Source: Candidatus Pacearchaeota archaeon
Lineage (GTDB): Archaea > Nanobdellota > Nanobdellia > Pacearchaeales > GW2011-AR1
Length of the DNA stretch: 64,000 bases
Reading direction: 5' to 3'
NCBI GenBank assembly: GCA_041649755.1
Contig: JBAZMK010000005.1
Location: forward strand, 8,597-72,596
Part shown: piece after piece, positions 1 through 64,000 of the stretch
Numbering within the stretch: position 1 is the first letter of the stretch
How the letters are laid out: each line of letters begins with the position of its first letter
The notes under the pieces: model-generated
Told to the model about the DNA's origin: nothing
The model's input: only the letters and a program-made list of their open reading frames with translations
Database searches by the model: none
Position numbers and translations under genes: made by a program

Positions 1-573
1 AACCTAAATAAAGAGGGGATTTGTGTTTTGTAAGTTTCAATTTGATTAAACGCATTCATAACGGTTGCTTCTGGATCAGCAGGATTTTTTAGTTCAAACA
101 AGACTAAGGGCAATCCATTAACAAATAGTATTACATCAGGTCTCCTATTATAGTTTTCTTCAATTATTGTGAACTGATTCATAGATAAGAACTCGTTGTT
201 TTTAATATTATCAAAATCTACAATAAAAACTGGCTTGTGTTTTATTTCTCCTTTCTCTCTAAAAGAAACAGGAACTCCATTTACAAGATAATCATGAAAA
301 CTTTGATTATTAGATATTTGATTTTGACTATCTGTCCTAATTATTTTTTTAACAGCTTCTTCTATTGCATCTTTTGGAATTTTAGGATTTATTCTTTCAA
401 GAGCCGAACGAAGCCTATCAACTAAAACAACATCAGAATACTTTTCTCTTTCACCGTTTCCTTCTGGAGCTGGTGCAATATTTGGAGCATAAATATATTC
501 ATAGCCTTCACTTTGTAGAAACTTTAATGCTTCTTGTTCTATATGATCTTCAGTTATAATGTTTGATGGCATG
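1..573 (-). CDS. hsdR: Type I restriction enzyme R subunit (HsdR), N-terminal fragment; gene continues beyond window start
   Basis: Reverse translation from ATG at 571-573 gives MPSNIITEDHIEQEALKFLQSEGYEY...RPDVILFVNGLPLVLFELKN..., the classic HsdR N-terminal nuclease region. Not in the ORF track because it is truncated by the window edge. Confidence 0.8.
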
Positions 574-858
574 TTATTTTTTTACTTCCTCTCTTAATTT
601 TAATAATTCTTTCATTTCATTTATATGGTGTTGGATTCTTTTCTCTTTATACTTTACCATCTCCTCTATATAAGCCCATTTATTTTTTTGAATATCAAAT
701 TTTTTACTAGCCTTATCAACAATCAATTCTCCTCTTTGCTTCATTTCATGTACTGCAAGTTTTTCTGCAACATTGTAAATCCTTTCATAAACAGAGTCAA
801 TTTTACCTTGAAGGAATAATTTCTGTATTTTTATTGGTAGTATATCTATTTTGCCCAT
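574..858 (-). CDS. Hypothetical 94-aa protein between hsdR and the 564-aa gene
   Basis: ORF tightly packed inside the type I RM operon (1 nt from hsdR start). No recognisable domain. Confidence 0.4.
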   Translation of the reverse strand: MGKIDILPIKIQKLFLQGKIDSVYERIYNVAEKLAVHEMKQRGELIVDKASKKFDIQKNKWAYIEEMVKYKEKRIQHHINEMKELLKLREEVKK

Positions 859-887
859 GTTTAACTAAGGTTTAATGAGTTTTTAAC

Positions 888-2582
888 TTATTTGGATTGC
901 ATATATTTTTTTATTTGGTGAAAATGTATTTTTTTATTTTTAAGTGCCTCTGAAACCTCTTTCTTATTCATTTTTTTTGGAAACTTTTCTATTAAACAAA
1001 GTATAACATGTTGAGAACAAAAATCAACATCAGCATCTTTGTCATTTAGAGATTTTAATAACAACTCGTAAACTTTCTTATAAAATTTATTAGAAATCGT
1101 TTTTGAATTCTTGATGATATGTGATAGATGTGCAAGGACAAGAGGTTTATTATTTTCATAACCTTCTATGAGATAATCTATGAGTTCTTGAGTCTTTTCT
1201 CCCATTGAATAACTAATATTCTCTGTAAAGCAACCAAACTCCAGAATAAATTTCCTATCTCTTTTCTTTTTAGAATAAGTTTTTAGCACTCCCTTTAACA
1301 AATCATCATACATTTCTGGAAAATCATAAAGATAACTTGCTAGTTCCTCAAAAACATATTTACTCTCTTTGGAGTCCTCGTTTAACTCTTTAAGAGAGTG
1401 TTTAAGATATTCTTTATAATAATCTATAATCGGAGGCTCTGGAGTTAGTAAACTAAAATATATTCGTTCAATATCATAAGAAGTTCTTGTTATTAGAGTT
1501 TCAAAGATTATAGAATAATCCTCTATCGTTTCTTTGAATCCTAATTGGTCTAATATTTTTTTGTATTCTTTTTCATTAAAACCATGTGCTGCACTCGAAC
1601 TCCTAAACTTATTAAGCAATTTCAGAAACTTGGTTCCATCCTCTATTATTCCTTCATTTTGTAAAAAATAATCCTTGTTCTTAAAATTAGTTCCATAAAT
1701 TTTATAATTATAAAAGTTAGTAAACTCATTGGAAATTTTAGAATAAATATTCTTCTCTTTCTTTCTTAAATCTTTAAGGTTTTTTATATTCAAGGAAATT
1801 ATTATATCATGATGCACCTTTAATAAAAGCAAAAATTTTTGTAGCAATCTTAAACTTTTAAGAGGTTCTATTGAATTATTTAAAATGTCTTTTAGTTTTT
1901 TAGGAGTATCACCTTTAAGATATTTTTCTTCAATCTCTTTTAATGCTAATTTCTCATAGGAATAACATAAATTCTTATCTATTTTATTGAATATCTTATT
2001 TATTAACTTTGTATTAATAGATTCCAACAAAAGGATGTTTAAAAAAATAATTCTTGCTTGAAAATCATCAACTGTTGTTTCCTTATTAATTACTTTTTTT
2101 ATATGATTTAGTGCATTTTCCATTCGTGTTAAATCTAATAGTCTCATGTCTTCCACTTTTATGTTTGGATAAAATTTTTTGATGTGGTTTTCTACCCTGG
2201 TATTTGATAAATTCATAAAATGAACCATTCTACGAATGGTATCTCTAAAATCAAAATAACTCTCACCAGCAGGTATTTTTGAAGGAGATATATTATACTT
2301 TTTCCAGTATTCTAATTCTTTGTCAGGCAATCCTTCTCCGAGATCTCCCAAATTGACTGCAATAAATCCTTTAGCTACCCTATAAACTCCCCTAAATATG
2401 CCCCATTTATTTCCAAACAAAACTGTTCCATTATCCCCTATAGTAAAGTCCTTATGAGATTCATATCTTTTTAGTACCTCTTCTTTAAAATACACTTTTT
2501 CTAAAAAACCATCTATCTTATGTTCCGCTGCCTTTTTTGCAGACTTTAATCCATCTTTTGTGATAAATTTGATGTCTCCCAT
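888..2582 (-). CDS. Hypothetical 564-aa alpha-helical protein embedded between hsdS and hsdR; HEPN-like Rx5H motif (FRSSSAAHGF); candidate abortive-infection/defence protein
   Basis: Long ORF, Lys-rich and helical, with no P-loop. An R-x5-H motif matches the HEPN Rx4-6H signature. It sits 2 nt downstream of hsdS. Confidence 0.5.
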   Translation of the reverse strand: MGDIKFITKDGLKSAKKAAEHKIDGFLEKVYFKEEVLKRYESHKDFTIGDNGTVLFGNKWGIFRGVYRVAKGFIAVNLGDLGEGLPDKELEYWKKYNISPSKIPAGESYFDFRDTIRRMVHFMNLSNTRVENHIKKFYPNIKVEDMRLLDLTRMENALNHIKKVINKETTVDDFQARIIFLNILLLESINTKLINKIFNKIDKNLCYSYEKLALKEIEEKYLKGDTPKKLKDILNNSIEPLKSLRLLQKFLLLLKVHHDIIISLNIKNLKDLRKKEKNIYSKISNEFTNFYNYKIYGTNFKNKDYFLQNEGIIEDGTKFLKLLNKFRSSSAAHGFNEKEYKKILDQLGFKETIEDYSIIFETLITRTSYDIERIYFSLLTPEPPIIDYYKEYLKHSLKELNEDSKESKYVFEELASYLYDFPEMYDDLLKGVLKTYSKKKRDRKFILEFGCFTENISYSMGEKTQELIDYLIEGYENNKPLVLAHLSHIIKNSKTISNKFYKKVYELLLKSLNDKDADVDFCSQHVILCLIEKFPKKMNKKEVSEALKNKKIHFHQIKKYMQSK

Positions 2583-2583
2583 T

Positions 2584-3834
2584 TTATTTTATAGGAACTC
2601 TAATCTTTCTAGACATGAGTTTTGGTAATAGGGAATCTCGGAGTTGTGATAGACTTTTAATTTCTTCTTCATTTTGATATTTTAGATTAAATAATCTTTC
2701 TACTAAACTGTCAAACTTCTTAATAATCTTATTTTCAGGAATCAATATTTCATGATCATGAATAGAGTTTCTAGATAGATTCGGAACTGAAGATCCAGTA
2801 TTAACCATTGACATGGTTTTGATAAAATAGTAAAGATACCTTACAAGATTTTGATTTTCTATAGATACATAGTATGTTGTTTCAAGTGGGCAAAATTCTT
2901 TATGCGAATAGTAAACCGAATCAGATCCAATCTTTCCAGCCCTCCCTATTATTAGCCCTGCCTTTTTTATGAAACTTTCGTCATGATAACCACTTAAACC
3001 ACCAGAACCATAAACAGGAATATTGCCTTCTTTTCTATTCCATTCTGGGAGATGCCATCCATATTCTAATTTAAATAATTTAATAGCTTTGTCAACGCTC
3101 CACCCCTTAGGAATCACCCCTAATTCAGACTCAATCATTTCACCACCACTAGACTTGTAAGGTTTTCCTTCTTCGTTTGGAAATTGAAAATCAATAAACC
3201 AATGTTTGAAAAGAGCTTGTCCTATTGCTTCAAGAGTTTTATTCATCTTTTGATTGAGTTCTATTTTATTATCAAGATCTGAAAGAATTTTTGCTATTGC
3301 TTTTTGTTCTGGAAGGGGTGGAAATTCAATTTTAAGATCTCCAATAATTTTAGTTGTTAGACTGCCTCTTGAACTATTAGCATCTGAAACATTTCGGAGT
3401 TCTAAATATCTAGATACTAAATTGTAAAAAAGATACCCCGAATCTAATATTTTGGGATTAGCCCTTAAAGATATAACAGACTGATTAATATGCGTATCAA
3501 TCATGCAATAAGCTGTTTGTCCTCTCGTATATCCTTGACCAGCAGATGCAACAACTACATCTCCTTTCTTTGCTAGTCTTGTACTAGAATTTTTAACTCC
3601 TTCAGGAGTGATTTTTTTAATAGTATCTCTAATAAAAGTTTGACCTGTTTCTCCAGAAGATAACCATCTTATTTCACCATCCCAATATGAAGCTATTCTA
3701 GTATTTGGAGTACCCCCACTAAATATAGTATCTGTAGCTTCATTAAGTTTCATCTCTTCCCAATCTTCAGGAATTTCTCCTATTTCAGTTTGCTTTAATT
3801 TTTCTTTTGTTTTCATTTTCTTTTTACCATCCAA
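2584..3834 (-). CDS. hsdS: Type I restriction-modification specificity subunit (HsdS), two target-recognition domains
   Basis: Central conserved HsdS motif LPEQKAIAKILSDLDNKIE...FKHWFIDFQFPNEEGKPYKSSGG. A second repeat near the C-terminus (LSQLRDSLLPKLMS). Confidence 0.8.
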   Translation of the reverse strand: MDGKKKMKTKEKLKQTEIGEIPEDWEEMKLNEATDTIFSGGTPNTRIASYWDGEIRWLSSGETGQTFIRDTIKKITPEGVKNSSTRLAKKGDVVVASAGQGYTRGQTAYCMIDTHINQSVISLRANPKILDSGYLFYNLVSRYLELRNVSDANSSRGSLTTKIIGDLKIEFPPLPEQKAIAKILSDLDNKIELNQKMNKTLEAIGQALFKHWFIDFQFPNEEGKPYKSSGGEMIESELGVIPKGWSVDKAIKLFKLEYGWHLPEWNRKEGNIPVYGSGGLSGYHDESFIKKAGLIIGRAGKIGSDSVYYSHKEFCPLETTYYVSIENQNLVRYLYYFIKTMSMVNTGSSVPNLSRNSIHDHEILIPENKIIKKFDSLVERLFNLKYQNEEEIKSLSQLRDSLLPKLMSRKIRVPIK

Positions 3835-4324
3835 AATAATTTTTTAATAAATAAGAAGTGATAATTGTTGCTATCATTCCCAATATAAAGGAGATTATAT
3901 AACCTATCCAGTTTCTTTTAATATTCCTTTTTTCAGAATTTATTTTTGATAATATCTTTCTACTAATAGTATCTAGATTGTCCCATAGATCTTCATAATC
4001 ACCTAAGGGTAAATTATTACAATCTACTTTTGATTTTATTTTTTTAAGAGATTTTTCCTCTTCTATAAGAATATCTTTAAATTTCTTTATCTTCCCTTCT
4101 AGATTTATTATAAATTTTAAAAGAAAGGTCTTCCATTCAGACTTACATTTATTATCTATATCAATAGCTTCAGTTTTATTTATATTTTTCTTTGAAGTAT
4201 AATGCTCTATTAGGTCAGAGATATAATCATAGTCTTCTTTGGGTAGATTCTTCTGATAAACTCTATAAAGATTATTCAATGAAATAATATATTGGGTGGT
4301 ATCCATTATTACCCTCCCCACCAA
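3824..4324 (-). CDS. Hypothetical 166-aa protein with C-terminal transmembrane helix, between hsdM and hsdS
   Basis: ORF overlaps the hsdS start by 11 nt. C-terminal hydrophobic segment IGYIISFILGMIATIITSYLL. No known domain. Confidence 0.45.
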   Translation of the reverse strand: MVGRVIMDTTQYIISLNNLYRVYQKNLPKEDYDYISDLIEHYTSKKNINKTEAIDIDNKCKSEWKTFLLKFIINLEGKIKKFKDILIEEEKSLKKIKSKVDCNNLPLGDYEDLWDNLDTISRKILSKINSEKRNIKRNWIGYIISFILGMIATIITSYLLKNYFGW

Positions 4325-4467
4325 TTCCTTTCTTGAGGTCTTACAATATAATAAGCCTCAAGATAAGGGTCGTAATAGATCCTATCCCCCTTTCTTCTAG
4401 CTTTTAATGCATCAGTTTTATTTTTATAATATCTACGCCCATTATAAACAAAAATTTTTCCCATTCC

Positions 4468-6063
4468 CTAAACCCTCCAACCAATGCTTTTCAAATTTTC
4501 TTTAATCTCCTCTTCTAACTTTTCGCTTTCTTTAAATTGCTCTCCTAATTCTTTAGTCAATCTTTCCATCTTCTCATTAAAGACTTCTGGATCTTCTTCT
4601 ACTTCTTCAGTTCCAACATAACGACCAGCAGTAAGGACATATCCATGCTTTTCTATTTCCTCTAACTTAACAGACTTACAGAATCCTGCAACATCTTCAT
4701 ATTTTCCGCCTTCTCCTCTCCAAGCATGATATGTTTCTGAGATTCTTTTAACTTCTTCATCTGTAAGATCCTTATGCCTTCTATCAATCATCACACCATG
4801 TTTTCTAGCATCAATAAACAAAAATTCTCCTTCTCTATCCCTAAACTTATGATTCTTTTTATCTTTTGAAACAAACCATAAACAAGCAGGTATCATTGTG
4901 TTATAGAATAATTGAGAAGGCATAGCAACAATGCAGTCTACTAAATCTGCTTCAATAATGTTTTTCCTTATTTCTCCTTCTCCACCAGTGTTAGAAGATA
5001 AAGAACCATTAGCTAAAACAAACCCTGCAGTTCCATGAGGAGCTAAGTGATGTATAAAATGCTGTACCCATCCAAAGTTAGCATTACCTGTTGGAGGAAC
5101 TCCATATTTCCATCTTATATCTTCTTTTAGCTGTTCTCCTTTCCAATCAGAATCATTGAAGGGTGGATTGGCTAATATGAAATCTGCCTTTAAATCTCTG
5201 TGAGCATCATTAAGAAAACTTCCTTCTGAGTTCCATTGAATATCAGAATCAATTCCTCTAATTGCCAGATTCATTTTACATAGTTTCCACGTTGTTTGGT
5301 TGCTCTCCTGACCGTACACTGAGATGTCACCAATTCTTCCTCCATGACTTTCAACAAACTTTTCACTTTGCACAAACATGCCTCCACTTCCACAACAAGG
5401 ATCAAATATTCTTCCTTTGTAAGGCTCTAACATTTCAACAAGAAGTTTTACAATACATCTAGGTGTATAGAACTGTCCACCTTTCTTTCCTTCTGCATCT
5501 GCAAACTGTCCTAAGAAGTACTCATATACTCTTCCTAACACATCCTTACTCCTGTTTTCTTTATCACCTAAAGCAATAGAACCTATAAGATCTATTAACT
5601 CTCCAAGCCTCTGTTTATCTAGTGCAGGTCTAGCATAATCTTTTGGCAAAACTCCTTTCAAAGAAGGGTTTTCTTTTTCGATTGCATCCATTGCATCATC
5701 AATAATTGTTCCTATCTTTGGTTGCTTTGCATTGCTCTGAAGTTTCTCCCATCTTGCATCTTTTGGAACCCAGAATATATTTTTTGCTTTATATTCATCA
5801 ACGTCCTCCGGATCACCCTGCGGATCATTTTTTATTTCATCGTAAACTTCTCTGAAAGCATCGGAAATGTATTTCAAAAAGATCAAACCTAAGACCACAT
5901 GTTTATACTCTGAAGCATCCATATTGCTTCTAAGTTTATCTGCTGAGAGCCACAGCTTTTGTTCAAATCCCAAGTCTCCCTTATTATTGTTTTTTACCAT
6001 AAATTTAGATATATACCTTTTATAAAAAACTATCGCTATGCCTTCTTTTCTTTTCCAAACCAC
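4468..6063 (-). CDS. hsdM: Type I restriction-modification N6-adenine DNA methyltransferase subunit (HsdM)
   Basis: HsdM N-terminal domain ([32 protein letters not shown]). SAM-binding motif [10 protein letters not shown] and catalytic motif LANPPFN. Confidence 0.9.
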
Positions 6064-6308
6064 AATAAAATTGGTATAGCTTCCTTTTCTTTTTTGATTT
6101 TTCTTACTGCCCTCTCTAAATCTTCATAATCAGGATAGAGAATCATTTTATAATTGAATTTTGAAACCTTTTCTTTAAGTTGAGGAAATTCCTTAATTAA
6201 CTCTTTTTTGAATCTTATCTTATTCCATGCACCAACGCTATCGCCATAAGAGATTTTTCCGTTTATTTCTATTCTTTCTCTTCTTGGTCTTAGCGTTTGT
6301 GTTTCCAT
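6036..6308 (-). CDS. Hypothetical 90-aa protein overlapping the hsdM start
   Basis: ORF whose 3' end overlaps the hsdM start (translational-coupling geometry). No domain recognised. Confidence 0.3.
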
Positions 6309-6457
6309 TAGTGTGAATCACTCTTTTCACACCTCAACACCTCTCGACTTTATAAAAAAGAGAGGACACCTCATTTAAACCCTTTTCAAGAAACTTTGGT
6401 GAAAATACCACAAAAAGACTTAATAAGTGCAAAACCTACCAAAGATTATCAAAAGAA

Positions 6458-6856
6458 GTGAAAATGGAAACAATAGGAAAGATTAAATTCGGAAAGTTTG
6501 AATCGGAAATAAAATCTACGCCAAAAGTAATTAAGTATCTAAAAGAAGAAAATTTAAGTTTAGCAGTTTTAATCCCGAATGCTTATGATTTTTATGAAGT
6601 ACTATTATTTGATTCAATTGATGAAGACGAGGATGGAAAACCTGATAAGAAATTTGGAAATAAATTTGATTTAGTCTATTATGGGATAACTGAGAAAGGG
6701 ATTTGGAACGAAAAAGAGGGTTTGAAGGTTAAAGGATTTAAAGAGAATACTCTTCTTAAAAAGAACATACTCTTCCATTCAGGAACGCAAATAAATCAGA
6801 CTCCAAAAAATCCTAAAAAATCTTTTATGGTAAATTATGCGGTTTTGCAAAAATAA
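6458..6856 (+). CDS. Hypothetical 132-aa protein
   Basis: ORF with reasonable codon usage, immediately upstream of and overlapping the Lrp-like regulator gene. Confidence 0.4.
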   Translation: MKMETIGKIKFGKFESEIKSTPKVIKYLKEENLSLAVLIPNAYDFYEVLLFDSIDEDEDGKPDKKFGNKFDLVYYGITEKGIWNEKEGLKVKGFKENTLLKKNILFHSGTQINQTPKNPKKSFMVNYAVLQK

Positions 6857-7796
6857 AATGGACGAAAAAGATAAGTTAATCCTCTTTGAGCTTTTGCAGG
6901 ATTGCAGACAGCCGACTTCTAAAATAGCGAGAGCAGTTAGATTACCTCAGCAAACAGTTAGTTATAGAATTAAAAAGTTTGAAGATTCTAAAGTTATAAA
7001 GAAGTATACTGCAGATATTAATTATCCTAAACTCGGTTACAGTCGGCACTCTTTGTATCTGGATGTCAAGGGAGTTTCAGCTTCGGAAGTTGATAAATAT
7101 CTCAAAGCGATAACAGATATAAAAGAAGTTAGTTGTTGTTACATGCTTCACGAAGTTAGCCAGTGGAAATTATATGTTTCTGTCTGGACAAAAACCCTCG
7201 AGAGATACGACGAGATACAAACAAAAATAACGAGCAAATTCAAGAAAAAAATAAAAAATTATATTTCTTTTCAGAGCGTAAAATCCTTTACTTATTTTGC
7301 TAAAAGATTAAATCCAAATAAAAAATCATTAATTGATGTCAAAGGAAGTTCAGAAAATGTTGAAATCTCCGACGCTGACTGGAAGTTAATTGAAAAGTTA
7401 AAGAAAAATTCCAAAGTTTCAGCGATGGATTTAGCAAATCATTTCAGAACAAACGCGTCTTCAATTACCCGAAGAATAAACTCTCTTAAGAAAAAAGAAA
7501 TTATCGAAAGATTTTATCCGATTCTTGACGTGAAAAAATTAGGGTATACCGAGTACACTTTTATCACTAGAATTGATCCTTCATACAACAAAGAACTAGA
7601 ACAATTCATAGAGTTCACAAAAAAAGACCCGCGATTCGTTATCATGATTAAAGCAGTTGGTTACGTAAATTTATATTACGCATTTCTTATCGAGGACAAA
7701 AAAGAGTTAAGCGGCATCACTGAGAAAATTCATAAGATTTTAGGAAAGGCAGTTTTAGAAGAATATAAAATTGAAGTTGATGAGATGATTAGTTGA
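6837..7796 (+). CDS. Tandem Lrp/AsnC-type HTH transcriptional regulator
   Basis: Two HTH_AsnC-like segments (DKLILFELLQDCRQPTSKIARAVRLPQQTVSYRIKKFEDSKVI and DWKLIEKLKKNSKVSAMDLANHFRTNASSITRRINSLKKKEII), each followed by an RAM-like region. Confidence 0.6.
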   Translation: MRFCKNKMDEKDKLILFELLQDCRQPTSKIARAVRLPQQTVSYRIKKFEDSKVIKKYTADINYPKLGYSRHSLYLDVKGVSASEVDKYLKAITDIKEVSCCYMLHEVSQWKLYVSVWTKTLERYDEIQTKITSKFKKKIKNYISFQSVKSFTYFAKRLNPNKKSLIDVKGSSENVEISDADWKLIEKLKKNSKVSAMDLANHFRTNASSITRRINSLKKKEIIERFYPILDVKKLGYTEYTFITRIDPSYNKELEQFIEFTKKDPRFVIMIKAVGYVNLYYAFLIEDKKELSGITEKIHKILGKAVLEEYKIEVDEMIS

Positions 7797-7800
7797 AAAA

Positions 7801-8331
7801 TTATCTATTTATTTTCTTGTAAATAATATCCTTATAGTCTTTTCCTTTAGTGAGTGTCGAACCCTTTATTTCGCCCTCTTTTTCATAACTTGATTTTAAG
7901 AGTATTTTTTCAACAGATTTATTCAACTCATGAAAATATGCGTATACCTTAAGATACTTCAAATTATCAAATATGAATGAAGTCATCAATTTTACAGCCT
8001 CGCTCATGTAACCCTTATTCCAATAATCCTTTGCAGTCCAAAAACCAATTTCACCTTTTTTATTTTCTTCATCCAAATCAAAAAATCCAATGACTCCTAC
8101 AAAATCTTCGCTTGCTTTTTCATAAACTCCGAAATGATAAGACTTTTTTTCTTTCATCTTTTTATTGCAACTCCTAATATACATTTTAGCATCTTCTAAT
8201 GACTTTGAAGCCTTATAGGGTCCAGAATATTCGTTTAACTTGGGCTCCTTAGAAAATCTATGAAGTTTCTCAGCATCTTTGTCGCCCAAGGGTTTCAGGA
8301 TTATCTTTTCTCCAACAATTTTAGTTTCCAT
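7801..8331 (-). CDS. GNAT family N-acetyltransferase (RimJ/RimL-like)
   Basis: GNAT fold motifs: GVIGFFDLDEENKKGEIGFWTAKDYWNKGYMSEAVK. Last gene of the minus-strand operon that begins with the rSAM peptide locus. Confidence 0.7.
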   Translation of the reverse strand: METKIVGEKIILKPLGDKDAEKLHRFSKEPKLNEYSGPYKASKSLEDAKMYIRSCNKKMKEKKSYHFGVYEKASEDFVGVIGFFDLDEENKKGEIGFWTAKDYWNKGYMSEAVKLMTSFIFDNLKYLKVYAYFHELNKSVEKILLKSSYEKEGEIKGSTLTKGKDYKDIIYKKINR

Positions 8332-8373
8332 TTTAAATAAAAGGATTTTATATTTAAAGGCAATTCTTTTTAA

Positions 8374-8820
8374 TTATATCGAATCGCTTTTATTTTTTAA
8401 ATAATCTTCAATCAACTTAACTTTTTCTTCTCGACCAATTGACTTATAAAATTCAAGAGCACATTCTAAGGGTAGAATTGGAACCTCTAATTCACCCCAG
8501 TTTATTATTCTTACCTCATCAAAATAATTTTTATCTCGATCTCCATAGCAATTAATTTCAACTTCAAAACCGTTTATATCGCAAATTAATGAAGGACCTT
8601 TTATCTTATCGCTGTAGAAATCTTTCGTAATTAAATCTTTTAATGCTTCTCTAAAAATCTCAATTCCTTCTTCATTGGTTGTTATATCTAGGTCTCTAAT
8701 TGAAACATCAAGACCCTGAATCATAAGATTGGCACTTCCTTCTAATTGCCAGACAGGTTTTTTATCCCTTAGCCTTTCTAGGGTAATTTTTAAAACCTCT
8801 CTAATGTCTTTTTCTTCCAT
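8374..8820 (-). CDS. Minimal nucleotidyltransferase (Pol-beta superfamily, ANT/LinB-like)
   Basis: hG[GS]x9-13DhD signature: EGSANLMIQGLDVSIRDLDI. Size ~150 aa, typical of MNT/aminoglycoside-lincosamide NTases. Confidence 0.55.
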   Translation of the reverse strand: MEEKDIREVLKITLERLRDKKPVWQLEGSANLMIQGLDVSIRDLDITTNEEGIEIFREALKDLITKDFYSDKIKGPSLICDINGFEVEINCYGDRDKNYFDEVRIINWGELEVPILPLECALEFYKSIGREEKVKLIEDYLKNKSDSI

Positions 8821-8844
8821 AAAGTTATATTGTAAAGAGGTTTA

Positions 8845-9579
8845 TTAATCTTCTCTAAGGATATCTGCTAATTTCTTCTTAATAGCTTTTTTTTGTTTAA
8901 ATGTTCCGTCTTCTCTTTTCTCAAAAAGAATATATAATTGGGATGCTCTTGCCATTAACCAACTATTTATGTCTTGAACTATTCCATCATAGCTAAATTT
9001 AATGCTTTCTTTATAGTTCGAAATAATTTCTTCTTTTTTCTCTGGACTTGAAATTATTATTGAGGCAACATCTCTTGCAGGATGCCCCAAACCTCCAAGT
9101 TCAAAATCAAAGTAATAATTCTGTCCTTTAAAAGTCACCATGTTTTTTTGTTGTAAATCTCCGTGAAGAAGAGTCTTTAGTTCACGATTGAGTCTAACCT
9201 CCGAAAGTTTTCTTTTAACAAGTGAGCTCAACCCATGAAATAAATTAAGATTTTCAAAAACATAAGAAGAGACTTCACGAATATCATGGTGAATAAAAAT
9301 TTTATTATCTAAAGGATTCTCAAGAAAATAAGAATGAACTTTTGCCCATTCTCTAACTGCAAGACCCACGTCTTTTTTTCCAGTTTCAATAAAAGATGTT
9401 TGGAGTTCTAATCCGTCAACACGATATATTTGTGGAGTTCTAACCAAAGGAATTCTCTGGAATAAATCATAAAAGAATTCCTCCCTCTTTAAGAAAATAG
9501 GCTTCTGATGTGTCTTTGAAACAACTTTACTTCCATCAACTTCATAAATTCTCGAGGTATTTCTATTTAATTCTTCCAT
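8845..9579 (-). CDS. Aminoglycoside-phosphotransferase-fold (APH/choline-kinase-like) kinase
   Basis: Catalytic loop HGDLQQKNM (HGDLxxxN) and DFE metal-binding motif (YYFDFELGGLGHPARDVA). Confidence 0.7.
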   Translation of the reverse strand: MEELNRNTSRIYEVDGSKVVSKTHQKPIFLKREEFFYDLFQRIPLVRTPQIYRVDGLELQTSFIETGKKDVGLAVREWAKVHSYFLENPLDNKIFIHHDIREVSSYVFENLNLFHGLSSLVKRKLSEVRLNRELKTLLHGDLQQKNMVTFKGQNYYFDFELGGLGHPARDVASIIISSPEKKEEIISNYKESIKFSYDGIVQDINSWLMARASQLYILFEKREDGTFKQKKAIKKKLADILRED

Positions 9580-10453
9580 TTTCTTCTGTTAATAAAATAA
9601 CTGAATCTTGTTTGTCTTCTTTTCCTGGAACAATTGATTTGAATCTTCTTTCCAGGTAGTTGAAACCAAATCTTCTAAAAGTTTCTTGTCTTAGTTCACT
9701 TCTATTAATCAACTTTCTATTTTCACTAAAACCTTCTCTTGTATCATAAACATATGCTGCACAAATAATTCCTCCAAGAGTTAAATGCTTTCTTAAAGGA
9801 ACGAGAATCTCCTCACAGAAAGAATCTAAATAATTAGTTTCTCCAGGAAATAGATCTTGAGAATAATCCGCCAAGTTAGAAAGAAGGATGACCTCAAAAT
9901 TATCTTCTAACTTAGAAGTCAGATCTCTAACATCTGAATTAATTAATTTAACTCTTCCATTTCTAATATTAATCCGGGTTCTAATATAATTAAAATCGGA
10001 ATGCAAATAAAGATTGCAAACAGTTCTTAATTCATTTATATCAAACCTCTTATTAAATAACTTAGATTGTCTTATTTGTCTACCATCTTTTTTATATTTC
10101 TTATAGAGACTATCAAAAAAACTTACGCACTCTTCAGACAAGTTTCTTTTTAAACCCTCATAAATTCTGTGGTCCATCGTTCTTTTGCTTCCTGTAAAAA
10201 AATAATCTTTAAAATCTCTTATATCTAAATGCTGTAAAGCTTTAATCTTTAATTCGGCGAATAATAAAGCAAGACGATTTATATCAAAACCAACAACACT
10301 TTTAGCTCCAAAAAAGAAAGGATTGATTACGTGGTCTCCAGAGCCAATAACAGTCAACACATTTTTCCCTTCAAAACCTAACTCTCCCATATATTCTGCG
10401 AGATTTTCTGTTGTAAAAGGGTATACTTTAGATCTTTCTCCAAATGAAGGCAT
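9563..10453 (-). CDS. SAM-binding Rossmann-fold protein (methyltransferase/aminocarboxypropyl-transferase-like, DUF3419-like)
   Basis: Motif I-like VLTVIGSGDHV and an acidic post-I strand (VVGFDIN). Overlaps its neighbours on both sides. Confidence 0.45.
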   Translation of the reverse strand: MPSFGERSKVYPFTTENLAEYMGELGFEGKNVLTVIGSGDHVINPFFFGAKSVVGFDINRLALLFAELKIKALQHLDIRDFKDYFFTGSKRTMDHRIYEGLKRNLSEECVSFFDSLYKKYKKDGRQIRQSKLFNKRFDINELRTVCNLYLHSDFNYIRTRINIRNGRVKLINSDVRDLTSKLEDNFEVILLSNLADYSQDLFPGETNYLDSFCEEILVPLRKHLTLGGIICAAYVYDTREGFSENRKLINRSELRQETFRRFGFNYLERRFKSIVPGKEDKQDSVILLTEENGRIK

Positions 10454-10454
10454 T

Positions 10455-10955
10455 TTAAATTTTTTTGGCTAGAAAAATAATTATCTTATGTTGGTGCATA
10501 TCTTCCCCATGTTTCTTAGATAAACAATCGTGATTATGGATTATTTCCCAGCCAAAGTACAATTTATTTAATTCCTCTTTGTTTGGATAAAAATGAATTT
10601 TGTCATTCGATTCTTCTTGTGACATACAAATTAAAAAGTGGAATCCTCCTAAAATAGTGTTTTCCTGCATTTTTCTAATTAGGTTAGAAGCTTCTTTAAT
10701 TTCAAAAAAATGCAAAATTCCAGATCCAATAATTAAATCATATTTAGTTTCAAACTTAAATTTAGAAAGGTCTTGTTGAATAAATTTAAAATTCTCGGGT
10801 TGCTCTGCTATCCTTTCTTTATCCACCCCTGTAACACTAATTCCTTTTTCAATAAATATTTTAGAAAACTTACAGTTACCACAGCCTAAATCTAGAACCT
10901 TTGAAGGATCTAGCTGTTTTATAATATCAACGATTATTGGTTTGGCTGGTTGCAT
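10455..10955 (-). CDS. Class I SAM-dependent methyltransferase
   Basis: Motif I VLDLGCGNCKF with an acidic motif II (VTGVDKE). 166 aa. Confidence 0.75.
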   Translation of the reverse strand: MQPAKPIIVDIIKQLDPSKVLDLGCGNCKFSKIFIEKGISVTGVDKERIAEQPENFKFIQQDLSKFKFETKYDLIIGSGILHFFEIKEASNLIRKMQENTILGGFHFLICMSQEESNDKIHFYPNKEELNKLYFGWEIIHNHDCLSKKHGEDMHQHKIIIFLAKKI

Positions 10956-12033
10956 TTTCTATATACCTATCCTTTAGATCAGAAGGTTTAACTAAGTTTC
11001 TAAAACACATAGGATCCTTTGCCATGTAATCTCCAGTTGTCGCATAAGCTATAGCTCTGCATCCCTTGCAATGAGAAACATATTCACATCCAGTATCTTT
11101 TTTTAATTTTTTTAAATCCCTTAAATTATGCATTACTTCCTTTTCAGTTATAAGGCTGACCAGCCCCTCACTAATGTGACCTATCTCAATGGGAAGTCTT
11201 CTACATGGATAAACTCTCCCATTAGACAGAACTGAAATTCCGGAATACCCTGCACCACATCCTCCTAAAAATTTTCCAGTATCCCTTGAAGTTCTTTTCA
11301 AAGGGTCATCACAATGCATTAAGTGCCATAATACTTCTGTTTCTAGCAATCTTATTTTCCCTTCGTATTTCTCTTCTAATTTTCTTTGATCACCATATAT
11401 TTGGTATAAACCTTCTGCATCAATAAACTCCGGATCTCTTAGCCCTAAATCTTTTCTTGGGACGTAAGACTGTATTCCAAAAACATCTGCTCCTGCATCG
11501 ATAGAATCTTTTATTGCCTGTTCAATGTGATTTTTATTTGATTGCATCGCAGTAAAAGAAATTGTTACTCCAATCCCCACATCTCTACAATTTGCTATGC
11601 CTTCCATAGCCTTATCAAAAGCATAGTGTCTTTGTCTAACTTGGTTATGTCTTTCCTTGTCTCCATCAATAGAGATTTGTACTCTTTTAATTCCTCTTTC
11701 TTTTAAGGCTCTAGCTTTATCAGGAGTTATGAGAGTTCCATTTGTCAAAAGTTTTGTTGGAACTTGGAATCTTTGGGTATATTCTAATATATCTAATAGA
11801 TCTTTTCTCAAAAGAGGTTCGCCTCCAGAAATATTAAATCTAGGAATCATTGACCACCTTTGTGTTGTTCTAACAAGATCGTCTATCATTCCAGTAACTT
11901 CGCTAAACCCCATTAAACAAGATTCTTCTTGCTTATGTTCTTCTTGCCCTTCTCTAGTATGATAACAATGCTTACACCTAAGATTGCAGTCATTCGTAGA
12001 GTCCCATTGAATGAATATTTGTTTTTTCGTCAT
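10927..12033 (-). CDS. Radical SAM enzyme with C-terminal SPASM domain (peptide-modifying maturase family)
   Basis: CNLRCKHCY is a CxxxCxxC rSAM cluster. C-terminal Cys arrays: CGAGYSGISVLSNGRVYPC, CEYVSHCKGC and a further Cys in MAKDPMCF. These are SPASM/twitch auxiliary-cluster ligands. Confidence 0.85.
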   Translation of the reverse strand: MTKKQIFIQWDSTNDCNLRCKHCYHTREGQEEHKQEESCLMGFSEVTGMIDDLVRTTQRWSMIPRFNISGGEPLLRKDLLDILEYTQRFQVPTKLLTNGTLITPDKARALKERGIKRVQISIDGDKERHNQVRQRHYAFDKAMEGIANCRDVGIGVTISFTAMQSNKNHIEQAIKDSIDAGADVFGIQSYVPRKDLGLRDPEFIDAEGLYQIYGDQRKLEEKYEGKIRLLETEVLWHLMHCDDPLKRTSRDTGKFLGGCGAGYSGISVLSNGRVYPCRRLPIEIGHISEGLVSLITEKEVMHNLRDLKKLKKDTGCEYVSHCKGCRAIAYATTGDYMAKDPMCFRNLVKPSDLKDRYIENATSQTNNR

Positions 12034-12081
12034 ATTAAATTTACCAATACATCACTCTCCTTGAAATATCAGTAAAGAAAA

Positions 12082-12243
12082 TTAATCCCTTGGAAGATAA
12101 TCATTCCCATCACAACTAACGCAGTCTTGGCATCCTGAAACACAAGTATACCCTTCTTGTCTAACTTCAGGCATCATGCTTTCAAGAAAGTCTATTTCTT
12201 CAGGTGTTTTCTCAACCACATCTTGTAAACATCCATTTACCAT
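12082..12243 (-). CDS. 53-aa Cys-rich candidate RiPP precursor peptide (MVNGCLQDVVEKTPEEIDFLESMMPEVRQEGYTCVSGCQDCVSCDGNDYLPRD); absent from the ORF track
   Basis: Hand-translated minus-strand ORF that ends 49 nt upstream of the rSAM/SPASM gene start. The C-terminal core has four Cys in CxxxCxxCxxC spacing, plus Asp/Thr/Ser. An archaeal TATA box lies about 23-30 nt upstream of the ATG. Confidence 0.45.
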   Translation of the reverse strand: MVNGCLQDVVEKTPEEIDFLESMMPEVRQEGYTCVSGCQDCVSCDGNDYLPRD

Positions 12244-12264
12244 AAATTATAGAGTTAAATAAGG

Positions 12265-12273
12265 TATATAAAG
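12265..12273 (-). promoter_or_regulatory. TATA-box-like element (TTTATATA) upstream of the precursor-peptide ORF; leaderless-type start
   Basis: Minus-strand reading gives ctTTATATAccttatttaactctataatttATG. The A/T box is about 23-30 nt before the ATG. Confidence 0.35.
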
Positions 12274-12319
12274 ATTATTATGATCTAAAATAACTTTAAT
12301 TCTTTCTAATATTAAAAGT

Positions 12320-12739
12320 TCACTTAAACAACTCTAAACATTCATCTCTCAAAAATCCGCCTTCAATTTTTATTTTATTTCCGCCGTGCTTATTCAATTT
12401 CTTGTCGGTTATATCTATTTCTTTAAAGCCGTGTTTTATAGCGTCTTTGTTGCTTGCCCCGAAAACAATTTTATCGACGTCGGTTACCCAAGCCATATAG
12501 AAACACATCGGACAAGGCTCGCAGGTCGTGTAAAGCGTATACCCTTTTAGATTATTCTTTCCTATCTTGTCGGTCGCCCTAATAATCGCCTCAGTCTCAG
12601 CATGATAACGAACATCCCCGACAGGTCTTTTCCCCGCCCTAGAAATTATCGCATCCCCCTTAACAATAACTGCCCCAAAATGATGCCCATGCTTCTTAGC
12701 GTCCTTAATCGCCTCCCGCATAAAATCCTCTTTTTTCAT
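12320..12739 (-). CDS. Cytidine/deoxycytidylate-type zinc deaminase (TadA/dCMP deaminase-like)
   Basis: Zinc-binding motifs HAETEAI and TTCEPCPMC (H-A-E ... PCxxC). Confidence 0.75.
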   Translation of the reverse strand: MKKEDFMREAIKDAKKHGHHFGAVIVKGDAIISRAGKRPVGDVRYHAETEAIIRATDKIGKNNLKGYTLYTTCEPCPMCFYMAWVTDVDKIVFGASNKDAIKHGFKEIDITDKKLNKHGGNKIKIEGGFLRDECLELFK

Positions 12740-12790
12740 AAATTTTTCTAATTAAACAACTATTTAAATTTAGAGATTGTACAATAAGTT

Positions 12791-13237
12791 ATGACAATAA
12801 ACTACACTCCCGGAGATTTAATCGACCACCACGCAGTCTCAGCAGTTATTAAGAATAGCGAGGGAGATATCCTAATGCAAGATCACGTTAAGTATGGTTT
12901 TTGGACAATTCCAATCGGAAAGGCGGAACCTAATCAAGATCCAATTGAAGCAATAAAACAGGAAGCTTTCGAAGAATGCAATTTAATGATTAAAGAACTA
13001 AAAGAAATCGCATACAAGGAAGTCGAATACGAAAGAAATGAAAACAATATTAAAGCATTCACCCACGTATACGAAATTATCTCTTATTCAGGAGAACTAC
13101 AAAACAAAGAACCTCATAAACATAACGAACAGAAATTTATGTCTTTAGAAGAAATAAAAAAGATACCTTATCTATCAGACTCTACGATTTTCTTTTTAGA
13201 GAGTTTAGGTTTTAAGAGGGATGCGAGGTTGGATTAA
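12791..13237 (+). CDS. NUDIX-like hydrolase (degenerate Nudix box)
   Basis: GKAEPNQDPIEAIKQEAFEECNL loosely fits GX5EX7REUXEEXGU. The fit is weak. Confidence 0.4.
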   Translation: MTINYTPGDLIDHHAVSAVIKNSEGDILMQDHVKYGFWTIPIGKAEPNQDPIEAIKQEAFEECNLMIKELKEIAYKEVEYERNENNIKAFTHVYEIISYSGELQNKEPHKHNEQKFMSLEEIKKIPYLSDSTIFFLESLGFKRDARLD

Positions 13238-13266
13238 TTTTATAAGTCTCAAAACTATCCAATTCT

Positions 13267-13995
13267 ATGACATGCTATTCCCACTCCCGTCTCTCAACTT
13301 ACGAAACCTGCCCCTATAAATACAAGCTTCAATATATTGATAGAATAAAAGTAGATGTTCCAACGACAATTGAGGCGTTTATGGGAGATTTGGTGCACCA
13401 GACTCTCGAAAAGCTATACAAGGACAAAAAGTTCAAGAAAGTCGTTTCTAAGGCCACGTTGCTTAAATTTTATAAGGATTTGTGGGCGAAGGAGTATTCT
13501 GAAGATATTCTAGTGGCCAAGGCTGACCAAGGGATAACTTCAGAGAATTATCGAAAAATGGGCCTTAAATTTATTGAAGATTATTATGATAAATACAAGC
13601 CGTTTAACCAATTGACTATTTTAGGACTTGAAACTCAAGACCGGATGACCTTGCCGGATGGAAACCAATGGCACGTTAGAATCGATAAGTTAGCTTGTGA
13701 CCAAGAAGGTAATTATTACGTTTGCGATTATAAGACAAATGCTCGAATGAAGGATCAAGAGGAAGCCGATGCGGACAGACAACTTGCACTTTATTCGATT
13801 TGGGTTAAAGATAAATTCAAGGATGCAAAATCTGTTAAATTAGTTTGGCATATGTTGGCTTTCAATAAGGATGCGGTTTCAGAGAGGACGGACGAGGAGT
13901 TGGAGAAATTGCAACAAGATGTTTGTGATAAGATTAAAGAGATTGAGTCGGCGACAGAATTTCCTAGAAATCAAACGGTTTATCAGGCTTCGTAG
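13267..13995 (+). CDS. PD-(D/E)xK nuclease, Cas4/RecB-family-like
   Basis: N-terminal SRLSTYETCPYKYKLQYI motif, a VCDYKT (D-x-K) catalytic core and a QLALYS (QxxxY) motif. Confidence 0.6.
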   Translation: MTCYSHSRLSTYETCPYKYKLQYIDRIKVDVPTTIEAFMGDLVHQTLEKLYKDKKFKKVVSKATLLKFYKDLWAKEYSEDILVAKADQGITSENYRKMGLKFIEDYYDKYKPFNQLTILGLETQDRMTLPDGNQWHVRIDKLACDQEGNYYVCDYKTNARMKDQEEADADRQLALYSIWVKDKFKDAKSVKLVWHMLAFNKDAVSERTDEELEKLQQDVCDKIKEIESATEFPRNQTVYQAS

Positions 13996-14664
13996 CGTCA
14001 TTTTCTCTAGACTAATAGCCGTTTCCTCCATTCTCTCCAAAACCTCTAACACGTCGCCTAAGATCGGTGGTTGATTCTTCCAGCTTTTCTTCTCATTCAT
14101 ATAAATGTCCCTTCGCTCGTATGCTTCAGTCAATGCCTGATCAATAAAAGACTTCTGCGGTTCTGTCAAATTCCCAAGCATTACTGGCATCAAATCCATC
14201 AAAGAAAGTCGCTTCTCGGCATAATCGTGTCCCATCAAATCAAGAGGATTAATAATAGTCTTAGAAGTCCTAGACAAATCTATCCTCTGACCTTTAAACT
14301 TTTCAACTAAGCCCTTATATTCACTTTGTGGGTCAATTACAATAACTTTCGTACCATTGAGCAGATGTCTCGTGATAAATAATTTAGTCATATAGCTTTT
14401 ACCTGCCCCCGAACTTGCCAAACACATCCCATTTGAATTTGAAAGTTTGAAAATATCCCTAATTATAGGGATATTATTTTTATTTAACCCAAACCAAACG
14501 CCAGTCTCATCAAATTTAAAGAAAGAAGATGTAAAAGGGAAAAAAGCCGAAAGTGCCGAAGTCGTAATATTTCTAGTTGCCCCAAGAAAATCTTTAGCCA
14601 AAGGAAGACAAGACTTAAATCCTTGAATCATTCTAAAATTAGGTTGTCTGGGAATTATTAACAA
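13879..14664 (-). pseudogene. HerA/DUF87-like P-loop ATPase fragment (truncated; 3' end overlaps the convergent nuclease gene by ~117 nt)
   Basis: Walker A SSGAGKSY followed by VIVIDPQSEYKGL, the HerA/DUF87 GxxGSGKS...IxDPHGEY pattern. It is only 261 aa and has no room for an N-terminal domain because the pyruvate kinase gene ends 26 nt upstream. The C-terminal ~35 aa are low-complexity. Confidence 0.4.
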
Positions 14665-14689
14665 CGCATTAAGTTCCGACTCTATCTTT

Positions 14690-15700
14690 TTAGTTATGTT
14701 TTAAATAGTCGAGCGTAGTATCAATAATATGTTTCGTTATTAGAACAGCATTAACTCTGTCCGAACTGTCATAAACAGTTTCTTCACATAATTGTATTGC
14801 ATCAGCTCCATCAAGAACTGAATTTGTTATATCGGTTATTTCTGAGGGATATGGTCTAGGTCTTGAAATAGAACTCATTAATGTCCCAGTAGAAACCATT
14901 CCAAACTTTTTGTGTAGATTGCATAATTTCAATATTTGTTTTTGATAAAGCCCCATTTTGCCATAATCTTCGTGAGAAGGTAAATCTCCTCTAGCAATCA
15001 TAATCCCATCACTTACTCTTACTATTCCTTCTAGATTTCTAATTCCTTGAGAGTTTTCTATCTTTCCCATAATAAAAGGTCTTTCTTTTCCAGCAGCCAT
15101 TATTCTCTGACGAACATACTCAATATCATCTGGTGATTCAGTAAATGAAATAGCTAACCAGTCTACTTTATGTCGTATTGAATAATCAATTTCATAATCT
15201 ATCTTACTCATATTTTTAGAAATAATGTTTCTTCCAGGGATAGCCAATCCTTTTCTAGATGGCAAAGAAACATACGATGTAGGAGAAACCAATAAAATTT
15301 CTCTGTTTTTTTCTTTAACTCTCAAAACAGCTTCTCCATCTCCACAAACAATCTCATCTCCCACTTCACATAAAGAACAAGGTTCTTTATGTCGTAGGGG
15401 TAAATGCGTTGGATCTTTAGCACGTTCTCCAGAAGAGATCCAATATTCTTTATTAGGATCTAATGGGAATGGATTGGTAAAAAAATCACCAAAGCGAATT
15501 TTTTCGCTTTTTGTATCAATAACAAAAGGAATATGAGGATTATAACTACGAATTCTTTCAAGATTCATTGTTATTTGTGGTTCAAATTCCCTCCAGAATG
15601 GAACTCTTACCATTCCTGCTCCTGCATCTAATAGATCATATAACCTTTGTTGATCATCTAAATCGCACCCAATAGACGCACTTATTAATACTTTTCTCAT
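14690..15700 (-). CDS. pyk: Pyruvate kinase (short form lacking C-terminal regulatory domain)
   Basis: PK barrel-domain motifs FIMGKIENSQGIRNLEGIVRVSDGIMIARGDL and SEITDITNSVLDGADAIQLCEETV. Confidence 0.8.
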   Translation of the reverse strand: MRKVLISASIGCDLDDQQRLYDLLDAGAGMVRVPFWREFEPQITMNLERIRSYNPHIPFVIDTKSEKIRFGDFFTNPFPLDPNKEYWISSGERAKDPTHLPLRHKEPCSLCEVGDEIVCGDGEAVLRVKEKNREILLVSPTSYVSLPSRKGLAIPGRNIISKNMSKIDYEIDYSIRHKVDWLAISFTESPDDIEYVRQRIMAAGKERPFIMGKIENSQGIRNLEGIVRVSDGIMIARGDLPSHEDYGKMGLYQKQILKLCNLHKKFGMVSTGTLMSSISRPRPYPSEITDITNSVLDGADAIQLCEETVYDSSDRVNAVLITKHIIDTTLDYLKHN

Positions 15701-15789
15701 AATAATTTGTTGAAAACTTCGTTTAAATAATTTTTTATTTAAAAAAACTTGTCAGCAAGATTTATAAGTTAGAATTATTAATTTTCTTT

Positions 15790-16245
15790 ATGGCAGAAAA
15801 GATAGGGATTAGGAGCGCAACAGTAACTATAAGGGATGGTAAAGTATTGTTGGTAAATTCAAAATATGATGATGGAGAATATTATCTATTTCCGGGAGGA
15901 GGAGTTGAGTTTGGAGAAACTATTGAAGAGGGAGCAATAAGGGAAACTTTCGAAGAGACTGGATTTAAGGTAAAAATAGAGAAATTAATCCATATAAATG
16001 AATTTATCTATAAGGAAGATTGGAATAAAAGATCTATAACCGCGTTTTTCTTAGCTTCTCCAAAAGAAGAATCTTTAGAAAATATCTCTAATGATAATGG
16101 GAAAATAAAAACGGTTGAATGGATAGACATATCCAAATTAGAAGACTTAGATATTCGACCGGAGATTCTCTCTAAGATTTTAAAAGAATATAAAGAGGAT
16201 TTAAATAAAATTGTTTCAAGCTATAGCGTTGATTTTAAAGAGTAA
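15790..16245 (+). CDS. NUDIX hydrolase
   Basis: Canonical Nudix box GGGVEFGETIEEGAIRETFEETG. Confidence 0.8.
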   Translation: MAEKIGIRSATVTIRDGKVLLVNSKYDDGEYYLFPGGGVEFGETIEEGAIRETFEETGFKVKIEKLIHINEFIYKEDWNKRSITAFFLASPKEESLENISNDNGKIKTVEWIDISKLEDLDIRPEILSKILKEYKEDLNKIVSSYSVDFKE

Positions 16246-16248
16246 ATT

Positions 16249-16863
16249 ATGGATTTTCGACAAATATTCTTCGATCTTGATGATACGTTAGTAAATACTA
16301 GAGAAACTATTTATAAGAGAATTGGAATTCTATTGGAGGAGTTTCAATTGAGAACTGACCCTTATAAAATATATGATTTGCTTGATCTTAAAGATCGAGA
16401 AGAAAGGTTAAAAGGTTTAGTAAAAAATCCTGCAGATTTTTGGGAGCGATATGAACAACTTAGGAGAATAGTCAGAGTATCAAGTATCTCGGGAGTAATC
16501 CCAACACTTGAAGAACTACGTTCTAGAAATATCCCTCTTGGGATAATTACGAATAATAGACACGGTAAAACCTTGGAAAAATTAACTTCTGCTAAGATAA
16601 ATAGCAGGATTTTTATTGGAGGTATTTACAGTTGTTCAGAAATCGATTTTCTTAAACCCTCTTCAGAAATAGCAAAAATAATAAATTTATTTCCTGAGAA
16701 AGTTTTATATGTTGGAGATGATTTAATTGATTATGAATTTGCACAAAATATGGGCGTAGATTTTTATGGCGTTTGCACAGGATTTTATGGCAAAGAAGAC
16801 TTTTTAAAAAAAGGTTTAGGCGTTGAAAGAATCTTTCCAAATATTAGAAAGGCTTTTAAATGA
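16249..16863 (+). CDS. HAD-superfamily hydrolase (phosphatase)
   Basis: Motif I IFFDLDDTLVNT, motif III/IV region ...KVLYVGDDLIDYEFAQNMG. Confidence 0.8.
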   Translation: MDFRQIFFDLDDTLVNTRETIYKRIGILLEEFQLRTDPYKIYDLLDLKDREERLKGLVKNPADFWERYEQLRRIVRVSSISGVIPTLEELRSRNIPLGIITNNRHGKTLEKLTSAKINSRIFIGGIYSCSEIDFLKPSSEIAKIINLFPEKVLYVGDDLIDYEFAQNMGVDFYGVCTGFYGKEDFLKKGLGVERIFPNIRKAFK

Positions 16864-17715
16864 TTTACAAAAAGATTCTATATTCATCAATATGGTGCCA
16901 ATTAGAAAATATAATAGAGGTTCTGAGTTATTTTTTTTACTAACTTCATCATTGATTTTCAATATTATCCTAGAAAAATCTTCGTTAAAATAATTTTTAT
17001 TTGAAAAGGACGTTATGATTTCTCCAAAGATTTCTCCAATTCTTTTAAGTTCATCTATAGAGACATTTGAATAATTTTTCTTGCCCCTATTTTTATAATA
17101 AATTAATATACCCTTTTGGATGTTTTTTAAAGATTCAAATCCCGTTTTACATAGTAAATAATTACTTCCAATTCTTTGCGAAAAAAAGATTTGTCTTAGA
17201 AATAAACTTATTTTAGAAGAAACTTCATAAGATATATCTTCAATTTCTTCAATATTTCTTAGATTTTTATTCTGTAACTCTTTTTGAAGAGATTGAATTT
17301 GCCATTTCAATAATGATAAAATATTTATAATACTTTTATTATTATCAATATTAAACTTATGATTTGAAAATAATATTTGTGCGTCCTTTTTCCCTCTCTC
17401 TAAAATGTCAGCACCTACCAAATTGTCGATAACTTTTTTTATTACCTTATAATCTTTTTCTGTCTTAAATAAAATATTAATTTCAGAAAAACCCTCAGAA
17501 TAGAGCCTGTAGATTTCTTCAAGATTTGTTTCATCAAAGAGAATAACCTTTGATTCTTTAAGTATTTCCAAATTGTCAGCGGTTATTAAGATTGATTCTC
17601 CTTCAACAGTAACTTCTAATTCTTGACCTTTTTTTATCTCTTTCTGTTTAATCCAATTTTTTGGAAGACTAATCATATAACTTGCAGGCCCCTGTCTAAT
17701 AACTCTCCTTTTCAT
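16816..17715 (-). CDS. Hypothetical protein with N-terminal AbrB/SpoVT-like swapped-hairpin domain (possible PhoU-type regulator)
   Basis: N-terminus VIRQGPASYMISLPKNWIKQKEIKKGQELEV resembles archaeal AbrB-domain regulators. The rest is helical. Confidence 0.4.
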   Translation of the reverse strand: MKRRVIRQGPASYMISLPKNWIKQKEIKKGQELEVTVEGESILITADNLEILKESKVILFDETNLEEIYRLYSEGFSEINILFKTEKDYKVIKKVIDNLVGADILERGKKDAQILFSNHKFNIDNNKSIINILSLLKWQIQSLQKELQNKNLRNIEEIEDISYEVSSKISLFLRQIFFSQRIGSNYLLCKTGFESLKNIQKGILIYYKNRGKKNYSNVSIDELKRIGEIFGEIITSFSNKNYFNEDFSRIILKINDEVSKKNNSEPLLYFLIGTILMNIESFCKSFKSLSNIWKDSFNA

Positions 17716-17788
17716 TTTATTTAAATAATATATACATAATAATTGTATATAGACTACATTTATATATATTTCTATTGTAACGATAATT

Positions 17789-18763
17789 ATGGTTATAATT
17801 GGAATAGCTGCATATAATGAAGAAAATAACCTTTGTGAAACACTACCTTATTTAGAGGATCAATTAATGAAAATGAAGATAATCAAAGACTCTAAAATTT
17901 TAGTTTGTTTAAATGGTTGTACCGATCAAACTGAAAGAATTGTAAAGAGAATGCAAAGGGAATATAACAATATTGCAATCCTTCACTCTAAAAAAGGCAA
18001 ATTAAAAGCACATAAAAAGATTTTGGATAATCTACCTAACGGCGAGATAATATTTTTTTCGGACGCAGATGTATTTGTTCCGCGAAAAACGATTCAGAAT
18101 ATATTGAATGAATTCAAAAATAATAGAAACGCAAAAATCATCTCAGCATATCCTTATGCGTTAAAGTTAGGGAAATCTAATCTTTATGTAAAACTAGTAT
18201 ATAATGTTTTAAATATTAAAAGAATATATCCAAAAATTGAAGTAGCAGAGAAAGATGTATCCAAATTTCATGGTAATGTGGAGGATAAATTTTTAAAAAA
18301 ATCCAGAATATATTTTCATGGGAGATTTTTTGGTATTAAAACCAAGGAGGTATATCAATTCCCTAAAAAGGGCAGTAAGATAAGAGGAGATGACACTTTT
18401 CTAACAAGATGTACTTTGTTAAAATATGGTGGGGGATCAATAAAGGTTTTATTTAAATCTCCAGTTTATTGTTCACCGGTAACTTCAGTTAAAGAATATT
18501 TAAAATCTTGGTATCGAATTAGAAAAGATATTGATCTTATTGGAGAAGAATATCCCGAATATAAAGAGATAAACAAAAATGTTGAGATGACCATCAATTG
18601 GGATTATTTAAAAAAAATGAAAACTTCAGTTAAGATTTATGCAGTCCTATTTTTTATATTAAGAAAATATGAAAAGTATTCTTTTTTTATATTAAAGAGA
18701 TATATAGATTTAGATAATATTTGGTCTTATGATAAGAAAGATTCAATAAGGAGGTTTAAATAA
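17789..18763 (+). CDS. Glycosyltransferase family 2
   Basis: N-terminal GT-A signature VIIGIAAYNEENNL plus FFSDADV (DxD-type). Confidence 0.7.
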   Translation: MVIIGIAAYNEENNLCETLPYLEDQLMKMKIIKDSKILVCLNGCTDQTERIVKRMQREYNNIAILHSKKGKLKAHKKILDNLPNGEIIFFSDADVFVPRKTIQNILNEFKNNRNAKIISAYPYALKLGKSNLYVKLVYNVLNIKRIYPKIEVAEKDVSKFHGNVEDKFLKKSRIYFHGRFFGIKTKEVYQFPKKGSKIRGDDTFLTRCTLLKYGGGSIKVLFKSPVYCSPVTSVKEYLKSWYRIRKDIDLIGEEYPEYKEINKNVEMTINWDYLKKMKTSVKIYAVLFFILRKYEKYSFFILKRYIDLDNIWSYDKKDSIRRFK

Positions 18764-18764
18764 A

Positions 18765-19883
18765 ATGAAAATTGCAATCCATAATGCACAAATAAGCCAC
18801 TATCTTGGTGGGACTGAAAGGGCAATATATCTAGAAATAAAAAATTTATTAAAAATTGACCCCGATTTAGAAATAACCCTCCTAACAACAAAAACAGAAA
18901 ATGAATCTATCTTATTTAAAAAAATCAAAGCTCTTCAATCAAATAGATTTAAAATTGTTTTATTTGATATTTCTAAGATCTCAATTGAAATAAAAAGCGA
19001 TTCAAATACATCTGACAAATGGCATATGGAATCTATGCAATTTGGATTAAGAACTGGCGATTATTATCTAAAAAATAATTTTGACTTAGTTCTTTATCAT
19101 TTTACTACAGATATTATGTTTCTGCCAAAAAAGTTTAAAAGAGTTTTAAATGTTCATGGTACTCCTAGCAAAAGATCCTTACTAGATGAAAATTGTTTAG
19201 AAAGTCCGGATGTTATTATTTATACAACTAATGACATTAAAAATATAATTGAAAAAATGCATCCTTTTACTAAATCAAGAATAAGTAAGGTAATTTATCT
19301 TGGAACCCCGGTAGATAATCGTATTTTTCCAAAAAAGGAAAGGATAATCGATATTTTATTTGTAGGAAGATTGATAAAAATTAAAGGAGTGGATTTATTA
19401 ATAAAGGCGGTACATAAACTGAAGAATAATAAAAACTTAAAGATTTCAATCATAGGAAAAGGTCCAGAAGAAAAAAATCTCAAACTTCTAGTTAAAAAAT
19501 TGGGATTAGAAAAAAATGTAGTTTTTCACTCTTTTGTTTCTGATAAAAAATTATTGAACATTTATAGAACAACAAAAATAGCGGTTTTTCCTTCTTATAA
19601 GAAAGAAGGTATAATATTGGCAATGCTAGAAGCAGCATCTTTTGGTTGTGGACTGATTGTTTCAAATTGTTGCGGGATGCCAGAATTTATTGAGAATAAT
19701 TCTGAAGGATTATTATTTGAACCAAAAAATATATCTGATTTATCTAAAAAGATAAATTTCTTGTTGAATCATCCAAATAAAAGAGAGGAGATGGGTAAAA
19801 AAGCTACAGACAAGATAAATAATTATTGGAATGAATTATCTAAAACAAAGGAACTTTACGAATATCTTCGGGAGGTAATATGA
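18765..19883 (+). CDS. Glycosyltransferase family 4 (GT-B)
   Basis: C-terminal GT4 motif EGIILAMLEAASFGCGLIVSNCCGMPEFIENNSEGLLFEP. Confidence 0.8.
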   Translation: MKIAIHNAQISHYLGGTERAIYLEIKNLLKIDPDLEITLLTTKTENESILFKKIKALQSNRFKIVLFDISKISIEIKSDSNTSDKWHMESMQFGLRTGDYYLKNNFDLVLYHFTTDIMFLPKKFKRVLNVHGTPSKRSLLDENCLESPDVIIYTTNDIKNIIEKMHPFTKSRISKVIYLGTPVDNRIFPKKERIIDILFVGRLIKIKGVDLLIKAVHKLKNNKNLKISIIGKGPEEKNLKLLVKKLGLEKNVVFHSFVSDKKLLNIYRTTKIAVFPSYKKEGIILAMLEAASFGCGLIVSNCCGMPEFIENNSEGLLFEPKNISDLSKKINFLLNHPNKREEMGKKATDKINNYWNELSKTKELYEYLREVI

Positions 19884-20746
19884 AAAAAACAATTTATTTA
19901 GATTCTAAAGGATCGGTATGTAGACTTACGGGAACAAACAGCGTAATCGAAGAAATTATAGAAGATGATTTTACAAAACATTTTATTCCTGATTTAAGAA
20001 TTCGTCTAAAATATAAAGATCCTGCTATAAACGTTATAGCAAAGGAAATAAAGGTTCCAACTATGATCTCTTATCCTAATGTAACATATAAACCAAACTT
20101 GCCTCCAAGAGATATTGTTTCATTATGCGAGTATTTATTAGAAAGAAATAGACAAGAAAAAAAAGGTTACTATTCACTAAGTTCTGCTACTGCTTCTAGA
20201 AATGGAGATTCAGTAATTTTTTTTGCTGGCGCAACAAATTCTGGGAAAACAAGTGGAATGCTGGATTTAATTCAAAACCATGGATTTAGTTTTTATTCTG
20301 ATGAACATACCTTAATAGACTTAGAGAATAAAAAGGTTGTAGGAGGTTCAAGATCCATAGCAACAAGAAAAGAGATTTTAAAGAAAAGATTGTCTAACGT
20401 AGGGGAATTTCTTTTGAAAGATTTAGATGATGATTATGAAAAAAAGGCTAGACTTTTTATTTATCCCCATATAGACCATGGACTAGATAAACCCATTCAA
20501 TATCAGTTTAGCCCCTTAGATTTTCACTGGCTGCTCTCTCGAGAATTTGGAGGAGTGATAAGAGGCGTTGTTAAATTCACCGATCATTTCAGATACCCTC
20601 TTCCCTCTCTTGACACTCGGAAGTTATCTAAAATAAGAGCTCATAGAACACAACAATTTGCAAACTTTGTTCCTTGTTATTATTTCCAAGGATCCTTGAG
20701 CCAGATGTCAAATTTTGTAGAGGAGAAATTAAAAGAAAATGATTAA
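19880..20746 (+). CDS. HPr-kinase C-terminal-domain-like P-loop protein
   Basis: VIFFAGATNSGKTSGMLDLIQNHGFSFYSDEHTLIDLE parallels HprK GxSGxGKSE...GHxLVADD. Confidence 0.5.
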   Translation: MKKTIYLDSKGSVCRLTGTNSVIEEIIEDDFTKHFIPDLRIRLKYKDPAINVIAKEIKVPTMISYPNVTYKPNLPPRDIVSLCEYLLERNRQEKKGYYSLSSATASRNGDSVIFFAGATNSGKTSGMLDLIQNHGFSFYSDEHTLIDLENKKVVGGSRSIATRKEILKKRLSNVGEFLLKDLDDDYEKKARLFIYPHIDHGLDKPIQYQFSPLDFHWLLSREFGGVIRGVVKFTDHFRYPLPSLDTRKLSKIRAHRTQQFANFVPCYYFQGSLSQMSNFVEEKLKEND

Positions 20747-21509
20747 ATTAAATGAAAAAAAGATATTGCATACCCTTAAGAAAGATGACAAAGTCTTAGA
20801 TATCGGCGGGTGGGATAAGCCATTCAATAGGGCTAATTATGTTTTAGATATTCAGCCATATAAAACAAGGGGGTTTCATGGGAGTCAAGGGGGAAAACAA
20901 GAGTTTTTTACAGAAAAGACTTGGATAATCCATGATATTTCTTCTAGAAAAAAGCTGCCTTTCAAAGATAATTTCTTTGATTTTGTTATTTGCAGTCATG
21001 TTTTAGAAGACATACGAGATCCATTATGGCTTTGTTCTGAGATTAAGAGAATTTCTAAAAGGGGGTATATTGAATTTCCTTCAATTTTCGCTGAATTAAC
21101 AAAAGGAATTGATAATAATAAATACGTCGGATATTACCATCATCGATGGTTAATTGAATTAAAAAAAAATAAGCTTTATTTTAGATTTAAACCTCACTTT
21201 ATACATAATGACAAAAGGTATCACTTTCCAAAAACATATCTTAAACGTATAACCGAGGAGAAAATTAACACTTTTTTATTTTGGGATGATGAATTTGAAT
21301 TTTCAGAAATTATTCAAATTAGTCGAGATAAAACAAAAAGATACCTAAATAGGATTATATTGAAAGAAGGGTATAGAAAAAAAGCCACACTTTTTCTAAA
21401 CTTTATAGATAAAATAAAATATAACTATAAATATATTAAAAAAAAACTTAACAAGAATACATATTGTCCAAGGTATATGGATGTTGAAGAGTATCATTCA
21501 ACGGCGTAA
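20739..21509 (+). CDS. Putative SAM-dependent methyltransferase-like protein
   Basis: VLDIGGWDKPF ... FDFVICSHVLEDIRDP resembles Methyltransf_11/23 motifs I and post-II. The match is weak. Confidence 0.4.
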   Translation: MIKLNEKKILHTLKKDDKVLDIGGWDKPFNRANYVLDIQPYKTRGFHGSQGGKQEFFTEKTWIIHDISSRKKLPFKDNFFDFVICSHVLEDIRDPLWLCSEIKRISKRGYIEFPSIFAELTKGIDNNKYVGYYHHRWLIELKKNKLYFRFKPHFIHNDKRYHFPKTYLKRITEEKINTFLFWDDEFEFSEIIQISRDKTKRYLNRIILKEGYRKKATLFLNFIDKIKYNYKYIKKKLNKNTYCPRYMDVEEYHSTA

Positions 21510-21656
21510 TGATAATCTTTATTTTGCGTTCAAAAAGAAAGACAAATTGAAATAGAGTAAATTTCAACTTAGAACAGTTAAGAGAAATTATACAATATAA
21601 TCTCAGAACTATCTTGTTGGTTTAAAAAGGTTCAATGCTCCGCTAGAGCACTATCA

Positions 21657-21816
21657 TGCTCCCACCGGGATTTGAACCCGGGTCTCCGCCGTTCTCCAAT
21701 GAATCTCAAAGAGATTATCGGTAGTGGTTCAAGCGAACCTGAAATTTATTGTCTCACCGACTAAAATTTCCCACCTCTTGAGAGGGCGGTATCCTTGGCC
21801 TCTAGACTATGAGAGC
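21657..21816 (-). tRNA. tRNA-Glu(CUC) candidate with ~87-nt intron at canonical 37/38 position; no encoded CCA
   Basis: Exon 1 (21816..21779) is GCTCTCATAGTCTAGAGGCCAAGGATACCGCCCTCTCA. Exon 2 (21691..21657) is CGGCGGAGACCCGGGTTCAAATCCCGGTGGGAGCA. The 7-bp acceptor pairs GCTCTCA/TGGGAGC, the T-arm is CCGGG-TTCAAAT-CCCGG, and the anticodon stem CCGCC/GGCGG forms only after the intron is removed. Loop is CUCUCAA. Isotype and intron boundaries need tRNAscan confirmation. Confidence 0.5.
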
Positions 21817-21850
21817 ACATAAGAAAGATACAAAGAGGCTTTTAAAATTT
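21788..21850 (-). repeat. 63-nt unit (tRNA 5' exon part + upstream promoter), copy 1 of tandem direct repeat
   Basis: Identical except for 1 nt to 21932..21994. Contains a TTTTAAAA TATA-like box 24-31 nt upstream of the tRNA 5' end. Confidence 0.7.
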
Positions 21851-21931
21851 CCCATCTCAAGTTGAGAGGCGAGTAAAACGCTCCGAACAACACTAAAATG
21901 AAAATCTTGTTGCGAGGTGCATTTTGCGAGA

Positions 21932-21994
21932 GGTATCCTTGGCCTCTAGACTATGAGAGCATATAAGAAAGATACAAAGAGGCTTTTAAAATTT
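21932..21994 (-). repeat. Copy 2 of promoter + tRNA 5'-part duplication (orphan 5' half, no matching 3' half found downstream)
   Basis: Same 63 nt, including GCTCTCATAGTCTAGAGGCCAAGGATACC and the TATA-like box. The downstream sequence diverges and regains similarity to the copy-1 intron start (GGGAAATTTTA) before running into the copy-1 promoter. Confidence 0.6.
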
Positions 21995-22003
21995 GCCCTC
22001 AAA

Positions 22004-22333
22004 TTATTTTTTCTCGTCAGTCTTTTTTCCCTTAGATTTTTTCACCCTAATAACAAAATCTTCTAAAGACATCTCTAAAGAAGAAACTGATGAAGGACTC
22101 CCAGAAGTATCAATAATATGGGTACCCTGAATAACCTCTGGGCTTCCATTAAAATGAGCTACATAAGGATAAAGATGGATTACGTAACTATTAGGAAAAC
22201 GAGAATCACACGCCTTTAAAATCCCTGTCCCCCCGATTCCACCAGATACATCTACCCTAACGGGCTTACCCAAATGAACACTATAAATTGTATCATGGAT
22301 GTTTACATTACCCGAACTAAACCCAAAAACCAT
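22004..22333 (-). CDS. Hypothetical 109-aa protein downstream of alaS
   Basis: ORF with Gly-rich segment DVSGGIGGTGILKA. No confident family. Confidence 0.35.
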   Translation of the reverse strand: MVFGFSSGNVNIHDTIYSVHLGKPVRVDVSGGIGGTGILKACDSRFPNSYVIHLYPYVAHFNGSPEVIQGTHIIDTSGSPSSVSSLEMSLEDFVIRVKKSKGKKTDEKK

Positions 22334-22387
22334 AAGAAGAGGGAATATTCTTTGTTTATAAAAGTTACTATTATAAAATAACTAAAG

Positions 22388-24136
22388 CTATTCCAAAGCA
22401 GCCTTTATTCTCCTAACACCCGAACTAGACGACTCTTCTTTCAATATCTTAAAATGTCCAAGCTCCCCTGTATTCTTAACATGGGGTCCTGCACAAATTT
22501 CCTTGCTAAAATCTCCTATAAAGTAAACCTTCACCTTCTCCCCATATTTGCTCTCAAAAACACCCTGAGCACCCTTCTTCTTTGCATCATCTAAAGACAT
22601 TTCTTCCATAACAACAGGTATACCTTCTGAAATCTTCTCATTAACAATCTTCTCAACTTCCTCAACTTCTTCTTTAGTCAATTTCCTGTCAAAATTAAAA
22701 TCAAACCTAATCCTCTCAGGGGTTATATTAGAACCCTTCTGATGAATATCTGGCTTATTCAAAACAACTCTCAAAGCCTGATTAAGAAGATGTGTCGCCG
22801 TATGAAGACGAGTAGTAGCCTCACTATTATCTGCAAGACCACTCTTAAATTTACCCGCAGAAGCCGTTCTTGACAGAGTCTTATGTCTTTCAAACTCCTC
22901 GTTAAAACCCTTTTCATCAACATTGATACCACTTTCTTTAGCCATCTCTCTTACCATCTCTATAGGAAATCCATAAGATTGAAAAAGCAAAAACGCATTC
23001 TTCCCGTCAACAACCTTCTTTTCCTTAGTTAACTTCTCAAAAAGACTCAATCCTTTTTCCAAAGTCTTCTCAAACCTCTCCTCTTCAAGATTTATCTCTG
23101 AAAAAACCCTTTCCTTATTCCTCTGCAAGACCTCATAATCGTCATAAATTTCAAAAACTTTTTCTGCAATAGGATTAATTAAATCAATTCCAACAAAACC
23201 GAGTTTCCTTAAATTAACAATCGCCCTCCTCAAAAGCCTTCTTAAAACATAACCTCTTTCGGTATTTGAAGGAACAACCCCATCAGCAATTATAAAAACA
23301 GAAGCTTTAACATGGTCAGCAATAATTCTCATTGTCCTTTCATTACCTTCATAGGACTTTCCGGACAAATGTTCTACTTCCTCAATAATCGGCTTCCACA
23401 TGTCCGCGAGATAATTATCATCCAACCCATTCAGAACCGCAATTGTTCTCTCCACCCCCATTCCCGTATCAATATTCTTTTGCCCCGCTTCAGAATAACC
23501 CCCCTTAGCGTCTTTTTCATACTGCATCAAAACATCGTTCCATATTTCAACCCAGTTCTCGTCCTCTGGATTAAAAATTTTAGGGGCTGGCTTGTGAGAC
23601 TTCCAGTAAAACATCTCTGTATCAGGTCCGCAAGGTCCAGCTCCCGCAGTTTCCCACCAGTTATCCTTTAAGTATACTATTCTTTCTTTAGGTATACCTA
23701 AAAAGTTCCAGATTTTATAAGATTCTAAATCCTTTTCGGACTTGTTGTCCCCTCCAAAAACAGAAACCGCCAGCCTTTCCTTAGGTAGCTTAAGAACATT
23801 TATCAGGAAATCAAAACTCCATTCAATAGCTTCTTTTTTAAAATAATCTCCTAAACTCCAGTTGCCTAACATTTCAAAGAATGTATGATGAAAAGAATCC
23901 CCTACATCGTCAATATCCCCCGTTCTAATGCACCTCTGGACATTAACCAACCTCTTGCCTTGAGGGTGCTTTTCCCCAAGCAAAAAAGGAACCAAAGGAT
24001 GCATTCCTGCAGTCGTAAAGAGAACCGTCGGATCATTTTCAGGAACAAGTGAAGAATTTTTCACCTCTTTATGCCCCTTAGACCTAAAAAATTCTATATA
24101 TTTCCTTATCAATTCTTTCCTTTCCATCAATTGCAA
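22388..24136 (-). CDS. alaS: Alanyl-tRNA synthetase, short form (catalytic + tRNA-recognition + editing domains, no C-Ala domain)
   Basis: Catalytic-domain motifs FTTAGMHPLVPF and RCIRTGDIDDVGDSFHHTFFEMLGNWSLGDYFK. Editing-domain motifs HTATHLLNQAL and CAGPH. Confidence 0.85.
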   Translation of the reverse strand: MQLMERKELIRKYIEFFRSKGHKEVKNSSLVPENDPTVLFTTAGMHPLVPFLLGEKHPQGKRLVNVQRCIRTGDIDDVGDSFHHTFFEMLGNWSLGDYFKKEAIEWSFDFLINVLKLPKERLAVSVFGGDNKSEKDLESYKIWNFLGIPKERIVYLKDNWWETAGAGPCGPDTEMFYWKSHKPAPKIFNPEDENWVEIWNDVLMQYEKDAKGGYSEAGQKNIDTGMGVERTIAVLNGLDDNYLADMWKPIIEEVEHLSGKSYEGNERTMRIIADHVKASVFIIADGVVPSNTERGYVLRRLLRRAIVNLRKLGFVGIDLINPIAEKVFEIYDDYEVLQRNKERVFSEINLEEERFEKTLEKGLSLFEKLTKEKKVVDGKNAFLLFQSYGFPIEMVREMAKESGINVDEKGFNEEFERHKTLSRTASAGKFKSGLADNSEATTRLHTATHLLNQALRVVLNKPDIHQKGSNITPERIRFDFNFDRKLTKEEVEEVEKIVNEKISEGIPVVMEEMSLDDAKKKGAQGVFESKYGEKVKVYFIGDFSKEICAGPHVKNTGELGHFKILKEESSSSGVRRIKAALE

Positions 24137-24151
24137 AAGAATTAAGAGTTT

Positions 24152-24529
24152 TTAAGATTTGGGATAACTATTCTCCGCCCAATTATTCAACTCTTCAATC
24201 TTCTCATTAATCCGCCTTAACTCTTCATCAATCTTATCATTCTTGGAATAATCCTTCATAAAATCTGCTTTAACTTCTTCCTCCCTTTTAAACTCCTTGG
24301 GGATTTCAACAACAGGCAACTTATTCTCAAAAGAACTAACATCACTCTTCAAGGAGTTTATTGTTTGATGAAGTTTCTTCTTTAAATCACTTTTTTGTCT
24401 TGAAAAAACAGCCAGTTTATGAAGATTTTTAAGAGAGTTAAGCAAATCTGCCTGACTTTTCAAAACATTTGCCTTACTCGCCCGATACTTTTCCAAACTT
24501 ATAGAAACATAGATTTCTTCTGAAACCAT
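24152..24529 (-). CDS. Hypothetical coiled-coil protein
   Basis: ORF with heptad-like charge pattern, directly downstream of the Pro-rich protein gene. Confidence 0.4.
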   Translation of the reverse strand: MVSEEIYVSISLEKYRASKANVLKSQADLLNSLKNLHKLAVFSRQKSDLKKKLHQTINSLKSDVSSFENKLPVVEIPKEFKREEEVKADFMKDYSKNDKIDEELRRINEKIEELNNWAENSYPKS

Positions 24530-25230
24530 TAAATCTGACTAAAGACATCGGAGTCAATTTCTGAAAGTCTCGCTTTTAATTTCTCTACTTCTTCTAACCA
24601 CCCCTTTATCTCCTCTTCCTCTTTTAATTTCACTTGATTAATCTTACTTATAATTCCTTCCATTTCTTTAATCTTAGTTTTCATCTGTTCAATATTTTTT
24701 CTAGCTAATTGAAACTTATCAATTCTTATAAAAACTGGCTCAGCATCTAAACAAGCCTTAGAAGTAACAGGAACATTAAAGTGAGGAGTAATTGGTTTTT
24801 GCTGAATTGTTTTAGGTTGAATTTTGGGTTTAGTATAAATGGGTGGAGTCGGTTTAGGGAGGGGTTTCTTTGGTGCTTGTGGGATAGCTCCTGAAGAAGA
24901 TTCGTCCATTATAGAACTCTTCCCAGGTATTGAAGGAATACTCACAACTTTTGGACTCTCTAAAACAGGAGGAGGAGAAACTTTGTTTGTTCCTCCATCC
25001 TTGATTACCTCTTCTTCCTTAGGAGAAAAATTATCACTTATCGCAGACTTAACTATTTCCTGATTGAGCCCCTCATTTTTAGAATTACTGGGGATGGACG
25101 GAAGCTCAGGAACTTCATACTCCCCAGCACTACTTAAATTACTCTCAACAGAAACATCAGGAAGACTTGGTGCCAAAGGAATCTCAGGAACTTTTTCTTT
25201 CTTTTTAAACAACCCCATATAGATTATCAA
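24529..25230 (-). CDS. Hypothetical Pro/Ser-rich protein with C-terminal coiled coil
   Basis: Low-complexity PxP-rich central region and a C-terminal coiled coil (KIKEMEGIISKINQVKLKEEEEIKGWLEEVEKLKARLSEI). Confidence 0.4.
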   Translation of the reverse strand: MIIYMGLFKKKEKVPEIPLAPSLPDVSVESNLSSAGEYEVPELPSIPSNSKNEGLNQEIVKSAISDNFSPKEEEVIKDGGTNKVSPPPVLESPKVVSIPSIPGKSSIMDESSSGAIPQAPKKPLPKPTPPIYTKPKIQPKTIQQKPITPHFNVPVTSKACLDAEPVFIRIDKFQLARKNIEQMKTKIKEMEGIISKINQVKLKEEEEIKGWLEEVEKLKARLSEIDSDVFSQI

Positions 25231-25317
25231 CTAAATTCTTTTTTATAGGTTTATAGTAATTATGAAATGACTACATAACAAGGAAAGATATTTAAAACAG
25301 ATAAATTTTTATCTCAG

Positions 25318-25998
25318 ATGCAGGTCAAACTTCTACATGATTTCGTCGAGGAAATGGCAGGTCCTGGAACAGGAAAAATAGCCGAAATTTTATTTAGCAA
25401 AAGAGATGTAAACGAATTTCTAATTGCTAAGAAGATGAACCTAACTATAAACCAAGTCAGAAATATATTATACAAACTTTCAGCAGAAGGTTTGGTCTCT
25501 TTCGTCAGAAAAAAAGATAAAAGAAAAGGATGGTATATCTATTTCTGGACCCTAAATACAGAAAAATGCCTCGTAAAACTTGAACAGAACCTACTTAAAA
25601 AAATAGAAGAATACAACATGATACTAAGTAATAGAGAATTAAAAAGATTTTATGTCTGTAAGTCCTGCGGAATCGAAGTAAACGAACCAAAGGCTCTTGA
25701 AAATGGATTCACCTGCGAAGAGTGTGCTGAAGTCTATGAATTATCCGAAAATAAAGAAGTAATCAGAGACACAAAAACGAAGATTACAAAAACAGAAAAA
25801 GAACTAAAACTTATCCAAGAAGAGTTGGAAAAACACAGAAAAAAAGAATCAGACAAGAAAAAAAGACAAGAAAAAAAGAATAATAAGAAAGAAAAGAAGA
25901 CTCCAAAGAAAACCGCAAAAAAACCAAAGAAAACCGCAAAAAAGAATAATAAGAAAAATCAAAGTAAGAAAAAGAAAATAGCTAGAAAAAAGAAATAA
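25318..25998 (+). CDS. tfe: Transcription factor E (TFE/TFIIE-alpha homologue) with Lys-rich C-terminal tail
   Basis: Winged-helix domain (IAKKMNLTINQVRNILYKLSAEGLVSFVRKKDKRKGWYIYFW) and zinc ribbon (CKSCGIEV...FTCEECAEVYE). The tail carries KKTAKKPKK repeats. Confidence 0.75.
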   Translation: MQVKLLHDFVEEMAGPGTGKIAEILFSKRDVNEFLIAKKMNLTINQVRNILYKLSAEGLVSFVRKKDKRKGWYIYFWTLNTEKCLVKLEQNLLKKIEEYNMILSNRELKRFYVCKSCGIEVNEPKALENGFTCEECAEVYELSENKEVIRDTKTKITKTEKELKLIQEELEKHRKKESDKKKRQEKKNNKKEKKTPKKTAKKPKKTAKKNNKKNQSKKKKIARKKK

Positions 25999-26018
25999 TC
26001 TAATCAAACCTAAATAAA

Positions 26019-26849
26019 ATGAGAAGAAAATTTTTATCAAGTTACACAAGAATATTAATTTTAATAAATGTAATAATCTTTTTTTTATCATTAATTCTCT
26101 TTGGAATCTATGGAGAAAAATTCTTTGAATTATTCGCACTAACTCCTAAATTATTTTTCTCGGGTTATATCTGGACGGCCCTGACAAGTATGTTTTTGCA
26201 CTCCCCAAGCGGGATCTTATCAATACATCTTCTTGCAAACATGATTTCTCTATTCTTTATCGGAACTTTCGTCGAACATCTTGTCGGTAGAAAAAGATTT
26301 TTAGGAATTTACATTGCAAGCGGAATATTCGCAGGAATATTTTTTGCTACACTCTCTTTCTTCTTTGGGAATTCAGAAATTGGAGCAAGACTTTTTGGCT
26401 CTCCTAATATTATCGCCTTGGGAGCATCAGGAGCTATATTTGGTCTAGCAGGATTAATCGCCGTCCTAACACCAAGAAATAAAATCTATCTAATTGCAGG
26501 TCCATTAATCGCAATAATAATCCAATCTATCCTTGAAGTAACAATCTCTAACCCATCTATCTTATCCTTGATAAATTTCATCGTTCTTGCTTATTTTCTA
26601 TTCTCCTTATACACTTTTTTCTCTTTCAACAAAAACTTAAAAAAATTCGCACTGCCTATTGAAATGCCATTCTACATCCTCCCAATAGTAGCAATCGTCC
26701 CCCTTGTAATAATCGGATTGTTTATTGACCTGCCAATTGGAAACTCCGCACATCTAGGGGGACTCATCGTAGGAGTCTTATACGGATTCTACTTAAGAAA
26801 AAAATACCCGAAAAAATCAAAAATGATCAGAAACTATTTTTCAAAATAA
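26019..26849 (+). CDS. Rhomboid family intramembrane serine protease
   Basis: Multi-TM protein with catalytic GASGAIFGLAG (GxSG) and downstream AHLGGLIVG (His). Confidence 0.8.
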   Translation: MRRKFLSSYTRILILINVIIFFLSLILFGIYGEKFFELFALTPKLFFSGYIWTALTSMFLHSPSGILSIHLLANMISLFFIGTFVEHLVGRKRFLGIYIASGIFAGIFFATLSFFFGNSEIGARLFGSPNIIALGASGAIFGLAGLIAVLTPRNKIYLIAGPLIAIIIQSILEVTISNPSILSLINFIVLAYFLFSLYTFFSFNKNLKKFALPIEMPFYILPIVAIVPLVIIGLFIDLPIGNSAHLGGLIVGVLYGFYLRKKYPKKSKMIRNYFSK

Positions 26850-26894
26850 CTCAAGAACAATAATATTTAAAATAAACCTAAAAGAATCTATTTA

Positions 26895-27452
26895 ATGGAA
26901 TGTTCAAAAAATTTAATAAAATTTATATTAGATGACCTGACCAACGGGAGAACATTCAAAAGAACCTGCATAAGTTATGCCCGAATATCTCTTGGTATTC
27001 ACGAAGATACGGCTGAAGAGCTTTATCAAGAATTATGCCTAAGAGCACTATCAAAAAACAGATATACCCCAAGAAAAGGAGAACCTAAAGGGTATTTATA
27101 CCAGGCGTACAGAAACTTATGTAGGGGGCATCTAAGAAACAAAAGAAACAGAAAAGAAACCTTAGAATCAAGTCTATTTGATAACTCTGAAGGAGAAGAT
27201 TCTCTTCTAGAAGTTATAGATAGCGAAACCGTCTCGCCACAAGAATTACTAACTCACCAAGAAGACGAAGAGACACTACAAAAAGTTATAGGAACTCTTA
27301 GAGAAAGAAATCAAAAAGTTCTAATAAAAAGATACTTTGAAGGAAAAAGCCATAAAGAAATAGCCCAAGACACAGGATATAAAGTCAGTTCAGTAAAAAG
27401 CAGAATTTACAGGTCAATAAGAAAACTGAGAAGTATCACGTGGCCTGATTAA
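26895..27452 (+). CDS. ECF-type sigma-70-like factor (regions 2 and 4)
   Basis: Region-2-like TAEELYQELCLRAL...PKGYLYQAYRNLCRGHLRNKRNR matches the AEDLxQExFL...WLxxIARNxxIDxxR pattern. Region-4 HTH LQKVIGTLRERNQKVLIKRYFEGKSHKEIAQDTGYKVSSVKSRIYRSIRKLR. Confidence 0.7.
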   Translation: MECSKNLIKFILDDLTNGRTFKRTCISYARISLGIHEDTAEELYQELCLRALSKNRYTPRKGEPKGYLYQAYRNLCRGHLRNKRNRKETLESSLFDNSEGEDSLLEVIDSETVSPQELLTHQEDEETLQKVIGTLRERNQKVLIKRYFEGKSHKEIAQDTGYKVSSVKSRIYRSIRKLRSITWPD

Positions 27453-27482
27453 GTTTAAAAAAGACTAACGTTTAATCAGCTT

Positions 27483-28064
27483 ATGAAAAGAAAAATTTTT
27501 GTCAAAGAAAACTATTCTCTCTGCCTAAGGTATCTAAGAGAAATCAAATGGCATATCGTATTATCTCTCGGGATTTTTAGCTTCATATTCATTTTAGGTT
27601 TCTTATTCCCAATTCTCTTCAGAGAAGAAATACTCTCACTAATTTCAGAACTAATGTTTCTTGTAGAAGGTAAAAATCTTTATGAAATGATTATCTTTAT
27701 CTTTTTAAATAACCTAAAAGTAAGCTTCATTGCAATGATTTCCGGAATTTTCATAGGACTTTTTCCCTTAATAACCTTAATCGTTAATGGCTATGTGCTT
27801 GGTTTTGTAGCAAGAGAGTCTGTTGAACTGCAAGGGCTATCAATTTTATGGAGACTCCTGCCACATGGGATTTTTGAACTTCCAGCAGTCTTTTTCTCAA
27901 CAGGAATAGGATTAAAAATTGGATTGGACTTATTCAAAAAAGACTGGAAGAAAAAAATAAAACACAACTTTAATGAAGGATTGAGATTCTTTATCTCCGT
28001 CGTCATTCCTTTCTTAATAATCGCAGCATTAATAGAAAGTGCACTAATATTTTACTTTAGTTAA
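27483..28064 (+). CDS. SpoIIM/DUF95 family integral membrane protein
   Basis: Signature LLPHGIFELPAVFFSTGIGLKIG and 4-5 TM helices. The gene starts 31 nt after the sigma-like gene. Confidence 0.6.
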   Translation: MKRKIFVKENYSLCLRYLREIKWHIVLSLGIFSFIFILGFLFPILFREEILSLISELMFLVEGKNLYEMIIFIFLNNLKVSFIAMISGIFIGLFPLITLIVNGYVLGFVARESVELQGLSILWRLLPHGIFELPAVFFSTGIGLKIGLDLFKKDWKKKIKHNFNEGLRFFISVVIPFLIIAALIESALIFYFS

Positions 28065-29250
28065 AATCATTAAGTGTCTTCTGCTTCCCATAATTTTTCA
28101 ACAGCCAGGAATTCTCATTCAACTCCTCTAAAGATATCTTAATTTTTCTCTTTAAATAACTCAAAACATTTTGAAGACTATCAAATCTCTCGGGAGGATT
28201 AGAGAATGCTCTCCTCGTACACTCTCTGACAATACCCACCCCAAGAGGAGCGTAATATTCGGGCAAAACCTCTCTAAATACCAAAACTGTCGCCTGCCTC
28301 CTCATCTTATCAAAATATTCTGCCACAGGAAGACGCATAGCATAATACCCCCCAGTAACATTTGAAGCATAATCTTTCCTTCCAAAAAAAGTCTCATGAT
28401 CACTCGTCACACTTTTAGAATTTGTTAAAGAATTTGAGTTAAACCAGACCTCCACGACTTCAAAAGAAAACTTTCCAGGAAGAAATAACACCTTCATATA
28501 ATTCCCTAAAAAATTCCCTGAAAATACCAAAAACTCATTTAATTCAGGGTAGTATTTTATTTTTTCAAGTAGATGCTTTGAAATGATATCATCAGTAGAG
28601 GTTATTGCCCATCTGGTAGGAACCATCTTTCTTGAGGATTTTAAACCCAGTAAACCAACAGAAAGAAGTTTTTGTATATGGTCTACGTCAATAGAAGAAT
28701 AAAGTTCTCTCATTGCTGTTATCGCAAGAGAATCGCTATCGGAAGTCAGATAATCTACCTTCTTTAAAACCTTTGGGTTCTCTTCCAACAAGACCCTGTC
28801 AATCGGAGCAGAGTTCATTATCGGACGAAAAACAGAATCAAGATTAACCCCAAACTTCGGTTTCTTCTTTAAAAAAAATTCCGTCAGTAAAGGTTTAGAA
28901 GACAAAGCCAATTCCTGTATTATCTTTTTAAAATTGCCTCTGGACTTAATCTCTATCTTATCCCTTCCATAAACAAGTCTAGAACGCACTCGTAGAATAT
29001 TCTCAATAGAAAAATTATTACCTGACCATTCTTCCGCCGTTGAAAAACCAGCAAGAGAACTTCCATCACTCGGTGCAAAAACACCTGAGTTAACAAAAGG
29101 ATATCCAACCCTTCCGACAAAAACTTCTGGAGGACTCTCACCGGAGAAATGAATTTTCGGTTTAGGAAACGCCTCTCTGAATCTGCTTAAAATTTTGCAA
29201 GGTCCCCCACAAAAACCCTTCCCCTTACAACGAATACATAGATTATCCAT
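28057..29250 (-). CDS. Nre-family-like protein (archaeal DNA-repair-associated, N-terminal C4 zinc finger)
   Basis: N-terminal LCIRCKGKGFCGGPCKI zinc-finger-like start and ~400 aa length, as in archaeal NreA/NreB. Assignment is tentative. Confidence 0.45.
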   Translation of the reverse strand: MDNLCIRCKGKGFCGGPCKILSRFREAFPKPKIHFSGESPPEVFVGRVGYPFVNSGVFAPSDGSSLAGFSTAEEWSGNNFSIENILRVRSRLVYGRDKIEIKSRGNFKKIIQELALSSKPLLTEFFLKKKPKFGVNLDSVFRPIMNSAPIDRVLLEENPKVLKKVDYLTSDSDSLAITAMRELYSSIDVDHIQKLLSVGLLGLKSSRKMVPTRWAITSTDDIISKHLLEKIKYYPELNEFLVFSGNFLGNYMKVLFLPGKFSFEVVEVWFNSNSLTNSKSVTSDHETFFGRKDYASNVTGGYYAMRLPVAEYFDKMRRQATVLVFREVLPEYYAPLGVGIVRECTRRAFSNPPERFDSLQNVLSYLKRKIKISLEELNENSWLLKNYGKQKTLNDFN

Positions 29251-29304
29251 AAAAGAAAAGAAAACAATTTATTTATATTGATTTATATTCTAAATAGGCT
29301 ATCT

Positions 29305-29511
29305 CTAATTTTTCAAATCACTTATACCTATAAGAATAAAAACAACTCCAATTAAAATCAGCATCCAAACAAGACCACCCTTAAAAAAAACTAATGCAGA
29401 GTCTCCCACTCCCCAGAAATTAACAATCCACGCATATATAGGCACAAGTAGAAAAATCAATCCAATGAGTAACTCTAAAAACTTATTCATAAAAATACAT
29501 ACTTTTTGCAT
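29305..29511 (-). CDS. Small membrane protein (68 aa, 2 TM)
   Basis: Hydrophobic ORF. Could be spurious. Confidence 0.35.
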   Translation of the reverse strand: MQKVCIFMNKFLELLIGLIFLLVPIYAWIVNFWGVGDSALVFFKGGLVWMLILIGVVFILIGISDLKN

Positions 29512-29570
29512 TTAAATATCTTTTGGAACTAAAAAGAAGATTTTATAAATAAAGAACTACTAAATAAACT

Positions 29571-29843
29571 ATGAAAAAGGTGATAGGTTACGTCCTTTGC
29601 ATTATAGGACTATTAATTTTAGTATTCAGCGCAGGAATAATAAAAGTAAATATCAAAATTTTAAATACTGCAAACCCCTATTACGTAATTGGGACCGGAA
29701 TCGTTTTCATAATAATCGGAGCGGTTCTCGTTATGACTGACAAAGATAAAAATAAAAAGAAAAGTCAGCAATCTGAAGAAGAAGTGCCGATTTACGAAGG
29801 AACAGGTAAAAAAAGAAGGATAGTTGGTTATAGGAGAAGTTAA
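29571..29843 (+). CDS. Small membrane protein (90 aa, 2 TM, charged C-terminus)
   Basis: ORF with two clear TM helices and a Lys-rich tail. Confidence 0.4.
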   Translation: MKKVIGYVLCIIGLLILVFSAGIIKVNIKILNTANPYYVIGTGIVFIIIGAVLVMTDKDKNKKKSQQSEEEVPIYEGTGKKRRIVGYRRS

Positions 29844-29891
29844 GTCCTAAATCAGCACAACCTTTATAAATTACCCTTCCCCATAAGAACT

Positions 29892-30386
29892 ATGAAAAAA
29901 GGTGATCTTAAATTCAAAAAAGGTTTATCTCCAGTTATCGCTACAGTTCTTTTGATAGTTTTGGTATTCGTTTTATTTGCATTAATCTTCTTATGGATGC
30001 GCGGGCTCATAAGTGAACAAATAGAAAAAAACGAACAGGCGATTGAAAATGTTTGCCCCTCAGTCACCTTTCAGGCAGATTTAGTCAGAGAGGGTTCAAA
30101 TTATTTTATAGAAGTAATTAATCGTGGAAGCGTCCACATACACCGCCTTGAAGTAAAATTAATTGACAGCCAAGGAGACTCAGAAATATATTCGTTCAAT
30201 GAAGCAGATGTTTTAATGGTAGGTGTCGGCGAAACCCTAAAAAAAGATATTGATTTAACTATGGATAGCGGCGATACAGCCACAGAAATTATAGTCTACC
30301 CTATTATTGCAGGAACAGTAAAAGGCGGTTCCACAAACAAACCCTACACCTGTATAGACATGGGTCAAACAATAAATGTAATTTAA
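29892..30386 (+). CDS. Archaeal type IV pilin-like protein (class III signal peptide)
   Basis: N-terminus MKKGDLKFKKG|LSPVIATVLLIVLVFVLF, i.e. KG cleavage site plus hydrophobic helix. Confidence 0.65.
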   Translation: MKKGDLKFKKGLSPVIATVLLIVLVFVLFALIFLWMRGLISEQIEKNEQAIENVCPSVTFQADLVREGSNYFIEVINRGSVHIHRLEVKLIDSQGDSEIYSFNEADVLMVGVGETLKKDIDLTMDSGDTATEIIVYPIIAGTVKGGSTNKPYTCIDMGQTINVI

Positions 30387-30413
30387 CTCAAGATAAATGA
30401 AAGGAGGTCAAAA

Positions 30414-30896
30414 ATGAAAAATAATAAAAAAGGAGTCTCAGCAGTAATCGCTACAGTCTTAATTATCTTAATTACAATTGCAGCGGTCACAATTATATGG
30501 GCAGCAATTATTCCGATGATTAAAGGTTTAATAGAATCCGGAACTACTTGCCTTGATGTAATGAAAGAGGTAGAACTAGGAGACAGAACTTGCTTAGTAG
30601 ATAATGATACTGTCACTGTTCAGGTAGTAAGAGGTTCTACGTCTTTTGAATGGGCAGATATTCAAGTTAGGGTAGAAGATGAAGAAGGAAATACTGCATC
30701 TTCTTACTTAGTCGCTGATGAAGATGAACCTCTTGAAGATCTTCCAGGAAGAAACGAAGCTCAAACATTTACTTTGAATATCACAGGTCTTAATAGCGAA
30801 TTGGTTAACGTCGCAATTGCCCCTGTTGTTCAGGTTGATGGAAAACAGGAAAACTGCGGAGTTACATCCACAAAGAAATTAATAGCTTGTCCATAA
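30414..30896 (+). CDS. Archaeal type IV pilin-like protein (class III signal peptide)
   Basis: MKNNKKG|VSAVIATVLIILITIAAV. SD-like AGGAGGT upstream. Confidence 0.65.
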   Translation: MKNNKKGVSAVIATVLIILITIAAVTIIWAAIIPMIKGLIESGTTCLDVMKEVELGDRTCLVDNDTVTVQVVRGSTSFEWADIQVRVEDEEGNTASSYLVADEDEPLEDLPGRNEAQTFTLNITGLNSELVNVAIAPVVQVDGKQENCGVTSTKKLIACP

Positions 30897-30983
30897 TTAA
30901 ATTATTTAATCGGCTCCTTATTTTTTGAGCCTTTTTATTTTATTCTTGCAAAACTATATAAAGGAAAAAATTCTTATTTTTGA

Positions 30984-31532
30984 ATGAGGGGATTAATTAA
31001 AAAAAGAGGTCAGGTTTGGGTTGAAACAGTAATATACACTCTCATTGGTCTGGCGATCATAGGTCTTGTTCTCGCCGTAGCTAAACCCAACATTGACAGA
31101 AAAAAAAGCGAGATGATAATTGAGCAATCAATAGAATCAATAACGAACATAGACTCAAAAATAAGCGAGGTTCTTTCGGCACAGGGAAATCAAAGAGTAA
31201 TAGAATTAAAAATAAGCGAAGGAAATTTTTACATTGACTCTGGGAATAATAAAATATCTTGGATTATACAATCAAAATTTCAATATAGCGAAAAAGACGA
31301 AGAAATTCCTTTGGGAACTTTCTTCGTAACGACTACTGGAGACGAGAAAAACGATTTATGGGAGATAAAAATTGAGAAGCAATACTCGAACATAGACTTG
31401 AGATTCAATAATGAAAACATCGGAGAAAAGCAAATTAGTCCAGCACCAACCCCTTACAAAATGACTATAATCAACGATGACAAAGATGAAGAAAGCGAAG
31501 GAAAAACCATCGTAAATATAGGAATTAACTAA
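30984..31532 (+). CDS. Prepilin-like protein with bacterial-style G|QVWVE (Glu at +5) N-terminus
   Basis: MRGLIKKRG|QVWVETVIYTLIGLAIIGLVLAV. Confidence 0.55.
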   Translation: MRGLIKKRGQVWVETVIYTLIGLAIIGLVLAVAKPNIDRKKSEMIIEQSIESITNIDSKISEVLSAQGNQRVIELKISEGNFYIDSGNNKISWIIQSKFQYSEKDEEIPLGTFFVTTTGDEKNDLWEIKIEKQYSNIDLRFNNENIGEKQISPAPTPYKMTIINDDKDEESEGKTIVNIGIN

Positions 31533-31566
31533 TAAGATTAATAAAGCTTAATTTCTTAAAAATAAA

Positions 31567-33093
31567 ATGGGTGAAATAAAAATTAATCTTAATCCTCAAA
31601 TACCTGTAATCCCAAAATTTGAAGATAAAACAAAAATCAACGTTAGATATGTGGTTATTGAACCCTACGTTTCAATTCACATATACTGGGACAAAGAACT
31701 GCAGGAGGTCATTTATGAAGTTGAAGAACCAATTTTATCAAAAGAAGAACAGGAAAACTTTAGAAGGATAGAATCTGCAGTAAAAGAAGTTGTAGATGTC
31801 AGCATGTTAGGAGAAGAAAAAACCCATGAAGACCTGCTGGACTACATAGATAAAACTTCAAAATTAATAATATCTGAACTAAGTCTGAAGGTTACAGAAG
31901 AGTCTTATAAAAAAATCTTCTATTATTTATACAGAGACTTTTTGGGTTTAAACGAAATAGAACCTATGATGAGAGACTATTTTATAGAAGACCTTGAGTG
32001 CAATGGAGTAAACGAACCCCTTTATATTGTTCATAGAGCATTCAGAAACCTAAAAACAACTATAAAATTTACAGACATAGATGAATTATCAAACTTTGTA
32101 GAAAAACTTGCACAAAAAACTGGAAGATACATCTCTTACGCTTCACCAATATTAGATGGAAGTCTTCCTGATGGGTCAAGAGTCAACGCAACCTACACAA
32201 AAGATATTTCTTCAAAAGGCCCGACATTTACTATACGTAAATTCACGAAAACACCTTGGACACCGACACAACTAATGGGCTTCCACGCTTTAAGCCCTGA
32301 AATGCTGGCATACTTTTGGATTACATTACAATATCAGTCAAACCTCATGATTGTCGGCGGAACAGCATCAGGAAAAACAACCCTCCTTAATGCAATCGCT
32401 TTCTTCATACCACAGGAAAACAGAGTTGTCTCAATAGAGGACACAAGAGAACTAAACCTTCCAAGAGAAAACTGGCTTCCATCCGTAGTCAGAAGCGGAA
32501 TATCTGCACAAGGCGTCGGTGCCGTTGATATGTTTAGTTTATTAAGAGGTTCTTTCAGACAAAATCCAGATTATGTAATTGTAGGGGAAGTAAGAGGAAA
32601 CGAAGCTTCAGTATTATTTCAAGGAATGGCTTCGGGACACGCGTCCATTTCAACTATGCACGCAGACTCCGTAGAATCCTTAATAAGAAGACTTGAAACA
32701 CCACCAATTAGTCTAAGTCCAATGCTTGTAAACGGTCTCGACACTGTAGCAATTATGACTCACGCAATAGTAGATGGAAGAGAAACAAGAAGACTAAGAA
32801 AAATTGTAGAGATTGTAGAAGTTAAAAACGATGGAAGTGTGACAACCGTAACCCCTTTTGTATGGAACCCTGCAGATGACAAGTTCTATTATTCAGAAGA
32901 GAGCATAATGTTTTCAAAAATTTCAGAGAAATACGGAATACCTGTATCGGAATTAATTAAAGAATTTGACACCAGAACAAGACTCTTATACAAGATGTAT
33001 AACCAAAAAGTTTTGGGCTACGAAGAAGTTCAGAAAATAATAAATGAATATCAAAAAAATCCTCAGGCAGTAATTAAAAGGTTTAACTTATAA
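31567..33093 (+). CDS. Type II/IV secretion-system ATPase (FlaI/ArlI/PilB/TadA family)
   Basis: Walker A GGTASGKTT, Asp box SIEDTRELNL, Walker B/His box NPDYVIVGEVRGNEA ... ISTMHADS. Confidence 0.85.
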   Translation: MGEIKINLNPQIPVIPKFEDKTKINVRYVVIEPYVSIHIYWDKELQEVIYEVEEPILSKEEQENFRRIESAVKEVVDVSMLGEEKTHEDLLDYIDKTSKLIISELSLKVTEESYKKIFYYLYRDFLGLNEIEPMMRDYFIEDLECNGVNEPLYIVHRAFRNLKTTIKFTDIDELSNFVEKLAQKTGRYISYASPILDGSLPDGSRVNATYTKDISSKGPTFTIRKFTKTPWTPTQLMGFHALSPEMLAYFWITLQYQSNLMIVGGTASGKTTLLNAIAFFIPQENRVVSIEDTRELNLPRENWLPSVVRSGISAQGVGAVDMFSLLRGSFRQNPDYVIVGEVRGNEASVLFQGMASGHASISTMHADSVESLIRRLETPPISLSPMLVNGLDTVAIMTHAIVDGRETRRLRKIVEIVEVKNDGSVTTVTPFVWNPADDKFYYSEESIMFSKISEKYGIPVSELIKEFDTRTRLLYKMYNQKVLGYEEVQKIINEYQKNPQAVIKRFNL

Positions 33094-33136
33094 TTCTAAA
33101 AACATTAATAAACAACAATTTCTTTGCTTTTAAGGA

Positions 33137-33298
33137 ATGGCCAACATAGTATTAATAAAAGAGTGGGTTGAATCTATGGAAAAATATGTTCTCAATCTGG
33201 AAAGAGCTATCAAGAAAGGAGATAAAAACGAAGCAAACCGAATGAGGGTTTTCATATTTGATCTGCATAAAAAAATTGAGGAGGCACTAAAGGAATAA
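33137..33298 (+). CDS. Unannotated 53-aa ORF (MANIVLIKEWVESMEKYVLNLERAIKKGDKNEANRMRVFIFDLHKKIEEALKE) between the ATPase and TadC-like genes
   Basis: Hand-translated. It fills the only gap in the pilus operon, and GAGGAGG lies near the next gene's start. Confidence 0.25.
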   Translation: MANIVLIKEWVESMEKYVLNLERAIKKGDKNEANRMRVFIFDLHKKIEEALKE

Positions 33299-33299
33299 A

Positions 33300-34613
33300 A
33301 TGTTTGAAGAATTAAAGAAAAACATTGAACAGGAAAAAAAGATTATCGCAGATGTGCAGTCTATTCTAAGCGGAATGAAAAGCAACCCTTCCCTTAGAAC
33401 TTTCTATCTTTCCAGCCTATCTTCTCTAACCCACCAATTAAATCTTCTAAATAAAGCCGTTCCAGAACTGCTTAAAGAAGAATCCCCATTAAAAAAATTC
33501 ACTGAAAAATCCGAAGAAACAAAAAAAGACCTCACAAAAAGAACTCTACAAAAAGAAGAACCCATGAAAAAAGAAATTAATAAAAACGTTGTAAAGATTA
33601 GTTATATCTCCCCCTCCACTAAAGAAAAGGAATTTATTACATTAAATAAAGAAGACAAAAAGGCTTTTCTTGAAAAATTAAAAATCTCTGAAGAAAATCT
33701 TAAAAAAATAAGACAAGAAGGAGGCTTAGAAAAGAAAAGGAAAATAAAGATAAGCCAGCCACTTTTTTACACAAAATTTTCAAACCGTTTTTTTAGAGAA
33801 ACTTCAGAAAAACTATCCCCTAAATTTAATGGGTTATCCCAGGATTTAAAAAAAGGTAATATGAATATTCTGTTGGCATCTTATATTTCCTTGGCTCTAA
33901 TGTCAACAACACTCTCATTTATAGCAGGAATGATAATTTTTATTTTTCTTGTAATTATGAATCTAAGTAATTTAATACACTTCTGGATTCCTTTCGGTCT
34001 TGCGGGGGCGACTATGACTCTTTTTTATTTCTACCCTGCAAGCGTAGCCAATTCTGTCCAAAAGAGAATTACACAAGAACTCCCCTTCGCAACGATTCAC
34101 ATGGCGGCAATTTCAGGCTCAGATATAGAACCAACAAAAATCTTCAAGATTATATCTGCTTCTAAAGAATACCCAAACATCGCAAAAGAGATTCACAAAA
34201 TTACTACTCAGATTGAAATCTATGGATATGACTTAGTAACCTCATTAAAAAACGTCGCATCAAGAACATCAAACAAAAAACTTTCAGAGTTATTCTCAGG
34301 ACTCGCAACAAATATAAGCACGGGAGGGGAACTTAAAACCTATCTTGAAAGTAAAGCTGAAAACTTCCTGTTAGATTATAGATTAGAAAGACAAAAATAT
34401 TCAGAAACGGCAGGAACTTTTATGGACATATATATCTCCATTTTAATTGCAGGTCCACTCGTACTAATGATGATGTTTATCGTGATGAATGTTGTAGGTT
34501 TAAGCTTAGGAGGTTTGGGCATGGAAGCGATACTCCTACTAAGCGTAGGCTTAATCGTAATAGTAAACTTAATATTTATAGCAGTATTAAATATGAAACA
34601 GCCTAACGTATAA
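33300..34613 (+). CDS. TadC/FlaJ-like membrane platform protein (T2SSF domain) with long N-terminal coiled-coil region
   Basis: C-terminal half has the GspF/TadC-like helix pattern and TM bundles (ISGSDIEPTKIFKIISAS...ELFSGLATNISTGGELKTYLESKAE). Confidence 0.6.
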   Translation: MFEELKKNIEQEKKIIADVQSILSGMKSNPSLRTFYLSSLSSLTHQLNLLNKAVPELLKEESPLKKFTEKSEETKKDLTKRTLQKEEPMKKEINKNVVKISYISPSTKEKEFITLNKEDKKAFLEKLKISEENLKKIRQEGGLEKKRKIKISQPLFYTKFSNRFFRETSEKLSPKFNGLSQDLKKGNMNILLASYISLALMSTTLSFIAGMIIFIFLVIMNLSNLIHFWIPFGLAGATMTLFYFYPASVANSVQKRITQELPFATIHMAAISGSDIEPTKIFKIISASKEYPNIAKEIHKITTQIEIYGYDLVTSLKNVASRTSNKKLSELFSGLATNISTGGELKTYLESKAENFLLDYRLERQKYSETAGTFMDIYISILIAGPLVLMMMFIVMNVVGLSLGGLGMEAILLLSVGLIVIVNLIFIAVLNMKQPNV

Positions 34614-35437
34614 TGAAAAAGAAAAAGTTTTTTGGGATAATTCCTGCCCTTTTTGTAGTAGCAGGTTCTATAACTCTTTTTGGAATAAAAAACCCCCTGA
34701 CATATTTTTTAATAATTATTGCACTAATTCTTGCAATCCTGCCTTTTGTAATAGATCTAATTCTAAGTCAAAACAAACAAAGAGAAAAAGAAGAAATGTT
34801 TCTTGCATTCTCAAGGGATTTAGTTGAAACTGTTAAATCAGGAACTCCTGTAAGCAAAGGCATAATCAACTTGAGAAATAGGAATTATGGTGCACTAAGC
34901 CCCCATGTCTCAAAACTTGCTAATCAAATTTCTCTCGGGAGAACTCTGACGGAAGCATTGCAAACATTCTCCCGCGAAACGGGAAGCAAAGTAATTGCAA
35001 GAGCGGTAAGCCTCATATCTGAAGCAGAGAGATCTGGTGGAAGAATAGAAACGATAATAGAATCCGTAGCACTTTCTGTAAATCAAATAGATAATTTAAA
35101 AAAAGAAAGAAAAGCCGCTGTATCAAATTTAATCACTCAAGGTTACATAATCTTTATTGTTTTTATAATCATTATGCTCGTCCTGGAATTTAAAATACTC
35201 CCTTTAGTTTCAGATTTATCATCTGGAGGAACGGGTCTTGGAGTTGAAGTCCAAAAAATGGATCCTGAAGAATTCTCAATGCCCTTATTAGTAACTATCC
35301 TCGTCCAATCATTTTTCTCGGGTCTCGTCATAGGAAAAATATCTGAAGGAAATTTAAAAGCGGGAATCAAACATTCATTTATATTATTAGCCCTGACTCT
35401 CCTCGTTACAACTGGGGCAAAAGTATTATTTAACTGA
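34613..35437 (+). CDS. TadC/FlaJ-like membrane protein, second T2SSF-domain gene
   Basis: GSKVIARAVSLISEAERSGGRIETIIESVA resembles a T2SSF repeat. Its ATG overlaps the upstream stop, so the platform looks split into two genes. Confidence 0.6.
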   Translation: MKKKKFFGIIPALFVVAGSITLFGIKNPLTYFLIIIALILAILPFVIDLILSQNKQREKEEMFLAFSRDLVETVKSGTPVSKGIINLRNRNYGALSPHVSKLANQISLGRTLTEALQTFSRETGSKVIARAVSLISEAERSGGRIETIIESVALSVNQIDNLKKERKAAVSNLITQGYIIFIVFIIIMLVLEFKILPLVSDLSSGGTGLGVEVQKMDPEEFSMPLLVTILVQSFFSGLVIGKISEGNLKAGIKHSFILLALTLLVTTGAKVLFN

Positions 35438-35480
35438 GATTTAAACGACATATATTTAAACTAATAAAATATATTTTTAT

Positions 35481-36212
35481 ATGCTTAAAAAAAGGGTGAA
35501 AGAAAACAAAAGAGGTTCTGGACACCTCGAAATGATTTTTTCGTTCGTATTTTTCGCAGGATTTGTATTCCTTCTTTTCCTACTTCTCAAACCATACGAC
35601 ACAAAATCTATGTTAAATTCGGTTCTAAAAGGTTTAGAAGAAAATCTTGAAGAAAGAGCTCTCGAGAATCTAACAACATTCTTTTTGGAAGCAAATACGA
35701 GTTCAGGAAGCTGTTTTTCCTTAGATTTATCTATGGAAGGGAATCTTTTCACCTACGGATACAGCAACTCTTACATTGAAGATCTCCCCTCAGGAGCAAA
35801 AGTTGATGCAAGTATAAATGACATAGGTTTATTGAAAATAAAAACCGCCCCTGGAATAAAACATTTCAGAGTATATATCTCCCCAGAGTTTGAAGATAGT
35901 ATCATCTCTGAGCCCTGTATTGTAATAGAAGAAGAAAACTATAACATCGGAAGCGTCTTAGAAAGGGAAGTTTTCTCTTATCAGGAATTAGAAGAAATAA
36001 ACAACAGTTACTATTCAGACTATGAAAATCTAAAAGAAGAATTAGGAATACCAAAAATTTACGACTTTGCGATTACCTCTAAAGAAATAGGAATAAGTAT
36101 GGAAAGATTAATACCTTCTTCTTCTGAAGTTTTAGCAAAAAACCGTTATTACACTGTTTTAAAACAAGAAGGTGAATTAATAAATGCTGAATTTAATATA
36201 AAGATATGGTAA
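35481..36212 (+). CDS. Hypothetical secreted/pilin-like protein with N-terminal TM anchor
   Basis: KRGSGHLEMIFSFVFFAGFVFLLFLLL. Lies inside the pilus locus. Confidence 0.4.
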   Translation: MLKKRVKENKRGSGHLEMIFSFVFFAGFVFLLFLLLKPYDTKSMLNSVLKGLEENLEERALENLTTFFLEANTSSGSCFSLDLSMEGNLFTYGYSNSYIEDLPSGAKVDASINDIGLLKIKTAPGIKHFRVYISPEFEDSIISEPCIVIEEENYNIGSVLEREVFSYQELEEINNSYYSDYENLKEELGIPKIYDFAITSKEIGISMERLIPSSSEVLAKNRYYTVLKQEGELINAEFNIKIW

Positions 36213-36631
36213 ACAAAAGAGGGTGGATTAGAATTTTAGAAGCAACTATAGCCGTACTTATAGTAAGTAGCGTCCTAATAATGATTTACTCTGGGCATCC
36301 TGAAAGGGTAGACCTATCAGAAGAAATCTCAAGCCTCCAAAAAAGCATATTAAATGAAATCTCATCAGACAACAATTTAAGGTCGCATGTCTTAAACTCA
36401 GAAGTTGGTTCTAACTATGAAATGCTCGTCCAGCATATTGAAGGAAAAATCCCCTCCCAGTTAAATTTCTCATTAAAAATATGTAGTCTATCCGAAGCCT
36501 CATGCAAACTTGACGAAGACATTTTCAAAACATTGGTTGACAAAGAAGTATTCGTAGAAGAGATAATTATCTCAACAGATTTATCAACATACAATCCAAA
36601 GAAAGTCAGACTATTTGTTTGGATGATTTAA
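36206..36631 (+). CDS. Minor pilin-like protein (prepilin-type N-terminus)
   Basis: MVNKRG|WIRILEATIAVLIVSSVLIMIY. Overlaps the previous gene by 7 nt. Confidence 0.5.
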   Translation: MVNKRGWIRILEATIAVLIVSSVLIMIYSGHPERVDLSEEISSLQKSILNEISSDNNLRSHVLNSEVGSNYEMLVQHIEGKIPSQLNFSLKICSLSEASCKLDEDIFKTLVDKEVFVEEIIISTDLSTYNPKKVRLFVWMI

Positions 36632-37905
36632 TAAATAATTCTCTCGCTAAACTCCTCCGAAATATTCTCTAGCATCTTCTCTCTTACCTTGTTTTTATCT
36701 TTAGCCCATGTCTTATGCCCAAGAATCCACGAAAGCTTTACAAAAGCAGTCTCCGAAAGCATATCTTCAAGAAAAATTATACCTGTTTTATTTAACTCTC
36801 TCCCCGCAGAATAAACATTAGGATTAAGACGCCCATAAATTGTCTGAGGCACGGCACAAATAACAATCCCCCTATCAACAACCTTTTTAATCTTAGGCAA
36901 CCAATTAAACTTTGCCTCCTTAGAAGGGACTTGCCCTATTCCCGTAACTTCTAAAATAATCCCTAAATAACCTTCCGCTTCATAATAATCAAGAATGGAA
37001 GGATCCTGCCCTGGATAAACCTTAATTATCGCAACCTTGTCAGAATATTTAGAATCCGATTTAACTTTGAAATCACTTCTCGCATTAAAACTCCTCAAAA
37101 TCTTAAAATCCATCTTAGAAATTTCTGCGAAAGGCTCTCCATTAACAACTTTAAAAGCATCTCTCCGAGAAGTATGCATCTTTCTAACTTTCGTCCCAGG
37201 CATTGCAAGACAAAATTCATCATTTAAATCTTTATGCCCCACTAAAGAAATTTCTGCAATATCAGAAACTGCATATTTAGCCGCACAAATTAAATTTAAC
37301 GCCGCATCAGTAGAACCCCGGTCTATAGACCTCTGAGAATAAGTCAGTGCTATCGGCTTATTTATCTTTTGAAGAAAAAAAGAAAGAACAGCGGAAGTAT
37401 AGTGAAGAAAATCTGTTCCGTGAGTAATTATTATTCCGTCAATGCTTTTATCATTAAGCAAAGACTCACAAACGTCAGAAAGCTTTTTCCAATCAGCAAA
37501 AGACATATTTTCCGACCACTTCATAAAAGGCTTCTCAATCTTAACAATATTGCAAATTTTACTTATTTCTGGGGCAATATTCAAAATCTCCTCCGCATCA
37601 GTAAATATAACCCCTCCAGTCTTAGAATCAAGTCTTGAAGATATCGTCCCACCAGTAATTACAACAGCAACATTCCTTAATCCCTTATCTTTTTTAATAT
37701 CAAAAATTCCCTTTTCTACAGGCTTAACCTTCTCTATGACCTTAGCACCCAAAATTTCCGACTCCCGAATTCCTATATTATAACCAGAATTCAATTTCAA
37801 AAGAACAATAGAAAGGTCGTAAGACTCTAAAACAACCCCTTCCCAGTCTCTATTCTTAGTCCTAAACAGAACTCTTTCCCCCACATCAAAATTCTTCACT
37901 TCCAT
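36628..37905 (-). CDS. gatD: Glutamyl-tRNA(Gln) amidotransferase subunit D
   Basis: Asparaginase-fold motifs VAVVITGGTISS and IIITHGTDFL. Archaeal GatD size (425 aa). Confidence 0.85.
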   Translation of the reverse strand: MEVKNFDVGERVLFRTKNRDWEGVVLESYDLSIVLLKLNSGYNIGIRESEILGAKVIEKVKPVEKGIFDIKKDKGLRNVAVVITGGTISSRLDSKTGGVIFTDAEEILNIAPEISKICNIVKIEKPFMKWSENMSFADWKKLSDVCESLLNDKSIDGIIITHGTDFLHYTSAVLSFFLQKINKPIALTYSQRSIDRGSTDAALNLICAAKYAVSDIAEISLVGHKDLNDEFCLAMPGTKVRKMHTSRRDAFKVVNGEPFAEISKMDFKILRSFNARSDFKVKSDSKYSDKVAIIKVYPGQDPSILDYYEAEGYLGIILEVTGIGQVPSKEAKFNWLPKIKKVVDRGIVICAVPQTIYGRLNPNVYSAGRELNKTGIIFLEDMLSETAFVKLSWILGHKTWAKDKNKVREKMLENISEEFSERIIY

Positions 37906-38003
37906 AAAATTATATAATAACTTAGATTAAAAATGTTTAGATTAGAAAAGACCTTCCTTCTCAGAGTAATTAACTTTTTATATACTCCCTTCCACCTTCT
38001 ATT

Positions 38004-39386
38004 ATGGAAAAAAAAAGTTTCCCTATAAAAATTGGTTTAGAAATACACGGATATCTAAACACAAAAGAAAAGCTTTTCTGCAAGTGTAAAGTATCCGAAG
38101 AAGAAAAACCAAACGCTTTTATCTGCCCTATATGCACTGGTCAACCTGGAAGCAAACCAATGGCACCAAACGAAGAAGCAGTTAATAAAATAATCCAGAT
38201 AGCCCTCATCTTAGACTCAAAAGTTAACGAAAAGTGGATTTGGCAAAGAAAACATTACAACTGGGCAGATTTACCAAAAGGATACCAAAACACAATTTCG
38301 GGACCCCATTCAACTCCGTGCGCCATCGGAGGAAAATTTGCCGGCATAAACATCACAGAAGCCCACTTAGAAGAAGACCCCGCCCAATGGAACCCCCAAA
38401 CTGGAAAAATAAATTACAACAGAAGCGGACTACCTCTAGTAGAAATTGTAACCGAACCCGAATTTTCCTCTTCAGAGCAAGTAACATCATGGCTAAAATC
38501 CTTAATTCTCTTCTTATCTTACATAAAAGCCATAAGAAAAAACGCAGGAATAAAAGTAGATGTCAATGTTTCAACTTATGGAGACAGAGTTGAAATGAAA
38601 AACCTAAACTCTCTCGAAAAAATAGGCAAAGCAATAGAATATGAAATTGCAAAACAGATAGAAAATCATAACAAAGGAATTGAACAAAAAAGAGAAACCC
38701 TCGCATTTGACGAAAAACTAGGAAAAACAATAAAGATGCGAGAAAAAGAAGGCGCACAAGATTACAGATTTATTCCTGACCCAGACCTTCCGTCAGTCAA
38801 AATTGACGAGGGAAGAATTAATAATATAAAGAAAAATCTCCCTGAAATGCCCGATAAAAAACTGAAAAAATTAATCTCTGAGCTCAAGATTCCCGAAAAA
38901 GACGCAAAAATCCTAATAAAAAATCTAGAACTCGTAGAATTCGTTGAAGAACTCGAAAAAGAAAAAATAAACGTCAAAGAAAATCTCTCTTGGATAACAA
39001 TAGAACTTCTAAGAATACTAAATTATAACAAAAAAACACTTGAGGATGAAGACGTTGAAATAAATCCAAAACACCTTGCAGAACTAATCAAACTTGTAAA
39101 TTCAAAAAAAATAACGGTTCTTAAAGCAAAACAAATCATGAATGACTTTATCCCAAAAAGTTTCTCAATAAAAGAAAAAGGAGATGTAGACAAAATTAAC
39201 AACGAAGCAATTGAAAACATCTGTAAGCAAGTAATTGAAGAAAACAAACACGTTGTTGAAGAATACCAGTCAGGTAAGGGAGTAAGCCTAAACTTCTTAA
39301 TTGGTCAAGTAATGAAACTATCTCAAAGAAGAGCAGACTTCAAAATAGCAAAAGAAAAGTTAGTCAAGTTGATAAAAGGACAATAG
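38004..39386 (+). CDS. gatE: Glutamyl-tRNA(Gln) amidotransferase subunit E/B (GatE-like)
   Basis: N-terminal IGLEIHGYLNTKEKLFCKC (GatB/E cradle motif). C-terminal GatB/YqeY-like region NFLIGQVMKLSQRRADFKIAKEKL. Divergent from gatD. Confidence 0.8.
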   Translation: MEKKSFPIKIGLEIHGYLNTKEKLFCKCKVSEEEKPNAFICPICTGQPGSKPMAPNEEAVNKIIQIALILDSKVNEKWIWQRKHYNWADLPKGYQNTISGPHSTPCAIGGKFAGINITEAHLEEDPAQWNPQTGKINYNRSGLPLVEIVTEPEFSSSEQVTSWLKSLILFLSYIKAIRKNAGIKVDVNVSTYGDRVEMKNLNSLEKIGKAIEYEIAKQIENHNKGIEQKRETLAFDEKLGKTIKMREKEGAQDYRFIPDPDLPSVKIDEGRINNIKKNLPEMPDKKLKKLISELKIPEKDAKILIKNLELVEFVEELEKEKINVKENLSWITIELLRILNYNKKTLEDEDVEINPKHLAELIKLVNSKKITVLKAKQIMNDFIPKSFSIKEKGDVDKINNEAIENICKQVIEENKHVVEEYQSGKGVSLNFLIGQVMKLSQRRADFKIAKEKLVKLIKGQ

Positions 39387-39420
39387 GATAATTACTCTAG
39401 TGTAGGATAAAATTAAAAAT

Positions 39421-39654
39421 TTAGGGGAAGATTTGACGAGGAACATATCTATCTATTTTCTCTACTTGCCCCACATCAACCACCACATATCTAACCGCTT
39501 CAGAATCCCCTGCTAGAATCTCTGGATTCAAAGGACGAACTTTAATCAGTCCCTGCCGATCTCCTTTATAATGACCTAAAAAAGATTTGACAACTATCTC
39601 TCCAATAGGGTAAACTAAATGAGTTTCTGCACCCCTACATACAGGGCTATACAT
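39421..39654 (-). CDS. Hypothetical 77-aa protein
   Basis: ORF only. A weak resemblance to small RNA-binding beta-barrel proteins is not supportable from sequence alone. Confidence 0.35.
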   Translation of the reverse strand: MYSPVCRGAETHLVYPIGEIVVKSFLGHYKGDRQGLIKVRPLNPEILAGDSEAVRYVVVDVGQVEKIDRYVPRQIFP

Positions 39655-39756
39655 TAGGTTATATTATAGTATAAAACTTTCAAAGAAATCTTCGCATTAA
39701 AAATAAAAAATAATAGAATTAATTAAAAATAAAAAATTAAATTAGGTTTTTAAACC

Positions 39757-40068
39757 TTAATACCTTCCTCGACCGCCGCCCCTATTACCGCCGAAACTTC
39801 TTCGTGGTCTGTCGTCACTTGAGCGCGCTTCCATTGGTTTTGCTTCAGAAACCTTAAGTTTTCGTCCGTCGATTTCTTTATCGTTAAACTCTGAAACTGC
39901 TTTTTTAGCTTCTTCGTCATCCGAAATTGTCACAAAACCAAAACCCTTAGATCTGCCAGAAAATTTGTCTTTGATAAGACTAACTTCATCAACTGAATAT
40001 GAAGAAAATAAATCTTTCAATCCATTCTCATCAATACTCCAAGGCAAGTTACCTACATATATCTTCAT
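39757..40068 (-). CDS. RRM-domain RNA-binding protein with C-terminal RGG/Gly-Arg tail
   Basis: RNP2 KIYVGNLPW and RNP1 KGFGFVTI motifs. Tail is RRSFGGNRGGGRGRY. Confidence 0.75.
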   Translation of the reverse strand: MKIYVGNLPWSIDENGLKDLFSSYSVDEVSLIKDKFSGRSKGFGFVTISDDEEAKKAVSEFNDKEIDGRKLKVSEAKPMEARSSDDRPRRSFGGNRGGGRGRY

Positions 40069-40168
40069 TTTTCCTCCCGAGCCTTTAGCTTAATTTAATA
40101 ACAAATAAGGGTTTTTAAGCCTGTGCCTTCCAAATTTAGAGAAAAAAAGCCTAAACTTATTAAAAAAA

Positions 40169-41188
40169 CTACTTATTAAGTCTTTTAGCCCTGTAACTTA
40201 TCACCACTATTAAAATCCCCGTAAGCCCTGCAGAAACACACCCCCCAACCCCTAATATAGAAGTAAATCCAAGAAGACCAAAAACCTCAACAAATAAATA
40301 AAGAATCAGAGGAACAACAGAATAAAAGAAAAAATTCAATTTTCCTGAAATTTTCAAATCATATTTAAAAGTATCCTTAAGGACAAAAGATAACACTAAA
40401 TAAGCACAGAACATAGTAAAAATTCCTATAACGTTCACTAAACCCCCAAAAGAAAGCGTCGCCACTTCTGTAACACTTTTACCAAGAACCCCAACAAAAA
40501 CTGCACTAAAAATAAGATTTAATAGAATAGGTATAATACTCCCAACAAAAACAGCCTTCTTCAACAAATTTTCGCTCCCCCTTATCTCCTCCCTCAGCTT
40601 AGGAATAGAAGTAAAACCCAAAAGAGCAAAAAGAACAACCCCCATAGGAATAAAAAAACCTGAAAGATTAACCTCTAAAAGATTATTTACCTGAATCTGC
40701 GGAGCAAACCTAATAAAAAGGAAAAAAACCATAACAATAACTGTCAAAACAGCATAAGTTTCCATCTTTTTTAAACCACGAAGACCTTCTCTAACAAGAA
40801 AATTCATTAAAACCCAAAAAACAATCCCTAAAATTAGAGGATTCAAATTACCTGGAAGAACCTGTGAAAAACTTCTGCTTTCTCCAACAAGATAGGCAAG
40901 AAGAGCAGAATAAATCCCAAAAATAGTTGCAAAAAACATAATCCTTTTACCCCATTTTCCCAGATAAATCTCAGCGTAACCTGTAAGTTGATGATTCCCT
41001 TTAGTCTTCAAAGTAACTTCAGCCATACTAAGATTTATAAGTAGAATTATAGCTCCTAAAAAGACCATCCAAAAAAGGCCAATCAAAAAACCAGCCTCGG
41101 CAAAAACATAAGGAAGACCTAAAATCCCTGCACCGATTATCGTTCCACTAAGCGTAAAAGCCGTAGCCCAAAACCTCTTATTCACCAT
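40169..41188 (-). CDS. Amino-acid permease-like membrane transporter (APC/Trp-Tyr permease-type)
   Basis: About 10 TM segments. N-terminal TAFTLSGTIIGAGILGLPYVFAEAGF is typical of amino-acid transporter families. Confidence 0.65.
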   Translation of the reverse strand: MVNKRFWATAFTLSGTIIGAGILGLPYVFAEAGFLIGLFWMVFLGAIILLINLSMAEVTLKTKGNHQLTGYAEIYLGKWGKRIMFFATIFGIYSALLAYLVGESRSFSQVLPGNLNPLILGIVFWVLMNFLVREGLRGLKKMETYAVLTVIVMVFFLFIRFAPQIQVNNLLEVNLSGFFIPMGVVLFALLGFTSIPKLREEIRGSENLLKKAVFVGSIIPILLNLIFSAVFVGVLGKSVTEVATLSFGGLVNVIGIFTMFCAYLVLSFVLKDTFKYDLKISGKLNFFFYSVVPLILYLFVEVFGLLGFTSILGVGGCVSAGLTGILIVVISYRAKRLNK

Positions 41189-41278
41189 TCATATTAAACC
41201 CACAAACCATTTTTATAGGTTTTCATTACAATTATTCTTTTAAACCCCTCTTACCATTCTTTATCTACGGGGTGAAAA

Positions 41279-43057
41279 ATGGTTGATATCATAATAAATG
41301 AAGATTTTTCAGATGAACTTCCTTTATTTCGTAAAACTGAAAAAGAATTTGATTCGTCTAAGTTTTTTGAACTAAAGATGAATGTAGAGAGAATCTCAAA
41401 AAAATCAGAAATAAATGAACTAAGTTCGTATAATGAAATAAAAAAGAACCTTCTCTATGACCTGCCACATCAAAGGGAAGGTGCCTTAAAATTAATTAAA
41501 GAATTGAACGCCACAGCTCTGCTCGCAGACGAAGTCGGTCTGGGAAAAACTATAACTTCAGGAATGGTTATAAAAGAGGGAATATCAAGGGGGTTGTTCA
41601 AAAATATTTTAATTCTCTCCCCGCCAAGCCTCGTAGACCAATGGGTAACCGAATTAGAAGAAAAATTTGAAATCAAATTCAAAATAATAGAATCCCCTGA
41701 AGACTGGACTGCACATAACTACACAATAGCCTCTATTGACCGAGTTAAAATCTACGATAAAACTGAAAGGTCATTTCGGCATAAAAAAGCACATGAAATA
41801 ATTTGGGACCTGGTAATAGTAGATGAGGCTCATAAATTAAAAGAAAAAAATACGATAAGGTGGAGATTTGTAGACAAGCTTAATAAAAAAAGATTTCTCC
41901 TTCTCACAGCAACCCCATTTCAAAATGACTTATTTGAGCTTTACAATCTTTTGCACTTATTAAAAAAAGGACATCTCGGAACTATAAAAGAATTCCGAAA
42001 AAAATTTCTCTATAAAGGAAACAAAAGATACCCCCTTAACCCAACAGAATTAAAGAAAAAGCTCGAAGAAGTTATGATTAGAAGAAGAAGGGACGAAACA
42101 GGAATAGAGTATAAACAAAGAATTCCGAAAATTATAAACGTCGAACTAACCGAAAAAGAAAAGAAAATCTATGAAAATACTGTCAGGCTTTTAAAAGAAA
42201 ATTATTTTCAGGCAAGTGGTGAAAAAATAAATGGAAGACTTGTAGTCTTTGCAATTCTCCCAAAAATAACAAGCTCGTCAAAGTCTGCAATAGAAAGCCT
42301 TCAAAGAATAACTGAAAACGAAAATTATCATAAAGCAACAAGAAACATAGCTCAGGAGATACTGGAAGATTATAAAAATTTAGACAGAGACTCAAAAATT
42401 GAAAAATTATTAGAATTAATTAAAGAAATAAGAAAAAGAAGCGACGACGAGAAAATACTAATATACACAAGACATCCAACAACCCTAAAATACATTGTCG
42501 AAAAACTCATCCCTTTTAATCTTAGTATAATAGAATTTCAGGGAGGGTTAGACAGAGAAGAAAAAACAAGAAGAATAAAAGAGTTTAGAGAAGGCAAAGG
42601 AGACATATTAATTTCAACGGACACTGGAGCTGAAGGATTGAACTTTCAATTCTGCAGAAATCTGATAAATTATGACCTGCCTTGGAATCCAATGTCTGTT
42701 GAGCAAAGAATCGGAAGACTTGACAGAATTGGTCAAAAAAGAGAAATATACATATATTCTTTCGCAACAAAGGGGACAATGGAAGAACATGTAGTTGATT
42801 TAATAATAAATAAAATGTGCTGCGTCGGCCTTGTAATAGGGGAACTTCCGATTATCTTGTTTAACCTAAACTTAGACGGAGAAGGAAAAAGCGGAAAAAA
42901 CAAAATAGAAGAGAAACTGATGAATTTATTTTTAGACTCAAAAGGAAATATGAAAATTTTCAGTGAAGGTGTAGATGAAATCGCCCAGATAATTGAAAAA
43001 GGTATAAAAAGCTATGAAAAAGAAAAAGAGTATAACAAAAACTTCCTTGATAATTAG
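41279..43057 (+). CDS. SNF2-family (SWI2/RapA-like) helicase
   Basis: Motif I LADEVGLGKTI, motif II VIVDEAHKLK, motif III LLLTATPFQN. Helicase-C motifs ILISTDTGAEGLNFQ and QRIGRLDRIGQ. Confidence 0.85.
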   Translation: MVDIIINEDFSDELPLFRKTEKEFDSSKFFELKMNVERISKKSEINELSSYNEIKKNLLYDLPHQREGALKLIKELNATALLADEVGLGKTITSGMVIKEGISRGLFKNILILSPPSLVDQWVTELEEKFEIKFKIIESPEDWTAHNYTIASIDRVKIYDKTERSFRHKKAHEIIWDLVIVDEAHKLKEKNTIRWRFVDKLNKKRFLLLTATPFQNDLFELYNLLHLLKKGHLGTIKEFRKKFLYKGNKRYPLNPTELKKKLEEVMIRRRRDETGIEYKQRIPKIINVELTEKEKKIYENTVRLLKENYFQASGEKINGRLVVFAILPKITSSSKSAIESLQRITENENYHKATRNIAQEILEDYKNLDRDSKIEKLLELIKEIRKRSDDEKILIYTRHPTTLKYIVEKLIPFNLSIIEFQGGLDREEKTRRIKEFREGKGDILISTDTGAEGLNFQFCRNLINYDLPWNPMSVEQRIGRLDRIGQKREIYIYSFATKGTMEEHVVDLIINKMCCVGLVIGELPIILFNLNLDGEGKSGKNKIEEKLMNLFLDSKGNMKIFSEGVDEIAQIIEKGIKSYEKEKEYNKNFLDN

Positions 43058-43091
43058 AAACAGCAATTTCTAAAAAATCTCCCCAGAAAAA

Positions 43092-44489
43092 ATGAAAAAC
43101 AAAATAGAAGAATTTACTTTAGAATTTTTTGATAACCTAAAGTGCAAAATAAAGGAAGAAAATGGGAATTTTATAGTTGAATCGGTTCCAAAAAGCTTTG
43201 AGGATATATTTGGGAAAAAATCACCTTACAAAGTCAGCTTTTCAAAGAACAAAGAAGGAACAGAATTTGCAGGGGAAGGAAGTAACCTCTTTAATGCAAT
43301 AAATAAATACTTAGAGAATACGGGAAAAACCACTCTTTTAAAAATTGACTTTGATGTCGACCCCAAAAAAGAAATAAGCAAAGCGGTATCTTTTAAAAAT
43401 TGTAGCATAGAAAACATAACAAAAAAACACCGGAACAATTACTTTTCAAGATTCACATTTAGAACAACTTTTAGTTCCCTTAGCGAAATAAATCAAATTA
43501 TAAATGAAATCTATATACATCAGGGAAAAATTATAAAAGGAAATTTATCGGGCTACAAAATTCTTGAAGGAGAACCTGAGGAGGCATCAACAGAGCATTT
43601 AGAAGAAAGTTACAAAATCGCAAAAGAAGAGCTTAAAAATTTAATAAAAGAAAAAACCGAAAGTATAAGTAGGAGCTTAAAAGAAAAATTAGAAAAAGAA
43701 GTAGAGGGAATAAAAGAGTATTATAATAACTATCTTCAGGAATTTGGAGGAGACCTAAATAGTTCTTTAGAAAAGATAAAAGAAATTGAACTTCAGATTA
43801 GACTGGCTGAAAAAAATGAAGCAGAATCTTTAAAAGTAAGATTAGAAAAATTAAGAAAAAATCTTTTAAAAATGGCCGACGACGAATCAAAGAACAAAAT
43901 TATAAGGGAACAGGATTCGGCAATAAAAGGTGCAATTCACAAACATAGTTTAAGTATTGAAAACAAATTAATAAATACAACCATAATCTATTATCCTCTT
44001 TTCCTGTTTAATTTATTCATAAAAGGAGATGGCTCAGGTAGATTCTTTGAAATGAGTTATGACCCTCTAACAAAACAAATCAGCAAACTCCATTGCGAAA
44101 GTTGCAATAAAGAAATCTCAAAACTAAACTTATGTTCTTCAGGGCATATCTCTTGTGAAGAGTGTTTAGACAAGTGCGAAGAGTGTAGAAAAAGCTTCTG
44201 TAAAAAATGCCTGACAAGGCGTTGTTCTATATGTGGAAAAAAAATGTGTAAAAATTGTGCACTAACTTGCCTAACTTGCAGGAAATATGTCTGCAAAAAC
44301 GACTTAAGAAAAGACAATGTCACTGGAGATGAAAAATGCCTAAACTGCCTTCGCCCTTGCACCAAATGTAACCAGCTCACAAGCCCAGAATACCTTAAAG
44401 AAGCCTCAAACGGCTCAAAAATCTGTCAAAAGTGCCTTGGAGAAGAAAAAAGAAAGAAAGTAATAAAAAAAATCTTTGAAAATGAATAA
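43092..44489 (+). CDS. Hypothetical protein with central coiled coil and C-terminal multi-Cys zinc-ribbon cluster
   Basis: C-terminal ~110 aa contain more than 20 Cys in CxxC pairs (CESCNKE...CEECLDKCEECRKSFCKKCLTRRCSICGKKMCKNCALTCLTCRKYVCKN...CLNCLRPCTKCNQ). The gene follows the SNF2 gene by 34 nt. Confidence 0.5.
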   Translation: MKNKIEEFTLEFFDNLKCKIKEENGNFIVESVPKSFEDIFGKKSPYKVSFSKNKEGTEFAGEGSNLFNAINKYLENTGKTTLLKIDFDVDPKKEISKAVSFKNCSIENITKKHRNNYFSRFTFRTTFSSLSEINQIINEIYIHQGKIIKGNLSGYKILEGEPEEASTEHLEESYKIAKEELKNLIKEKTESISRSLKEKLEKEVEGIKEYYNNYLQEFGGDLNSSLEKIKEIELQIRLAEKNEAESLKVRLEKLRKNLLKMADDESKNKIIREQDSAIKGAIHKHSLSIENKLINTTIIYYPLFLFNLFIKGDGSGRFFEMSYDPLTKQISKLHCESCNKEISKLNLCSSGHISCEECLDKCEECRKSFCKKCLTRRCSICGKKMCKNCALTCLTCRKYVCKNDLRKDNVTGDEKCLNCLRPCTKCNQLTSPEYLKEASNGSKICQKCLGEEKRKKVIKKIFENE

Positions 44490-44630
44490 AAACGTTTATA
44501 AAGCCAAAGTTCTTCTCTGAAACGTTGAAATACCTGAGGTTCATTATCACTTTCACCATCACACTTACGTTCAAGGGTTGTTAGAGAAAAACCCAGGTAG
44601 TTCTAACTTTAACTAAATTAAGGAGAAAAA

Positions 44631-45794
44631 ATGGCAAAAATTAGTCCAACATCGATTAAATACTCTATTATTGCAGATTTTATCGCGGAAGGTCCATTCC
44701 AAAAACCAGATGTAATCGGAGCTCTATTTGGGCAGACAGAAGGATTGCTCGGTTCAGATATGGAACTTAGAGAACTACAAAAAGAAGGAAAAATCGGCAG
44801 AATAGAAGTGGAACTCAAAACAGAAGGCGGTAAGACTACTGGAGAAATTATTATTCCTTCTGCACTTGACAAAACAGAAACAACAATAATTGCTGCTGCT
44901 CTTGAAACCATTGACAAGATAGGTCCAACTGACGCCAAAATTTCAATTAAAGAAATTGAGGATGTCAGAGGTTCAAAAAGAGACTATATCATGGAAAGAG
45001 CAAAACAGCTTCTTTCAGGGATAAAAAACGAAGGAATGGACTCTGTAGAAATAGAAACTGAATTAAGAGAATCTTCAAGAATAGCCAAAGTCATAGAATA
45101 TGGAGACGAAAAATTATCTGCAGGTCCAGAAGTAGAATCTTCCAAAGAAGTTATTGTAGTTGAGGGTCGTGCAGATGTAATAAACCTGCTTAGGTATGGT
45201 ATAAAGAATGCTATTGGAATGCAGGGGACAAGATTCCCAAGAACAATAACAAAGTTGGGGGAAGAAAAAGAGCTTACTCTATTCGTTGACGGAGACAGGG
45301 GAGGAAAACTAATCGCAAGAAATGTCTGTGACAACGCTAAAATATCTTTTATTGCAATAGCTCCTGACGGAAAAGAAGTTGAGGAACTTTCAGGAAAAGA
45401 AATTCTTCAGGCACTAAGGAAAAAGATTCCATCAGAAGAATTCTTCAAAAAGTTTGAAGAAACCCCAAAAAGAAAATTTGGAGTACAAAAAGATAACTAT
45501 TTAGAAAAAACTGAAAGAAGAAAGATAACCAATGAAGACATTTCAAGACTTAGGGATCTTTCAAAAGAGATAAAAGGAAAGAATGTCCTAGTGATAAACG
45601 ACAAACTTGAAATTGTCCAAAACGTGCCTTCTTCAAGAGTTGGTTCAGTTAATCCAAAAGACGCATATATCCTTCTAACTTCTACCGCAACAAATACAAT
45701 AATAGAAAACGCAGAAAAGCTAAACTCTAAAGCCGTTGCGGCAAAAAACTTTAGCAGAACCACCGACACAAACATAGAATTAATTTCATTATAG
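44631..45794 (+). CDS. dnaG: Archaeal DnaG-type primase/exosome-associated TOPRIM protein
   Basis: Conserved archaeal DnaG N-terminus KYSIIADFIAEGPFQKPDVIGALFGQTEGLLG. TOPRIM motifs VIVVEGRADVINL and LFVDGDRGGKLI. Confidence 0.85.
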   Translation: MAKISPTSIKYSIIADFIAEGPFQKPDVIGALFGQTEGLLGSDMELRELQKEGKIGRIEVELKTEGGKTTGEIIIPSALDKTETTIIAAALETIDKIGPTDAKISIKEIEDVRGSKRDYIMERAKQLLSGIKNEGMDSVEIETELRESSRIAKVIEYGDEKLSAGPEVESSKEVIVVEGRADVINLLRYGIKNAIGMQGTRFPRTITKLGEEKELTLFVDGDRGGKLIARNVCDNAKISFIAIAPDGKEVEELSGKEILQALRKKIPSEEFFKKFEETPKRKFGVQKDNYLEKTERRKITNEDISRLRDLSKEIKGKNVLVINDKLEIVQNVPSSRVGSVNPKDAYILLTSTATNTIIENAEKLNSKAVAAKNFSRTTDTNIELISL

Positions 45795-45852
45795 GGATTT
45801 TCCCTTTTTATTAATAAGTTAATTTTATATACTTCTTTTTTCTTTTTATAAA

Positions 45853-46335
45853 ATGATAAAAAGAGAGAGAAAGGTGATTAACTTCAAACCGATTCTAGTA
45901 ATATTTTGTATTCTCGCCCTTGGGTTTTTTATATGGAGATTTCTTATTTACTCTGAAAAATGTGAAAGCTGGAATTGTTTTAATAATAACTTAGAATCCT
46001 GTAAAAGAACAACTTTTGTTGGAGGGAGTGAAATGATTTTTAGATACGAAATTTTAGGAAAAACAGGGGATAGGTGTGAAGTAAACATAACTTTACTACA
46101 GGGAGAAGTTGGAAACCAAGACTCAAAAAAAATTGAAGGGAAAAGTATGACCTGCTCACTACCTCTTGGGGTAGTTATGATCCCTGAATCAAATCTCATT
46201 TATTGTAGTGGAGTATTAAAAGAGAGCTTCCAAGAATTATTCATAAACAAGCTTTACACATACATAGTCCAAAATCTCGGAAGAATAAACCTTGAAATTC
46301 TTGACCCAAGAAAAATAATAAACCAATCCCTATAA
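45853..46335 (+). CDS. Hypothetical membrane-anchored Cys-containing protein (160 aa)
   Basis: N-terminal TM helix ILVIFCILALGFFIWRFLIY, then a soluble domain with several Cys. Confidence 0.4.
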   Translation: MIKRERKVINFKPILVIFCILALGFFIWRFLIYSEKCESWNCFNNNLESCKRTTFVGGSEMIFRYEILGKTGDRCEVNITLLQGEVGNQDSKKIEGKSMTCSLPLGVVMIPESNLIYCSGVLKESFQELFINKLYTYIVQNLGRINLEILDPRKIINQSL

Positions 46336-46374
46336 TTAGATAATCTTATAAATTCGCTAAATAATTCAATTACG

Positions 46375-46446
46375 GGGCTCGTAGTTTAATGGATAGAACA
46401 ACAGGTTTCGGCCCTGTCGATGGGAGTTCGATTCTTCCCGAGCCCG
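46375..46446 (+). tRNA. tRNA-Arg(TCG)
   Basis: GGGCTCG-TA-GTTT-AATGGATA-GAAC-A-ACAGG-TTTCGGC-CCTGT-CGAT-GGGAG-TTCGATT-CTTCC-CGAGCCC-G. Acceptor, D, anticodon and T stems all pair. U33 and anticodon UCG are in the standard loop positions. No encoded CCA. Confidence 0.8.
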
Positions 46447-46482
46447 TAATCCCATAAGTCTTAAATACCTCCCTTCCATTAT

Positions 46483-47937
46483 TTGTCTATGACAAAAAAC
46501 AAGACAACATTTAATATTTCAAAAGAGAAAAATTTCTCCGAATGGTATTCTGAAATCTTAAACAAAGCAGAAGTTACCGACTTGCGTTATGGAGTCAAAG
46601 GTTTTATAGTAATCCGTCCTTGGGGTGCCCGAATTATAGAAAAGATGTATAAAATTTACGACTCAGCATTAAGAAGAACGGGACACCAACCCTCATTTTT
46701 TCCTTTAGTAATCCCTGAAGAAAATTTCAAAAAAGAAGCAAATCATGTAGAGGGCTTTTCGCCAGACGTATTTTGGCTTGAACAAAAACAAGGCGAAGAA
46801 AAAGTAGCCCTAAGACCTACAAGTGAAACCGCATTCTACCAGCTTTACCATTTATGGATTCGTAGCTACAAAGATTTACCCTTAAAACTTTATCAAAGAG
46901 CCAACATTTACAGATACGAGACAAAAGCTACAAGACCACTTATTCGCTCAAGAGAATTCTATTGGTTAGAAGCACACGACGCCTTCGCAACTAAAAAAGA
47001 AGCTGAAGAACAAGTCAAAGAAGACATAGAAATGACAAAATCTGTTATGTACCAGATTTTTGGAGTCCCTTTTATTCCAATGAGAAGACCAGAGTGGGAC
47101 AAGTTCCCCGGTGCAGAGTACACAATCGGCAGTGATTCAATTATGCCTGACGGAAAAATAATCCAGCAACCTTCGACCCATTTACTCGGACAACACTTTT
47201 CAAAAGCATTTGAAATCAAATACACAGACAAAGACGAAAAAGAAAAGTACGTCTGGCAAACCTGTTATGGTCCCGCAATTTCAAGAATTCTGGCTTCAGT
47301 AATTTCCTGTCACGGAGATGATTCTGGACTAATCCTGCCATACGCAATATCGCCCATCCAGGTGATAATTATCCCCCATTATAGCAAAAACAAAAAAGTT
47401 ATAGAAAACAAAATAGGAGAATTAAAAGAACTCTTCTTTGAAAATAATATTGAATGTGAATTAGATGATTCTGACAAAAGACCTGGAGAAAAATTCTTTT
47501 TCTGGGAGATGAAAGGTGTCCCGTTCAGAATAGAAATTGGAGAACACGAAATAAAATCCAAAGAAATAACAGTCTTCATAAGAGACTTAAAAGAAAAAAT
47601 AAAAATCAAAGAGAAAAATTTAATTGAGGAAATAAAAAATCTCGGTGCAGAATTTGACGCAAGAATAAGGTTAAAAGCAAACGAATTTTTTGCTAGTAAG
47701 ATAACAAATTGTGACAGCAAAGAAGAAATAAAAAATGCTCTGGACAATGGAAAAATAGCAAGATTTAATTTTTGTTCTAATGAAAAAGAAGGAACTAAAT
47801 GCGCAGAATTCGTAGAGAAAGAACTATCCGCCCGCATAACTGGAACAAGAGAAGACAAAAAAGAGAAAGCCTCGGGAAAATGCCCTTTCTGCGGAAAAAA
47901 AGCAAATGTAGTAGTCTATGCAGGCAAAAGCTACTAG
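46483..47937 (+). CDS. proS: Prolyl-tRNA synthetase, archaeal/eukaryotic type
   Basis: Class II aaRS core, archaeal ProRS C-terminal Zn-binding region (CPFCGKKA) and the conserved terminal Tyr (...AGKSY*). Confidence 0.9.
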   Translation: MSMTKNKTTFNISKEKNFSEWYSEILNKAEVTDLRYGVKGFIVIRPWGARIIEKMYKIYDSALRRTGHQPSFFPLVIPEENFKKEANHVEGFSPDVFWLEQKQGEEKVALRPTSETAFYQLYHLWIRSYKDLPLKLYQRANIYRYETKATRPLIRSREFYWLEAHDAFATKKEAEEQVKEDIEMTKSVMYQIFGVPFIPMRRPEWDKFPGAEYTIGSDSIMPDGKIIQQPSTHLLGQHFSKAFEIKYTDKDEKEKYVWQTCYGPAISRILASVISCHGDDSGLILPYAISPIQVIIIPHYSKNKKVIENKIGELKELFFENNIECELDDSDKRPGEKFFFWEMKGVPFRIEIGEHEIKSKEITVFIRDLKEKIKIKEKNLIEEIKNLGAEFDARIRLKANEFFASKITNCDSKEEIKNALDNGKIARFNFCSNEKEGTKCAEFVEKELSARITGTREDKKEKASGKCPFCGKKANVVVYAGKSY

Positions 47938-47954
47938 TTAACTAAATCTTTAAA

Positions 47955-48039
47955 TTCGCAGCAAGCGAAGCGCGACCGAATTTCACGCGTGGCTCTGCCA
48001 CAAGACAATATAGATTAAATGCCACCGAACACTATAAAT
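47955..48039 (+). repeat. 85-nt intergenic repeat element, copy A (hairpin-rich; possible small RNA/MITE-like element/terminator)
   Basis: TTCGCAGCAAGCGAAGCGCGACCGAATTTCACGCGTGGCTCTGCCACAAGACAATATAGATTAAATGCCACCGAACACTATAAAT. Matches 62764..62848 (79/85 identity). Hairpins: TTCGC/GCGAA, GTGGC/GCCAC, CACGCGTG. Confidence 0.7.
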
Positions 48040-48069
48040 ATTTAAATAACTTCAATCCCTTTATAAAAT

Positions 48070-48345
48070 ATGATACCAATAGAAAAACAAAGTAAGCCCA
48101 TTGCCCAGCTAAAAAAAGGTAATACCTTTTATATACAAGGCAAAAAAATGATTATTGAATCTCACTTTTTATTTATAGACCACAAAACCACAAAAGAAAT
48201 GATTATTGAATGTTACAATCCGGAAAACGAAAGAGAATATCAGATTAGATATTTTGATGACCAAGTTGAAACAAGCATTGAAGTTTACGAACTCGTAAGC
48301 GACTTCCAGTATATAAAAAGAGAGCCAACAAGCATCAGTTGGTAA
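48070..48345 (+). CDS. Hypothetical 91-aa protein
   Basis: ORF following repeat copy A. No domain recognised. Confidence 0.35.
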   Translation: MIPIEKQSKPIAQLKKGNTFYIQGKKMIIESHFLFIDHKTTKEMIIECYNPENEREYQIRYFDDQVETSIEVYELVSDFQYIKREPTSISW

Positions 48346-49297
48346 AACACTTCCCAACAATTATTGGAAATAAAATTGTTGCATCACCAAAAACTTTCAC
48401 AGATTCCGCTTCGGGTGTAATCTTCCCCCACGACACCGCCTCATCAGGTCTTGCCCCTGCATCTGACGCATCAAATTCCTGAGAGTTATTTATATAAACA
48501 ACATAATCCGCCCCATTTCTAAACATATTAGCGTTACAAATATGGTGCTTCACAACACCCGAACCAAGAATAATCAGTCCTGTCTTTTCCTTCTCAAAAA
48601 CACTCTCATTCATCTTCACAATATCTTCCGCAACATCAATTTTAAAATCAGGATTCTTAAATTTAAAAAAATAGATAAGGTCGCCAATTGCTCCATCAGT
48701 TATCGCAGGACAAAACACAGGTATACCATTTTTTTGAGCCCAGTAATAGATAGATTCCTCATTATTTATTTCCTTTCCAAGAATATGAATAAGTTCAGAC
48801 ACACACAAAACTCGGTCTTTATGCTTTTCAAGAACAGGAATAAAAAAATCTTCAAACCGGCAATACCTCGAATTTGGAACCAAGATGTTACCTATTCTAT
48901 TTATCCCCTTTTCTCTCAGTTCCTTTCCTTCAAGATTAAAATCGCCAATTTTAAAATCACCTAAACACTTTATCAAATCTTCTTCTATACCACCTGTAGT
49001 CGTAACAATCACATCAACGAATTTATGCTTAACTAAATACCTGAAAACATCTCGCAAACCGGAAGAAACCATATTTGAGGTATACCCCAAATATATTTTA
49101 GCCTTGGCTTTCCTCATCTCTTTTATTATCTCTATTGCCTTCGCCAAATTTGTCGCCTGCGCTCCCATAGTGGAGTAAGAATCAACAACCTTTTCCCAAT
49201 CAACACCCTTATCAAAATCGTAACCCTTCACAGAAATCCCTTTAACATCATTGCTTTCTCTTAAAACATTCTCTCTTGCTTTTGATTCATTTGTCAT
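48335..49297 (-). CDS. dys: Deoxyhypusine synthase
   Basis: 320 aa with N-terminal region VKGYDFDKGVDWEKVVDSYSTMGAQATNLAKAIEII, typical of DHS. Confidence 0.75.
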   Translation of the reverse strand: MTNESKARENVLRESNDVKGISVKGYDFDKGVDWEKVVDSYSTMGAQATNLAKAIEIIKEMRKAKAKIYLGYTSNMVSSGLRDVFRYLVKHKFVDVIVTTTGGIEEDLIKCLGDFKIGDFNLEGKELREKGINRIGNILVPNSRYCRFEDFFIPVLEKHKDRVLCVSELIHILGKEINNEESIYYWAQKNGIPVFCPAITDGAIGDLIYFFKFKNPDFKIDVAEDIVKMNESVFEKEKTGLIILGSGVVKHHICNANMFRNGADYVVYINNSQEFDASDAGARPDEAVSWGKITPEAESVKVFGDATILFPIIVGKCFTN

Positions 49298-49327
49298 AAA
49301 AAAACCTAAATTTAAGAGTATATAACT

Positions 49328-50383
49328 TTATTGATTAACTTCCTTGTTTACCTCTTCCTTAAAATTGTCAAGTTGGTCCACAGGAATCATAGCACCCGTT
49401 GCCTCTTTATGCCCCCCACCCGTAGAATAGGGTATCTTCTCTATCACTTTTTTAGTTATCTCTAAAGCATTCTTCCCCCTTATAGAAATATTAATTTTAT
49501 CCGGTCTCTTAAACAAAACAACAACAAACTTATCAGGATGCTTAAAATAAAGCCCATTAGCAATTTCAGACGACATACTTATACTCCCTGAGTAAGAAAA
49601 AAACAACAAATGAGAATTCTTATTCAAATTAGATTCAGCCTTCCCAATCTGCTTATTATAAAAATCATTAAGTTTTTCGTATCTTTTATGAAAAGACCTC
49701 GTATAGAAATTCTCTTCTAAAATATCATAAACACCCTCTGCTTTGAATAAATACCTGATTAGGCTAATAACATTTGTCGTAGTATCCATAAGACCAAAAT
49801 TCAGCATCCTCACAACTCTACCAATCTCCGTGCAATGAAGAGCATCAAAAGCAGGAATATTAGAATTAAACAATTCTGGAAAGTCCTCAGCAAATTTCCC
49901 TGCAAAATCAGGCATATAAACATCACCAATACAACCAATTAAAGCAAGCCATAAATCTTCCTTTCTGTCAAAAACTTTCTGAGCTAAATAAGTCACAGGT
50001 TCAAATTCAGGCACGGAATTATAATAAAATGTCTGCCTAATAATTTCCTTAGGCGTTTTAGTCTCATGATGGTCAATCCAAATTATAGGGAGCCCTTTCT
50101 TTCTAACTCCTTTAATAAAATCCGCACTTACTTCTGCCTTATCTAAAATAAAAACAGAATCGGGATTAATCTCCTCAACCTTCCTTAAATACTGCTCTTT
50201 TAACTCAGGGAAAGACTTTATAGGAATGCCCCTGCCCCTGCCAACTGCCCTCCTCAAAATCAAAAAAGCACAAAGCCCGTCTACATCATTATCAAAGAAA
50301 AACAAAGGGTTTTGAGAGGCTTCTAAATGTTCGCGAATTTCCGCAATTTGCTCCTGTGTTAACATAATAAAAACAAAATACAA
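49328..50383 (-). CDS. DHH/DHHA1 family phosphoesterase (RecJ-like/nanoRNase-like)
   Basis: DHH-domain Asp/His motifs (FILDKAEVSA...IIWIDHHETK) and DHHA1 signature STGGGHKEATG. Confidence 0.75.
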   Translation of the reverse strand: MYFVFIMLTQEQIAEIREHLEASQNPLFFFDNDVDGLCAFLILRRAVGRGRGIPIKSFPELKEQYLRKVEEINPDSVFILDKAEVSADFIKGVRKKGLPIIWIDHHETKTPKEIIRQTFYYNSVPEFEPVTYLAQKVFDRKEDLWLALIGCIGDVYMPDFAGKFAEDFPELFNSNIPAFDALHCTEIGRVVRMLNFGLMDTTTNVISLIRYLFKAEGVYDILEENFYTRSFHKRYEKLNDFYNKQIGKAESNLNKNSHLLFFSYSGSISMSSEIANGLYFKHPDKFVVVLFKRPDKINISIRGKNALEITKKVIEKIPYSTGGGHKEATGAMIPVDQLDNFKEEVNKEVNQ

Positions 50384-50405
50384 AGGGTTTTATAGTTTTT
50401 GATGA

Positions 50406-51023
50406 CTATCTTGCTGCATCAGCCTGCTTCTCAGAATCGTTCTTTTTCTGTATTGCATAACTTTCTGTTGAATTTTCAGCTGCAAGCATTATCTCTTTCG
50501 CCAATGACTCAGTAATTGTTGCCTTCTTATTAAATGCCTTATCATAAGCCCCGTTAATAAGATACCTTAAAACAAGATTCAACCTTCTTCTTGGAGAAAC
50601 ATCAACCGCCTGAGGATACCTCGCACCCCCATATTCTATCGCAGTAACTTCATCACGGGGAGCACCATTTTCTATAGCTTTCACAAAAATCTTCAAAGGA
50701 TTCTCTCCTGTCTTCTCCCCAATTATCTTAAAAGCATCAACAACTATCTTCGTACATTTAGCCTGCTTACCAGTAATCCAGCCAGTAATAATCCTGTGTT
50801 TCTTACCCCTTGAACCTGGAACCTGCAATAAATTAATCAACCTTTCAACTACGTTCACTTCAGATTTTGTAGGGTCCCACTTTATCCTTCCATGAGACTT
50901 AAGCATAAGCTTCGGATTAAGATTTATCACTTTCTTCAAACCAGGGTCCGAAACTTTAACTTCACCGACATCATACATCCCAAAAACTTTCATCTGCATC
51001 ATCTTATTCTTTCTCCCCTCCAA
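50406..51023 (-). CDS. rps7: 30S ribosomal protein S7 (uS7), archaeal type
   Basis: VERLINLLQVPGSRGKKHR...AVDVSPRRRLNLVLRYLINGA...SLAKEIMLAAENSTESYAIQKKNDSEKQADAAR. Confidence 0.9.
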   Translation of the reverse strand: MEGRKNKMMQMKVFGMYDVGEVKVSDPGLKKVINLNPKLMLKSHGRIKWDPTKSEVNVVERLINLLQVPGSRGKKHRIITGWITGKQAKCTKIVVDAFKIIGEKTGENPLKIFVKAIENGAPRDEVTAIEYGGARYPQAVDVSPRRRLNLVLRYLINGAYDKAFNKKATITESLAKEIMLAAENSTESYAIQKKNDSEKQADAAR

Positions 51024-51271
51024 TAATAAGCCTCTTCCAATTGACGAATAACCAAATCTGCATCGTTGACCGCAACAGCCACTCCAATTAATCTTCCTGA
51101 CTTCGGGTTAACTTCGCAAATTCTATAAGCATATCCAGAACTTTCGTAAATATAGATGTTTCCTTCCTCATTTTTTCTCCACCCTAAATAATCCCCCCAT
51201 CTTCCCTCTGTTGATATATCCTTATGAGTAAATCTTACATTTTTATTGTTAGCATCTGTCCTTTTTTTCAT
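50999..51271 (-). CDS. Hypothetical 90-aa protein inserted between rps12 and rps7
   Basis: The ORF starts 2 nt after the rps12 stop and overlaps the rps7 start by 25 nt. Sequence MKKRTDANNKNVRFTHKDISTEGRWGDYLGWRKNEEGNIYIYESSGYAYRICEVNPKSGRLIGVAVAVN... matches no family I recognise. Confidence 0.45.
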   Translation of the reverse strand: MKKRTDANNKNVRFTHKDISTEGRWGDYLGWRKNEEGNIYIYESSGYAYRICEVNPKSGRLIGVAVAVNDADLVIRQLEEAYYWRGERIR

Positions 51272-51272
51272 T

Positions 51273-51695
51273 TTATCTTCTACCCTTCTCTATCTTGCCT
51301 TGCCAAAGTCTGTCAAGTGGCTGGTCATTTACTTTAATTATCTGGAATCTAACTCCGGACAAATCTCCTTTTGTCCGACCTTGCTTGCCCCCAATTCGCT
51401 CAATTATAACTTCATCGTGCTCGTCCACAAATTTCTGCGCCAGATTTCCTGGAATAAAAGCCGTAACTTCTTTCCCACTCTTAATCAACTGAACCCTACA
51501 ACACTTTCTCATAGCAGAATTCGGTTGCTTCGCCTCTTTTTGAACCTTCTTTATAACAATCCCTTTCGCCTGAGCACTCCTCCCAAGAGGGTCAAACTTC
51601 AAACTAATCCCAAGCCTTTTCTTCTTACGAGGCAATTTATTATCTCGAAATTTATTTCTGGCTTTCTTCAACTTCCTTGCATTCATCAATCCCAT
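51273..51695 (-). CDS. rps12: 30S ribosomal protein S12 (uS12), archaeal/eukaryotic S23 type
   Basis: AKGIVIKKVQKEAKQPNSAMRKCCRVQLIKSGKEVTAFIPG...RTKGDLSGVRFQIIKVN. Confidence 0.9.
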   Translation of the reverse strand: MGLMNARKLKKARNKFRDNKLPRKKKRLGISLKFDPLGRSAQAKGIVIKKVQKEAKQPNSAMRKCCRVQLIKSGKEVTAFIPGNLAQKFVDEHDEVIIERIGGKQGRTKGDLSGVRFQIIKVNDQPLDRLWQGKIEKGRR

Positions 51696-51784
51696 CTCAT
51701 TTAGGCGAAAATTCGCTTTATAAAGTTTACTTAAAAACTCGCAAATTAAGTTAGATTAATAAACCCCTCTCGCCTTAATTCTCT

Positions 51785-52462
51785 ATGACTAAGACTATAG
51801 CGAGAATAAAAAAAGAAGGAAAACATTTTGAAATATTAGTAGATTTAGAAGAAGCTTTAAAAGTTGCAAAAGGAGAAAAAAATGCAAATTTAAGCTCGGC
51901 AATTTTAACAGACGCAGTTTTTTACAATCTAAAATCTGGCGAACACGCCTCCGAGGAAGATTTAGAAAAAGCATTTGAAACTACAAATTTTGAAGAAGTA
52001 GCAGAAAAAATAATCAAAACTGGCGAAATAGTGAGAACCACAGAATCAATGAAAGAAGAACAAAACAAAAAATACAAACAAGTCGTAGATTTTCTTTCAA
52101 AAAACGCAGTCTCTCCAGAAGGGCGCCCATACACTCCTGACAGGATTATGAAAGCCCTAAGCGAGGCTCATGTTAATATAAAAAACAAGCCCATAGAAAT
52201 ACAGATAGACGAAATTCTAGAACAACTTTTCAGAGTGCTACCTATAAAAATAGAAAGGAAAAAAGTTCGTCTAACCATCCCTGCAATACACACAGGAAAA
52301 GCCTACGGAATAGTCAAAGAATTCATAAAAGAAGAAGATTGGAAATCAAACGGAGATTTAGAAGTTGTAGTTGAAATGCCCACTGCAATGATTTTTGATT
52401 TCTACGATAAGATAAATTCAGCAACTCACGGCTCAGTTTTAAGTGAAGAAATAAAAAATTAA
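51785..52462 (+). CDS. sdo1: SBDS-family ribosome maturation protein (Sdo1 homologue)
   Basis: N-terminal FYSH-domain start ARIKKEGKHFEILVDLEEALKVAKGE...AVFYNLKSGEHASEEDLEKAF. Confidence 0.85.
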   Translation: MTKTIARIKKEGKHFEILVDLEEALKVAKGEKNANLSSAILTDAVFYNLKSGEHASEEDLEKAFETTNFEEVAEKIIKTGEIVRTTESMKEEQNKKYKQVVDFLSKNAVSPEGRPYTPDRIMKALSEAHVNIKNKPIEIQIDEILEQLFRVLPIKIERKKVRLTIPAIHTGKAYGIVKEFIKEEDWKSNGDLEVVVEMPTAMIFDFYDKINSATHGSVLSEEIKN

Positions 52463-52708
52463 TTACTTAGAAGACTTCTTCTTAGATTTATTAGGTTTTT
52501 TAGAACCTTTCTTTAATTCGTCTTTCAATCTCTCAACTTCTCCCAATAAGGTCGCGTGATTCATACTCAAATGCCTTATTTTCTCATTAAGGTCAGAGAA
52601 AACATCATTAAGCATTAGTATGTCTTTCTTCACATAACCAAAACTCGCCGAAATGTCCTTCTCAAGCTGTTCAGTAGTTTTTTTCATATAAATCCATATT
52701 TTCAACAT
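52463..52708 (-). CDS. Small coiled-coil protein (81 aa) with Lys-rich tail
   Basis: ORF only. Helical heptads, no domain. Confidence 0.35.
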   Translation of the reverse strand: MLKIWIYMKKTTEQLEKDISASFGYVKKDILMLNDVFSDLNEKIRHLSMNHATLLGEVERLKDELKKGSKKPNKSKKKSSK

Positions 52709-52781
52709 TTATAAACTTTTGTAACTTTAAAATTAATACAAAAATTACCAAAACATTTAAACAGATTTTTCAGATAATTTC

Positions 52782-53996
52782 ATGGCAAAATACGAACTTT
52801 TAGCCCCTGTTGGAAATTTCGCAATGCTTCACTCAGCTCTTGAAGCTGGAGCAGACGCGGTATACTTTGGTTTACAAGAGTTCAATATGAGAGATTCTGC
52901 AAAAAACTTCCGCATAAGAAACCTAAACAAAATAAAAAGAATATGCGAAAATTACCCAAAAAAACCGAAAATCTACCTAACCCTCAACACAATAATCTAC
53001 GATAAAGAATTAAGAAAAATTGAAGAAATACTAAAAAAAGTAAAAGGAAAAATAGACGCCGTAATATGTTGGGATTTCTCTGTAATAAACCTCTGTAAAA
53101 AATACAAAATCCCTTTCCATATCTCAACTCAGGCTTCTGTCTCAAATTCGGATTCGGCAAAATTCTTTAAGAACCTCGGAGCAGAAAGAATCGTTCTGGC
53201 TCGCGAACTAAACCTTAAACAAATAAAGAAAATATCTAAAATTATCCCTGTTGAATGTTTCATTCACGGAGCAATGTGCGTCTCTGTATCAGGAAGATGT
53301 TTCGCCTCTCAATTCGTTCATAACCTATCTGCAAACAGAGGAAAATGCGCCCACCCCTGCAGAAGAGAATGGAAAATAACAGACGACACAGGAAATGAAC
53401 TAAAACTCTCAAACAACCGAGTTATGTCTGCTAAAGACCTATGCACTCTCCCCTTCATAGAAAAAATGAAAAAAGCGGGAATAAAGAGCTTCAAAATTGA
53501 AGGAAGAAACCGAAGCCCCGAGTATGTCTCAAAAATCGTCTCAGTCTACAGAAAAGCACTTGACAAAAAACTTTCAACAGAAGAAATCTCAAAATCAATA
53601 AAAGAACTAAAAAAAGTTTACAACAGGGGATTAAGCCCTGGATTCTACATAAGACCACCTACATCAGAAGACTTTTCCTCTTCAGAAAACGGCGAACAAA
53701 CCGAAAGTAAAGTCTTCATTGGAAAAATTGAAAAATACTGGCCAAAATCCGAAGCCGCATCTGTAAGAATATTTAATAATGGATTAAAAATTGGAAAAGA
53801 AGTCTACATAATCTCTAAAAATGCGCCTATAAAAAGGACAAAAATAGAGAGTATAGAATTTGAAGGTGAAAAAATCAATGGGGCAAAAAAAGGCGAAAGT
53901 GTAGGAATCAGCCTCCCAAAATGTTTCAAAGGTGATGAAATTTACCTAATTAAAAAGAGCTTACACCTTCCTCAAAACTACTACCCCTATCAATAA
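52782..53996 (+). CDS. Peptidase U32 family protein (RlhA/TrhP-like)
   Basis: N-terminal YELLAPVGNFAMLHSALEAGADAVYFGLQEFNMR signature and a Cys cluster (CVSVSGRCFASQF...CAHPC). Confidence 0.8.
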   Translation: MAKYELLAPVGNFAMLHSALEAGADAVYFGLQEFNMRDSAKNFRIRNLNKIKRICENYPKKPKIYLTLNTIIYDKELRKIEEILKKVKGKIDAVICWDFSVINLCKKYKIPFHISTQASVSNSDSAKFFKNLGAERIVLARELNLKQIKKISKIIPVECFIHGAMCVSVSGRCFASQFVHNLSANRGKCAHPCRREWKITDDTGNELKLSNNRVMSAKDLCTLPFIEKMKKAGIKSFKIEGRNRSPEYVSKIVSVYRKALDKKLSTEEISKSIKELKKVYNRGLSPGFYIRPPTSEDFSSSENGEQTESKVFIGKIEKYWPKSEAASVRIFNNGLKIGKEVYIISKNAPIKRTKIESIEFEGEKINGAKKGESVGISLPKCFKGDEIYLIKKSLHLPQNYYPYQ

Positions 53997-54491
53997 AATT
54001 AACCCCCCCAAGACAAGACTAAAAAGGACATCTGTAAACCAATGAACCCTCAAATACATTCTAGAAAAGCTTACAAGAAGGATTAAAAGGATAAATAAGG
54101 CATAAAAACAAGCCTTTGTCTTAATCTCTCTCCCTAATGAAAGCAAATAGACAAAAAGCCCAAAAAACACAACCGAAATAGTAACATGCCCACTAGGAAA
54201 AGAATAACCAGTAGTTTCAATTAAAGGATTTAAAGGACGAAATTTCATAAAGACTTCCTTAAAAATTGCTACTAAAACTCCTGCCAAAACCAAAGTTCCG
54301 GAAACAACAAACCCCTTTTTCCACGACTTTTTATAAAAAAAGTAACAGGAGATAAGAACCCCTAAAACTATAAGAAACTCGGGATTAAAGACCTTATCAA
54401 CAAATACGGAAAAATCCGTCAAAAAAGGGCTTTCTAAAGATTCCATAAACAAATTTACTACTCTATCCATCAACCCCAAAGAATAAAACAA
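53961..54491 (-). CDS. PAP2-family membrane phosphatase
   Basis: KFRP...YSFPSGHV...SRMYLRVHWFTDV (KxxxxxxRP, PSGH, SRxxxxxHxxxD motifs). Confidence 0.75.
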   Translation of the reverse strand: MFYSLGLMDRVVNLFMESLESPFLTDFSVFVDKVFNPEFLIVLGVLISCYFFYKKSWKKGFVVSGTLVLAGVLVAIFKEVFMKFRPLNPLIETTGYSFPSGHVTISVVFFGLFVYLLSLGREIKTKACFYALFILLILLVSFSRMYLRVHWFTDVLFSLVLGGLILLIGVVVLRKV

Positions 54492-54501
54492 TTAATAAAC
54501 C

Positions 54502-54939
54502 TTACTTCAAATATTTCATAACGTGAACCCTCTCAGGGTCTTCCCCTGCTGTCTCAACAAACCCGTTCTTTTTATAAAAACGATGAGCATTCTCCATTAT
54601 AGGATAGGTGCTTAAAATCATCTTTTCATAGCCTTTCTCTCGAGCAAAATTAACTAAATTATCAAGCAACTTCTGAGCAATTCCCCTCCCCTCATAACCT
54701 TTCCTGACATACATTCTTTTCAATCTAACAGTCTTATTATCTATCTTTTTCAAAGCCATAGTCCCGACAACCCTTTTATCAACTTCAACAACTAAAAAAG
54801 AGAGATAGTCTTTTTTAACTCTGAACTCTTTAAGAAGCTTAAACTGATGAGGGTCCCCATTAAATATATCCCCAAGTACTTCAGAAACCATATTCAGAAC
54901 TTCCTGCCTGTCCACGGGTTTATATTTTCTTATTTTCAT
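54502..54939 (-). CDS. GNAT family N-acetyltransferase
   Basis: RMYVRKGYEGRGIAQKLLDNLVNFAREKGYEKMIL (acetyl-CoA binding motif A). Confidence 0.75.
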   Translation of the reverse strand: MKIRKYKPVDRQEVLNMVSEVLGDIFNGDPHQFKLLKEFRVKKDYLSFLVVEVDKRVVGTMALKKIDNKTVRLKRMYVRKGYEGRGIAQKLLDNLVNFAREKGYEKMILSTYPIMENAHRFYKKNGFVETAGEDPERVHVMKYLK

Positions 54940-54983
54940 AAAATACTATTACTAATAAGTAATCCCTTTATTTAAGACTTGCG

Positions 54984-55736
54984 CTAATACCTATAAAAAA
55001 GAATCATCCCGTAATCATCTATCACATAAAGCGTATCCCCTTCATCATTCCAAACACACGAAAAATTCCTTAAAAATAAAGAATCAGCTAAAATTTTCTC
55101 TCTATAAATATGAGTCGCGTCATCTTTTATCAAAACATCAATATCAAAACTACAACTATTCTTTAAAATAATTTTCTCCCTGTTCGTGCACCTCTCACCC
55201 CCTTCAAAATAAACCAATTTTACTAAATCAACACAGGAAGAATTCCCTGATTTATTCCATATCCCCCTTTCGTTCAAACGAGCAAACTCTTCAGCACCCC
55301 TAAGTTCATTGTAATAATCATCTTTCTCATAGTAATACAAAGAACCAAAACCCCTCCTTAATATCTCTTCATTAACATTTTCCCCGTCATAAAAAACATA
55401 CGATAAAATCCGTCCATATTTATCATAACCGAAACTCTCCAACAACAAAGTCTTATTTTCTATTTTTTCCTTCAAAAACTCCTTAGACTCATTATAAAAA
55501 AACATTTTTTCTTCAGGAGCATTTATACCCTTAAGCCTAACCCGACCAATATCTGTATCAAAAGTATCACCATCTATTACCCTCACAACAAACACCTCTA
55601 AATCAGAAGAATTATCCTCCACAAGACAATAATAAAACACGCCTGAAACAATAACCAAAAAAAGAACTAATAACTTTCCCAGCATTTTGCTAAAACTATC
55701 TCTTCCTTTTAGATTTCTTAGCGAGTTTTCTTTCAA
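54984..55736 (-). CDS. Secreted staphylococcal-nuclease-like (thermonuclease/SNase) protein
   Basis: Signal/TM N-terminus. SNase motifs VVRVIDGDTFDTDIGRVRLKGINAPE...YGRILSYVFYDGENVNEEILRRGFG. Confidence 0.8.
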   Translation of the reverse strand: MKENSLRNLKGRDSFSKMLGKLLVLFLVIVSGVFYYCLVEDNSSDLEVFVVRVIDGDTFDTDIGRVRLKGINAPEEKMFFYNESKEFLKEKIENKTLLLESFGYDKYGRILSYVFYDGENVNEEILRRGFGSLYYYEKDDYYNELRGAEEFARLNERGIWNKSGNSSCVDLVKLVYFEGGERCTNREKIILKNSCSFDIDVLIKDDATHIYREKILADSLFLRNFSCVWNDEGDTLYVIDDYGMILFYRY

Positions 55737-56487
55737 AAATTATAAGAACTGCAAGAACCCCTACAGCACCGACAAAAATAAGCGCTAAAGGAAGCTTATC
55801 CAATGATAAAAACCTTTCATCTTCTTCATCCTCTAATCCGCCAACTCCCGCAAGACCTGTATAACCCACGAGTTCCTTATTCACCGCACCAACAACATTT
55901 CCAGAACCATAAAGTTGAACATTTTCTCTCCTAAGAGTAGTTTTCCCGTCAGTTACTTCAATATTGTAAGTCCCCTCTGGAGAGACCAACTTTAAAACTT
56001 TCTCCTCACCTACCCCAATATTCTGAACATAAGTGTTCTCATTACTTCCAATTTTTATCTTAAGAGTTTTTGTATACCTGACATTACCAATATTCCTAAT
56101 TATTAACTCATCACCCTCAATTTTAAATTCTACCTCAGAATTCTCCCCCACTAAAAAATTCCTCTCTACTTCCACGTCAGAATAACTCGCAGTAATACTC
56201 CATATCCCGCTCGGAAAATCGCTTTCAACAAGAAACTTGGTTTCTTTATTGGCTGTTGCATTAATCAAAATTTCCTTCTTTTTCAAGGCATCCTGAACAA
56301 CTAAAGAAACCACTCCATCAACAAATTTCTCCCCTTCAAGAAGAATTACCTTAAAACTAACTTCCTCCCCTAAAGAATAATCCCCCGCCTTAAGTCCAGA
56401 TATATCAATAGAATACTGGGCAGAGCCAAGACCTACAAGAATAAACACAACAAATGCAAACATAATCTTTCTCATACAATCTACCAT
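55696..56487 (-). CDS. Secreted beta-rich protein with C-terminal TM anchor + basic tail (archaeosortase-substrate-like)
   Basis: N-terminal signal peptide. C-terminus ...GGLEDEEDERFLSLDKLPLALIFVGAVGVLAVLIIFERKLAKKSKRKR. Confidence 0.45.
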   Translation of the reverse strand: MVDCMRKIMFAFVVFILVGLGSAQYSIDISGLKAGDYSLGEEVSFKVILLEGEKFVDGVVSLVVQDALKKKEILINATANKETKFLVESDFPSGIWSITASYSDVEVERNFLVGENSEVEFKIEGDELIIRNIGNVRYTKTLKIKIGSNENTYVQNIGVGEEKVLKLVSPEGTYNIEVTDGKTTLRRENVQLYGSGNVVGAVNKELVGYTGLAGVGGLEDEEDERFLSLDKLPLALIFVGAVGVLAVLIIFERKLAKKSKRKR

Positions 56488-56549
56488 CGTAATTTCTATT
56501 TAAATGTTTTGATAACAAAATATTTAAATAAGATTAATACTCATTTAAT

Positions 56550-59500
56550 ATGGGAAAAGTCTTTGTAGGTGTAGCGGGTTTCTTAATCTGCTTTCTTTTC
56601 ATAACCGTGATAATTTTAGCAAATTTTACTACTACTGGCTTCGCAATATTTGAACAGTCTTCCGAAGGCAATTTTAATGAAGGAACTTACGAGAATACCC
56701 AATGGAACGGAAGTGCAGTAACTCTTTCGTCTGGTGAAACAAATGGAAATTATACTTCAAAAGTTTTCGACGCAGGTCTAAATGTAAATTGGAATAATAT
56801 TTCATGGGTTTCTGGAAAATACTCTGAATTACCAAACAATCAAGAAAACGATGGAAATGTAAACATGGCTAACAATTTCCTATTATTACACCTAAACGAA
56901 GACTATTTAGATTACTCGGGTAATGAAAACCATGGAGAAAGCGTAGGAGGGCTTACTTTCGGAGAAGGGGTATTTGGAGAGGCAACAATAATAGATGGGA
57001 GTAATGAGTATATATCTGTCACAAATGATGGCTTGAGCTTCACAAATAGTTATAGCATTGAATTTTGGATAAAACCTTCTGCCTCTGCTTCACAATGGAG
57101 CACAATGGTAGAAAGAACAAACCAATTTATCTTTGACCTAATAGCTGGAGACAAAGTTCGAGTCCAGGGAACTGGCTATTCAAATTTAGATTCAAGTATA
57201 AGTATCCCTCGTGAAAAATGGAATCACATAGTTTTTACCCTTTACGACACCCCTACTGGAAATGACATCCTCAAACTCTATTTAAACGGGCAAATAGTCG
57301 GAACCATAGGTCCTGCCTGGGGAACACCCGCAAGTTCAAGTGCCCCCTTAAAAATTGGTGGAATAGGAGGAACTAACTATGTCGCAGGAATCTATGATGA
57401 ATTCGCAAGTTATTCCAGAGTACTCTCAGAAGACGAAGTAAAAGAAAGATACAAAAGAGGAATTATGAAATTAGAGGTTTCAGCAAGAAGCTGTGATGAC
57501 TCCCAATGTTCTGGAGAAAGCTGGACAAATTTAGAAACAGCATCGCCTCAAAATCTAACAATAGACGAAAATCGATACTTTCAATATAGATTCAACTTTA
57601 AAACTGGAAACTCAAGCTACTCTCCTTTCCTTTCCGAAGTAACAATTGATTATACCCCGTTAAGCTCCTCTCCCTTCATTAACATAATTTCTCCAACAAA
57701 TACAAACTATCCTTACAACGAACTAATCTATCTTAACTACTCTGTATATGACTTAGACGAAGACCTAGAATCTTGTTGGTATACTTTAGATTCTGAACAG
57801 CCAGTAATTCTGAACAATTGCGAAAACACAAGCTTCTACACGGAAGAAGGAACACACACCCTCACCCTTTACGCAAATGATACCCTAGGAGCAGAATCAT
57901 CTTCAAATGTTTCCTTTAACTCAATAAATACTGCCCCCACCATAACATTAGTTGAACCTTCCAATGGAACAACTTATGGTTATAACGAGTCCATAGAATT
58001 AAGATTCTTAATAGAAGACGCCGAATCTGACACTGACTCTTGTTGGTATATTATAAATGGAGGAGAAAACGAATATATAGAAAACTGCGAAAACACAACT
58101 TTCAGCGTTCCGGGGAACGAAGAATATCTTCTCCTAATCTATATAAATGATAGCCTCAACGAACAAGACTCCGACGCCGTACTTTTCTCAGTAAGTTTGG
58201 GAGCACCAACAATTACGGTACACTCTCCAATTGATGGAGAATACCTAAATCATAGCGAAGTAGAATTCTCATATACCCCTACCGATATAGACTTGGAATC
58301 CTGTATGCTCTGGGGAGACTTTGATGGAGAATTTAAAGTCAACCAAACAAAATACATAGGTGTTGGAGGGAGTGGCTTAGAAGATAAATTCACCCTAACA
58401 CTTACAGACGGAGTCTATAACTGGAATATAAAATGCAATGATTCTGAAGGAAACTCTGCGTTTAATGGAAATAAAACTCTATACATAGACGCCACATCTC
58501 CAAAAATATCTATTTCAGAACCAATAGGAACAAAAAAATCAAGAACAGCGATTCCTCTGACAACCTCTGTCATAGATAATTCCCCAACAACCTGCCTATA
58601 TAACATTTACAGAGGTCAAAATATAGAAATCCAGAATACCTCTATCAATTGTTCTGGAAGCTCCTCTTTCAGTGTAACTGTAGACGCCGACTTTGTTCTA
58701 AACTTTTACTCCAACGACTCTGCAGGAAATTCAAACTATAGTGTCTCAAATTTCAAGGTTGACACCTCAACAACAACTATTCCTGAACAGCCATCAGGAG
58801 GAGGTTCTGGAGGAGGAAGTATTTTAGTCACTTCTGCACCTTCAAAGCTAAAAATTACTCCGGTTAATATAATTGTCATGCTTGGAGAAGAAAGAAGTCT
58901 TCAGGTAAGTGTAAAAAACGAAGGCAGAACTTCTGCAAACAAATGCAGGTTAATTGCAAACGAAAATTATTCTGATTACATAGAATCTAAAGATATAAAA
59001 AACATAGGAGTAGGAGAGATTGTTGAATTCCCTCTGTTGCTAAAAGTTTTGGACAAAGAAATAAAAAATATGAATCTATCTATTGTCTGCCTTGAAAATG
59101 TTTCTGGTAAAGTTCCTCTTTCAATAAACATTTTAGAAAACAAATTAAATACAATCATAAAAGAAATAACTATAGACTCAAACGAACTCCTGATAAAATA
59201 TGAAATCGCAACGAACATAGATTCCGTTGAAGAAGTTTACTTTAGAATTTTAAGTTCATTGGGAGAACCTGTAAAAGAAATCTTAGAGAATATTAATTTA
59301 AAATCCAACGAACCTTATTTAGGAGAAATCAAAATTCCTCTTTCAGGAATAAACGAAGGAGTATTGAAAATATCCGTAACAGACAAAAACAAAGAGGAAA
59401 TTTTCATAGAAGAAGAGTTTATCTATGAAAGAAAAAATAGTTTGTTTACAGGCAATGTTATTCTTGAACAAATAAGCAGATTCTCTTATGTAATCGTTAT

Positions 59501-59573
59501 CCTTCTGGTCTTCTTAATTTTAGCTATAGTTTTAGTAAAAAGAATTTTAAAGCTAAAAAAAATCTTAAAATAA
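56550..59573 (+). CDS. Large cell-surface protein (1007 aa) with LamG/concanavalin-like domain, repeated Ig-like domains and C-terminal TM anchor
   Basis: Signal anchor, then a LamG-like region (FTNSYSIEFWIKPSASASQWSTMVERTNQFIFDLIAGDKVRVQG...LKLYLNGQIVG). Repeated ~90-aa Cys-pair modules follow (SCWYTLDSEQPVILNNCENTSF / SCWYIINGGENEYIENCENTTF). A PSGGGSGGGS linker precedes the C-terminal TM helix. Confidence 0.6.
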   Translation: MGKVFVGVAGFLICFLFITVIILANFTTTGFAIFEQSSEGNFNEGTYENTQWNGSAVTLSSGETNGNYTSKVFDAGLNVNWNNISWVSGKYSELPNNQENDGNVNMANNFLLLHLNEDYLDYSGNENHGESVGGLTFGEGVFGEATIIDGSNEYISVTNDGLSFTNSYSIEFWIKPSASASQWSTMVERTNQFIFDLIAGDKVRVQGTGYSNLDSSISIPREKWNHIVFTLYDTPTGNDILKLYLNGQIVGTIGPAWGTPASSSAPLKIGGIGGTNYVAGIYDEFASYSRVLSEDEVKERYKRGIMKLEVSARSCDDSQCSGESWTNLETASPQNLTIDENRYFQYRFNFKTGNSSYSPFLSEVTIDYTPLSSSPFINIISPTNTNYPYNELIYLNYSVYDLDEDLESCWYTLDSEQPVILNNCENTSFYTEEGTHTLTLYANDTLGAESSSNVSFNSINTAPTITLVEPSNGTTYGYNESIELRFLIEDAESDTDSCWYIINGGENEYIENCENTTFSVPGNEEYLLLIYINDSLNEQDSDAVLFSVSLGAPTITVHSPIDGEYLNHSEVEFSYTPTDIDLESCMLWGDFDGEFKVNQTKYIGVGGSGLEDKFTLTLTDGVYNWNIKCNDSEGNSAFNGNKTLYIDATSPKISISEPIGTKKSRTAIPLTTSVIDNSPTTCLYNIYRGQNIEIQNTSINCSGSSSFSVTVDADFVLNFYSNDSAGNSNYSVSNFKVDTSTTTIPEQPSGGGSGGGSILVTSAPSKLKITPVNIIVMLGEERSLQVSVKNEGRTSANKCRLIANENYSDYIESKDIKNIGVGEIVEFPLLLKVLDKEIKNMNLSIVCLENVSGKVPLSINILENKLNTIIKEITIDSNELLIKYEIATNIDSVEEVYFRILSSLGEPVKEILENINLKSNEPYLGEIKIPLSGINEGVLKISVTDKNKEEIFIEEEFIYERKNSLFTGNVILEQISRFSYVIVILLVFLILAIVLVKRILKLKKILK

Positions 59574-59597
59574 CCAGTAAATTCTTAAACTACCTGC

Positions 59598-60455
59598 TTG
59601 TCTAATTATATGGTTCGCATTCGTTATAGTTTTGGTTCAAGACACACGGGTAAAATAAAAAATATAGCTAAACAAAGAAAAGAATTCCCTGAAATCGTAA
59701 ATGAAGTAATCAGAATATCTGACATTATTTTGGAGGTTCTGGATTGTCGTTTCATAAACAAAACAAGAAACCTTGCTCTTGAAGAATGTGTCAAGTGGAT
59801 GAATAAAAAAATAATTTTTGTTTTAAACAAAGCAGATTTGGTAGAGATAAACGAAATTAAAAAAAGCATTAAAAAAGAAATTAAACCTTTTGTCTTTGTC
59901 TCTTCAAAAAATGGTTACGGCGCAAAAGACCTCAGAAACAAGATAAAAATTGAGGCGAAAAGGATAAAAATAGATAACAAAGAAAGAATTCAGATTGGAA
60001 TTATAGGATACCCCAATACTGGAAAAAGTTCGCTAATCAATCTTTTAGCCAGAAAAGGAAGTGCAAAAATTTCAAAACAGGCAGGATTTACAAAAGGAAT
60101 ACAAAAAATCAGATTTACAAAAGACATTTTGCTTCTAGACACCCCTGGAGTAATCCCTAACGAAGAATATTCTGCATCACAGGAAAAAATAATAAAACAC
60201 ACCGAAGTCGGAGCAAGAACTTTTAGCGACGTAAAAAACCCTGAAGAAGTCGTTGCTCACCTGATAAAAGATAATCTCAAAGTTATTGAAAAGTTTTATA
60301 ATATTAATTCTTCGGGCGACCCCGAAAAACTAATTGAAGAAATCGGAAAAAAGAAAAATCTTCTAAGGAAAAAAGGTGAAGTAGACACAGACAGAACTTC
60401 ACGAAAAATTTTAAGAGACTGGCAGGAAGGAAAAATCACCCCCTCATTAGATTAA
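59598..60455 (+). CDS. Circularly permuted ribosome-biogenesis GTPase (YlqF/RbgA/Nug1-type)
   Basis: G4 VLNKADL precedes G1 IGIIGYPNTGKSSLIN. G3 LDTPGV is also present. Confidence 0.8.
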   Translation: MSNYMVRIRYSFGSRHTGKIKNIAKQRKEFPEIVNEVIRISDIILEVLDCRFINKTRNLALEECVKWMNKKIIFVLNKADLVEINEIKKSIKKEIKPFVFVSSKNGYGAKDLRNKIKIEAKRIKIDNKERIQIGIIGYPNTGKSSLINLLARKGSAKISKQAGFTKGIQKIRFTKDILLLDTPGVIPNEEYSASQEKIIKHTEVGARTFSDVKNPEEVVAHLIKDNLKVIEKFYNINSSGDPEKLIEEIGKKKNLLRKKGEVDTDRTSRKILRDWQEGKITPSLD

Positions 60456-60978
60456 GATAATGGGTAACACTCCCTTTCCCCCTCATAACAAAAGATTCAA
60501 AAAATAAATTAGCAAGAAAAGTCAACTCACTTACATTTTCTATAAAACTCTCTTTTTTAGCCACATTTCTTGGAATAAGCCCTTCTGTTCCACAAAAAAC
60601 TCTAAAAAAACCACCCCTCTCTTCTCTACCACTCTCAGCACCATAAATATAAAAATCATGTCCTATTACTCCAATACGAACCTCCTCTTCCCTTAAACAC
60701 AAAAGCTCCAAATCAGGTTTTTCTTCCTTTAATCTTCCCACAAAATAAGGAATATAGGGAAGAATCTCTATAGGCTCTTCCTCAGAATAAAGTGAAATAT
60801 TCATAGCATAAACCATTCCTGAAAGGATTATCTCTGAACTAATTACGCGACTCGAATCCACGGGAGAAGAATCTGAAAAAGTGACAATCTTGCTGGGAAA
60901 CTTATCATCAAGATATCTGCAACTCCTTTCTAGAACATTAAATAAATTATGAGGTTCCGCAATTTCTACCCCTTTCAT
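60436..60978 (-). CDS. Hypothetical 180-aa protein
   Basis: ORF overlapping the GTPase gene's 3' end by 20 nt. No family recognised. Confidence 0.4.
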   Translation of the reverse strand: MKGVEIAEPHNLFNVLERSCRYLDDKFPSKIVTFSDSSPVDSSRVISSEIILSGMVYAMNISLYSEEEPIEILPYIPYFVGRLKEEKPDLELLCLREEEVRIGVIGHDFYIYGAESGREERGGFFRVFCGTEGLIPRNVAKKESFIENVSELTFLANLFFESFVMRGKGSVTHYLNLMRG

Positions 60979-61097
60979 AAGTATACTAATAATTTAGGTT
61001 TCTTAAAAATTCTTATATTACAAAATATACTTCTTTTAATAATCTATATTCAAAAAGCCCTACTATTTATAAAAAACTAAGAAAAAAGGATATAAAA

Positions 61098-61241
61098 TTA
61101 TATTATTATTTTGTGACCCTCGCCAAACCTTTCCCAAATTGCGTTTGGGTATCTCTGAAACAAGGTCCGCCTGATTTCGTCCGCTTCACGGCTGAAATCA
61201 TCATTTAAGTTTTCATCTTTTACAGTTAATTCAATTTCCAT
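61098..61241 (-). CDS. Unannotated 47-aa ORF (MEIELTVKDENLNDDFSREADEIRRTLFQRYPNAIWERFGEGHKIII) with strong SD (GGAGGTG)
   Basis: Hand-translated. AAGGAGGTGAAAATGGAA gives a near-ideal SD spacing. Local GC is higher than the surroundings. Not in the ORF track (<60 aa). Confidence 0.3.
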   Translation of the reverse strand: MEIELTVKDENLNDDFSREADEIRRTLFQRYPNAIWERFGEGHKIII

Positions 61242-61450
61242 TTTCACCTCCTTACTAAACAAAAGAAATTTACTTTATATAGAAATATGAATCTTGAAAT
61301 ATATTTGAAATTATAGTTTTATTTATATAGTAATTGACTTGTAAGTAGTGTTGGATAATTTTAAAGTGGTGTCTGGCTGTTTTTGGTGAAGACTTCAAAC
61401 AAAATTGAACTTATCAAATTATTTATATAGGCAAAAAGATTAATTAATAA

Positions 61451-62011
61451 ATGAGTGAAAAAAACATTTTAATCCCCCTGGGCGACGAAAAACTTAAAGA
61501 TATTTCTGAAGTAATAAGCAATAAAACTTGCAACAAAATTTTAGACTTTTTAGTGGAGGAAGAAGCGACAATAAGCGACGTTTCAAAAAAGTTAAGCATC
61601 CCAATTAATACTGCAGAGTACAATATTAAAAAATTAACAAAAACAGGATTAATTGAAAAAAAAAGCCATTTTTGGAGTGTAAAAGGGAAAAAAATGCCAG
61701 TCTACGTAGTTTCAAATAAAAAAATAATTATCTCTCCAAAAAGATCAAAAAGCCTTTTGTCTTTAATTCTTGCCTTGGGATTAACCGGCTTTTTCGCCCT
61801 AATCATTAAAAAAACAACTTCTAAAATATCTGAAAACATTGTTGCCCCAGAAGAAATGATATTAAAAGCAGACAGATTTGCAGAAGCCACTGCACAACAT
61901 CCAGAAATCCTCTCAACAATGGCTCCTTGGGAATGGTTCCTCATCGGTGCGTGGCTGGCAATCATCTTCTTTTTTGTAATTTCATCAATTACTGAAAGGA
62001 GGAAAAAATGA
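61451..62011 (+). CDS. Winged-HTH (ArsR/MarR-like) domain fused to C-terminal transmembrane segments
   Basis: KILDFLVEEEATISDVSKKLSIPINTAEYNIKKLTKTGLIEKK, then two TM helices. Confidence 0.55.
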   Translation: MSEKNILIPLGDEKLKDISEVISNKTCNKILDFLVEEEATISDVSKKLSIPINTAEYNIKKLTKTGLIEKKSHFWSVKGKKMPVYVVSNKKIIISPKRSKSLLSLILALGLTGFFALIIKKTTSKISENIVAPEEMILKADRFAEATAQHPEILSTMAPWEWFLIGAWLAIIFFFVISSITERRKK

Positions 62012-62754
62012 GCAAAATAGATAATTCAGTCAAAATTACTGGAATGATTGTTTTAGCAGTTGTAATTTTAGCTGTTCTGGGGTTTTATGTAATCAACCCT
62101 GTTTCTGCAAATGAAACAATCCGTTCTGACGGAGTCTCAACAGTAACAGTCATACCTGACAAAGTAAGTATTTACTTCAGTGTAGAAACCTCTGGAACAA
62201 CCGCTGCAGAAGCCAAAGACCTAAACACAGAAACGGCAAACAAAGTCATTGACGCCATAATAGGAGAAGGCTTTGAAAGAAAAGATATTGAAACTACTTC
62301 TTTTAATGTATACGAAGATATTGAATGGACAGAAAGAGGGAGGGTTTCTAAAGGGTACAAAGCAACACACTCTTTAAGAGTTAAGTTTTCCGCAGAAGAA
62401 TCAGAAAAAATTGGAAAAGTAATAGATGCGGGTATTGACTCAGGAGCCCTACTTTCTTATATAAGCTTTGAACTAAGCCAGGAGCTTGAAAACCAATACA
62501 AAGCAGAAGCTCTTAAACTCGCAACTGAAGATGCGCGAACAAAAGCTGAAGCAATAGCAACAGGTCTTGGAGCAAAACTCGGAAAGGTTGTCTCCGTGAG
62601 CAGTTCAGAAGCAAGTTACTATCCTTCAATTTCCTACGACGCAAGAGCAATGGAAGAATCAGTCTCGATCAAAGGAAGCGAAATAGCCACAAGCATCCAG
62701 CCAGGAGAACGAGAAATAACAGGCAGAGTTTCAGTAATATACAAAATTAATTAA
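62008..62754 (+). CDS. SIMPL/DUF541 (YggE-like) secreted protein
   Basis: N-terminal TM, then TVTVIPDKVSIYFSVETSGTTAAEAKDLNTETANKVIDAI...RVKFSAEE, the SIMPL-domain pattern. The start overlaps the upstream gene's stop. Confidence 0.65.
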   Translation: MSKIDNSVKITGMIVLAVVILAVLGFYVINPVSANETIRSDGVSTVTVIPDKVSIYFSVETSGTTAAEAKDLNTETANKVIDAIIGEGFERKDIETTSFNVYEDIEWTERGRVSKGYKATHSLRVKFSAEESEKIGKVIDAGIDSGALLSYISFELSQELENQYKAEALKLATEDARTKAEAIATGLGAKLGKVVSVSSSEASYYPSISYDARAMEESVSIKGSEIATSIQPGEREITGRVSVIYKIN

Positions 62755-62763
62755 ATCCTTTAA

Positions 62764-62848
62764 TTCGCAACAAGCGAAGCGCGACCGAATTTCACGCGTG
62801 GCTCTGCCACAAGACAACATAGAATAAATGCCACCAGACACTATAAAT
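62764..62848 (+). repeat. 85-nt intergenic repeat element, copy B, flanked by identical 14-nt direct repeats TAAATCCTTTAATT
   Basis: TTCGCAACAAGCGAAGCGCGACCGAATTTCACGCGTGGCTCTGCCACAAGACAACATAGAATAAATGCCACCAGACACTATAAAT. TAAATCCTTTAATT occurs immediately 5' (62750-62763) and overlapping the 3' end (62843-62856). Confidence 0.7.
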
Positions 62849-62928
62849 CCTTTAATTTTTTAGGATTTTTCTTTTTTAAGAAATCTTTTTATATCTAAAC
62901 CTAAATTAGTAAACTCTAAAAATCTCGT

Positions 62929-63357
62929 TTGTTTTTATTTAAAATGAAATCTTACACGCGATATCTTAAAATAAATACTGATAAAAGAATAGACTTTGTA
63001 AACATAACAAAAAAAATCGCCGAAATTATTGACGACAGTCAAATAGACGAAGGACTTGTTTTAATTAATCCTATGCACATTACGGCGAGTGTTTTTATCA
63101 ATGACGCAGAGTCGGGTTTAATTGAGGACTTCAAAGAATGGCTTGAGAAACTCGCACCGAAAGATAAAGACTATCACCATCACCAAACTGGAGAAGACAA
63201 TGGTTTCTCACATTTATGGAGGACAATTATGGGAAGAGAAACAACTATTGCAATCACCGAAGGCAAAATGGATTTAGGAACATGGGAACAGATTTTCTAC
63301 GGAGAGTTTGACGGTCAAAGAGATAAAAGAATTTTAGTCAAAGTAATTGGAGAATAA
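62929..63357 (+). CDS. YjbQ/UPF0047 family protein (secondary thiamine-phosphate synthase-like)
   Basis: [16 protein letters not shown]...[55 protein letters not shown] matches UPF0047 conserved blocks. Confidence 0.8.
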
Positions 63358-63561
63358 TCAAATCAGCAAAGACTCATATATAGGCCTATAAACTCTTAAT
63401 GCCTGCTCAAAACAAGTAGGAATTGATGTACCTTCAAAATGCTTTTTAGCATAGTCCAATGACCTACGAAGCTCTTCATAAGCTCCCCGAAAAACCTTCA
63501 AATCAAAACTTTCAAGTCGAACTCTTATATCCCCTTCATCAACCCAATTCTCTCTTACCAT
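63358..63561 (-). CDS. Hypothetical 67-aa protein
   Basis: ORF only. Confidence 0.3.
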   Translation of the reverse strand: MVRENWVDEGDIRVRLESFDLKVFRGAYEELRRSLDYAKKHFEGTSIPTCFEQALRVYRPIYESLLI

Positions 63562-63633
63562 ACTCTTAAAAAATTAAGATATTTAACTACTTTTCTATAA
63601 ACATATTTAAAAATTCTCTTTCTATTTATTTAT

Positions 63634-64000
63634 ATGAATATTATACTCCTCGGAGTGCAAGGAAGTGGAAAAGGAACTCAGGCTAAATTAATCTCTGGAA
63701 AAAAAAGGCTCACACACATATCAACAGGTGATTTGCTAAGAAACACAAAAGGAAAACTAAAAGAGCAAATTGATTCTTACATCAACAAAGGAAACCTCGT
63801 CCCCGACGAATTAATGTTAAAAATTCTAAAAAATAAAATAGATGATTGCAAAAAGGGTTTTATCCTTGACGGCTTTCCGAGAAATTTAAAACAAGCTGAA
63901 ATGCTAAACAAAATCACCAAAATTGACAAAGTAATAGAAATTTTCATATCTGACAGAGAAGCCATAGAAAGAATCAGTGGAAGAAGAAACTGCTCAAAAT
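63634..64000 (+). CDS. adk: Adenylate kinase (partial, continues past window end)
   Basis: P-loop MNIILLGVQGSGKGTQAK, NMP-binding TGDLLR, and GFILDGFPRNLKQAE. The ORF track shows only an antisense ORF here. Confidence 0.85.
   Translation, partial: MNIILLGVQGSGKGTQAKLISGKKRLTHISTGDLLRNTKGKLKEQIDSYINKGNLVPDELMLKILKNKIDDCKKGFILDGFPRNLKQAEMLNKITKIDKVIEIFISDREAIERISGRRNCSK

What the first reader, a model, noticed from the sequence alone, without database searches (positions are those of the whole stretch)
8374..12273. Candidate archaeal RiPP (ranthipeptide/sactipeptide-like) biosynthetic operon: Cys-rich precursor, rSAM/SPASM maturase and a tailoring-enzyme train
Seven to eight minus-strand genes are packed with overlaps or gaps of 50 nt or less. 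In order they are a 53-aa peptide with a CxxxCxxCxxC, Asp-rich C-terminal core, then a radical SAM enzyme with a full SPASM Cys array. Next come a class I SAM methyltransferase, a second SAM-binding Rossmann protein, an APH-fold kinase, a minimal nucleotidyltransferase and a GNAT. A small Cys-rich ORF directly upstream of a SPASM-domain rSAM is the defining genomic signature of SCIFF/ranthipeptide and sactipeptide clusters. I do not know of a cluster that combines it with kinase, nucleotidyltransferase, acetyltransferase and two SAM enzymes in a DPANN-like archaeon. This is my top candidate for an undescribed system.
Basis: partly seen in the sequence, partly recalled or inferred. Interest (0 to 1): 0.85.

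Follow-up and report, generated by a model that had tools for sequence, protein, structure and literature searches.

The report
Cysteine-rich modified-peptide gene cluster in DPANN archaea
A tiny symbiotic archaeon carries a conserved gene set that most likely makes a chemically modified, cysteine-rich small peptide; no curated family model matches it at threshold and I found no paper on it, although its general kind is already known.

Summary
Window 8845-12273 (minus strand) carries a 53-aa Cys-rich ORF, a radical SAM/SPASM enzyme, a TehB-like methyltransferase, a DUF3419/BtaA-like SAM enzyme and an APH-fold kinase.

The peptide is not a chance ORF. 84 of 96 related DPANN loci with enough upstream DNA have a small Cys-rich ORF just before the rSAM gene (66 distinct peptides). 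They share a leader motif and an invariant CxxCxxC. The methyltransferase follows the rSAM in 87 of 95 loci.

The kinase and DUF3419 occur only in the window's clade and track single core residues. Ser43 is present in every kinase-positive locus. Asp45 is present in every DUF3419-positive locus and is Gly where that gene is absent or decayed.

The nucleotidyltransferase and GNAT never recur with the cluster, so I treat them as neighbours.

No curated rSAM family cut-off is met, and the peptides match no model. The same three-gene layout occurs in uncharacterised ACGX cassettes of Saccharibacteria.

Verdict: a real RiPP-like system, a new variant of a known kind. Its chemistry is unknown; thioether cross-links are my leading guess.

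The parts
12266..12273 (-). TATA-like box (TTTATATA), centred about 26 nt upstream of the precursor ATG. This suggests a leaderless first gene of the operon.
   Evidence: Read directly from the sequence. It is weak evidence in a 31-36% GC genome.
12082..12243 (-). Precursor peptide (53 aa). Leader is about residues 1-31, with the conserved motif T13-x-x-E16-x-x-F19-L20-x-S22-M23-M24-P25. Core is about residues 32-48 (YTCVSGCQDCVSCDGND). A short follower (YLPRD) comes after.
   Evidence: Homologous Cys-rich ORFs lie directly upstream of the rSAM gene in 84 of 96 related loci, giving 66 distinct peptides. E16, C38, C41 and C44 are invariant across clades. There are 1705 synonymous versus 1525 non-synonymous codon differences in the conserved 28 codons. 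No Pfam or NCBIfam model matches. NCBI annotates it as hypothetical protein WC494_03215.
10927..12033 (-). Radical SAM/SPASM enzyme, the presumed peptide maturase. It has C16-x3-C20-x2-C23 and six conserved C-terminal Cys, and no RRE domain.
   Evidence: Pfam Radical_SAM 87.5 bits and SPASM 27.4 bits. The best NCBIfam matches are ACGX 180, NirJ2 177 and AhbD 171 bits, all far below their cut-offs. The AF2 model has pLDDT 92. Foldseek matches SkfB, BlsE, SuiB, PqqE and anSME; SuiB and anSME reach TM 0.66-0.70. The best PDB profile hits are SkfB at 6e-22 and CteB at 4e-21.
10455..10955 (-). TehB-like class I SAM methyltransferase and core partner of the rSAM. Its acceptor is unknown.
   Evidence: Pfam TehB 68.8 bits. 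The closest solved structures are TehB 4dq0 and 2xva at about 1e-14. A homologue is present beside the rSAM gene in 87 of 95 loci, in almost all cases immediately downstream. A homologous methyltransferase holds the same position in all 8 CPR ACGX-type loci.
9563..10453 (-). DUF3419/BtaA-family SAM-dependent transferase. It is a clade-specific tailoring enzyme and is linked to core residue Asp45.
   Evidence: Pfam DUF3419 36.6 bits. Only 27 relatives were found among 5.8 billion proteins; NCBI names them 'DUF3419 family' or 'BtaA family'. The AF2 model has pLDDT 92, with a class I methyltransferase fold only distantly like NNMT (TM about 0.46). All 7 distinct precursors in DUF3419-positive loci read ..SC-D-GND. 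All DUF3419-negative loci read C-G-G (or C-A-S in one). L096, with a decayed DUF3419 gene, reads C-G-G.
8845..9579 (-). APH-fold kinase. It is a tailoring enzyme found mainly in clade A and is linked to core residue Ser43.
   Evidence: The HGDLQQKN and DFE motifs are present. D141, N146 and D158 are invariant. All 12 homologues hit Pfam APH, best 1.6e-7. The profile hits amicoumacin kinase at 4.8e-5. It is present in 21 loci, always downstream on the same strand. Ser43 is kept in every kinase-positive precursor. It is replaced by Pro or His in two of three kinase-less lineages.

Best explanation
This is a RiPP-type pathway, meaning a ribosomally made, post-translationally modified peptide. It is found almost only in DPANN archaea labelled Pacearchaeota, Woesearchaeota or Nanoarchaeota.

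Shown:
- A 53-aa precursor with a conserved leader and a C-terminal CxxCxxC-containing core is encoded directly upstream of an RRE-less radical SAM/SPASM enzyme.
- A TehB-like methyltransferase follows the rSAM gene.
- These three genes form the conserved core of the system.

Inferred mechanism:
1. The rSAM binds the leader and cleaves SAM to the 5'-deoxyadenosyl radical.
2. It abstracts a hydrogen atom in the core. An auxiliary Fe-S cluster with only three Cys ligands probably holds a substrate Cys thiolate.
3. The most likely products are Cys-derived thioether cross-links to Asp, Asn, Ser or Thr carbons (sacti/ranthipeptide-like). My estimate for this is about 45% of the probability that the peptide is the substrate.
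4. A less likely product is a Cys-derived heterocycle such as the SbtM-type thiooxazole (about 20%). The remainder is other chemistry.
5. The methyltransferase then methylates the product; the acceptor is unknown.

In the window's clade two further enzymes decorate the core. The APH-fold kinase most likely phosphorylates Ser43. The DUF3419/BtaA-like SAM enzyme most likely alkylates Asp45, by methyl or 3-amino-3-carboxypropyl transfer.

Leader removal and export are not encoded in the window's cluster. Other clades carry HExxH metallopeptidase-like genes inside the cluster.

The nucleotidyltransferase and GNAT downstream are unrelated neighbours.
For: Conservation of the peptide and its partners:
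- A Cys-rich small ORF lies upstream of the rSAM in 84 of 96 loci, plus 3 without an ATG start, across 40-100% rSAM identity.
- The peptides share a leader motif and invariant C38, C41 and C44.
- Codon differences indicate purifying selection: 1705 synonymous versus 1525 non-synonymous.
- The methyltransferase is adjacent in 87 of 95 loci.

The rSAM enzyme:
- Its fold and closest solved relatives are peptide-modifying SPASM/twitch enzymes such as SkfB, CteB and SuiB.
- Its CxxxCxxC motif and SPASM cysteines are invariant in 68 homologues.

Links between tailoring genes and core residues:
- Seven distinct precursors in DUF3419-positive loci all have Asp45.
- At least 13 distinct precursors in DUF3419-negative loci have Gly or Ala there.
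- L096, inside the DUF3419-positive clade, has a decayed DUF3419 gene and Gly45.
- Every kinase-positive precursor keeps Ser43.
- Kinase-less lineages L012/L170 have Pro and L100/L172 have His at that position.

Candidate leader peptidases in other clades:
- A 222-aa HExxH protein follows the methyltransferase in 18 clade-C loci.
- A Peptidase_MA_2 protein follows the kinase in L002-5 and L094.

A parallel architecture exists elsewhere. All 8 Saccharibacteria/CPR loci related to L075 carry a Cys-rich peptide, an rSAM and a TehB-like methyltransferase. The L075 rSAM passes the TIGR04340 ACGX cut-off at 415 bits against 400.

The flanking genes differ between loci, as expected for an accessory cluster.
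Against: - There is no experimental or expression evidence.
- By HMM score the rSAM is as close to haem-type enzymes (NirJ2 177, AhbD 171 bits) as to the peptide-type ACGX family (180 bits).
- Its nearest bacterial relatives, at 31-37% identity, mostly lack an adjacent Cys-rich peptide ORF and lack the methyltransferase.
- No RRE domain, protease or transporter is present in the window's cluster.
- One canonical SPASM cysteine is absent.
- The Asp45-DUF3419 link rests mainly on one clade plus one independent loss.
- The Ser43-kinase link has a counter-example. L174 lacks the kinase but keeps Ser43.
- The chemistry (thioether, heterocycle or something else) cannot be told from sequence.
Confidence: 0.75

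Rival explanations
1. The peptide is a substrate, but the end product is a peptide-derived cofactor or intracellular metal- or redox-active molecule, as with PQQ or mycofactocin. It would not be a secreted natural product.
For: - The window's cluster has no protease or exporter.
- MftC and PqqE appear among the rSAM's HMM and fold matches.
- Cys/Asp-rich cores are good metal ligands.
- The methyltransferase is TehB-like, a family that acts on soft nucleophiles.
Against: - The core sequence is hypervariable between clades. This is unlike cofactor precursors, whose reacting residues are fixed.
- The cluster is patchy and sits in variable neighbourhoods, and decayed copies exist.
- Other clades carry a peptidase-like gene in the cluster.
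- No oxidoreductase that would use such a cofactor is conserved nearby.
Confidence: 0.12
2. The small Cys-rich protein is not a substrate. It is a mini Fe-S or metal-binding redox partner, or a chaperone, for an rSAM that modifies a small molecule as AhbD or NirJ do.
For: - The invariant CxxCxxC plus a fourth Cys resembles ferredoxin-type cluster-binding motifs.
- The rSAM's scores against NirJ2 and AhbD equal its ACGX score.
- The rSAM has no RRE domain.
Against: - The layout is leader-like N-terminus plus C-terminal core. The non-Cys core residues and the number of Cys (3-7) vary widely.
- Non-Cys core residues co-vary with the kinase and DUF3419 genes.
- No tetrapyrrole genes appear in any neighbourhood.
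- DPANN archaea generally lack haem synthesis (my own knowledge, not tested here).
Confidence: 0.07
3. The rSAM, kinase, nucleotidyltransferase, deaminase and NUDIX genes together form a viperin-like nucleotide-modifying antiviral system within a defence island.
For: - PADLOC pVip models hit the rSAM core at 74 bits, and one of those models is 'viperins associated with kinases'.
- The flanks hold HsdM, a deaminase with a weak dCTPase hit, a NUDIX protein resembling PDC-S07, a PD-(D/E)XK nuclease and a HerA-like fragment.
Against: - The pVip match covers only the generic rSAM core, residues 8-168.
- The protein has a SPASM domain with six conserved Cys, which viperins lack.
- No viperin model appears among the 25 best NCBIfam hits of the window rSAM.
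- The nucleotidyltransferase and deaminase were not found in any of about 90 related loci; only the peptide and methyltransferase recur widely. The NUDIX was not screened across those loci, though NUDIX genes lie upstream in L002, L003 and L005.
- The kinase is APH-type, not a nucleotide kinase.
Confidence: 0.03

Closest known systems
ACGX system (NCBIfam TIGR04340 radical SAM/SPASM protein with an ACGX-repeat peptide). It is defined bioinformatically, and I know of no characterisation.
   Same: - Both have a short (about 340-370 aa) RRE-less rSAM/SPASM enzyme directly after a roughly 60-aa peptide with a Cys-rich C-terminus.
- In the ACGX-type loci examined, both are followed by a roughly 167-aa TehB-like methyltransferase. 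All 8 CPR loci of this type have it, and the L075 rSAM scores 415 bits against a 400-bit cut-off.
- ACGX is the best NCBIfam hit of the window rSAM.
- The methyltransferases are homologous: 24% identity over the full length, E 7e-15.
   Different: - The window rSAM scores only 180 bits, and rSAM identity to the CPR proteins is just 26-28%.
- The DPANN peptides have no ACGX repeats and use a different leader.
- The DPANN rSAM lacks the first Cys of the CX2CX5CX2C block that L075 retains.
- The kinase, DUF3419 and HExxH additions were not seen in the CPR cassettes.
Ranthipeptides / SCIFF (CteB, Tte1186 and PapB maturases; thioethers from Cys to non-alpha carbons)
   Same: - Both have a Cys-rich, Asp/Ser/Thr/Asn-rich core beside an rSAM/SPASM enzyme.
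- CteB is the second-best solved-structure match by sequence, at 4e-21.
- As I recall for CteB (my own knowledge, not tested here), the auxiliary cluster I region appears to have only three Cys ligands. That would leave a site for a substrate thiolate.
   Different: - The HMM cut-offs are missed by a wide margin: PapB 87 of 340 bits, the ScfB-related model 72 of 855 bits.
- The peptide matches no NCBIfam model, at E up to 10.
- There is no N-terminal RRE domain.
- The obligatory TehB-like methyltransferase is not a ranthipeptide feature.
SbtM thio(seleno)oxazole maturase
   Same: - It is a SPASM rSAM acting on Cys/Sec C-beta in a Gly-Cys context (PMC9204691).
- It is the second-best family for the ACGX-type protein of L075, at 206 bits.
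- The window core contains one Gly-Cys (G37-C38).
   Different: - The window rSAM scores only 95 bits, and mainly over its N-terminal half.
- SbtM is about 516 aa with an N-terminal extension.
- Gly-Cys is not conserved across the DPANN clades.
Sactipeptide maturases (SkfB, AlbA)
   Same: SkfB is the best match both by sequence profile (6e-22) and by fold (Foldseek 3.6e-17, TM 0.63). Like these enzymes, the window rSAM would carry out Cys-directed radical chemistry on a ribosomal peptide.
   Different: - SkfB and AlbA carry an RRE domain, and SkfB has a twitch domain rather than a SPASM domain.
- Neither the SkfB nor the AlbA model appears among the 25 best NCBIfam hits for the window rSAM, all of which are below cut-off. 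The StsB sactipeptide model scores 71 of 625 bits.
- The precursor families are unrelated.
AhbD / NirJ2 haem-pathway rSAM/SPASM enzymes
   Same: They have a similar length and lack an RRE domain. Their HMM scores (171-177 bits) equal the ACGX score.
   Different: - The cut-offs of 500 bits are not approached.
- No tetrapyrrole genes are present in any neighbourhood.
- A conserved precursor-like peptide and a methyltransferase are there instead.

Membership tests
Radical SAM superfamily | CxxxCxxC cluster motif and the Radical_SAM domain | tested here: met
   C16-x3-C20-x2-C23 is invariant in 68 homologues. Pfam PF04055 scores 87.5 bits against a cut-off of 29.5.
SPASM subfamily | C-terminal SPASM domain matching PF13186 | tested here: met
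   PF13186 scores 27.4 bits against a cut-off of 21.5. The fold matches SuiB, PqqE and anSME over the full length, TM 0.63-0.70.
SPASM subfamily | Complete seven-Cys motif CX9-15GX4C ... CX2CX5CX3C ... C for two auxiliary clusters | tested here: inconclusive
   Six Cys are conserved: C259, G-x4-C277, C316-x5-C322-x2-C325 and C343. The first Cys of the CX2C pair aligns to Asp/Asn. Cluster content cannot be determined from sequence.
RiPP system (general) | A short precursor with a conserved leader and variable core, encoded next to its modifying enzyme and conserved across relatives | tested here: met
   84 of 96 loci, 66 distinct peptides, a shared leader motif and a variable core.
RiPP system (general) | Demonstrated post-translational modification of the peptide | not testable with these tools
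   This needs co-expression and mass spectrometry.
SCIFF / ranthipeptide | Precursor matching the SCIFF or related precursor models | tested here: not met
   No NCBIfam or Pfam family matches the window peptide at E up to 10. The other clades have no relevant hits.
SCIFF / ranthipeptide | Maturase passing the PapB or ScfB-type model cut-offs and carrying an N-terminal RRE | tested here: not met
   PapB scores 87 of 340 bits and the ScfB-related model 72 of 855 bits. The rSAM motif starts at residue 16, which leaves no room for an RRE.
SCIFF / ranthipeptide | Thioether from the Cys sulfur to a beta or gamma carbon of the acceptor residue | not testable with these tools
   This needs MS/MS and NMR.
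Sactipeptide | Maturase of the AlbA/SkfB/StsB type forming Cys-S to C-alpha bonds | tested here: not met
   StsB scores 71 of 625 bits, and the other sactipeptide models do not appear among the 25 best hits for the window rSAM. The similarity to SkfB is superfamily-level, at 21% identity. The bond chemistry is untestable here.
ACGX system (TIGR04340/TIGR04341) | rSAM passing the TIGR04340 cut-off (400 bits) | tested here: not met
   The window rSAM scores 180 bits. The Saccharibacteria L075 protein scores 415 bits.
ACGX system (TIGR04340/TIGR04341) | Precursor with tandem ACGX repeats | tested here: not met
   The core reads CVSGCQDCVSCDG. It has no ACGX repeats, and no model is hit.
ACGX system (TIGR04340/TIGR04341) | Cassette of peptide, rSAM and TehB-like methyltransferase. 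This feature was observed here in CPR members; it is not a curated criterion. | tested here: met
   The same order and gene sizes occur in the window and in 8 of 8 CPR loci.
AhbD / NirJ haem-type rSAM | Passing the equivalog cut-offs and sitting among tetrapyrrole pathway genes | tested here: not met
   Scores are 171-177 bits against cut-offs of 500. No tetrapyrrole genes were seen in the Pfam-annotated neighbourhoods, and none stood out among the conserved neighbour families.
Prokaryotic viperin (pVip) | Viperin-specific C-terminal extension, no SPASM domain, passing the viperin model | tested here: not met
   The PADLOC pVip hit covers only rSAM core residues 8-168. A SPASM domain is present.
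Class V lanthipeptide (LxmK/X/Y) | APH-like kinase together with a lyase and a cyclase | tested here: not met
   The LxmK model scores 16.6 of 315 bits. No lyase or cyclase gene is conserved in the neighbourhoods.

The most novel reading that the evidence does not exclude
This could be a DPANN-specific RiPP class with new chemistry. The reading has three parts.
- An RRE-less SPASM enzyme that lacks one canonical auxiliary-cluster cysteine converts the CxxCxxC core into something other than a plain sacti- or ranthionine. One possibility is Cys-derived thiooxazoles or thioaldehyde-derived rings that the TehB-like enzyme then S-methylates.
- The window's clade adds Ser phosphorylation and BtaA-like 3-amino-3-carboxypropyl (or methyl) transfer to Asp. 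As far as I know, neither has been reported on an rSAM-modified peptide.
- The cassette shares ancestry with ACGX cassettes of CPR bacteria. In that case the two groups of ultra-small episymbionts would use related peptides in dealing with hosts or competitors.
Probability: 0.3. Interest if true: 0.8.

Novelty: new variant of a known kind. Interest (0 to 1): 0.6.

Why it matters
DPANN archaea have tiny genomes and depend on hosts, and almost nothing is known about any specialised metabolites they make. This work defines a peptide-modification cassette recurring in about 90 non-redundant DPANN-type loci (28 GTDB species-representative genomes), with 66 distinct precursor sequences.

It gives residue-level predictions that can be tested directly: Ser43 for the kinase and Asp45 for the BtaA-like enzyme. 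The proposed experiments need only short synthetic genes.

It also gives a functional context to three poorly understood enzyme groups. These are the short RRE-less SPASM enzymes near ACGX, AhbD and NirJ; the TehB-like methyltransferases; and DUF3419 outside lipid synthesis.

Finally, it links the system by architecture to the uncharacterised ACGX cassettes of Saccharibacteria. The general kind (rSAM-modified Cys-rich peptide) is well known, so the advance is a new family and possibly new tailoring chemistry, not a new principle.

Tried and rejected
- NCBIfam and Pfam searches with peptides from all clades gave no meaningful hit.
- Literature searches found no description of this family or of ACGX. 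The terms covered DPANN, RiPP, ranthipeptide, Saccharibacteria with SPASM, ACGX, TIGR04340, and Woese/Pacearchaeota with radical SAM. The first 'ACGX' search returned only unrelated acronyms.
- The archaeal RiPP survey PMC12144867 mentions predicted ranthi- and sactipeptide clusters in DPANN only in general terms.
- Sequence searches of the DUF3419-like and APH-like proteins against the PDB gave nothing useful as single sequences. A profile rescued the APH assignment.
- The fold search for the DUF3419 model returned only generic class I methyltransferases. It therefore cannot distinguish methyl from aminocarboxypropyl transfer.
- The afdb50 fold library was unavailable.
- A viral-contig scan found no relatives.
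- A weak tblastn hit of the clade-C HExxH protein at window 52249-52380 lies antisense to a 225-aa plus-strand ORF (51785-52462). It is spurious.
- Bacterial homologues at 31-37% identity (Nitrospirota, Desulfobulbia) were checked as possible relatives of the system. They mostly lack an adjacent Cys-rich peptide ORF and lack the methyltransferase.
- The viperin idea raised by PADLOC was rejected because only the generic core is matched.
- I rejected the nucleotidyltransferase and GNAT as cluster members because they co-occur with it in none of about 90 loci.
- I could not compute cluster geometry from the AF2 model, because model coordinates are not exposed to the script sandbox.

Full report
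**What is in the window**

The window is from a DPANN archaeon. The rSAM protein is identical to one annotated in a 'Candidatus Pacearchaeota archaeon' MAG on an 81-kb contig. One tRNA gene carries a long intron.

Seven genes lie head to tail on the minus strand between 7801 and 12243:
- a 53-aa ORF (12082-12243)
- a 368-aa radical SAM protein (10927-12033)
- a 166-aa methyltransferase (10455-10955)
- a 296-aa DUF3419 protein (9563-10453)
- a 244-aa APH-like protein (8845-9579)
- a 148-aa nucleotidyltransferase-like protein (8374-8820)
- a 176-aa GNAT (7801-8331)

Spacing in that order is 48 nt gap, 29 nt overlap, 1 nt gap, 17 nt overlap, 24 nt gap and 42 nt gap. A TTTATATA box lies about 26 nt upstream of the small ORF's ATG.

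Two caveats apply. The nucleotidyltransferase call is sub-threshold (19.8 bits against a cut-off of 21). The SPASM region has six conserved cysteines, not the canonical seven: the first Cys of the CX2CX5CX3C block aligns to Asp or Asn.

**Is the small ORF real?**

Yes. A protein search found 2776 rSAM homologues at E <= 1e-20. The closest 120, at 49-100% identity, come from metagenomes and from Pace-, Woese- or Nanoarchaeota MAGs.

I collected loci from three sources: contig look-ups, one genome per GTDB species and JGI metagenomes. This gave about 90 non-redundant DPANN-type loci.

- Of 96 loci with at least 250 nt upstream, 84 have a small ORF with three or more Cys ending within 200 nt of the rSAM start. 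These give 66 distinct peptides.
- Three more loci carry the peptide in frame without an ATG start.
- Most of the rest are truncated rSAM genes, such as L127, where the 5' third of the rSAM and the peptide have been deleted.

Across rSAM identities of 40-100%, the peptides share two features. One is a leader motif, [ST]-x-x-E-x-x-[FYL]-[LF]-x-x-[MI]; in the window this is T13..E16..F19-L20..M23. The other is an invariant C38-x2-C41-x2-C44. The rest of the core differs by clade:
- clade A: YTCVSGCxxCVSC[DG]GND
- clade B: CYDCDSCNSCGSGDCNSCCEVVDD
- clade C: YHCDPCDACGPDAC..DD
- clade D: NCNTCKQCPGCGCMCNND

Among 21 distinct clade-A genes, the 28 best-conserved codons show 1705 synonymous against 1525 non-synonymous codon differences. 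That indicates clear purifying selection.

A profile search found 45 peptide clusters. All are annotated 'hypothetical' and none has a Pfam domain. NCBI calls the window's ORF hypothetical protein WC494_03215.

**Which genes belong to the system?**

I used tblastn with the window's proteins against all loci, and an unsupervised clustering of neighbouring ORFs.

- The TehB-like methyltransferase is next to the rSAM in 87 of 95 loci with enough downstream sequence.
- The APH-like gene is present in 21 loci. Twenty of these have at least 61% rSAM identity to the window. The exception is L137, at 52% rSAM identity with a 25%-identical APH.
- The DUF3419 gene is in 9 loci, all within clade A.
- The nucleotidyltransferase and GNAT of the window occur in no other locus. 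Two distant GNAT-like matches lie kilobases from the rSAM gene on the opposite strand, in unrelated positions. The GNAT also has its own TATA-like box.
- The deaminase upstream does not recur either.

The system is therefore a core of peptide, rSAM and methyltransferase. The kinase and DUF3419 are tailoring genes in the window's clade.

Other clades add different genes. A 222-aa protein with an HExxH motif, and a weak SprT-like hit, follows the methyltransferase in 18 clade-C loci. A Peptidase_MA_2 protein follows the kinase in a marine clade-A lineage. These are plausible leader peptidases. The window has none within 64 kb.

**Covariation between tailoring genes and core residues**

Asp45 and DUF3419:
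- All seven distinct precursors from DUF3419-positive loci read ...S-C-D-G-N-D.
- All DUF3419-negative clade-A precursors (at least 13 distinct) have Gly there, or Ala in one lineage.
- On an rSAM tree the DUF3419-positive loci form one clade. Most of the signal could therefore come from a single gain.
- L096 lies inside that clade. Its DUF3419 gene has decayed to a 42-aa N-terminal and an 83-aa C-terminal fragment, and its peptide reads C-G-G-N-D. This is a second, independent event.
- Gene order also differs within the clade: methyltransferase-DUF3419-kinase in most loci, but methyltransferase-kinase-DUF3419 in L001/L009.

Ser43 and the kinase:
- Every kinase-positive precursor has Ser43, in the pattern C-x-S-C.
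- Three kinase-less lineages are informative. L012/L170 has Pro, L100/L172 has His, and L174 keeps Ser.
- The pattern fits relaxed constraint after kinase loss, but it is not perfect.

This covariation is the strongest evidence that the peptide is the substrate. It gives specific predictions: the kinase acts on Ser43, and DUF3419 acts on or requires Asp45.

**The enzymes**

rSAM/SPASM enzyme:
- C16-x3-C20-x2-C23 starts almost at the N-terminus, so there is no RRE domain.
- The AF2 model is confident (pLDDT 92, pTM 0.90).
- It superposes on SkfB, BlsE, SuiB, PqqE, anSME and ChlB. SuiB and anSME reach TM 0.66-0.70.
- By sequence profile the closest solved proteins are the thioether-forming SkfB (6e-22) and CteB (4e-21).
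- No NCBIfam family is met. The top scores are ACGX 180 (cut-off 400), NirJ2 177 and AhbD 171 (cut-offs 500). Further down come GeoRSP 116, SbtM 95, MftC 90 and PapB 87.
- Sequence alone therefore cannot separate a peptide-type from a haem-type enzyme. The conserved context decides.
- Bacterial homologues at 31-37% identity mostly lack an adjacent Cys-rich peptide ORF and lack the methyltransferase.

Methyltransferase: it is TehB-like. The closest solved structures are TehB 4dq0 and 2xva at about 1e-14.

DUF3419 protein:
- It has only 27 detectable relatives among 5.8 billion proteins. NCBI names them 'BtaA family' or 'DUF3419 family'.
- No solved homologue is detectable by sequence.
- Its confident model shows a class I methyltransferase fold with a helical insertion, only loosely like NNMT.
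- BtaA transfers the 3-amino-3-carboxypropyl group of SAM (my own knowledge). Either methyl or aminocarboxypropyl transfer is therefore possible.
- A distant relative sits in a different DPANN-like biosynthetic cluster (L168). That cluster contains a B12-rSAM, a second rSAM, an ATP-grasp ligase and a methyltransferase.

Kinase: it has the HxDxxxxN and DFE motifs. D141, N146 and D158 are invariant. Its profile matches amicoumacin kinase, APH(2'') and choline kinase.

**Relation to known systems**

The most informative comparison is with the ACGX system.
- The rSAM homologue from a goat-gut Saccharibacteria genome (L075) passes the TIGR04340 cut-off at 415 bits. SbtM is its second-best family at 206 bits.
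- That locus, and all seven other CPR loci of this type, have the same layout. It runs from a roughly 63-aa peptide ending in a Cys/Gly/Ser-rich stretch, to the rSAM, to a 169-aa TehB-like methyltransferase.
- The two methyltransferase groups are homologous over their full length.

The DPANN system is therefore architecturally the same kind of cassette as ACGX, but it fails both curated ACGX criteria. rSAM identity between the two groups is only 26-28%, so common ancestry is plausible but not shown.

ACGX has no published characterisation that I could find.

SbtM makes a thio(seleno)oxazole at Gly-Cys by abstracting hydrogen from the Cys C-beta (PMC9204691). This keeps a heterocycle-forming alternative alive.

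SCIFF/ranthipeptide and sactipeptide membership is not met on either the peptide or the maturase models.

**Mechanism and confidence**

- I am fairly confident (about 0.75) that this is a RiPP-type pathway with the gene membership given above.
- The chemistry is inferred. Thioether cross-linking is the leading guess, for three reasons. The nearest solved relatives are thioether synthases. The core composition resembles SCIFF and PapA cores. The auxiliary-cluster I region seems to have three Cys ligands, as I recall for CteB.
- The methyl acceptor is unknown.
- Biological role is not addressed by any data here. The patchy distribution, variable flanks (often toxin-antitoxin, restriction-modification or nuclease genes) and decayed copies fit an accessory trait involved in conflict or communication better than a housekeeping cofactor.

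**Verdict**

The cluster has five genes rather than seven or eight.

It is not a member of the named ranthipeptide, sactipeptide or ACGX families. I rate it as a new variant of a known kind.

It is moderately interesting. It appears to be the first RiPP-like family defined specifically for DPANN archaea. It comes with testable residue-level predictions and an intriguing parallel in CPR bacteria.

Noticed in passing
window 7801-8820 (-): A nucleotidyltransferase-like gene (8374-8820; GS...DxD motif, sub-threshold Aminoglyc_resit hit) and a RimJ/RimL-type GNAT (7801-8331) lie directly downstream of the cluster. Neither occurs in any related locus. A TTTAAATA box precedes the GNAT. Their own function as a pair is unknown.
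   Followed up: partly
window 4468-6063 and 12320-14664: The cluster's flanks look like a defence or variable island. They hold a type I restriction-modification HsdM, a cytidine/dCMP-type deaminase (weak anti-phage dCTP deaminase hit) and a NUDIX protein resembling PADLOC candidate PDC-S07. They also hold a PD-(D/E)XK Cas4-like nuclease and a 261-aa HerA/DUF87-like ORF whose 3' end overlaps the nuclease ORF on the opposite strand. Related loci also sit next to MazE, ParE, Fic, DNA methylase and PD-(D/E)XK genes (L001, L170).
   Followed up: partly
window 6837-7796 (+): A 319-aa double winged-helix (AsnC/MarR-type) regulator lies beside the GNAT on the opposite strand; the two genes converge. 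A similar 322-aa regulator flanks the unrelated DUF3419-containing cluster in L168. No regulator family stood out among the conserved neighbour families across the rSAM loci.
   Followed up: no
L168:1413-7627: This is a second, different biosynthetic-looking operon containing a distant DUF3419 relative. In order it encodes a 167-aa unknown protein, a B12-binding rSAM, a CoaE-like kinase and a 330-aa rSAM. These are followed by DUF3419, a cyanophycin-synthetase-like ATP-grasp ligase and a methyltransferase. It may be another uncharacterised peptide or small-molecule pathway.
   Followed up: partly
L120:2507-3178, L025:7569-8234 and 16 other clade-C loci: A conserved protein of about 222 aa with an HExxH motif near residue 138 follows the methyltransferase in clade C. 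It has no Pfam family beyond a weak SprT-like hit. It is a candidate dedicated leader peptidase. A different zincin (Peptidase_MA_2, HELAH) takes the equivalent place in L002-5 and L094.
   Followed up: partly
L075:5723-7569 and L072, L078, L080, L081, L084, L085, L086: Saccharibacteria and other CPR bacteria carry ACGX-type cassettes with a TehB-like methyltransferase. Their precursors end in ...GGDCCCTGSGGDGSGSCSSCGSCGSNTH. The presence of the methyltransferase in these cassettes does not seem to be documented.
   Followed up: partly
L127:5034-6925, L096:2171-2586, L171:5079-6144: Decayed copies of the cluster exist. In L127 the rSAM is 5'-truncated, the peptide is lost, and the methyltransferase and kinase are intact. 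In L096 the DUF3419 gene is reduced to two fragments. In L171 the methyltransferase is truncated and the kinase is frameshifted; sequencing error is not excluded.
   Followed up: partly
L159:1171-1330, L079:7028-7180: In two bacterial loci with distant rSAM homologues (34% and 27% identity), a Cys-rich small ORF lies immediately downstream of the rSAM rather than upstream. One example ends ...ECNCGGSCSTCSSGCGDGCSGMD.
   Followed up: no
window 21657-21816 (-): A tRNA gene spans 160 nt, which implies a long intron. This is consistent with an archaeal origin.
   Followed up: no

Follow-up and report, generated by a model that had tools for sequence, protein, structure and literature searches.

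A conserved Cys-rich peptide gene beside a radical SAM/SPASM enzyme in DPANN archaea, a probable RiPP precursor

Enzymes of the SkfB and AlbA type catalyze radical SAM-dependent cross-linking of cysteine sulfur in leader-bearing peptides, and in SkfB an N-terminal RRE precedes the radical SAM region. Such elements are common but not universal in the radical SAM/SPASM systems that produce RiPPs. The PQQ and mycofactocin systems need an RRE protein, PqqD or MftB, and their targets are Glu/Tyr or a C-terminal Val-Tyr. The substrate of anSME is the sulfatase motif C/S-x-P/A-x-R, and this enzyme is not accompanied by a dedicated small precursor gene, a methyltransferase or a kinase. The ACGX-repeat peptide system (radical SAM/SPASM family TIGR04340) is bioinformatically defined, uncharacterized and associated with small Cys-containing peptides. 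A 2025 survey (PMC12144867) names haloarchaeal lanthipeptides as the only archaeal RiPPs characterized so far and counts radical SAM-modified clusters, those of DPANN included, as uncharacterized. Our literature searches on radical SAM-type RiPPs in archaea or DPANN, and on gene sets that combine radical SAM, SPASM and TehB, returned survey-level mentions only, and a search on the ACGX system returned nothing.

We analyzed a window of 64,000 nucleotides (the whole stretch of DNA under study) in which a small Cys-rich ORF lies upstream of a gene for a radical SAM/SPASM enzyme. The ORF most likely encodes a RiPP precursor that is borne on a gene cassette and modified by the adjacent radical SAM enzyme, a reading to which we assign a probability of roughly 0.78. 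The genes concerned are as follows.

12082..12243 (-): putative precursor peptide gene, 53 aa, MVNGCLQDVVEKTPEEIDFLESMMPEVRQEGYTCVSGCQDCVSCDGNDYLPRD; from the ORF list, sequence, homologues and pN/pS
10927..12033 (-): radical SAM/SPASM enzyme, 368 aa, presumed maturase; from Pfam, motifs, AF2 and Foldseek
10455..10955 (-): TehB-like SAM-dependent methyltransferase, 166 aa; Pfam TehB, 5e-19
9563..10453 (-): DUF3419-family (BtaA-like) SAM-binding protein, 296 aa, candidate accessory tailoring gene; Pfam DUF3419, 4e-9
8845..9579 (-): APH-like kinase, 244 aa, candidate tailoring gene of clade A, the clade of the window; Pfam APH, 5e-5, just above the cut-off

Comparison with described systems

The SCIFF/ranthipeptide systems (TIGR03973, with maturases of the CteB/ScfB or PapB type) share several features with the window locus: a short precursor in which an N-terminal leader precedes a lineage-conserved, Cys-rich C-terminal core, a precursor gene just upstream of a single radical SAM/SPASM enzyme, and a minimal unit without a dedicated protease or exporter. 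The PapB target motif, C-X3-Asp, is also present in the window peptide as C44-GGN-D48. However, the peptide matches neither the SCIFF model nor any other curated model at E<=10, and the enzyme scores 87.3 of 340 bits on the PapB model and 71.6 of 855 on the ScfB-related model not_ScfB. CteB has an N-terminal RRE and the window enzyme does not, and the window system includes an obligate TehB-like methyltransferase together with, in its clade, the kinase and the DUF3419 protein. The SCIFF/ranthipeptide systems are clostridial or bacterial, whereas this one is archaeal (DPANN).

The best NCBIfam model for the enzyme is that of the ACGX system, to which it is similar in length and aligns over residues 8-346 (model positions 5-340 of 341). 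Nevertheless, its score is 180.4 of 400 bits, with enzymes of the other clades at 168-185 bits; no clade's peptide matches the ACGX-repeat model (E<=10), and the window peptide has no ACGX repeats. SkfB, a sactipeptide maturase, is the best PDB match by both sequence and Foldseek, but at about 19% identity and with a matched radical SAM region that begins near residue 115 in SkfB and at residue 12 in the window enzyme. Sactipeptide cores are also less Cys-dense than that of the window peptide. An RRE-less radical SAM barrel with a SPASM domain, about 370 aa in length and acting directly on a peptide Cys or Ser, is found in anSME, yet its identity to the window enzyme is 17-19% and the sulfatase motif is missing from the window peptide. 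PqqA/PqqE and MftA/MftC likewise place a small precursor with a conserved core beside a radical SAM/SPASM enzyme, with intracellular maturation, and PqqE appears among both the sequence and the structure matches. In these cases the differences are the missing PqqD/MftB-type partner gene in the window cassette and enzyme scores of 90 of 265 bits (mycofactocin) and 78 of 381 (PqqE). The class V lanthipeptide system (LxmK kinase, LxmX lyase, LxmY cyclase) is unlike the cassette in that the LxmK model gives 16.6 of 315 bits and neither a lyase nor a cyclase domain is present. Since we found neither a curated family nor a paper for the system, we treat it as a new family of a known kind.

The peptide gene and its promoter

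The ORF list and the sequence agree on 53 codons at 12082..12243 (-), from an initial ATG to a TAA stop, and the translation is exactly the one given in the first-pass annotation. That annotation called the ORF unannotated, which is true of its own ORF track only; NCBI already holds the exact peptide as hypothetical protein WC494_03215 of a Candidatus Pacearchaeota MAG. A search against 5.8 billion proteins returned 10 close homologues (E 1e-11 to 1e-15), and among orthologues of the peptide gene pN/pS is 0.27, with pS saturated at 0.69. These two results place the ORF well beyond chance. Between the window and one related locus (L001), the peptide genes differ at 9.0 of 13.8 synonymous versus 4.0 of 61.2 nonsynonymous sites, and 24 of 25 core residues are identical while the radical SAM enzymes are 79% identical, so that by this comparison the peptide core is more conserved than the enzyme. 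The core is near-invariant within the clade although synonymous sites are saturated. Such substitution patterns identify the 53-codon ORF as a real coding gene under purifying selection.

The promoter and spacer elements of this gene are the following.

12265..12272 (-): TATA box TTTATATA, at the same distance in 12/12 clade-A loci
12034..12081 (-): spacer of 48 nt from the peptide gene to the radical SAM gene; from a spacer comparison of 12 loci
12072-12081 (-): T-rich tract straight after the peptide stop, within the spacer
12051-12062 (-): SD-like element AAGGAGAGTGAT, within the spacer

A TATA-like box had been placed about 23-30 nt upstream of the ATG, and we find TTTATATA at -29..-22, counted from the A of the ATG, with an A-rich tract ahead of it. 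In the window (~31% GC), the octamer is not significantly enriched, with 13 matches against 8.8 expected. As the octamer alone is not above chance, its significance is taken from positional conservation: a TATA-like octamer lies at a fixed distance in the 12 orthologous loci, despite diverged flanks and differing upstream genes. This position implies a transcript start at or beside the ATG, and the leaderless transcript proposed earlier is consistent with the box distance and its conservation in 12 loci.

One could instead read the ORF as an open frame that arose by chance, or as a non-functional remnant, in AT-rich intergenic DNA, and the TATA box as a chance match. The unenriched octamer, a mechanical ORF list full of small ORFs and interruptions in a few related loci would fit this view. 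Nevertheless, dozens of independent assemblies retain the ORF, synonymous changes are in strong excess, E-values reach down to 1e-15, and the position of the TATA box is conserved. The homologues, the near-invariant core, the selection and the conservation of the locus already refute a chance origin, and we regard its probability as negligible. The first-pass annotation had named a stop or frameshift in orthologues as evidence against its interpretation; four related loci are indeed interrupted between leader and core, which speaks against a RiPP precursor, but they are a small minority and do not refute that interpretation. It is conceivable, though unlikely, that in some lineages leader and core come from separate or recoded reading frames.

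The spacer to the SPASM enzyme, previously counted as 49 nt, is 48 nt (12034-12081), with the ATG of the radical SAM gene at 12033. Spacers in the 12 loci measure 39-59 nt, and most open with a T-rich run and contain a aagagtagtgat-like element. The T-tract and the SD-like element may serve as a partial terminator or a ribosome-binding site. We rejected the SD-like element as the mark of an alternative radical SAM start: it is separated from the ATG by a TGA in frame, and the N-termini of the family align.

The enzymes of the cassette and their distribution

The enzyme carries the motifs CNLRCKHC (residues 16-23, with the CX3CX2C cysteines C16, C20 and C23) and GGEPLL and six invariant C-terminal Cys. 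Pfam assigns Radical_SAM (87.5 bits), SPASM (27.4 bits) and Fer4_12, all above cut-offs, and no NCBIfam family is reached at its cut-off, the ACGX-system model being best (180 of 400 bits). The AF2 model (pLDDT 82) consists of a radical SAM barrel and a SPASM domain only. By PDB sequence search the nearest match is SkfB (1.6e-12), followed by CteB, and Foldseek neighbors of the model are SkfB (9e-16), SuiB, PqqE, anSME and ChlB, with the highest TM scores, 0.68-0.70, to anSME. The nearest solved relatives are thus peptide-modifying SPASM enzymes (SkfB, CteB, SuiB, PqqE, anSME and ChlB). ChlB is a cyclophane synthase whose structure was solved with the leader bound (PMC12912966).

The first-pass annotation recommended a check for an RRE-like domain at the N-terminus of the enzyme, and none is there: only 15 residues precede the CX3CX2C motif, which begins at residue 16, and no further domain shows in the AF2 model. 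A search of all cassette genes for a PqqD-like Pfam match was also negative, so an RRE is neither fused nor stand-alone; that no module for leader recognition was found speaks against a RiPP precursor. We also considered an AhbD/NirJ-type tetrapyrrole enzyme. The subthreshold NCBIfam scores for ACGX (180), NirJ2 (177) and AhbD (171) are about equal; this assignment was rejected at 171 of 500 bits for AhbD and 177 of 500 for NirJ2. No ahb or nir genes lie beside the enzyme gene, whose neighbors are the peptide, methyltransferase and kinase genes. Bacterial enzymes of about 35% identity were not accepted as AhbD/NirJ either, since they too score below those cut-offs.

The gene order across related loci indicates that the conserved unit is the peptide, the radical SAM/SPASM enzyme and the TehB-like methyltransferase. 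The first-pass annotation had recognized neither the methyltransferase as the universal third partner nor the kinase and DUF3419 genes as parts of the cassette. The methyltransferase gene overlaps the radical SAM gene by 29 nt and adjoins it in almost every DPANN clade, even where radical SAM identity falls to 40%; the nearest solved structures of its product are TehB 4dq0 and 2xva (~1e-14). The APH-like kinase is found in clade-A loci only. Its motifs, read from the sequence, are a HGDLQQKN catalytic loop and FDFE, and as a PDB sequence query it gave nothing significant. The DUF3419 gene is present in only six distinct clade-A loci. Two downstream ORFs, one nucleotidyltransferase-like (8374-8820) and one GNAT (7801-8331), were excluded from the cassette because tblastn found a homologue of neither in any related locus, and no conserved protease or exporter was found in the cassette among the compared loci, a further point against a RiPP precursor.

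Residues of the peptide co-vary with the accessory genes, Asp45 with DUF3419 and Ser43 with the kinase, as seen in aligned loci that represent few independent events. Asp45 is present in 6/6 loci with DUF3419 and in 0/11 without it, all 11 of which have Gly45, and the loci with both form two separate groups on the radical SAM tree (NJ, unbootstrapped) with two gene orders. L016 and L174, the two clade-A loci without the kinase, no longer have Ser43.

The peptide is linked to its enzyme well beyond the window. Of 70 assessable DPANN-type loci (Pace-, Woese- and Nanoarchaeota), 67 have a Cys-rich ORF that ends <=95 nt upstream of the radical SAM gene, which bears out the expectation that the peptide accompanies the radical SAM/SPASM homologue; the two genes share an orientation and lie about -8 to 59 nt apart. 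Flanking genes vary between loci while the cassette stays constant. Inspection of ~95 bacterial loci whose enzyme is 35% identical revealed nothing comparable to the peptide, and no methyltransferase, kinase or DUF3419 matches were found there. On this comparison of loci, the gene cassette is found only in tiny DPANN archaea.

Leader, core and candidate chemistry

Two regions of the peptide are considered here.

12172..12198 (-): leader motif EIDFLESMM, residues 16-24, putative recognition motif; from the family motif and the AF2 helix
12100..12150 (-): core region YTCVSGCQDCVSCDGND, residues 32-48, near-invariant within the clade

The leader consensus E-x-x-[FYL]-L-x-S-[MFY] occurs in all 48 distinct family peptides, as a motif fitted post hoc with a chance occurrence of ~0.9% per random 60-mer, and every sequence of the cross-clade alignment (A3) has E16. 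The AF2 model of the peptide has low confidence (pLDDT 50) and is therefore used for the leader helix only; it is disordered apart from one predicted helix, residues 14-21, on the leader motif. Of the acidic helical leader described earlier, the helix is retained and the acidity is not, as the net charge in the family ranges from -7 to +5; the conserved leader element is a short amphipathic helix motif.

In the core, the translation contains the four reported cysteines, C34, C38, C41 and C44; a fifth, Cys5, is not conserved. The window's clade has the pattern CX3CX2CX2C with all four invariant, and the block SMMPEVRQEGYTCVSGCQDCVSCGGNDY is near-invariant among close homologues. A C-x-x-C-x-x-C-G core is common to all clades, with 4-8 Cys depending on the clade and spacings of 3-2-2, 2-2-4-2-0, 2-2-4-2-2 or 2-2-2-1-1. 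The architecture of a leader followed by a Cys-rich core, already noted for the single peptide, is seen across the family, and a conserved leader with clade-variable Cys cores is what one would expect of a RiPP precursor. Candidate modification sites in the window peptide are Thr33, Ser36, Ser43, Asp45 and Asp48.

A different role for these cysteines is conceivable, in which the peptide is unmodified and acts as a metal or Fe-S partner (electron donor, cluster carrier or metallochaperone) of a small-molecule radical SAM/SPASM enzyme. CxxCxxC is the sole universal core feature, some clades have a ferredoxin-like CX2CX2CX4C, the enzyme resembles small-molecule enzymes of the AhbD/NirJ type to an equal degree, and both protease and exporter are missing. 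Scanned against Pfam and NCBIfam (E<=10), neither the window peptide nor the peptides of any clade matched a meaningful family; two family members have weak matches to zf-CXXC (E 0.043) and to an FeS domain (E 0.12), both far below cut-off. Against a metal site, Cys count and spacing shift by clade while the non-Cys N-terminal helix motif is the most widely kept element, which is the reverse of what would be expected. Moreover, non-Cys residues co-vary with accessory genes, AF2 gives no fold, and no tetrapyrrole or other pathway genes adjoin the cassette in DPANN loci. We therefore consider a metal partner quite improbable.

If the peptide is a substrate of the radical SAM enzyme, thioether cross-linking, as in sacti- and ranthipeptides, is one plausible chemistry by analogy. 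The chemistry might instead be a Tyr-X-Cys cyclophane or Tyr-Cys link (triceptide, 3-CyFE), anSME-like oxidation of the Cys C-beta, or formation of a PQQ- or mycofactocin-like cofactor, which we hold to be possible though somewhat doubtful. The window peptide has one Y32-T33-C34 motif, which is widely conserved; in almost every clade an aromatic residue precedes the first core Cys by 1-4 positions, and aromatic-X-Cys (YTC, YHC, YEC or FSC) occurs in many. The best TM scores are to anSME (0.70), which is of the same length and RRE-less, ChlB is a mid-ranking structural match, and extreme core conservation within clades without an exporter or protease resembles cofactor-type RiPPs. However, the WgkB model gives 101 of 650 bits and, like the mycofactocin and PqqE models, is far below its cut-off, and clade D, like parts of clade B, lacks aromatic-X-Cys. 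The core composition (C 23%, D 14%; rich in Cys and in Asp/Ser/Gly) is most like that of SCIFF/ranthipeptide cores, and the best PDB sequence matches are the thioether-forming SkfB and CteB. The spacing C-Xn-[D/E] was rejected as a sign of PapB-type chemistry: C-X3-[D/E] occurs in 18 of 24 cores, and this nominal n=3 enrichment is explained by CxxC periodicity and relatedness, so it was not used as evidence.

For a RiPP precursor modified by the adjacent enzyme, we infer the following chemical steps and their order, as well as leader removal and a biological role. The peptide gene would have a promoter of its own and yield a leaderless mRNA, at the head of an operon ordered as peptide, radical SAM/SPASM enzyme, TehB-like methyltransferase, DUF3419 SAM enzyme and APH-like kinase. 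The RRE-less enzyme would bind the amphipathic leader helix EIDFLESMM directly and then apply 5'-deoxyadenosyl radical chemistry to the Cys-rich core YTCVSGCQDCVSCDGND, with intramolecular thioethers between Cys sulfur and an Asp, Thr, Ser or Asn carbon as the most likely product. The methyltransferase would next methylate a thiol or carboxylate of this product, the clade-A kinase would phosphorylate Ser or Thr, with Ser43 as the best candidate, and the DUF3419 enzyme would act at or near Asp45.

The family provides a defined pair of substrate and enzyme, with a clear leader motif and clade-specific cores, and residue-level predictions, namely Ser43 for the kinase and Asp45 for DUF3419. It could also add a case in which a leader is recognized independently of an RRE, and one in which a TehB-like methyltransferase acts on a peptide. 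That very small DPANN genomes keep a peptide-modification cassette of 3-5 genes suggests a useful function. A bolder and unlikely proposal is that the family founds a DPANN-restricted RiPP class with chemistry unlike that of sacti- and ranthipeptides, in which direct leader recognition without an RRE, an obligate TehB-type (chalcogen/thiol-type) methyltransferase, clade-specific phosphorylation and BtaA-like SAM-dependent transfer would yield a Cys-rich peptide that is densely modified and active toward metals or in redox reactions. If this were true, genome-reduced episymbiotic archaea might use such a peptide as a cofactor or in interaction with their hosts.

The peptide gene and its probable promoter

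The Cys-rich open reading frame (ORF) lies directly upstream of a radical SAM (rSAM)/SPASM gene, and the locus comprises the following features:

10927..12033, (-) strand: radical SAM/SPASM protein of 368 aa, the next gene on the peptide's strand
12051-12062, (-) strand: conserved Shine-Dalgarno (SD)-like element, AAGGAGAGTGAT in the window and AAGAGTAGTGAT in relatives
12082..12243, (-) strand: candidate precursor peptide ORF, 53 codons, ATG start, TAA stop
12272..12265, (-) coding strand: TATA-like octamer TTTATATA, -29 to -22 from the A of the ATG

The translation quoted in the first-pass annotation matches this ORF exactly, and the four Cys it placed in the C-terminal core are present, with a fifth at position 5. 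Its adjacency to the enzyme also holds, although the interval from peptide stop to enzyme start is 48 nt rather than 49, and "unannotated" does not apply to public data, where NCBI holds an identical protein as hypothetical protein WC494_03215 of a Candidatus Pacearchaeota MAG and labels the neighbouring enzyme 'radical SAM protein'.

A search of 5.8 billion proteins returned ten homologues of 58-63 aa (E 1e-11 to 1e-15), in whose alignment approximately 20 N-terminal residues are variable and the block SMMPEVRQEGYTCVSGCQDCVSCGGNDY, with its four Cys in the pattern CX3CX2CX2C, is near-invariant; Cys5 is not kept. Across 12 loci the 25-codon core block has a pS of 0.69, with synonymous sites saturated, and a pN of 0.19. 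Between the window and a related locus, L001, 9.0 of 13.8 synonymous and 4.0 of 61.2 nonsynonymous sites of this block differ, and conservation is higher in the core, with 24 of 25 residues identical, than in the adjoining enzyme (79% identity). Judged by this pattern of substitution the ORF is a real gene, and a chance ORF is refuted, with a negligible probability left to it. Profile searching of 5.8 billion sequences yielded only 53 peptide clusters, and 10 came from an exhaustive HMM search of 1.84 billion representatives. Every one is unnamed or 'hypothetical' and lacks a Pfam domain. Pfam and NCBIfam scans of peptides from every clade (A-D, the window copy belonging to clade A) matched no model, the SCIFF and ACGX peptide models included.

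The octamer TTTATATA alone is not enriched within the window (~31% GC). The proposal that the gene has its own TATA box is borne out by position, as an octamer of this kind (TTTATATA, TTTAAATA, TTTATAAA, TTTAAAAA and similar) occurs in 12/12 clade-A loci at a constant distance of 22-23 nt ahead of the ATG, preceded by an A-rich tract despite diverged flanks and different upstream genes. In archaea the centre of a TATA box lies ~26 nt ahead of the transcription start, so transcription would begin at or next to the ATG and the mRNA would be leaderless. In the 12 clade-A loci the peptide-enzyme spacer is 39-59 nt, usually with a T-rich run at its start that could be a partial archaeal terminator raising the peptide-to-enzyme transcript ratio. 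The SD-like element has the same position in L001 and L014-L017 and is separated from the rSAM ATG downstream of it by 18-30 nt, more than typical Shine-Dalgarno spacing; its SD-like role is putative.

An rSAM/SPASM enzyme without an RRE

The enzyme carries the motifs CNLRCKHC (residues 16-23) and GGEPLL and a Pfam-significant SPASM domain with six invariant Cys. No NCBIfam model reached its cut-off, the best scores being ACGX-system rSAM (180/400 bits), NirJ2 (177/500) and AhbD (171/500), and enzymes of the other DPANN clades behave in the same way. Among solved proteins, SkfB and CteB are nearest in sequence, both thioether-forming RiPP maturases whose structures have an N-terminal RRE before the rSAM region; the matched region starts at residues 104-115 in these proteins, compared with residue 12 in the window enzyme. 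The AlphaFold2 model (pLDDT 82, pTM 0.85) consists of the barrel and SPASM domain and nothing else. An RRE-like domain at the N terminus, raised in the first-pass annotation, was thus not found, and leader recognition would have to be direct or mediated by another element. Foldseek neighbours of the model are SkfB, BlsE, SuiB, PqqE, anSME (TM 0.70) and ChlB, of which anSME is equal to the window enzyme in size and likewise lacks an RRE. ChlB is a cyclophane synthase (PMC12912966).

Leader, cores and genomic distribution

One motif of nine residues, E-x-x-[F/Y/L]-L-x-S-[M/F/Y]-x, recurs in 48/48 distinct peptides; it was fitted post hoc, with a chance expectation of ~1% per random 60-mer. In the window peptide it reads EIDFLESMM (residues 16-24) and coincides with the one helix (residues 14-21) of an otherwise disordered AlphaFold2 model (pLDDT 50). 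The helix of the acidic helical leader described earlier is recovered in the model; acidity fits the window copy but is no feature of the family, whose leaders carry net charges from -7 to +5. A further shared feature, in nearly all clades, is an aromatic residue just ahead of the first core Cys, and C-x-x-C-x-x-C-G is universal in cores that otherwise differ by clade, with 4 to 8 Cys per peptide:

Clade A (the window's clade): YTCVSGCQDCVSCGGND
Clade B: C-x-x-C-x-x-C-NSCGSGDC-x-SCC
Clade C: Y-x-CDPCDACGPDAC, then a variable tail
Clade D: CNTCKQCPGCGCMCNND

The pairing of a conserved N-terminal recognition motif with a core specific to each clade is the usual hallmark of RiPP precursors. Approximately half of the distinct peptides have a C-terminal Asp, which may be functionally relevant. 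Several clade-A members stop exactly at ...CGGND and the window copy runs on with YLPRD; residues beyond Asp48 may be a dispensable follower.

For every homologue with a readable contig, the gene immediately downstream encodes an orthologous rSAM/SPASM enzyme and is itself followed, in overlapping or abutting frames, by genes for a SAM methyltransferase of TehB-like type and for an APH-like kinase; this block is constant at these loci and the flanks vary. A second set of loci was retrieved with the enzyme as query instead of the peptide, drawing on 185,579 species-representative genomes and on JGI metagenomes. All enzymes at 40-81% identity came from Woese-, Pace- or Nanoarchaeota MAGs, and the next-best matches (~35%) were bacterial (Nitrospirota, Desulfobacterota). 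The first-pass annotation had named absence of the peptide wherever the enzyme occurs as a refutation of its proposal; this is clearly not what the loci show, a Cys-rich ORF ending <=95 nt upstream of the enzyme being present in 67/70 assessable DPANN-type loci, the exceptions being L033, L036 (partial enzyme) and L120. At ~95 bacterial loci, inspection revealed no comparable peptide and tblastn no methyltransferase, kinase or DUF3419 homologue.

These bacterial enzymes also fall under the AhbD and NirJ2 cut-offs, and their genes (including Syntrophorhabdus) share a conserved upstream leader (alignment A4):

L043-L091 and L124-L171, ~30-160 nt before the rSAM start, e.g. L054:5830-5995: GTTGCC...GGCAAC hairpin, then a second hairpin and T-run, terminator-like

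At the gathering threshold no Rfam family matched this leader, which may represent a cis-regulatory RNA not yet described.

In four related loci a stop or frameshift falls exactly between leader motif and Cys-rich core:

L032:1276-1509: in-frame TAG, then ATG
L029:1784-2000: indel around an A AAA AAG tract, -1 shift needed
L039:5751-5960: indel around an A AAA AAG tract, -1 shift needed; zero frame ATA AAA AAG GGA TAG, a slippery heptamer (A_AAA_AAG) and then a stop
L097:3768-3950 (the window's own clade): 2-nt TA insertion after MMPEV, leaving a 32-aa leader ORF (P0140)

All genomes compared are MAGs and the whole analysis is comparative and in silico; the interruptions may represent assembly error, decay to pseudogenes, recoding, or a split leader and core.

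Two further features of the window are recorded here:

7801-8820, (-) strand: nucleotidyltransferase-like ORF (with weak similarity to aminoglycoside 2''-adenylyltransferase) and GNAT acetyltransferase, following the kinase on the same strand
21657-21816, (-) strand: tRNA, 160-nt Rfam match covering all 71 model positions

The two ORFs are probably unrelated neighbours, as tblastn of related loci found no homologue of either. The tRNA, not reported by ARAGORN, has a span that points to an intron of roughly 89 nt, which fits an archaeal source for the window.

Candidate tailoring genes and the proposed pathway

The methyltransferase, whose closest solved relative is TehB, adjoins the enzyme in almost every DPANN clade, to 40% enzyme identity, and by this conservation is the universal third partner of the cassette. 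Gene order is not fixed family-wide: in a divergent relative (L172:274-1169, peptide P0141) the peptide gene is preceded, with a 4-nt overlap, by that of a longer TehB-like methyltransferase (238 aa), and in L030 and L041 the methyltransferase is also upstream, on the opposite strand. The kinase, whose HGDLQQKN and FDFE motifs are intact, occurs in clade A only, and six distinct loci of that clade add a DUF3419 (BtaA-like) gene. Loci with DUF3419 have C-D-G-N-D (Asp45) in 6/6 cases and clade-A loci lacking it have C-G-G-N (Gly45) in 11/11; the former occupy two separate groups on the unbootstrapped NJ tree of the enzyme and have two different gene orders. Ser43 is kept in every kinase-positive locus and lost in both kinase-less clade-A loci, L016 (Asn33, Pro43) and L174/L175 (His43). 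Drawn from few independent events and a tree without bootstrap, this covariation is as would be expected if the peptide were the substrate of the tailoring enzymes and is hard to explain for a mere metal-binding accessory. A metal- or Fe-S-binding partner protein is an improbable identity for the peptide, given its variable Cys pattern, conserved non-Cys leader, residues that covary with accessory genes and lack of a predicted fold.

We consider the peptide to be a RiPP precursor within an rSAM/SPASM and tailoring pathway, with a probability of roughly 0.78. A leaderless mRNA would yield the 53-aa precursor, whose helix (residues 14-24) would dock on the enzyme, and H-atom abstraction in the core would generate intramolecular cross-links. 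Sacti/ranthipeptide-type thioethers (Cys-S to carbon) are tentatively suggested, somewhat short of even odds, by the amino-acid make-up of the core (C 23%, D 14%, S 11%, G 11%), by the matches to SkfB and CteB and by C44-X3-D48. Alternative chemistries would be a cyclophane of the Tyr-X-Cys type, Cys oxidation as in anSME, or a product resembling a cofactor. The methyltransferase, kinase (Ser43) and DUF3419 enzyme (Asp45) would then tailor the cross-linked product. No protease or exporter was found conserved with the cassette at the loci compared; the product may therefore have an intracellular role, or unlinked genes may process it.

Surveys count archaeal 'ranthipeptide/sactipeptide' clusters, DPANN included, with no characterised product (PMC12144867). 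We found no literature on this peptide family, the ACGX system or the pairing of rSAM/SPASM with a TehB-like methyltransferase. Membership of the SCIFF/ranthipeptide, ACGX, AhbD/NirJ and class V lanthipeptide families was tested with negative outcome. For triceptides the signs are mixed, with a widely conserved Y32-T33-C34 motif and ChlB as a mid-ranking structural neighbour against a WgkB model score of 101/650 bits. The system would work like known rSAM/SPASM RiPP systems and is classified as a new family of that kind, distinguished by the lack of an RRE, an obligate TehB-like methyltransferase and clade-specific kinase and DUF3419 genes.

Follow-up and report, generated by a model that had tools for sequence, protein, structure and literature searches.

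The locus described here probably consists of a working, intron-containing tRNA-Glu(CUC) gene preceded by a young, truncated and non-functional duplicate of its promoter and 5′ exon. Both lie on the minus strand of the window, by which we mean the whole 64-kb stretch of DNA that was analyzed. The functional gene is referred to below as the D copy and the upstream duplicate as the U copy. We regard the pair as an ordinary gene with a pseudo-5′-half, and the conserved, structured intron within the gene as the more interesting by-product of the analysis.

Results

The D copy occupies positions 21816–21657 as a pre-tRNA body of 160 nt, which is supported by the Rfam tRNA model, by ARAGORN and by the cloverleaf fold. 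It parses into a 38-nt 5′ exon (tRNA positions 1–37; 21816–21779), an 87-nt intron between positions 37 and 38 (21778–21692; delimited by a constrained fold, enumeration of bulge-helix-bulge (BHB) motifs and covariation) and a 35-nt 3′ exon (positions 38–73; 21691–21657), all on the minus strand. The discriminator base is A73, and the CCA is not encoded. The Rfam tRNA model matches 21657–21816 on the minus strand over its full length (1–71) with 46.2 bits against a gathering score of 29, and its alignment reveals an insertion of 89 nt in the anticodon loop. When ARAGORN is run in intron mode on 21301–22300, its sole call is a tRNA-Glu(ctc) with an 87-nt intron; the same 87 nt are placed two bases later, which is an equivalent solution of the sequence. 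Run with default settings on the window, ARAGORN misses tRNA-Glu(CUC) and reports a tRNA-Arg at 46375–46446 alone. The spliced product is 73 nt long and folds into a cloverleaf with a 7-nt anticodon loop, CUCUCAC, that contains U33 and the anticodon CUC. The preliminary description of this DNA had proposed a tRNA-Glu(CUC) with an intron of ∼87 nt at the canonical position, an acceptor stem GCUCUCA/UGGGAGC, a T arm CCGGG-UUCAAAU-CCCGG and an anticodon stem CCGCC/GGCGG. All three elements are borne out by the parse, and Rfam, ARAGORN in intron mode and the BHB motif agree on the gene and its intron, with ARAGORN calling 87 nt and the BHB-compatible intron lying at exactly 37/38; the strand is minus.

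Indeed, the intron is a strict archaeal hBHBh′ tRNA intron at the canonical position. The outer helix of the motif is the 5-bp anticodon stem CCGCC/GGCGG. The central helix, C32UCU35/GGAG, has 4 bp and lies between two 3-nt bulges on opposite strands, CA|A (C36-A37|A) and AA|C38, which are followed by an inner helix of 2 bp, GA/UU. When strict BHB motifs were enumerated exhaustively along the transcript from the U copy to the 3′ end, the canonical motif at exactly 37/38 was recovered, and none of the other BHB-like matches from this enumeration yields a tRNA, with or without the U copy. Across homologues, the central helix is retained in 98.9% of cells, with one compensatory change from C-G to U-A, and both pairs of the inner helix show compensatory changes in relatives. 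In its location at 37/38, its 3-nt bulges, its 4-bp helix, the anticodon stem outside and the cloverleaf that forms after removal, the intron resembles the canonical BHB introns of archaea. It differs from them in being long, at 87 nt (80–142 nt in relatives), and in that its sequence and four-helix structure are conserved across many species, which is unusual for BHB introns.

The likely promoter of the D copy, GGGAAA followed by the TATA box TTTTAAAA (21840–21853), is separated from +1 by a 5′ leader of 23 nt (21817–21839), and relatives, as well as the tRNA-Arg of the window, have a TATA-like box at a similar distance before +1. A T5 run at 21624–21628, 29 nt downstream of the tRNA, is likely to be the terminator, since oligo-T is the general rule for archaeal termination. 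We infer that the pre-tRNA would be transcribed from the BRE/TATA promoter TTTTAAAA, that the splicing endonuclease would cleave each 3-nt bulge behind its second base, on the 3′ side of A37 and the 5′ side of C38, and that a ligase would join the exons, with the leader removed by RNase P and CCA added later. The endonuclease EndA has been reported in DPANN lineages (Kaneta 2018, PMC5829648).

Upstream of the gene, positions 21932–22000 repeat positions 21788–21856 directly, over 69 nt with 3 mismatches and at a spacing of 144 nt. Within this repeat lies the 63-nt block that the preliminary description had reported 144 nt upstream with one mismatch. It runs from AAATTTTAAAAGCC to ...GGATACC, differs by A/G at −2 alone, and is made up of AAA plus the TATA box TTTTAAAA, the 23-nt leader and nt 1–29 of the tRNA. 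The same description held that the duplicate has no matching 3′ half, and this is confirmed by a count over the 64 kb, which gives two instances of the 29-nt 5′ half and a single 3′ half (shuffled expectation, 0 matches). The U copy of nt 1–29 (positions 1–28; 21960–21932) is identical to the D copy at 29 of 29 nt and is called by neither Rfam nor ARAGORN. In front of it are its own 23-nt leader, the TATA box TTTTAAAA (21984–21991) and the upstream sequence GAGGGCAAA, together 21961–22000. This promoter follows directly after the stop codon of an open reading frame for 109 aa (ORF109), and in both position and sequence it matches the single promoter of the related loci L110 and L111; the U promoter therefore occupies the ancestral promoter position.

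After position 28 of the U copy, 60 nt of other sequence are inserted (X; 21931–21872). The possibility that X is a decayed version of the promoter plus exon, of the intron or of the spacer found in the related locus L097 was rejected, as the scores of all these alignments fall within the shuffled range (p 0.05–0.96). A search for X in the rest of the window and across ∼1 Mb from related loci returns chance 13–14-mers alone. X and the sequence that follows it were also inspected by eye for a concealed anticodon, UUC or another, and none stands in a valid stem-loop context. X is followed by a remnant of the anticodon loop and intron start, CGCCTCTCAA-CTT-GAGATGGGAAA (21871–21848), which forms the duplication junction. 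Compared with the real CCGCCCTCTCAA-GAGGTGGGAAA, the remnant has lost one C, gained CTT and changed one G to A. The earlier observation that the upstream unit rejoins similarity to the intron start holds, with GAGATGGGAAATTTTA identical to the intron start GAGGTGGGAAATTTTA at 15 of 16 positions. The sequence AAATTTTA is common to the promoter and the intron start, and the remnant runs through AAATTTTA into the D promoter.

Judged from its sequence, the U copy cannot make a tRNA, nor can it serve as an alternative 5′ exon, because it has no anticodon stem and no usable BHB. Read-through from the U promoter into the D gene is plausible, since the BRE/TATA and spacing of the U copy are intact and there is no T5 terminator between the copies. 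If the U promoter fires, the sole effect would be a D pre-tRNA with a much longer 5′ end, and RNase P would trim this extension away.

The locus adjoins a gene for AlaRS (22388–24127, minus strand), the product of which is 55–72% identical to AlaRS from Pacearchaeota, Woesearchaeota and Nanoarchaeota MAGs. ORF109 (109 aa) is an orphan that corresponds to a hypothetical protein of Candidatus Pacearchaeota archaeon in NCBI; it has no Pfam or PHROG match and a single homologue in 5.8 billion proteins. These matches place the host among Pacearchaeota-like DPANN archaea. A methyltransferase and glycosyltransferases are further neighbors. L110 and L111, in which the AlaRS C-terminus is 84% identical and the ORF109 homologue 46% identical, contain one complete tRNA gene, and L106 (AlaRS 74% identical) and L103 (73%) likewise have one complete copy each; L102 (AlaRS 84% identical) is uninformative on the tRNA because its contig ends 41 nt after AlaRS. 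In L110, the order is the stop codon of the open reading frame, GGCAAATTTTAAAAGCC... and one tRNA that is identical to the D copy at 157 of 160 positions, and a global alignment renders the window as L110 plus a 144-nt insertion. Each copy preserves one ancestral feature, the left flank GGC in the U copy and the G at −2 in the D copy, and substitutions that are specific to the lineage of the window are present in both. The duplicate is thus recent and lineage-specific, because the closest relatives are single-copy and L110 equals the window minus 144 nt.

These comparisons fit the option, raised in the preliminary description, of a 5′-half pseudogene made by duplication: the closest relatives have one copy, and L110 differs by exactly the 144-nt insertion. 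As expected of a tandem duplication, the repeat is head to tail, the nearest relatives are single-copy, the junction shows microhomology, and the copy is without product. From an ancestral state like that of L110 and L111 (stop codon of the open reading frame, promoter, one tRNA), a local 144-bp duplication-insertion would have produced the U copy. Most likely, the A/T-rich promoter GGCAAATTTTAAAAG paired with the similar intron start GGGAAATTTTAG, and the two underwent illegitimate or unequal exchange, either combined with the insertion of X and breakpoint errors or before them. The outcome would be a U unit consisting of promoter, leader, nt 1–29, 60 nt of foreign or untemplated sequence and a damaged remnant, fused to the second promoter. 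An 81-nt register is visible as repeat D3. A simple unequal crossover is insufficient, because the alterations are clustered in the 3′ part of the U unit (X, the lost C, CTT and G>A), which is far more altered than the 72-nt 5′ block with its 1 mismatch; either a complex one-step event or a second insertion is needed. Another reading of the junction takes it for a duplicate of the promoter-upstream sequence AATTTGAG-GGCAAA and not of the intron start, and since these two sequences resemble each other, the exact breakpoint is ambiguous.

The intron of the D copy belongs to a larger group. More than 20 distinct related tRNA-Glu(CUC) genes carry a homologous intron of 80–142 nt; they were collected from tRNA-Glu genes beside AlaRS in related genomes, from one metagenome scan with the conserved intron/3′-exon pattern, and from contigs with close homologues of AlaRS or ORF109. 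The interior of the intron folds into four elements, P0, P1 (a hairpin with a GGUGA pentaloop), P2 and P3, and RNAalifold on a MAFFT alignment gives P0, P1, P1b and P2, in which numerous pairs are compensatory. In a search of ∼1 Mb with a covariance model that spans the anticodon stem and intron, each locus yielded exactly one copy, and there was no other match in the window. The covariance-model alignment covers 25 distinct homologues and shows pairing in 97.1% of cells and compensatory change in 25 of 37 pairs; these figures are somewhat inflated, as the alignment is fitted to the model, and the MAFFT-based result points in the same direction. In a control where the partners are slid by 1–3 columns, pairing falls to 35–53%.

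The register of the BHB central helix is likewise reflected in the homologues. In L008 and L085, C32>U occurs together with G>A on the opposite strand, which supports the canonical register, and the one-base-shifted register given by RNAalifold breaks in both of these loci. The conserved element CGAUGAGA (CGGUGAGA in the window, L103 and L106) forms a GRUGA pentaloop on a covarying 3-bp stem. When C (RUGAUGA), D (CUGA) and C′/D′ boxes were sought in the intron, a single CGAUGA/CGGUGA element and no conserved CUGA were found. A C/D-box or K-turn reading of CGAUGAGA was therefore set aside, the covariation model showing a pentaloop on a 3-bp stem and the D box not being conserved. A pseudoknot between the GRUGA loop and UCAUU was also rejected, as inspection by eye shows it to be absent from L103, L106, L008 and L085. 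An internal promoter at the intron start was a further candidate. L088, L093 and L099 have GUCCUCG in place of the TATA-like run and yet retain the helix, which shows that the intron start is constrained in its structure and not as a promoter. Finally, the introns of L003, L095 and L099 contain an extra two-hairpin module of 50–56 nt right after the 5′ bulge. This is not a nested second intron, since a second BHB around the insert is absent from all three. The canonical BHB spans the whole intron in L003 (139 nt) and L099 (142 nt); the strict BHB search on L095 did not return it.

A search of the intron against Rfam matched no family besides tRNA, and we found no description of this tRNA-Glu(CUC) intron family in the open-access literature. 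The intron belongs to a conserved, structured family that is specific to tRNA-Glu(CUC) in its clade and absent from Rfam. A parallel is the C/D-box sRNA in the tRNA-Trp intron of euryarchaea, which is also a tRNA intron conserved across species with a structure of its own. The window intron, in contrast, has no C/D or C′/D′ arrangement, and its GRUGA sits in a pentaloop.

Discussion

The window is not the only place where pieces of this gene have been copied. Exact exon fragments of at least 13 nt are present within 1 kb of the gene at 4 of 21 loci, namely the window, L097, L092 and L015. In L097, nt 1–16 stand behind their own promoter and are followed by an 88-nt insert, after which come nt 13–29, a 53-nt spacer, and then CCCTCTCA and the D promoter; L012 has a decayed version of this remnant. 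In L092, nt 1–14 and a further 43 nt precede a complete gene without a promoter of its own, and in L015 the last 16 nt are repeated 43 nt downstream. The locus is duplication-prone, because partial exon copies flank the gene in three other lineages (L097, L092 and L015).

A reading that joins these observations to the intron is conceivable, though we consider it unlikely. It holds that the intron is a functional RNA, that its P1 mimics the BRE/TATA and so gives rise to recurrent promoter-bearing copies of the 5′ exon, and that the window is an intermediate. If it is true, the likeness of the A/T-rich P1 to the BRE/TATA of the same gene would drive the copies seen in the window, in L097/L012 and in L092. 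The window would then be a fresh intermediate between intron-containing and split tRNA genes, with a promoter now lying in the stretch that would serve the upstream exon as its intron, and the excised intron might be, for example, a stable, circular splicing product.

The upstream copies in the window and in L097 both end at exactly nt 29, and the spacers that follow are unrelated (p = 0.36). Such a shared stop is not predicted by random breakage and hints at a site-specific process or at selection. It is mainly for this reason that we keep a site-specific model alive, in which the integration of an element, through an attP that resembled the promoter-proximal 5′ part of tRNA-Glu, left attL and attR, and the element was later deleted down to 75 nt. 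The 5′ or 3′ termini of tRNA genes typically serve as att sites in archaea, 16 nt of the 3′ end recur downstream in L015, and the stretch from AlaRS to the tRNA is variable among relatives, all of which would suit this model. There is also a precedent in tRNA-Thr-F of C. subterraneum, where a 5′ tRNA-Thr fragment in direct repeat upstream of an intact, intron-containing gene has been explained by integration (Sugahara 2012, PMC3293823). The present locus differs from that case in that its repeats, spaced by 144 nt, enclose no element or recombinase, promoter and leader are part of the repeated sequence, and the intervening DNA ends in the remnant of the loop and intron start. Just 75 nt separate the repeats and contain no ORF, no integrase or other element gene is found among the neighbors, and the repeat extends beyond the tRNA to include 40 nt of lineage-specific promoter and leader. 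The right end of the supposed element would be the anticodon-loop/intron-start remnant, which a tandem duplication fits better. An exact-match search of IMG/VR viral contigs, which is a weak negative, found neither the 5′ half nor X. Taken together, we judge an integration scar to be improbable.

Selection is the other process at which the shared stop hints. The U unit may have been retained because its second promoter raises or regulates transcription of tRNA-Glu(CUC), or because a decoy 5′ half modulates folding or processing. The promoter of the unit, its spacing and the first 29 nt are intact while the rest is wrecked, no T5 terminator intervenes before the D copy, and the promoterless complete gene in L092 must be read from the promoter that precedes its 14-nt exon fragment. 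A very recent event, however, would leave an intact block as well, and the U unit is absent from all of the closest relatives. The entire 144-nt unit shows no unusual fold (z = −1.67), and a decoy 5′ half would probably impair folding. We therefore hold selection on the U unit to be distinctly improbable.

That the tandem arrangement is a mis-join of strain variants during metagenome assembly is very improbable. The source is a k=141 MEGAHIT metagenome contig, and in another run two Logan contigs end at the locus or close to it. The 69-nt repeat, however, is shorter than k=141 and should assemble unambiguously, and the unique X must physically join the 5′ half and the promoter in real DNA. One k=31 Logan contig (SRR8542065) breaks inside the repeat just before the variant base, which is where a break should fall when both copies exist. 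Another long contig that has this neighborhood is on record, and the same tandem arrangement is found on k141_1289365 of ENA ERZ27247363, identical over the stretches checked.

The preliminary description had also offered the U copy as an alternative 5′ exon served by the single 3′ exon; this proposal, whether with splicing in cis or in trans, is not supported. Shared tRNA-Glu halves are known in Nanoarchaeum equitans and tri-split tRNAs in Caldivirga, and the joined halves of split tRNAs usually give a distinct isoacceptor. Like those systems, the window has a promoter-bearing 5′ piece that is separate from a single 3′ piece: the U copy has its own predicted promoter TTTTAAAA, identical to that of the D copy and 23 nt upstream of +1, together with a perfect 5′ strand of the acceptor stem and a perfect D arm, and on visual inspection CC|UCU-CGC-AA at the junction can imitate a central helix, a bulge and an inner helix opposite GGAG. 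Unlike them, it has no complementary leader or BHB to join the pieces, its break is at position 28 instead of at a splice site, it offers no alternative anticodon, and a complete gene adjoins. The copy ends without the 5′ strand of the anticodon stem, enumeration with an outer helix of at least 3 bp returns no BHB that joins nt 29 of the U copy to the 3′ exon, and the loop remnant CGCC-UCUCAA lacks one C, which would put C at position 33. At best the same CUC anticodon would result, with nothing gained, and the copy is absent from relatives; a shared half is scarcely credible here.

Conclusions

The preferred reading is thus a local duplication beside a functional gene, and its parts are of kinds already known: a BHB intron at 37/38, and a tRNA fragment beside a tRNA gene. 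Less ordinary are the presence of a complete promoter in the repeat, the dating against single-copy relatives, and an intron family that is absent from Rfam. For annotation, the locus matters in two ways, as default tRNA finders in bacterial mode miss tRNA-Glu(CUC), and the U fragment could be mis-called as a split-tRNA half. The locus is also an example of a promoter-bearing tRNA fragment arising beside an intron-containing gene in DPANN archaea, and a dated one, because the nearest relatives are single-copy and the block here has 1 mismatch in 63 nt; as such, it is relevant to models of how split and disrupted tRNA genes arose. The intron itself, with its covariation-supported structure, is a candidate for a processing scaffold or for a stable, possibly circular, RNA that may persist after excision from the tRNA-Glu(CUC) transcripts of this clade.

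A Conserved, Structured Intron Family

The intron of the tRNA-Glu(CUC) gene (window 21692-21778, minus strand) is a conserved structured RNA family of Pacearchaeota-like genomes and metagenomes, with homologues in related loci that include L094:2508-2613, L002:8741-8846, and L089:5761-5866. The shared fold is built from a strict bulge-helix-bulge (BHB) motif, which encloses the helices P0, P1/P1b with its GRUGA pentaloop, P2, and P3, and compensatory changes are seen in 25 of the 37 pairs. Each locus carries a single copy of the family, and Rfam returned no family matching the intron.

Some members are enlarged by an additional two-hairpin module of 50-56 nt located directly after the 5' bulge, as at L003:8739-8788, L095:1116-1170 (minus strand), and L099:1453-1506. 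The module has TCAAG repeats on both sides, and the L099 version includes a perfect 16-bp palindrome. The enlarged introns of L003 (139 nt) and L099 (142 nt) are still spanned by the canonical BHB; with the enlarged intron of L095, a strict search returned no canonical BHB.

Partial Exon Copies Adjoining the tRNA Gene

Three other lineages each have their own partial tRNA-Glu(CUC) exon copies next to the gene. At L097:10050-10335, an 88-nt insert separates nt 1-16 of the tRNA from nt 13-29, and this copy ends at the same nucleotide as the truncated upstream duplicate in the window. About 35 nt of the L097 insert (CACYGCTCRGTGTACCC(C)TTCTGCGGCTGGGGCA, L097:10138-10172) reappear 6 kb away in an intergenic position (L097:3863-3897), which may point to a templated insertion or to a short repetitive element. 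In L092, where the gene is at 7845 on the minus strand and the copy precedes it by 57 nt, the sole promoter is followed by a copy of nt 1-14 and then by the complete gene. The 3' end is involved in L015 (13055-13115), with the final 16 nt of the tRNA recurring 43 nt downstream.

The trailer of the window gene contains the mini-hairpin GCTCTAGCGGAGCAT (21636-21649, minus strand), which resembles the tRNA's first 5 nt and final 7 nt (GCTCT...GGAGCAT). The resemblance may be either a weak relic of duplication at the 3' end or accidental. The Logan contig L109 (k=31, SRR8542065) ends inside the tRNA at window 21685, which is the start of the anticodon stem, past the shared T arm and acceptor. Speculatively, a second gene with an identical 3' half, such as tRNA-Glu(UUC), may be present in the sample, in which case a break at this point would be expected.

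The Genomic Neighborhood

Between the alanyl-tRNA synthetase (AlaRS) gene and the tRNA lies ORF109 (22004-22333, minus strand), an orphan that matches nothing in Pfam or PHROG and has one homologue, at 46% identity, among 5.8 billion proteins. That lone homologue is held at the equivalent position by the close relatives L110/L111; in L106 and L103, the tRNA is found ~50 nt past AlaRS, with no ORF109-like ORF.

A 185-aa ORF of this archaeal genome (26895-27452, plus strand) is a bacterial-type sigma factor by its precomputed Pfam hits to Sigma70_r2 and Sigma70_r4, and it is kept in the equivalent neighborhood of L102, the relative with an 84%-identical AlaRS. Convergent with the tRNA 3' end is a glycosyltransferase/methyltransferase cluster (17789-21509), most of which is overlapped by a low-GC stretch (16000-20000; 27% versus ~34% elsewhere) that may be a variable surface-glycosylation island.
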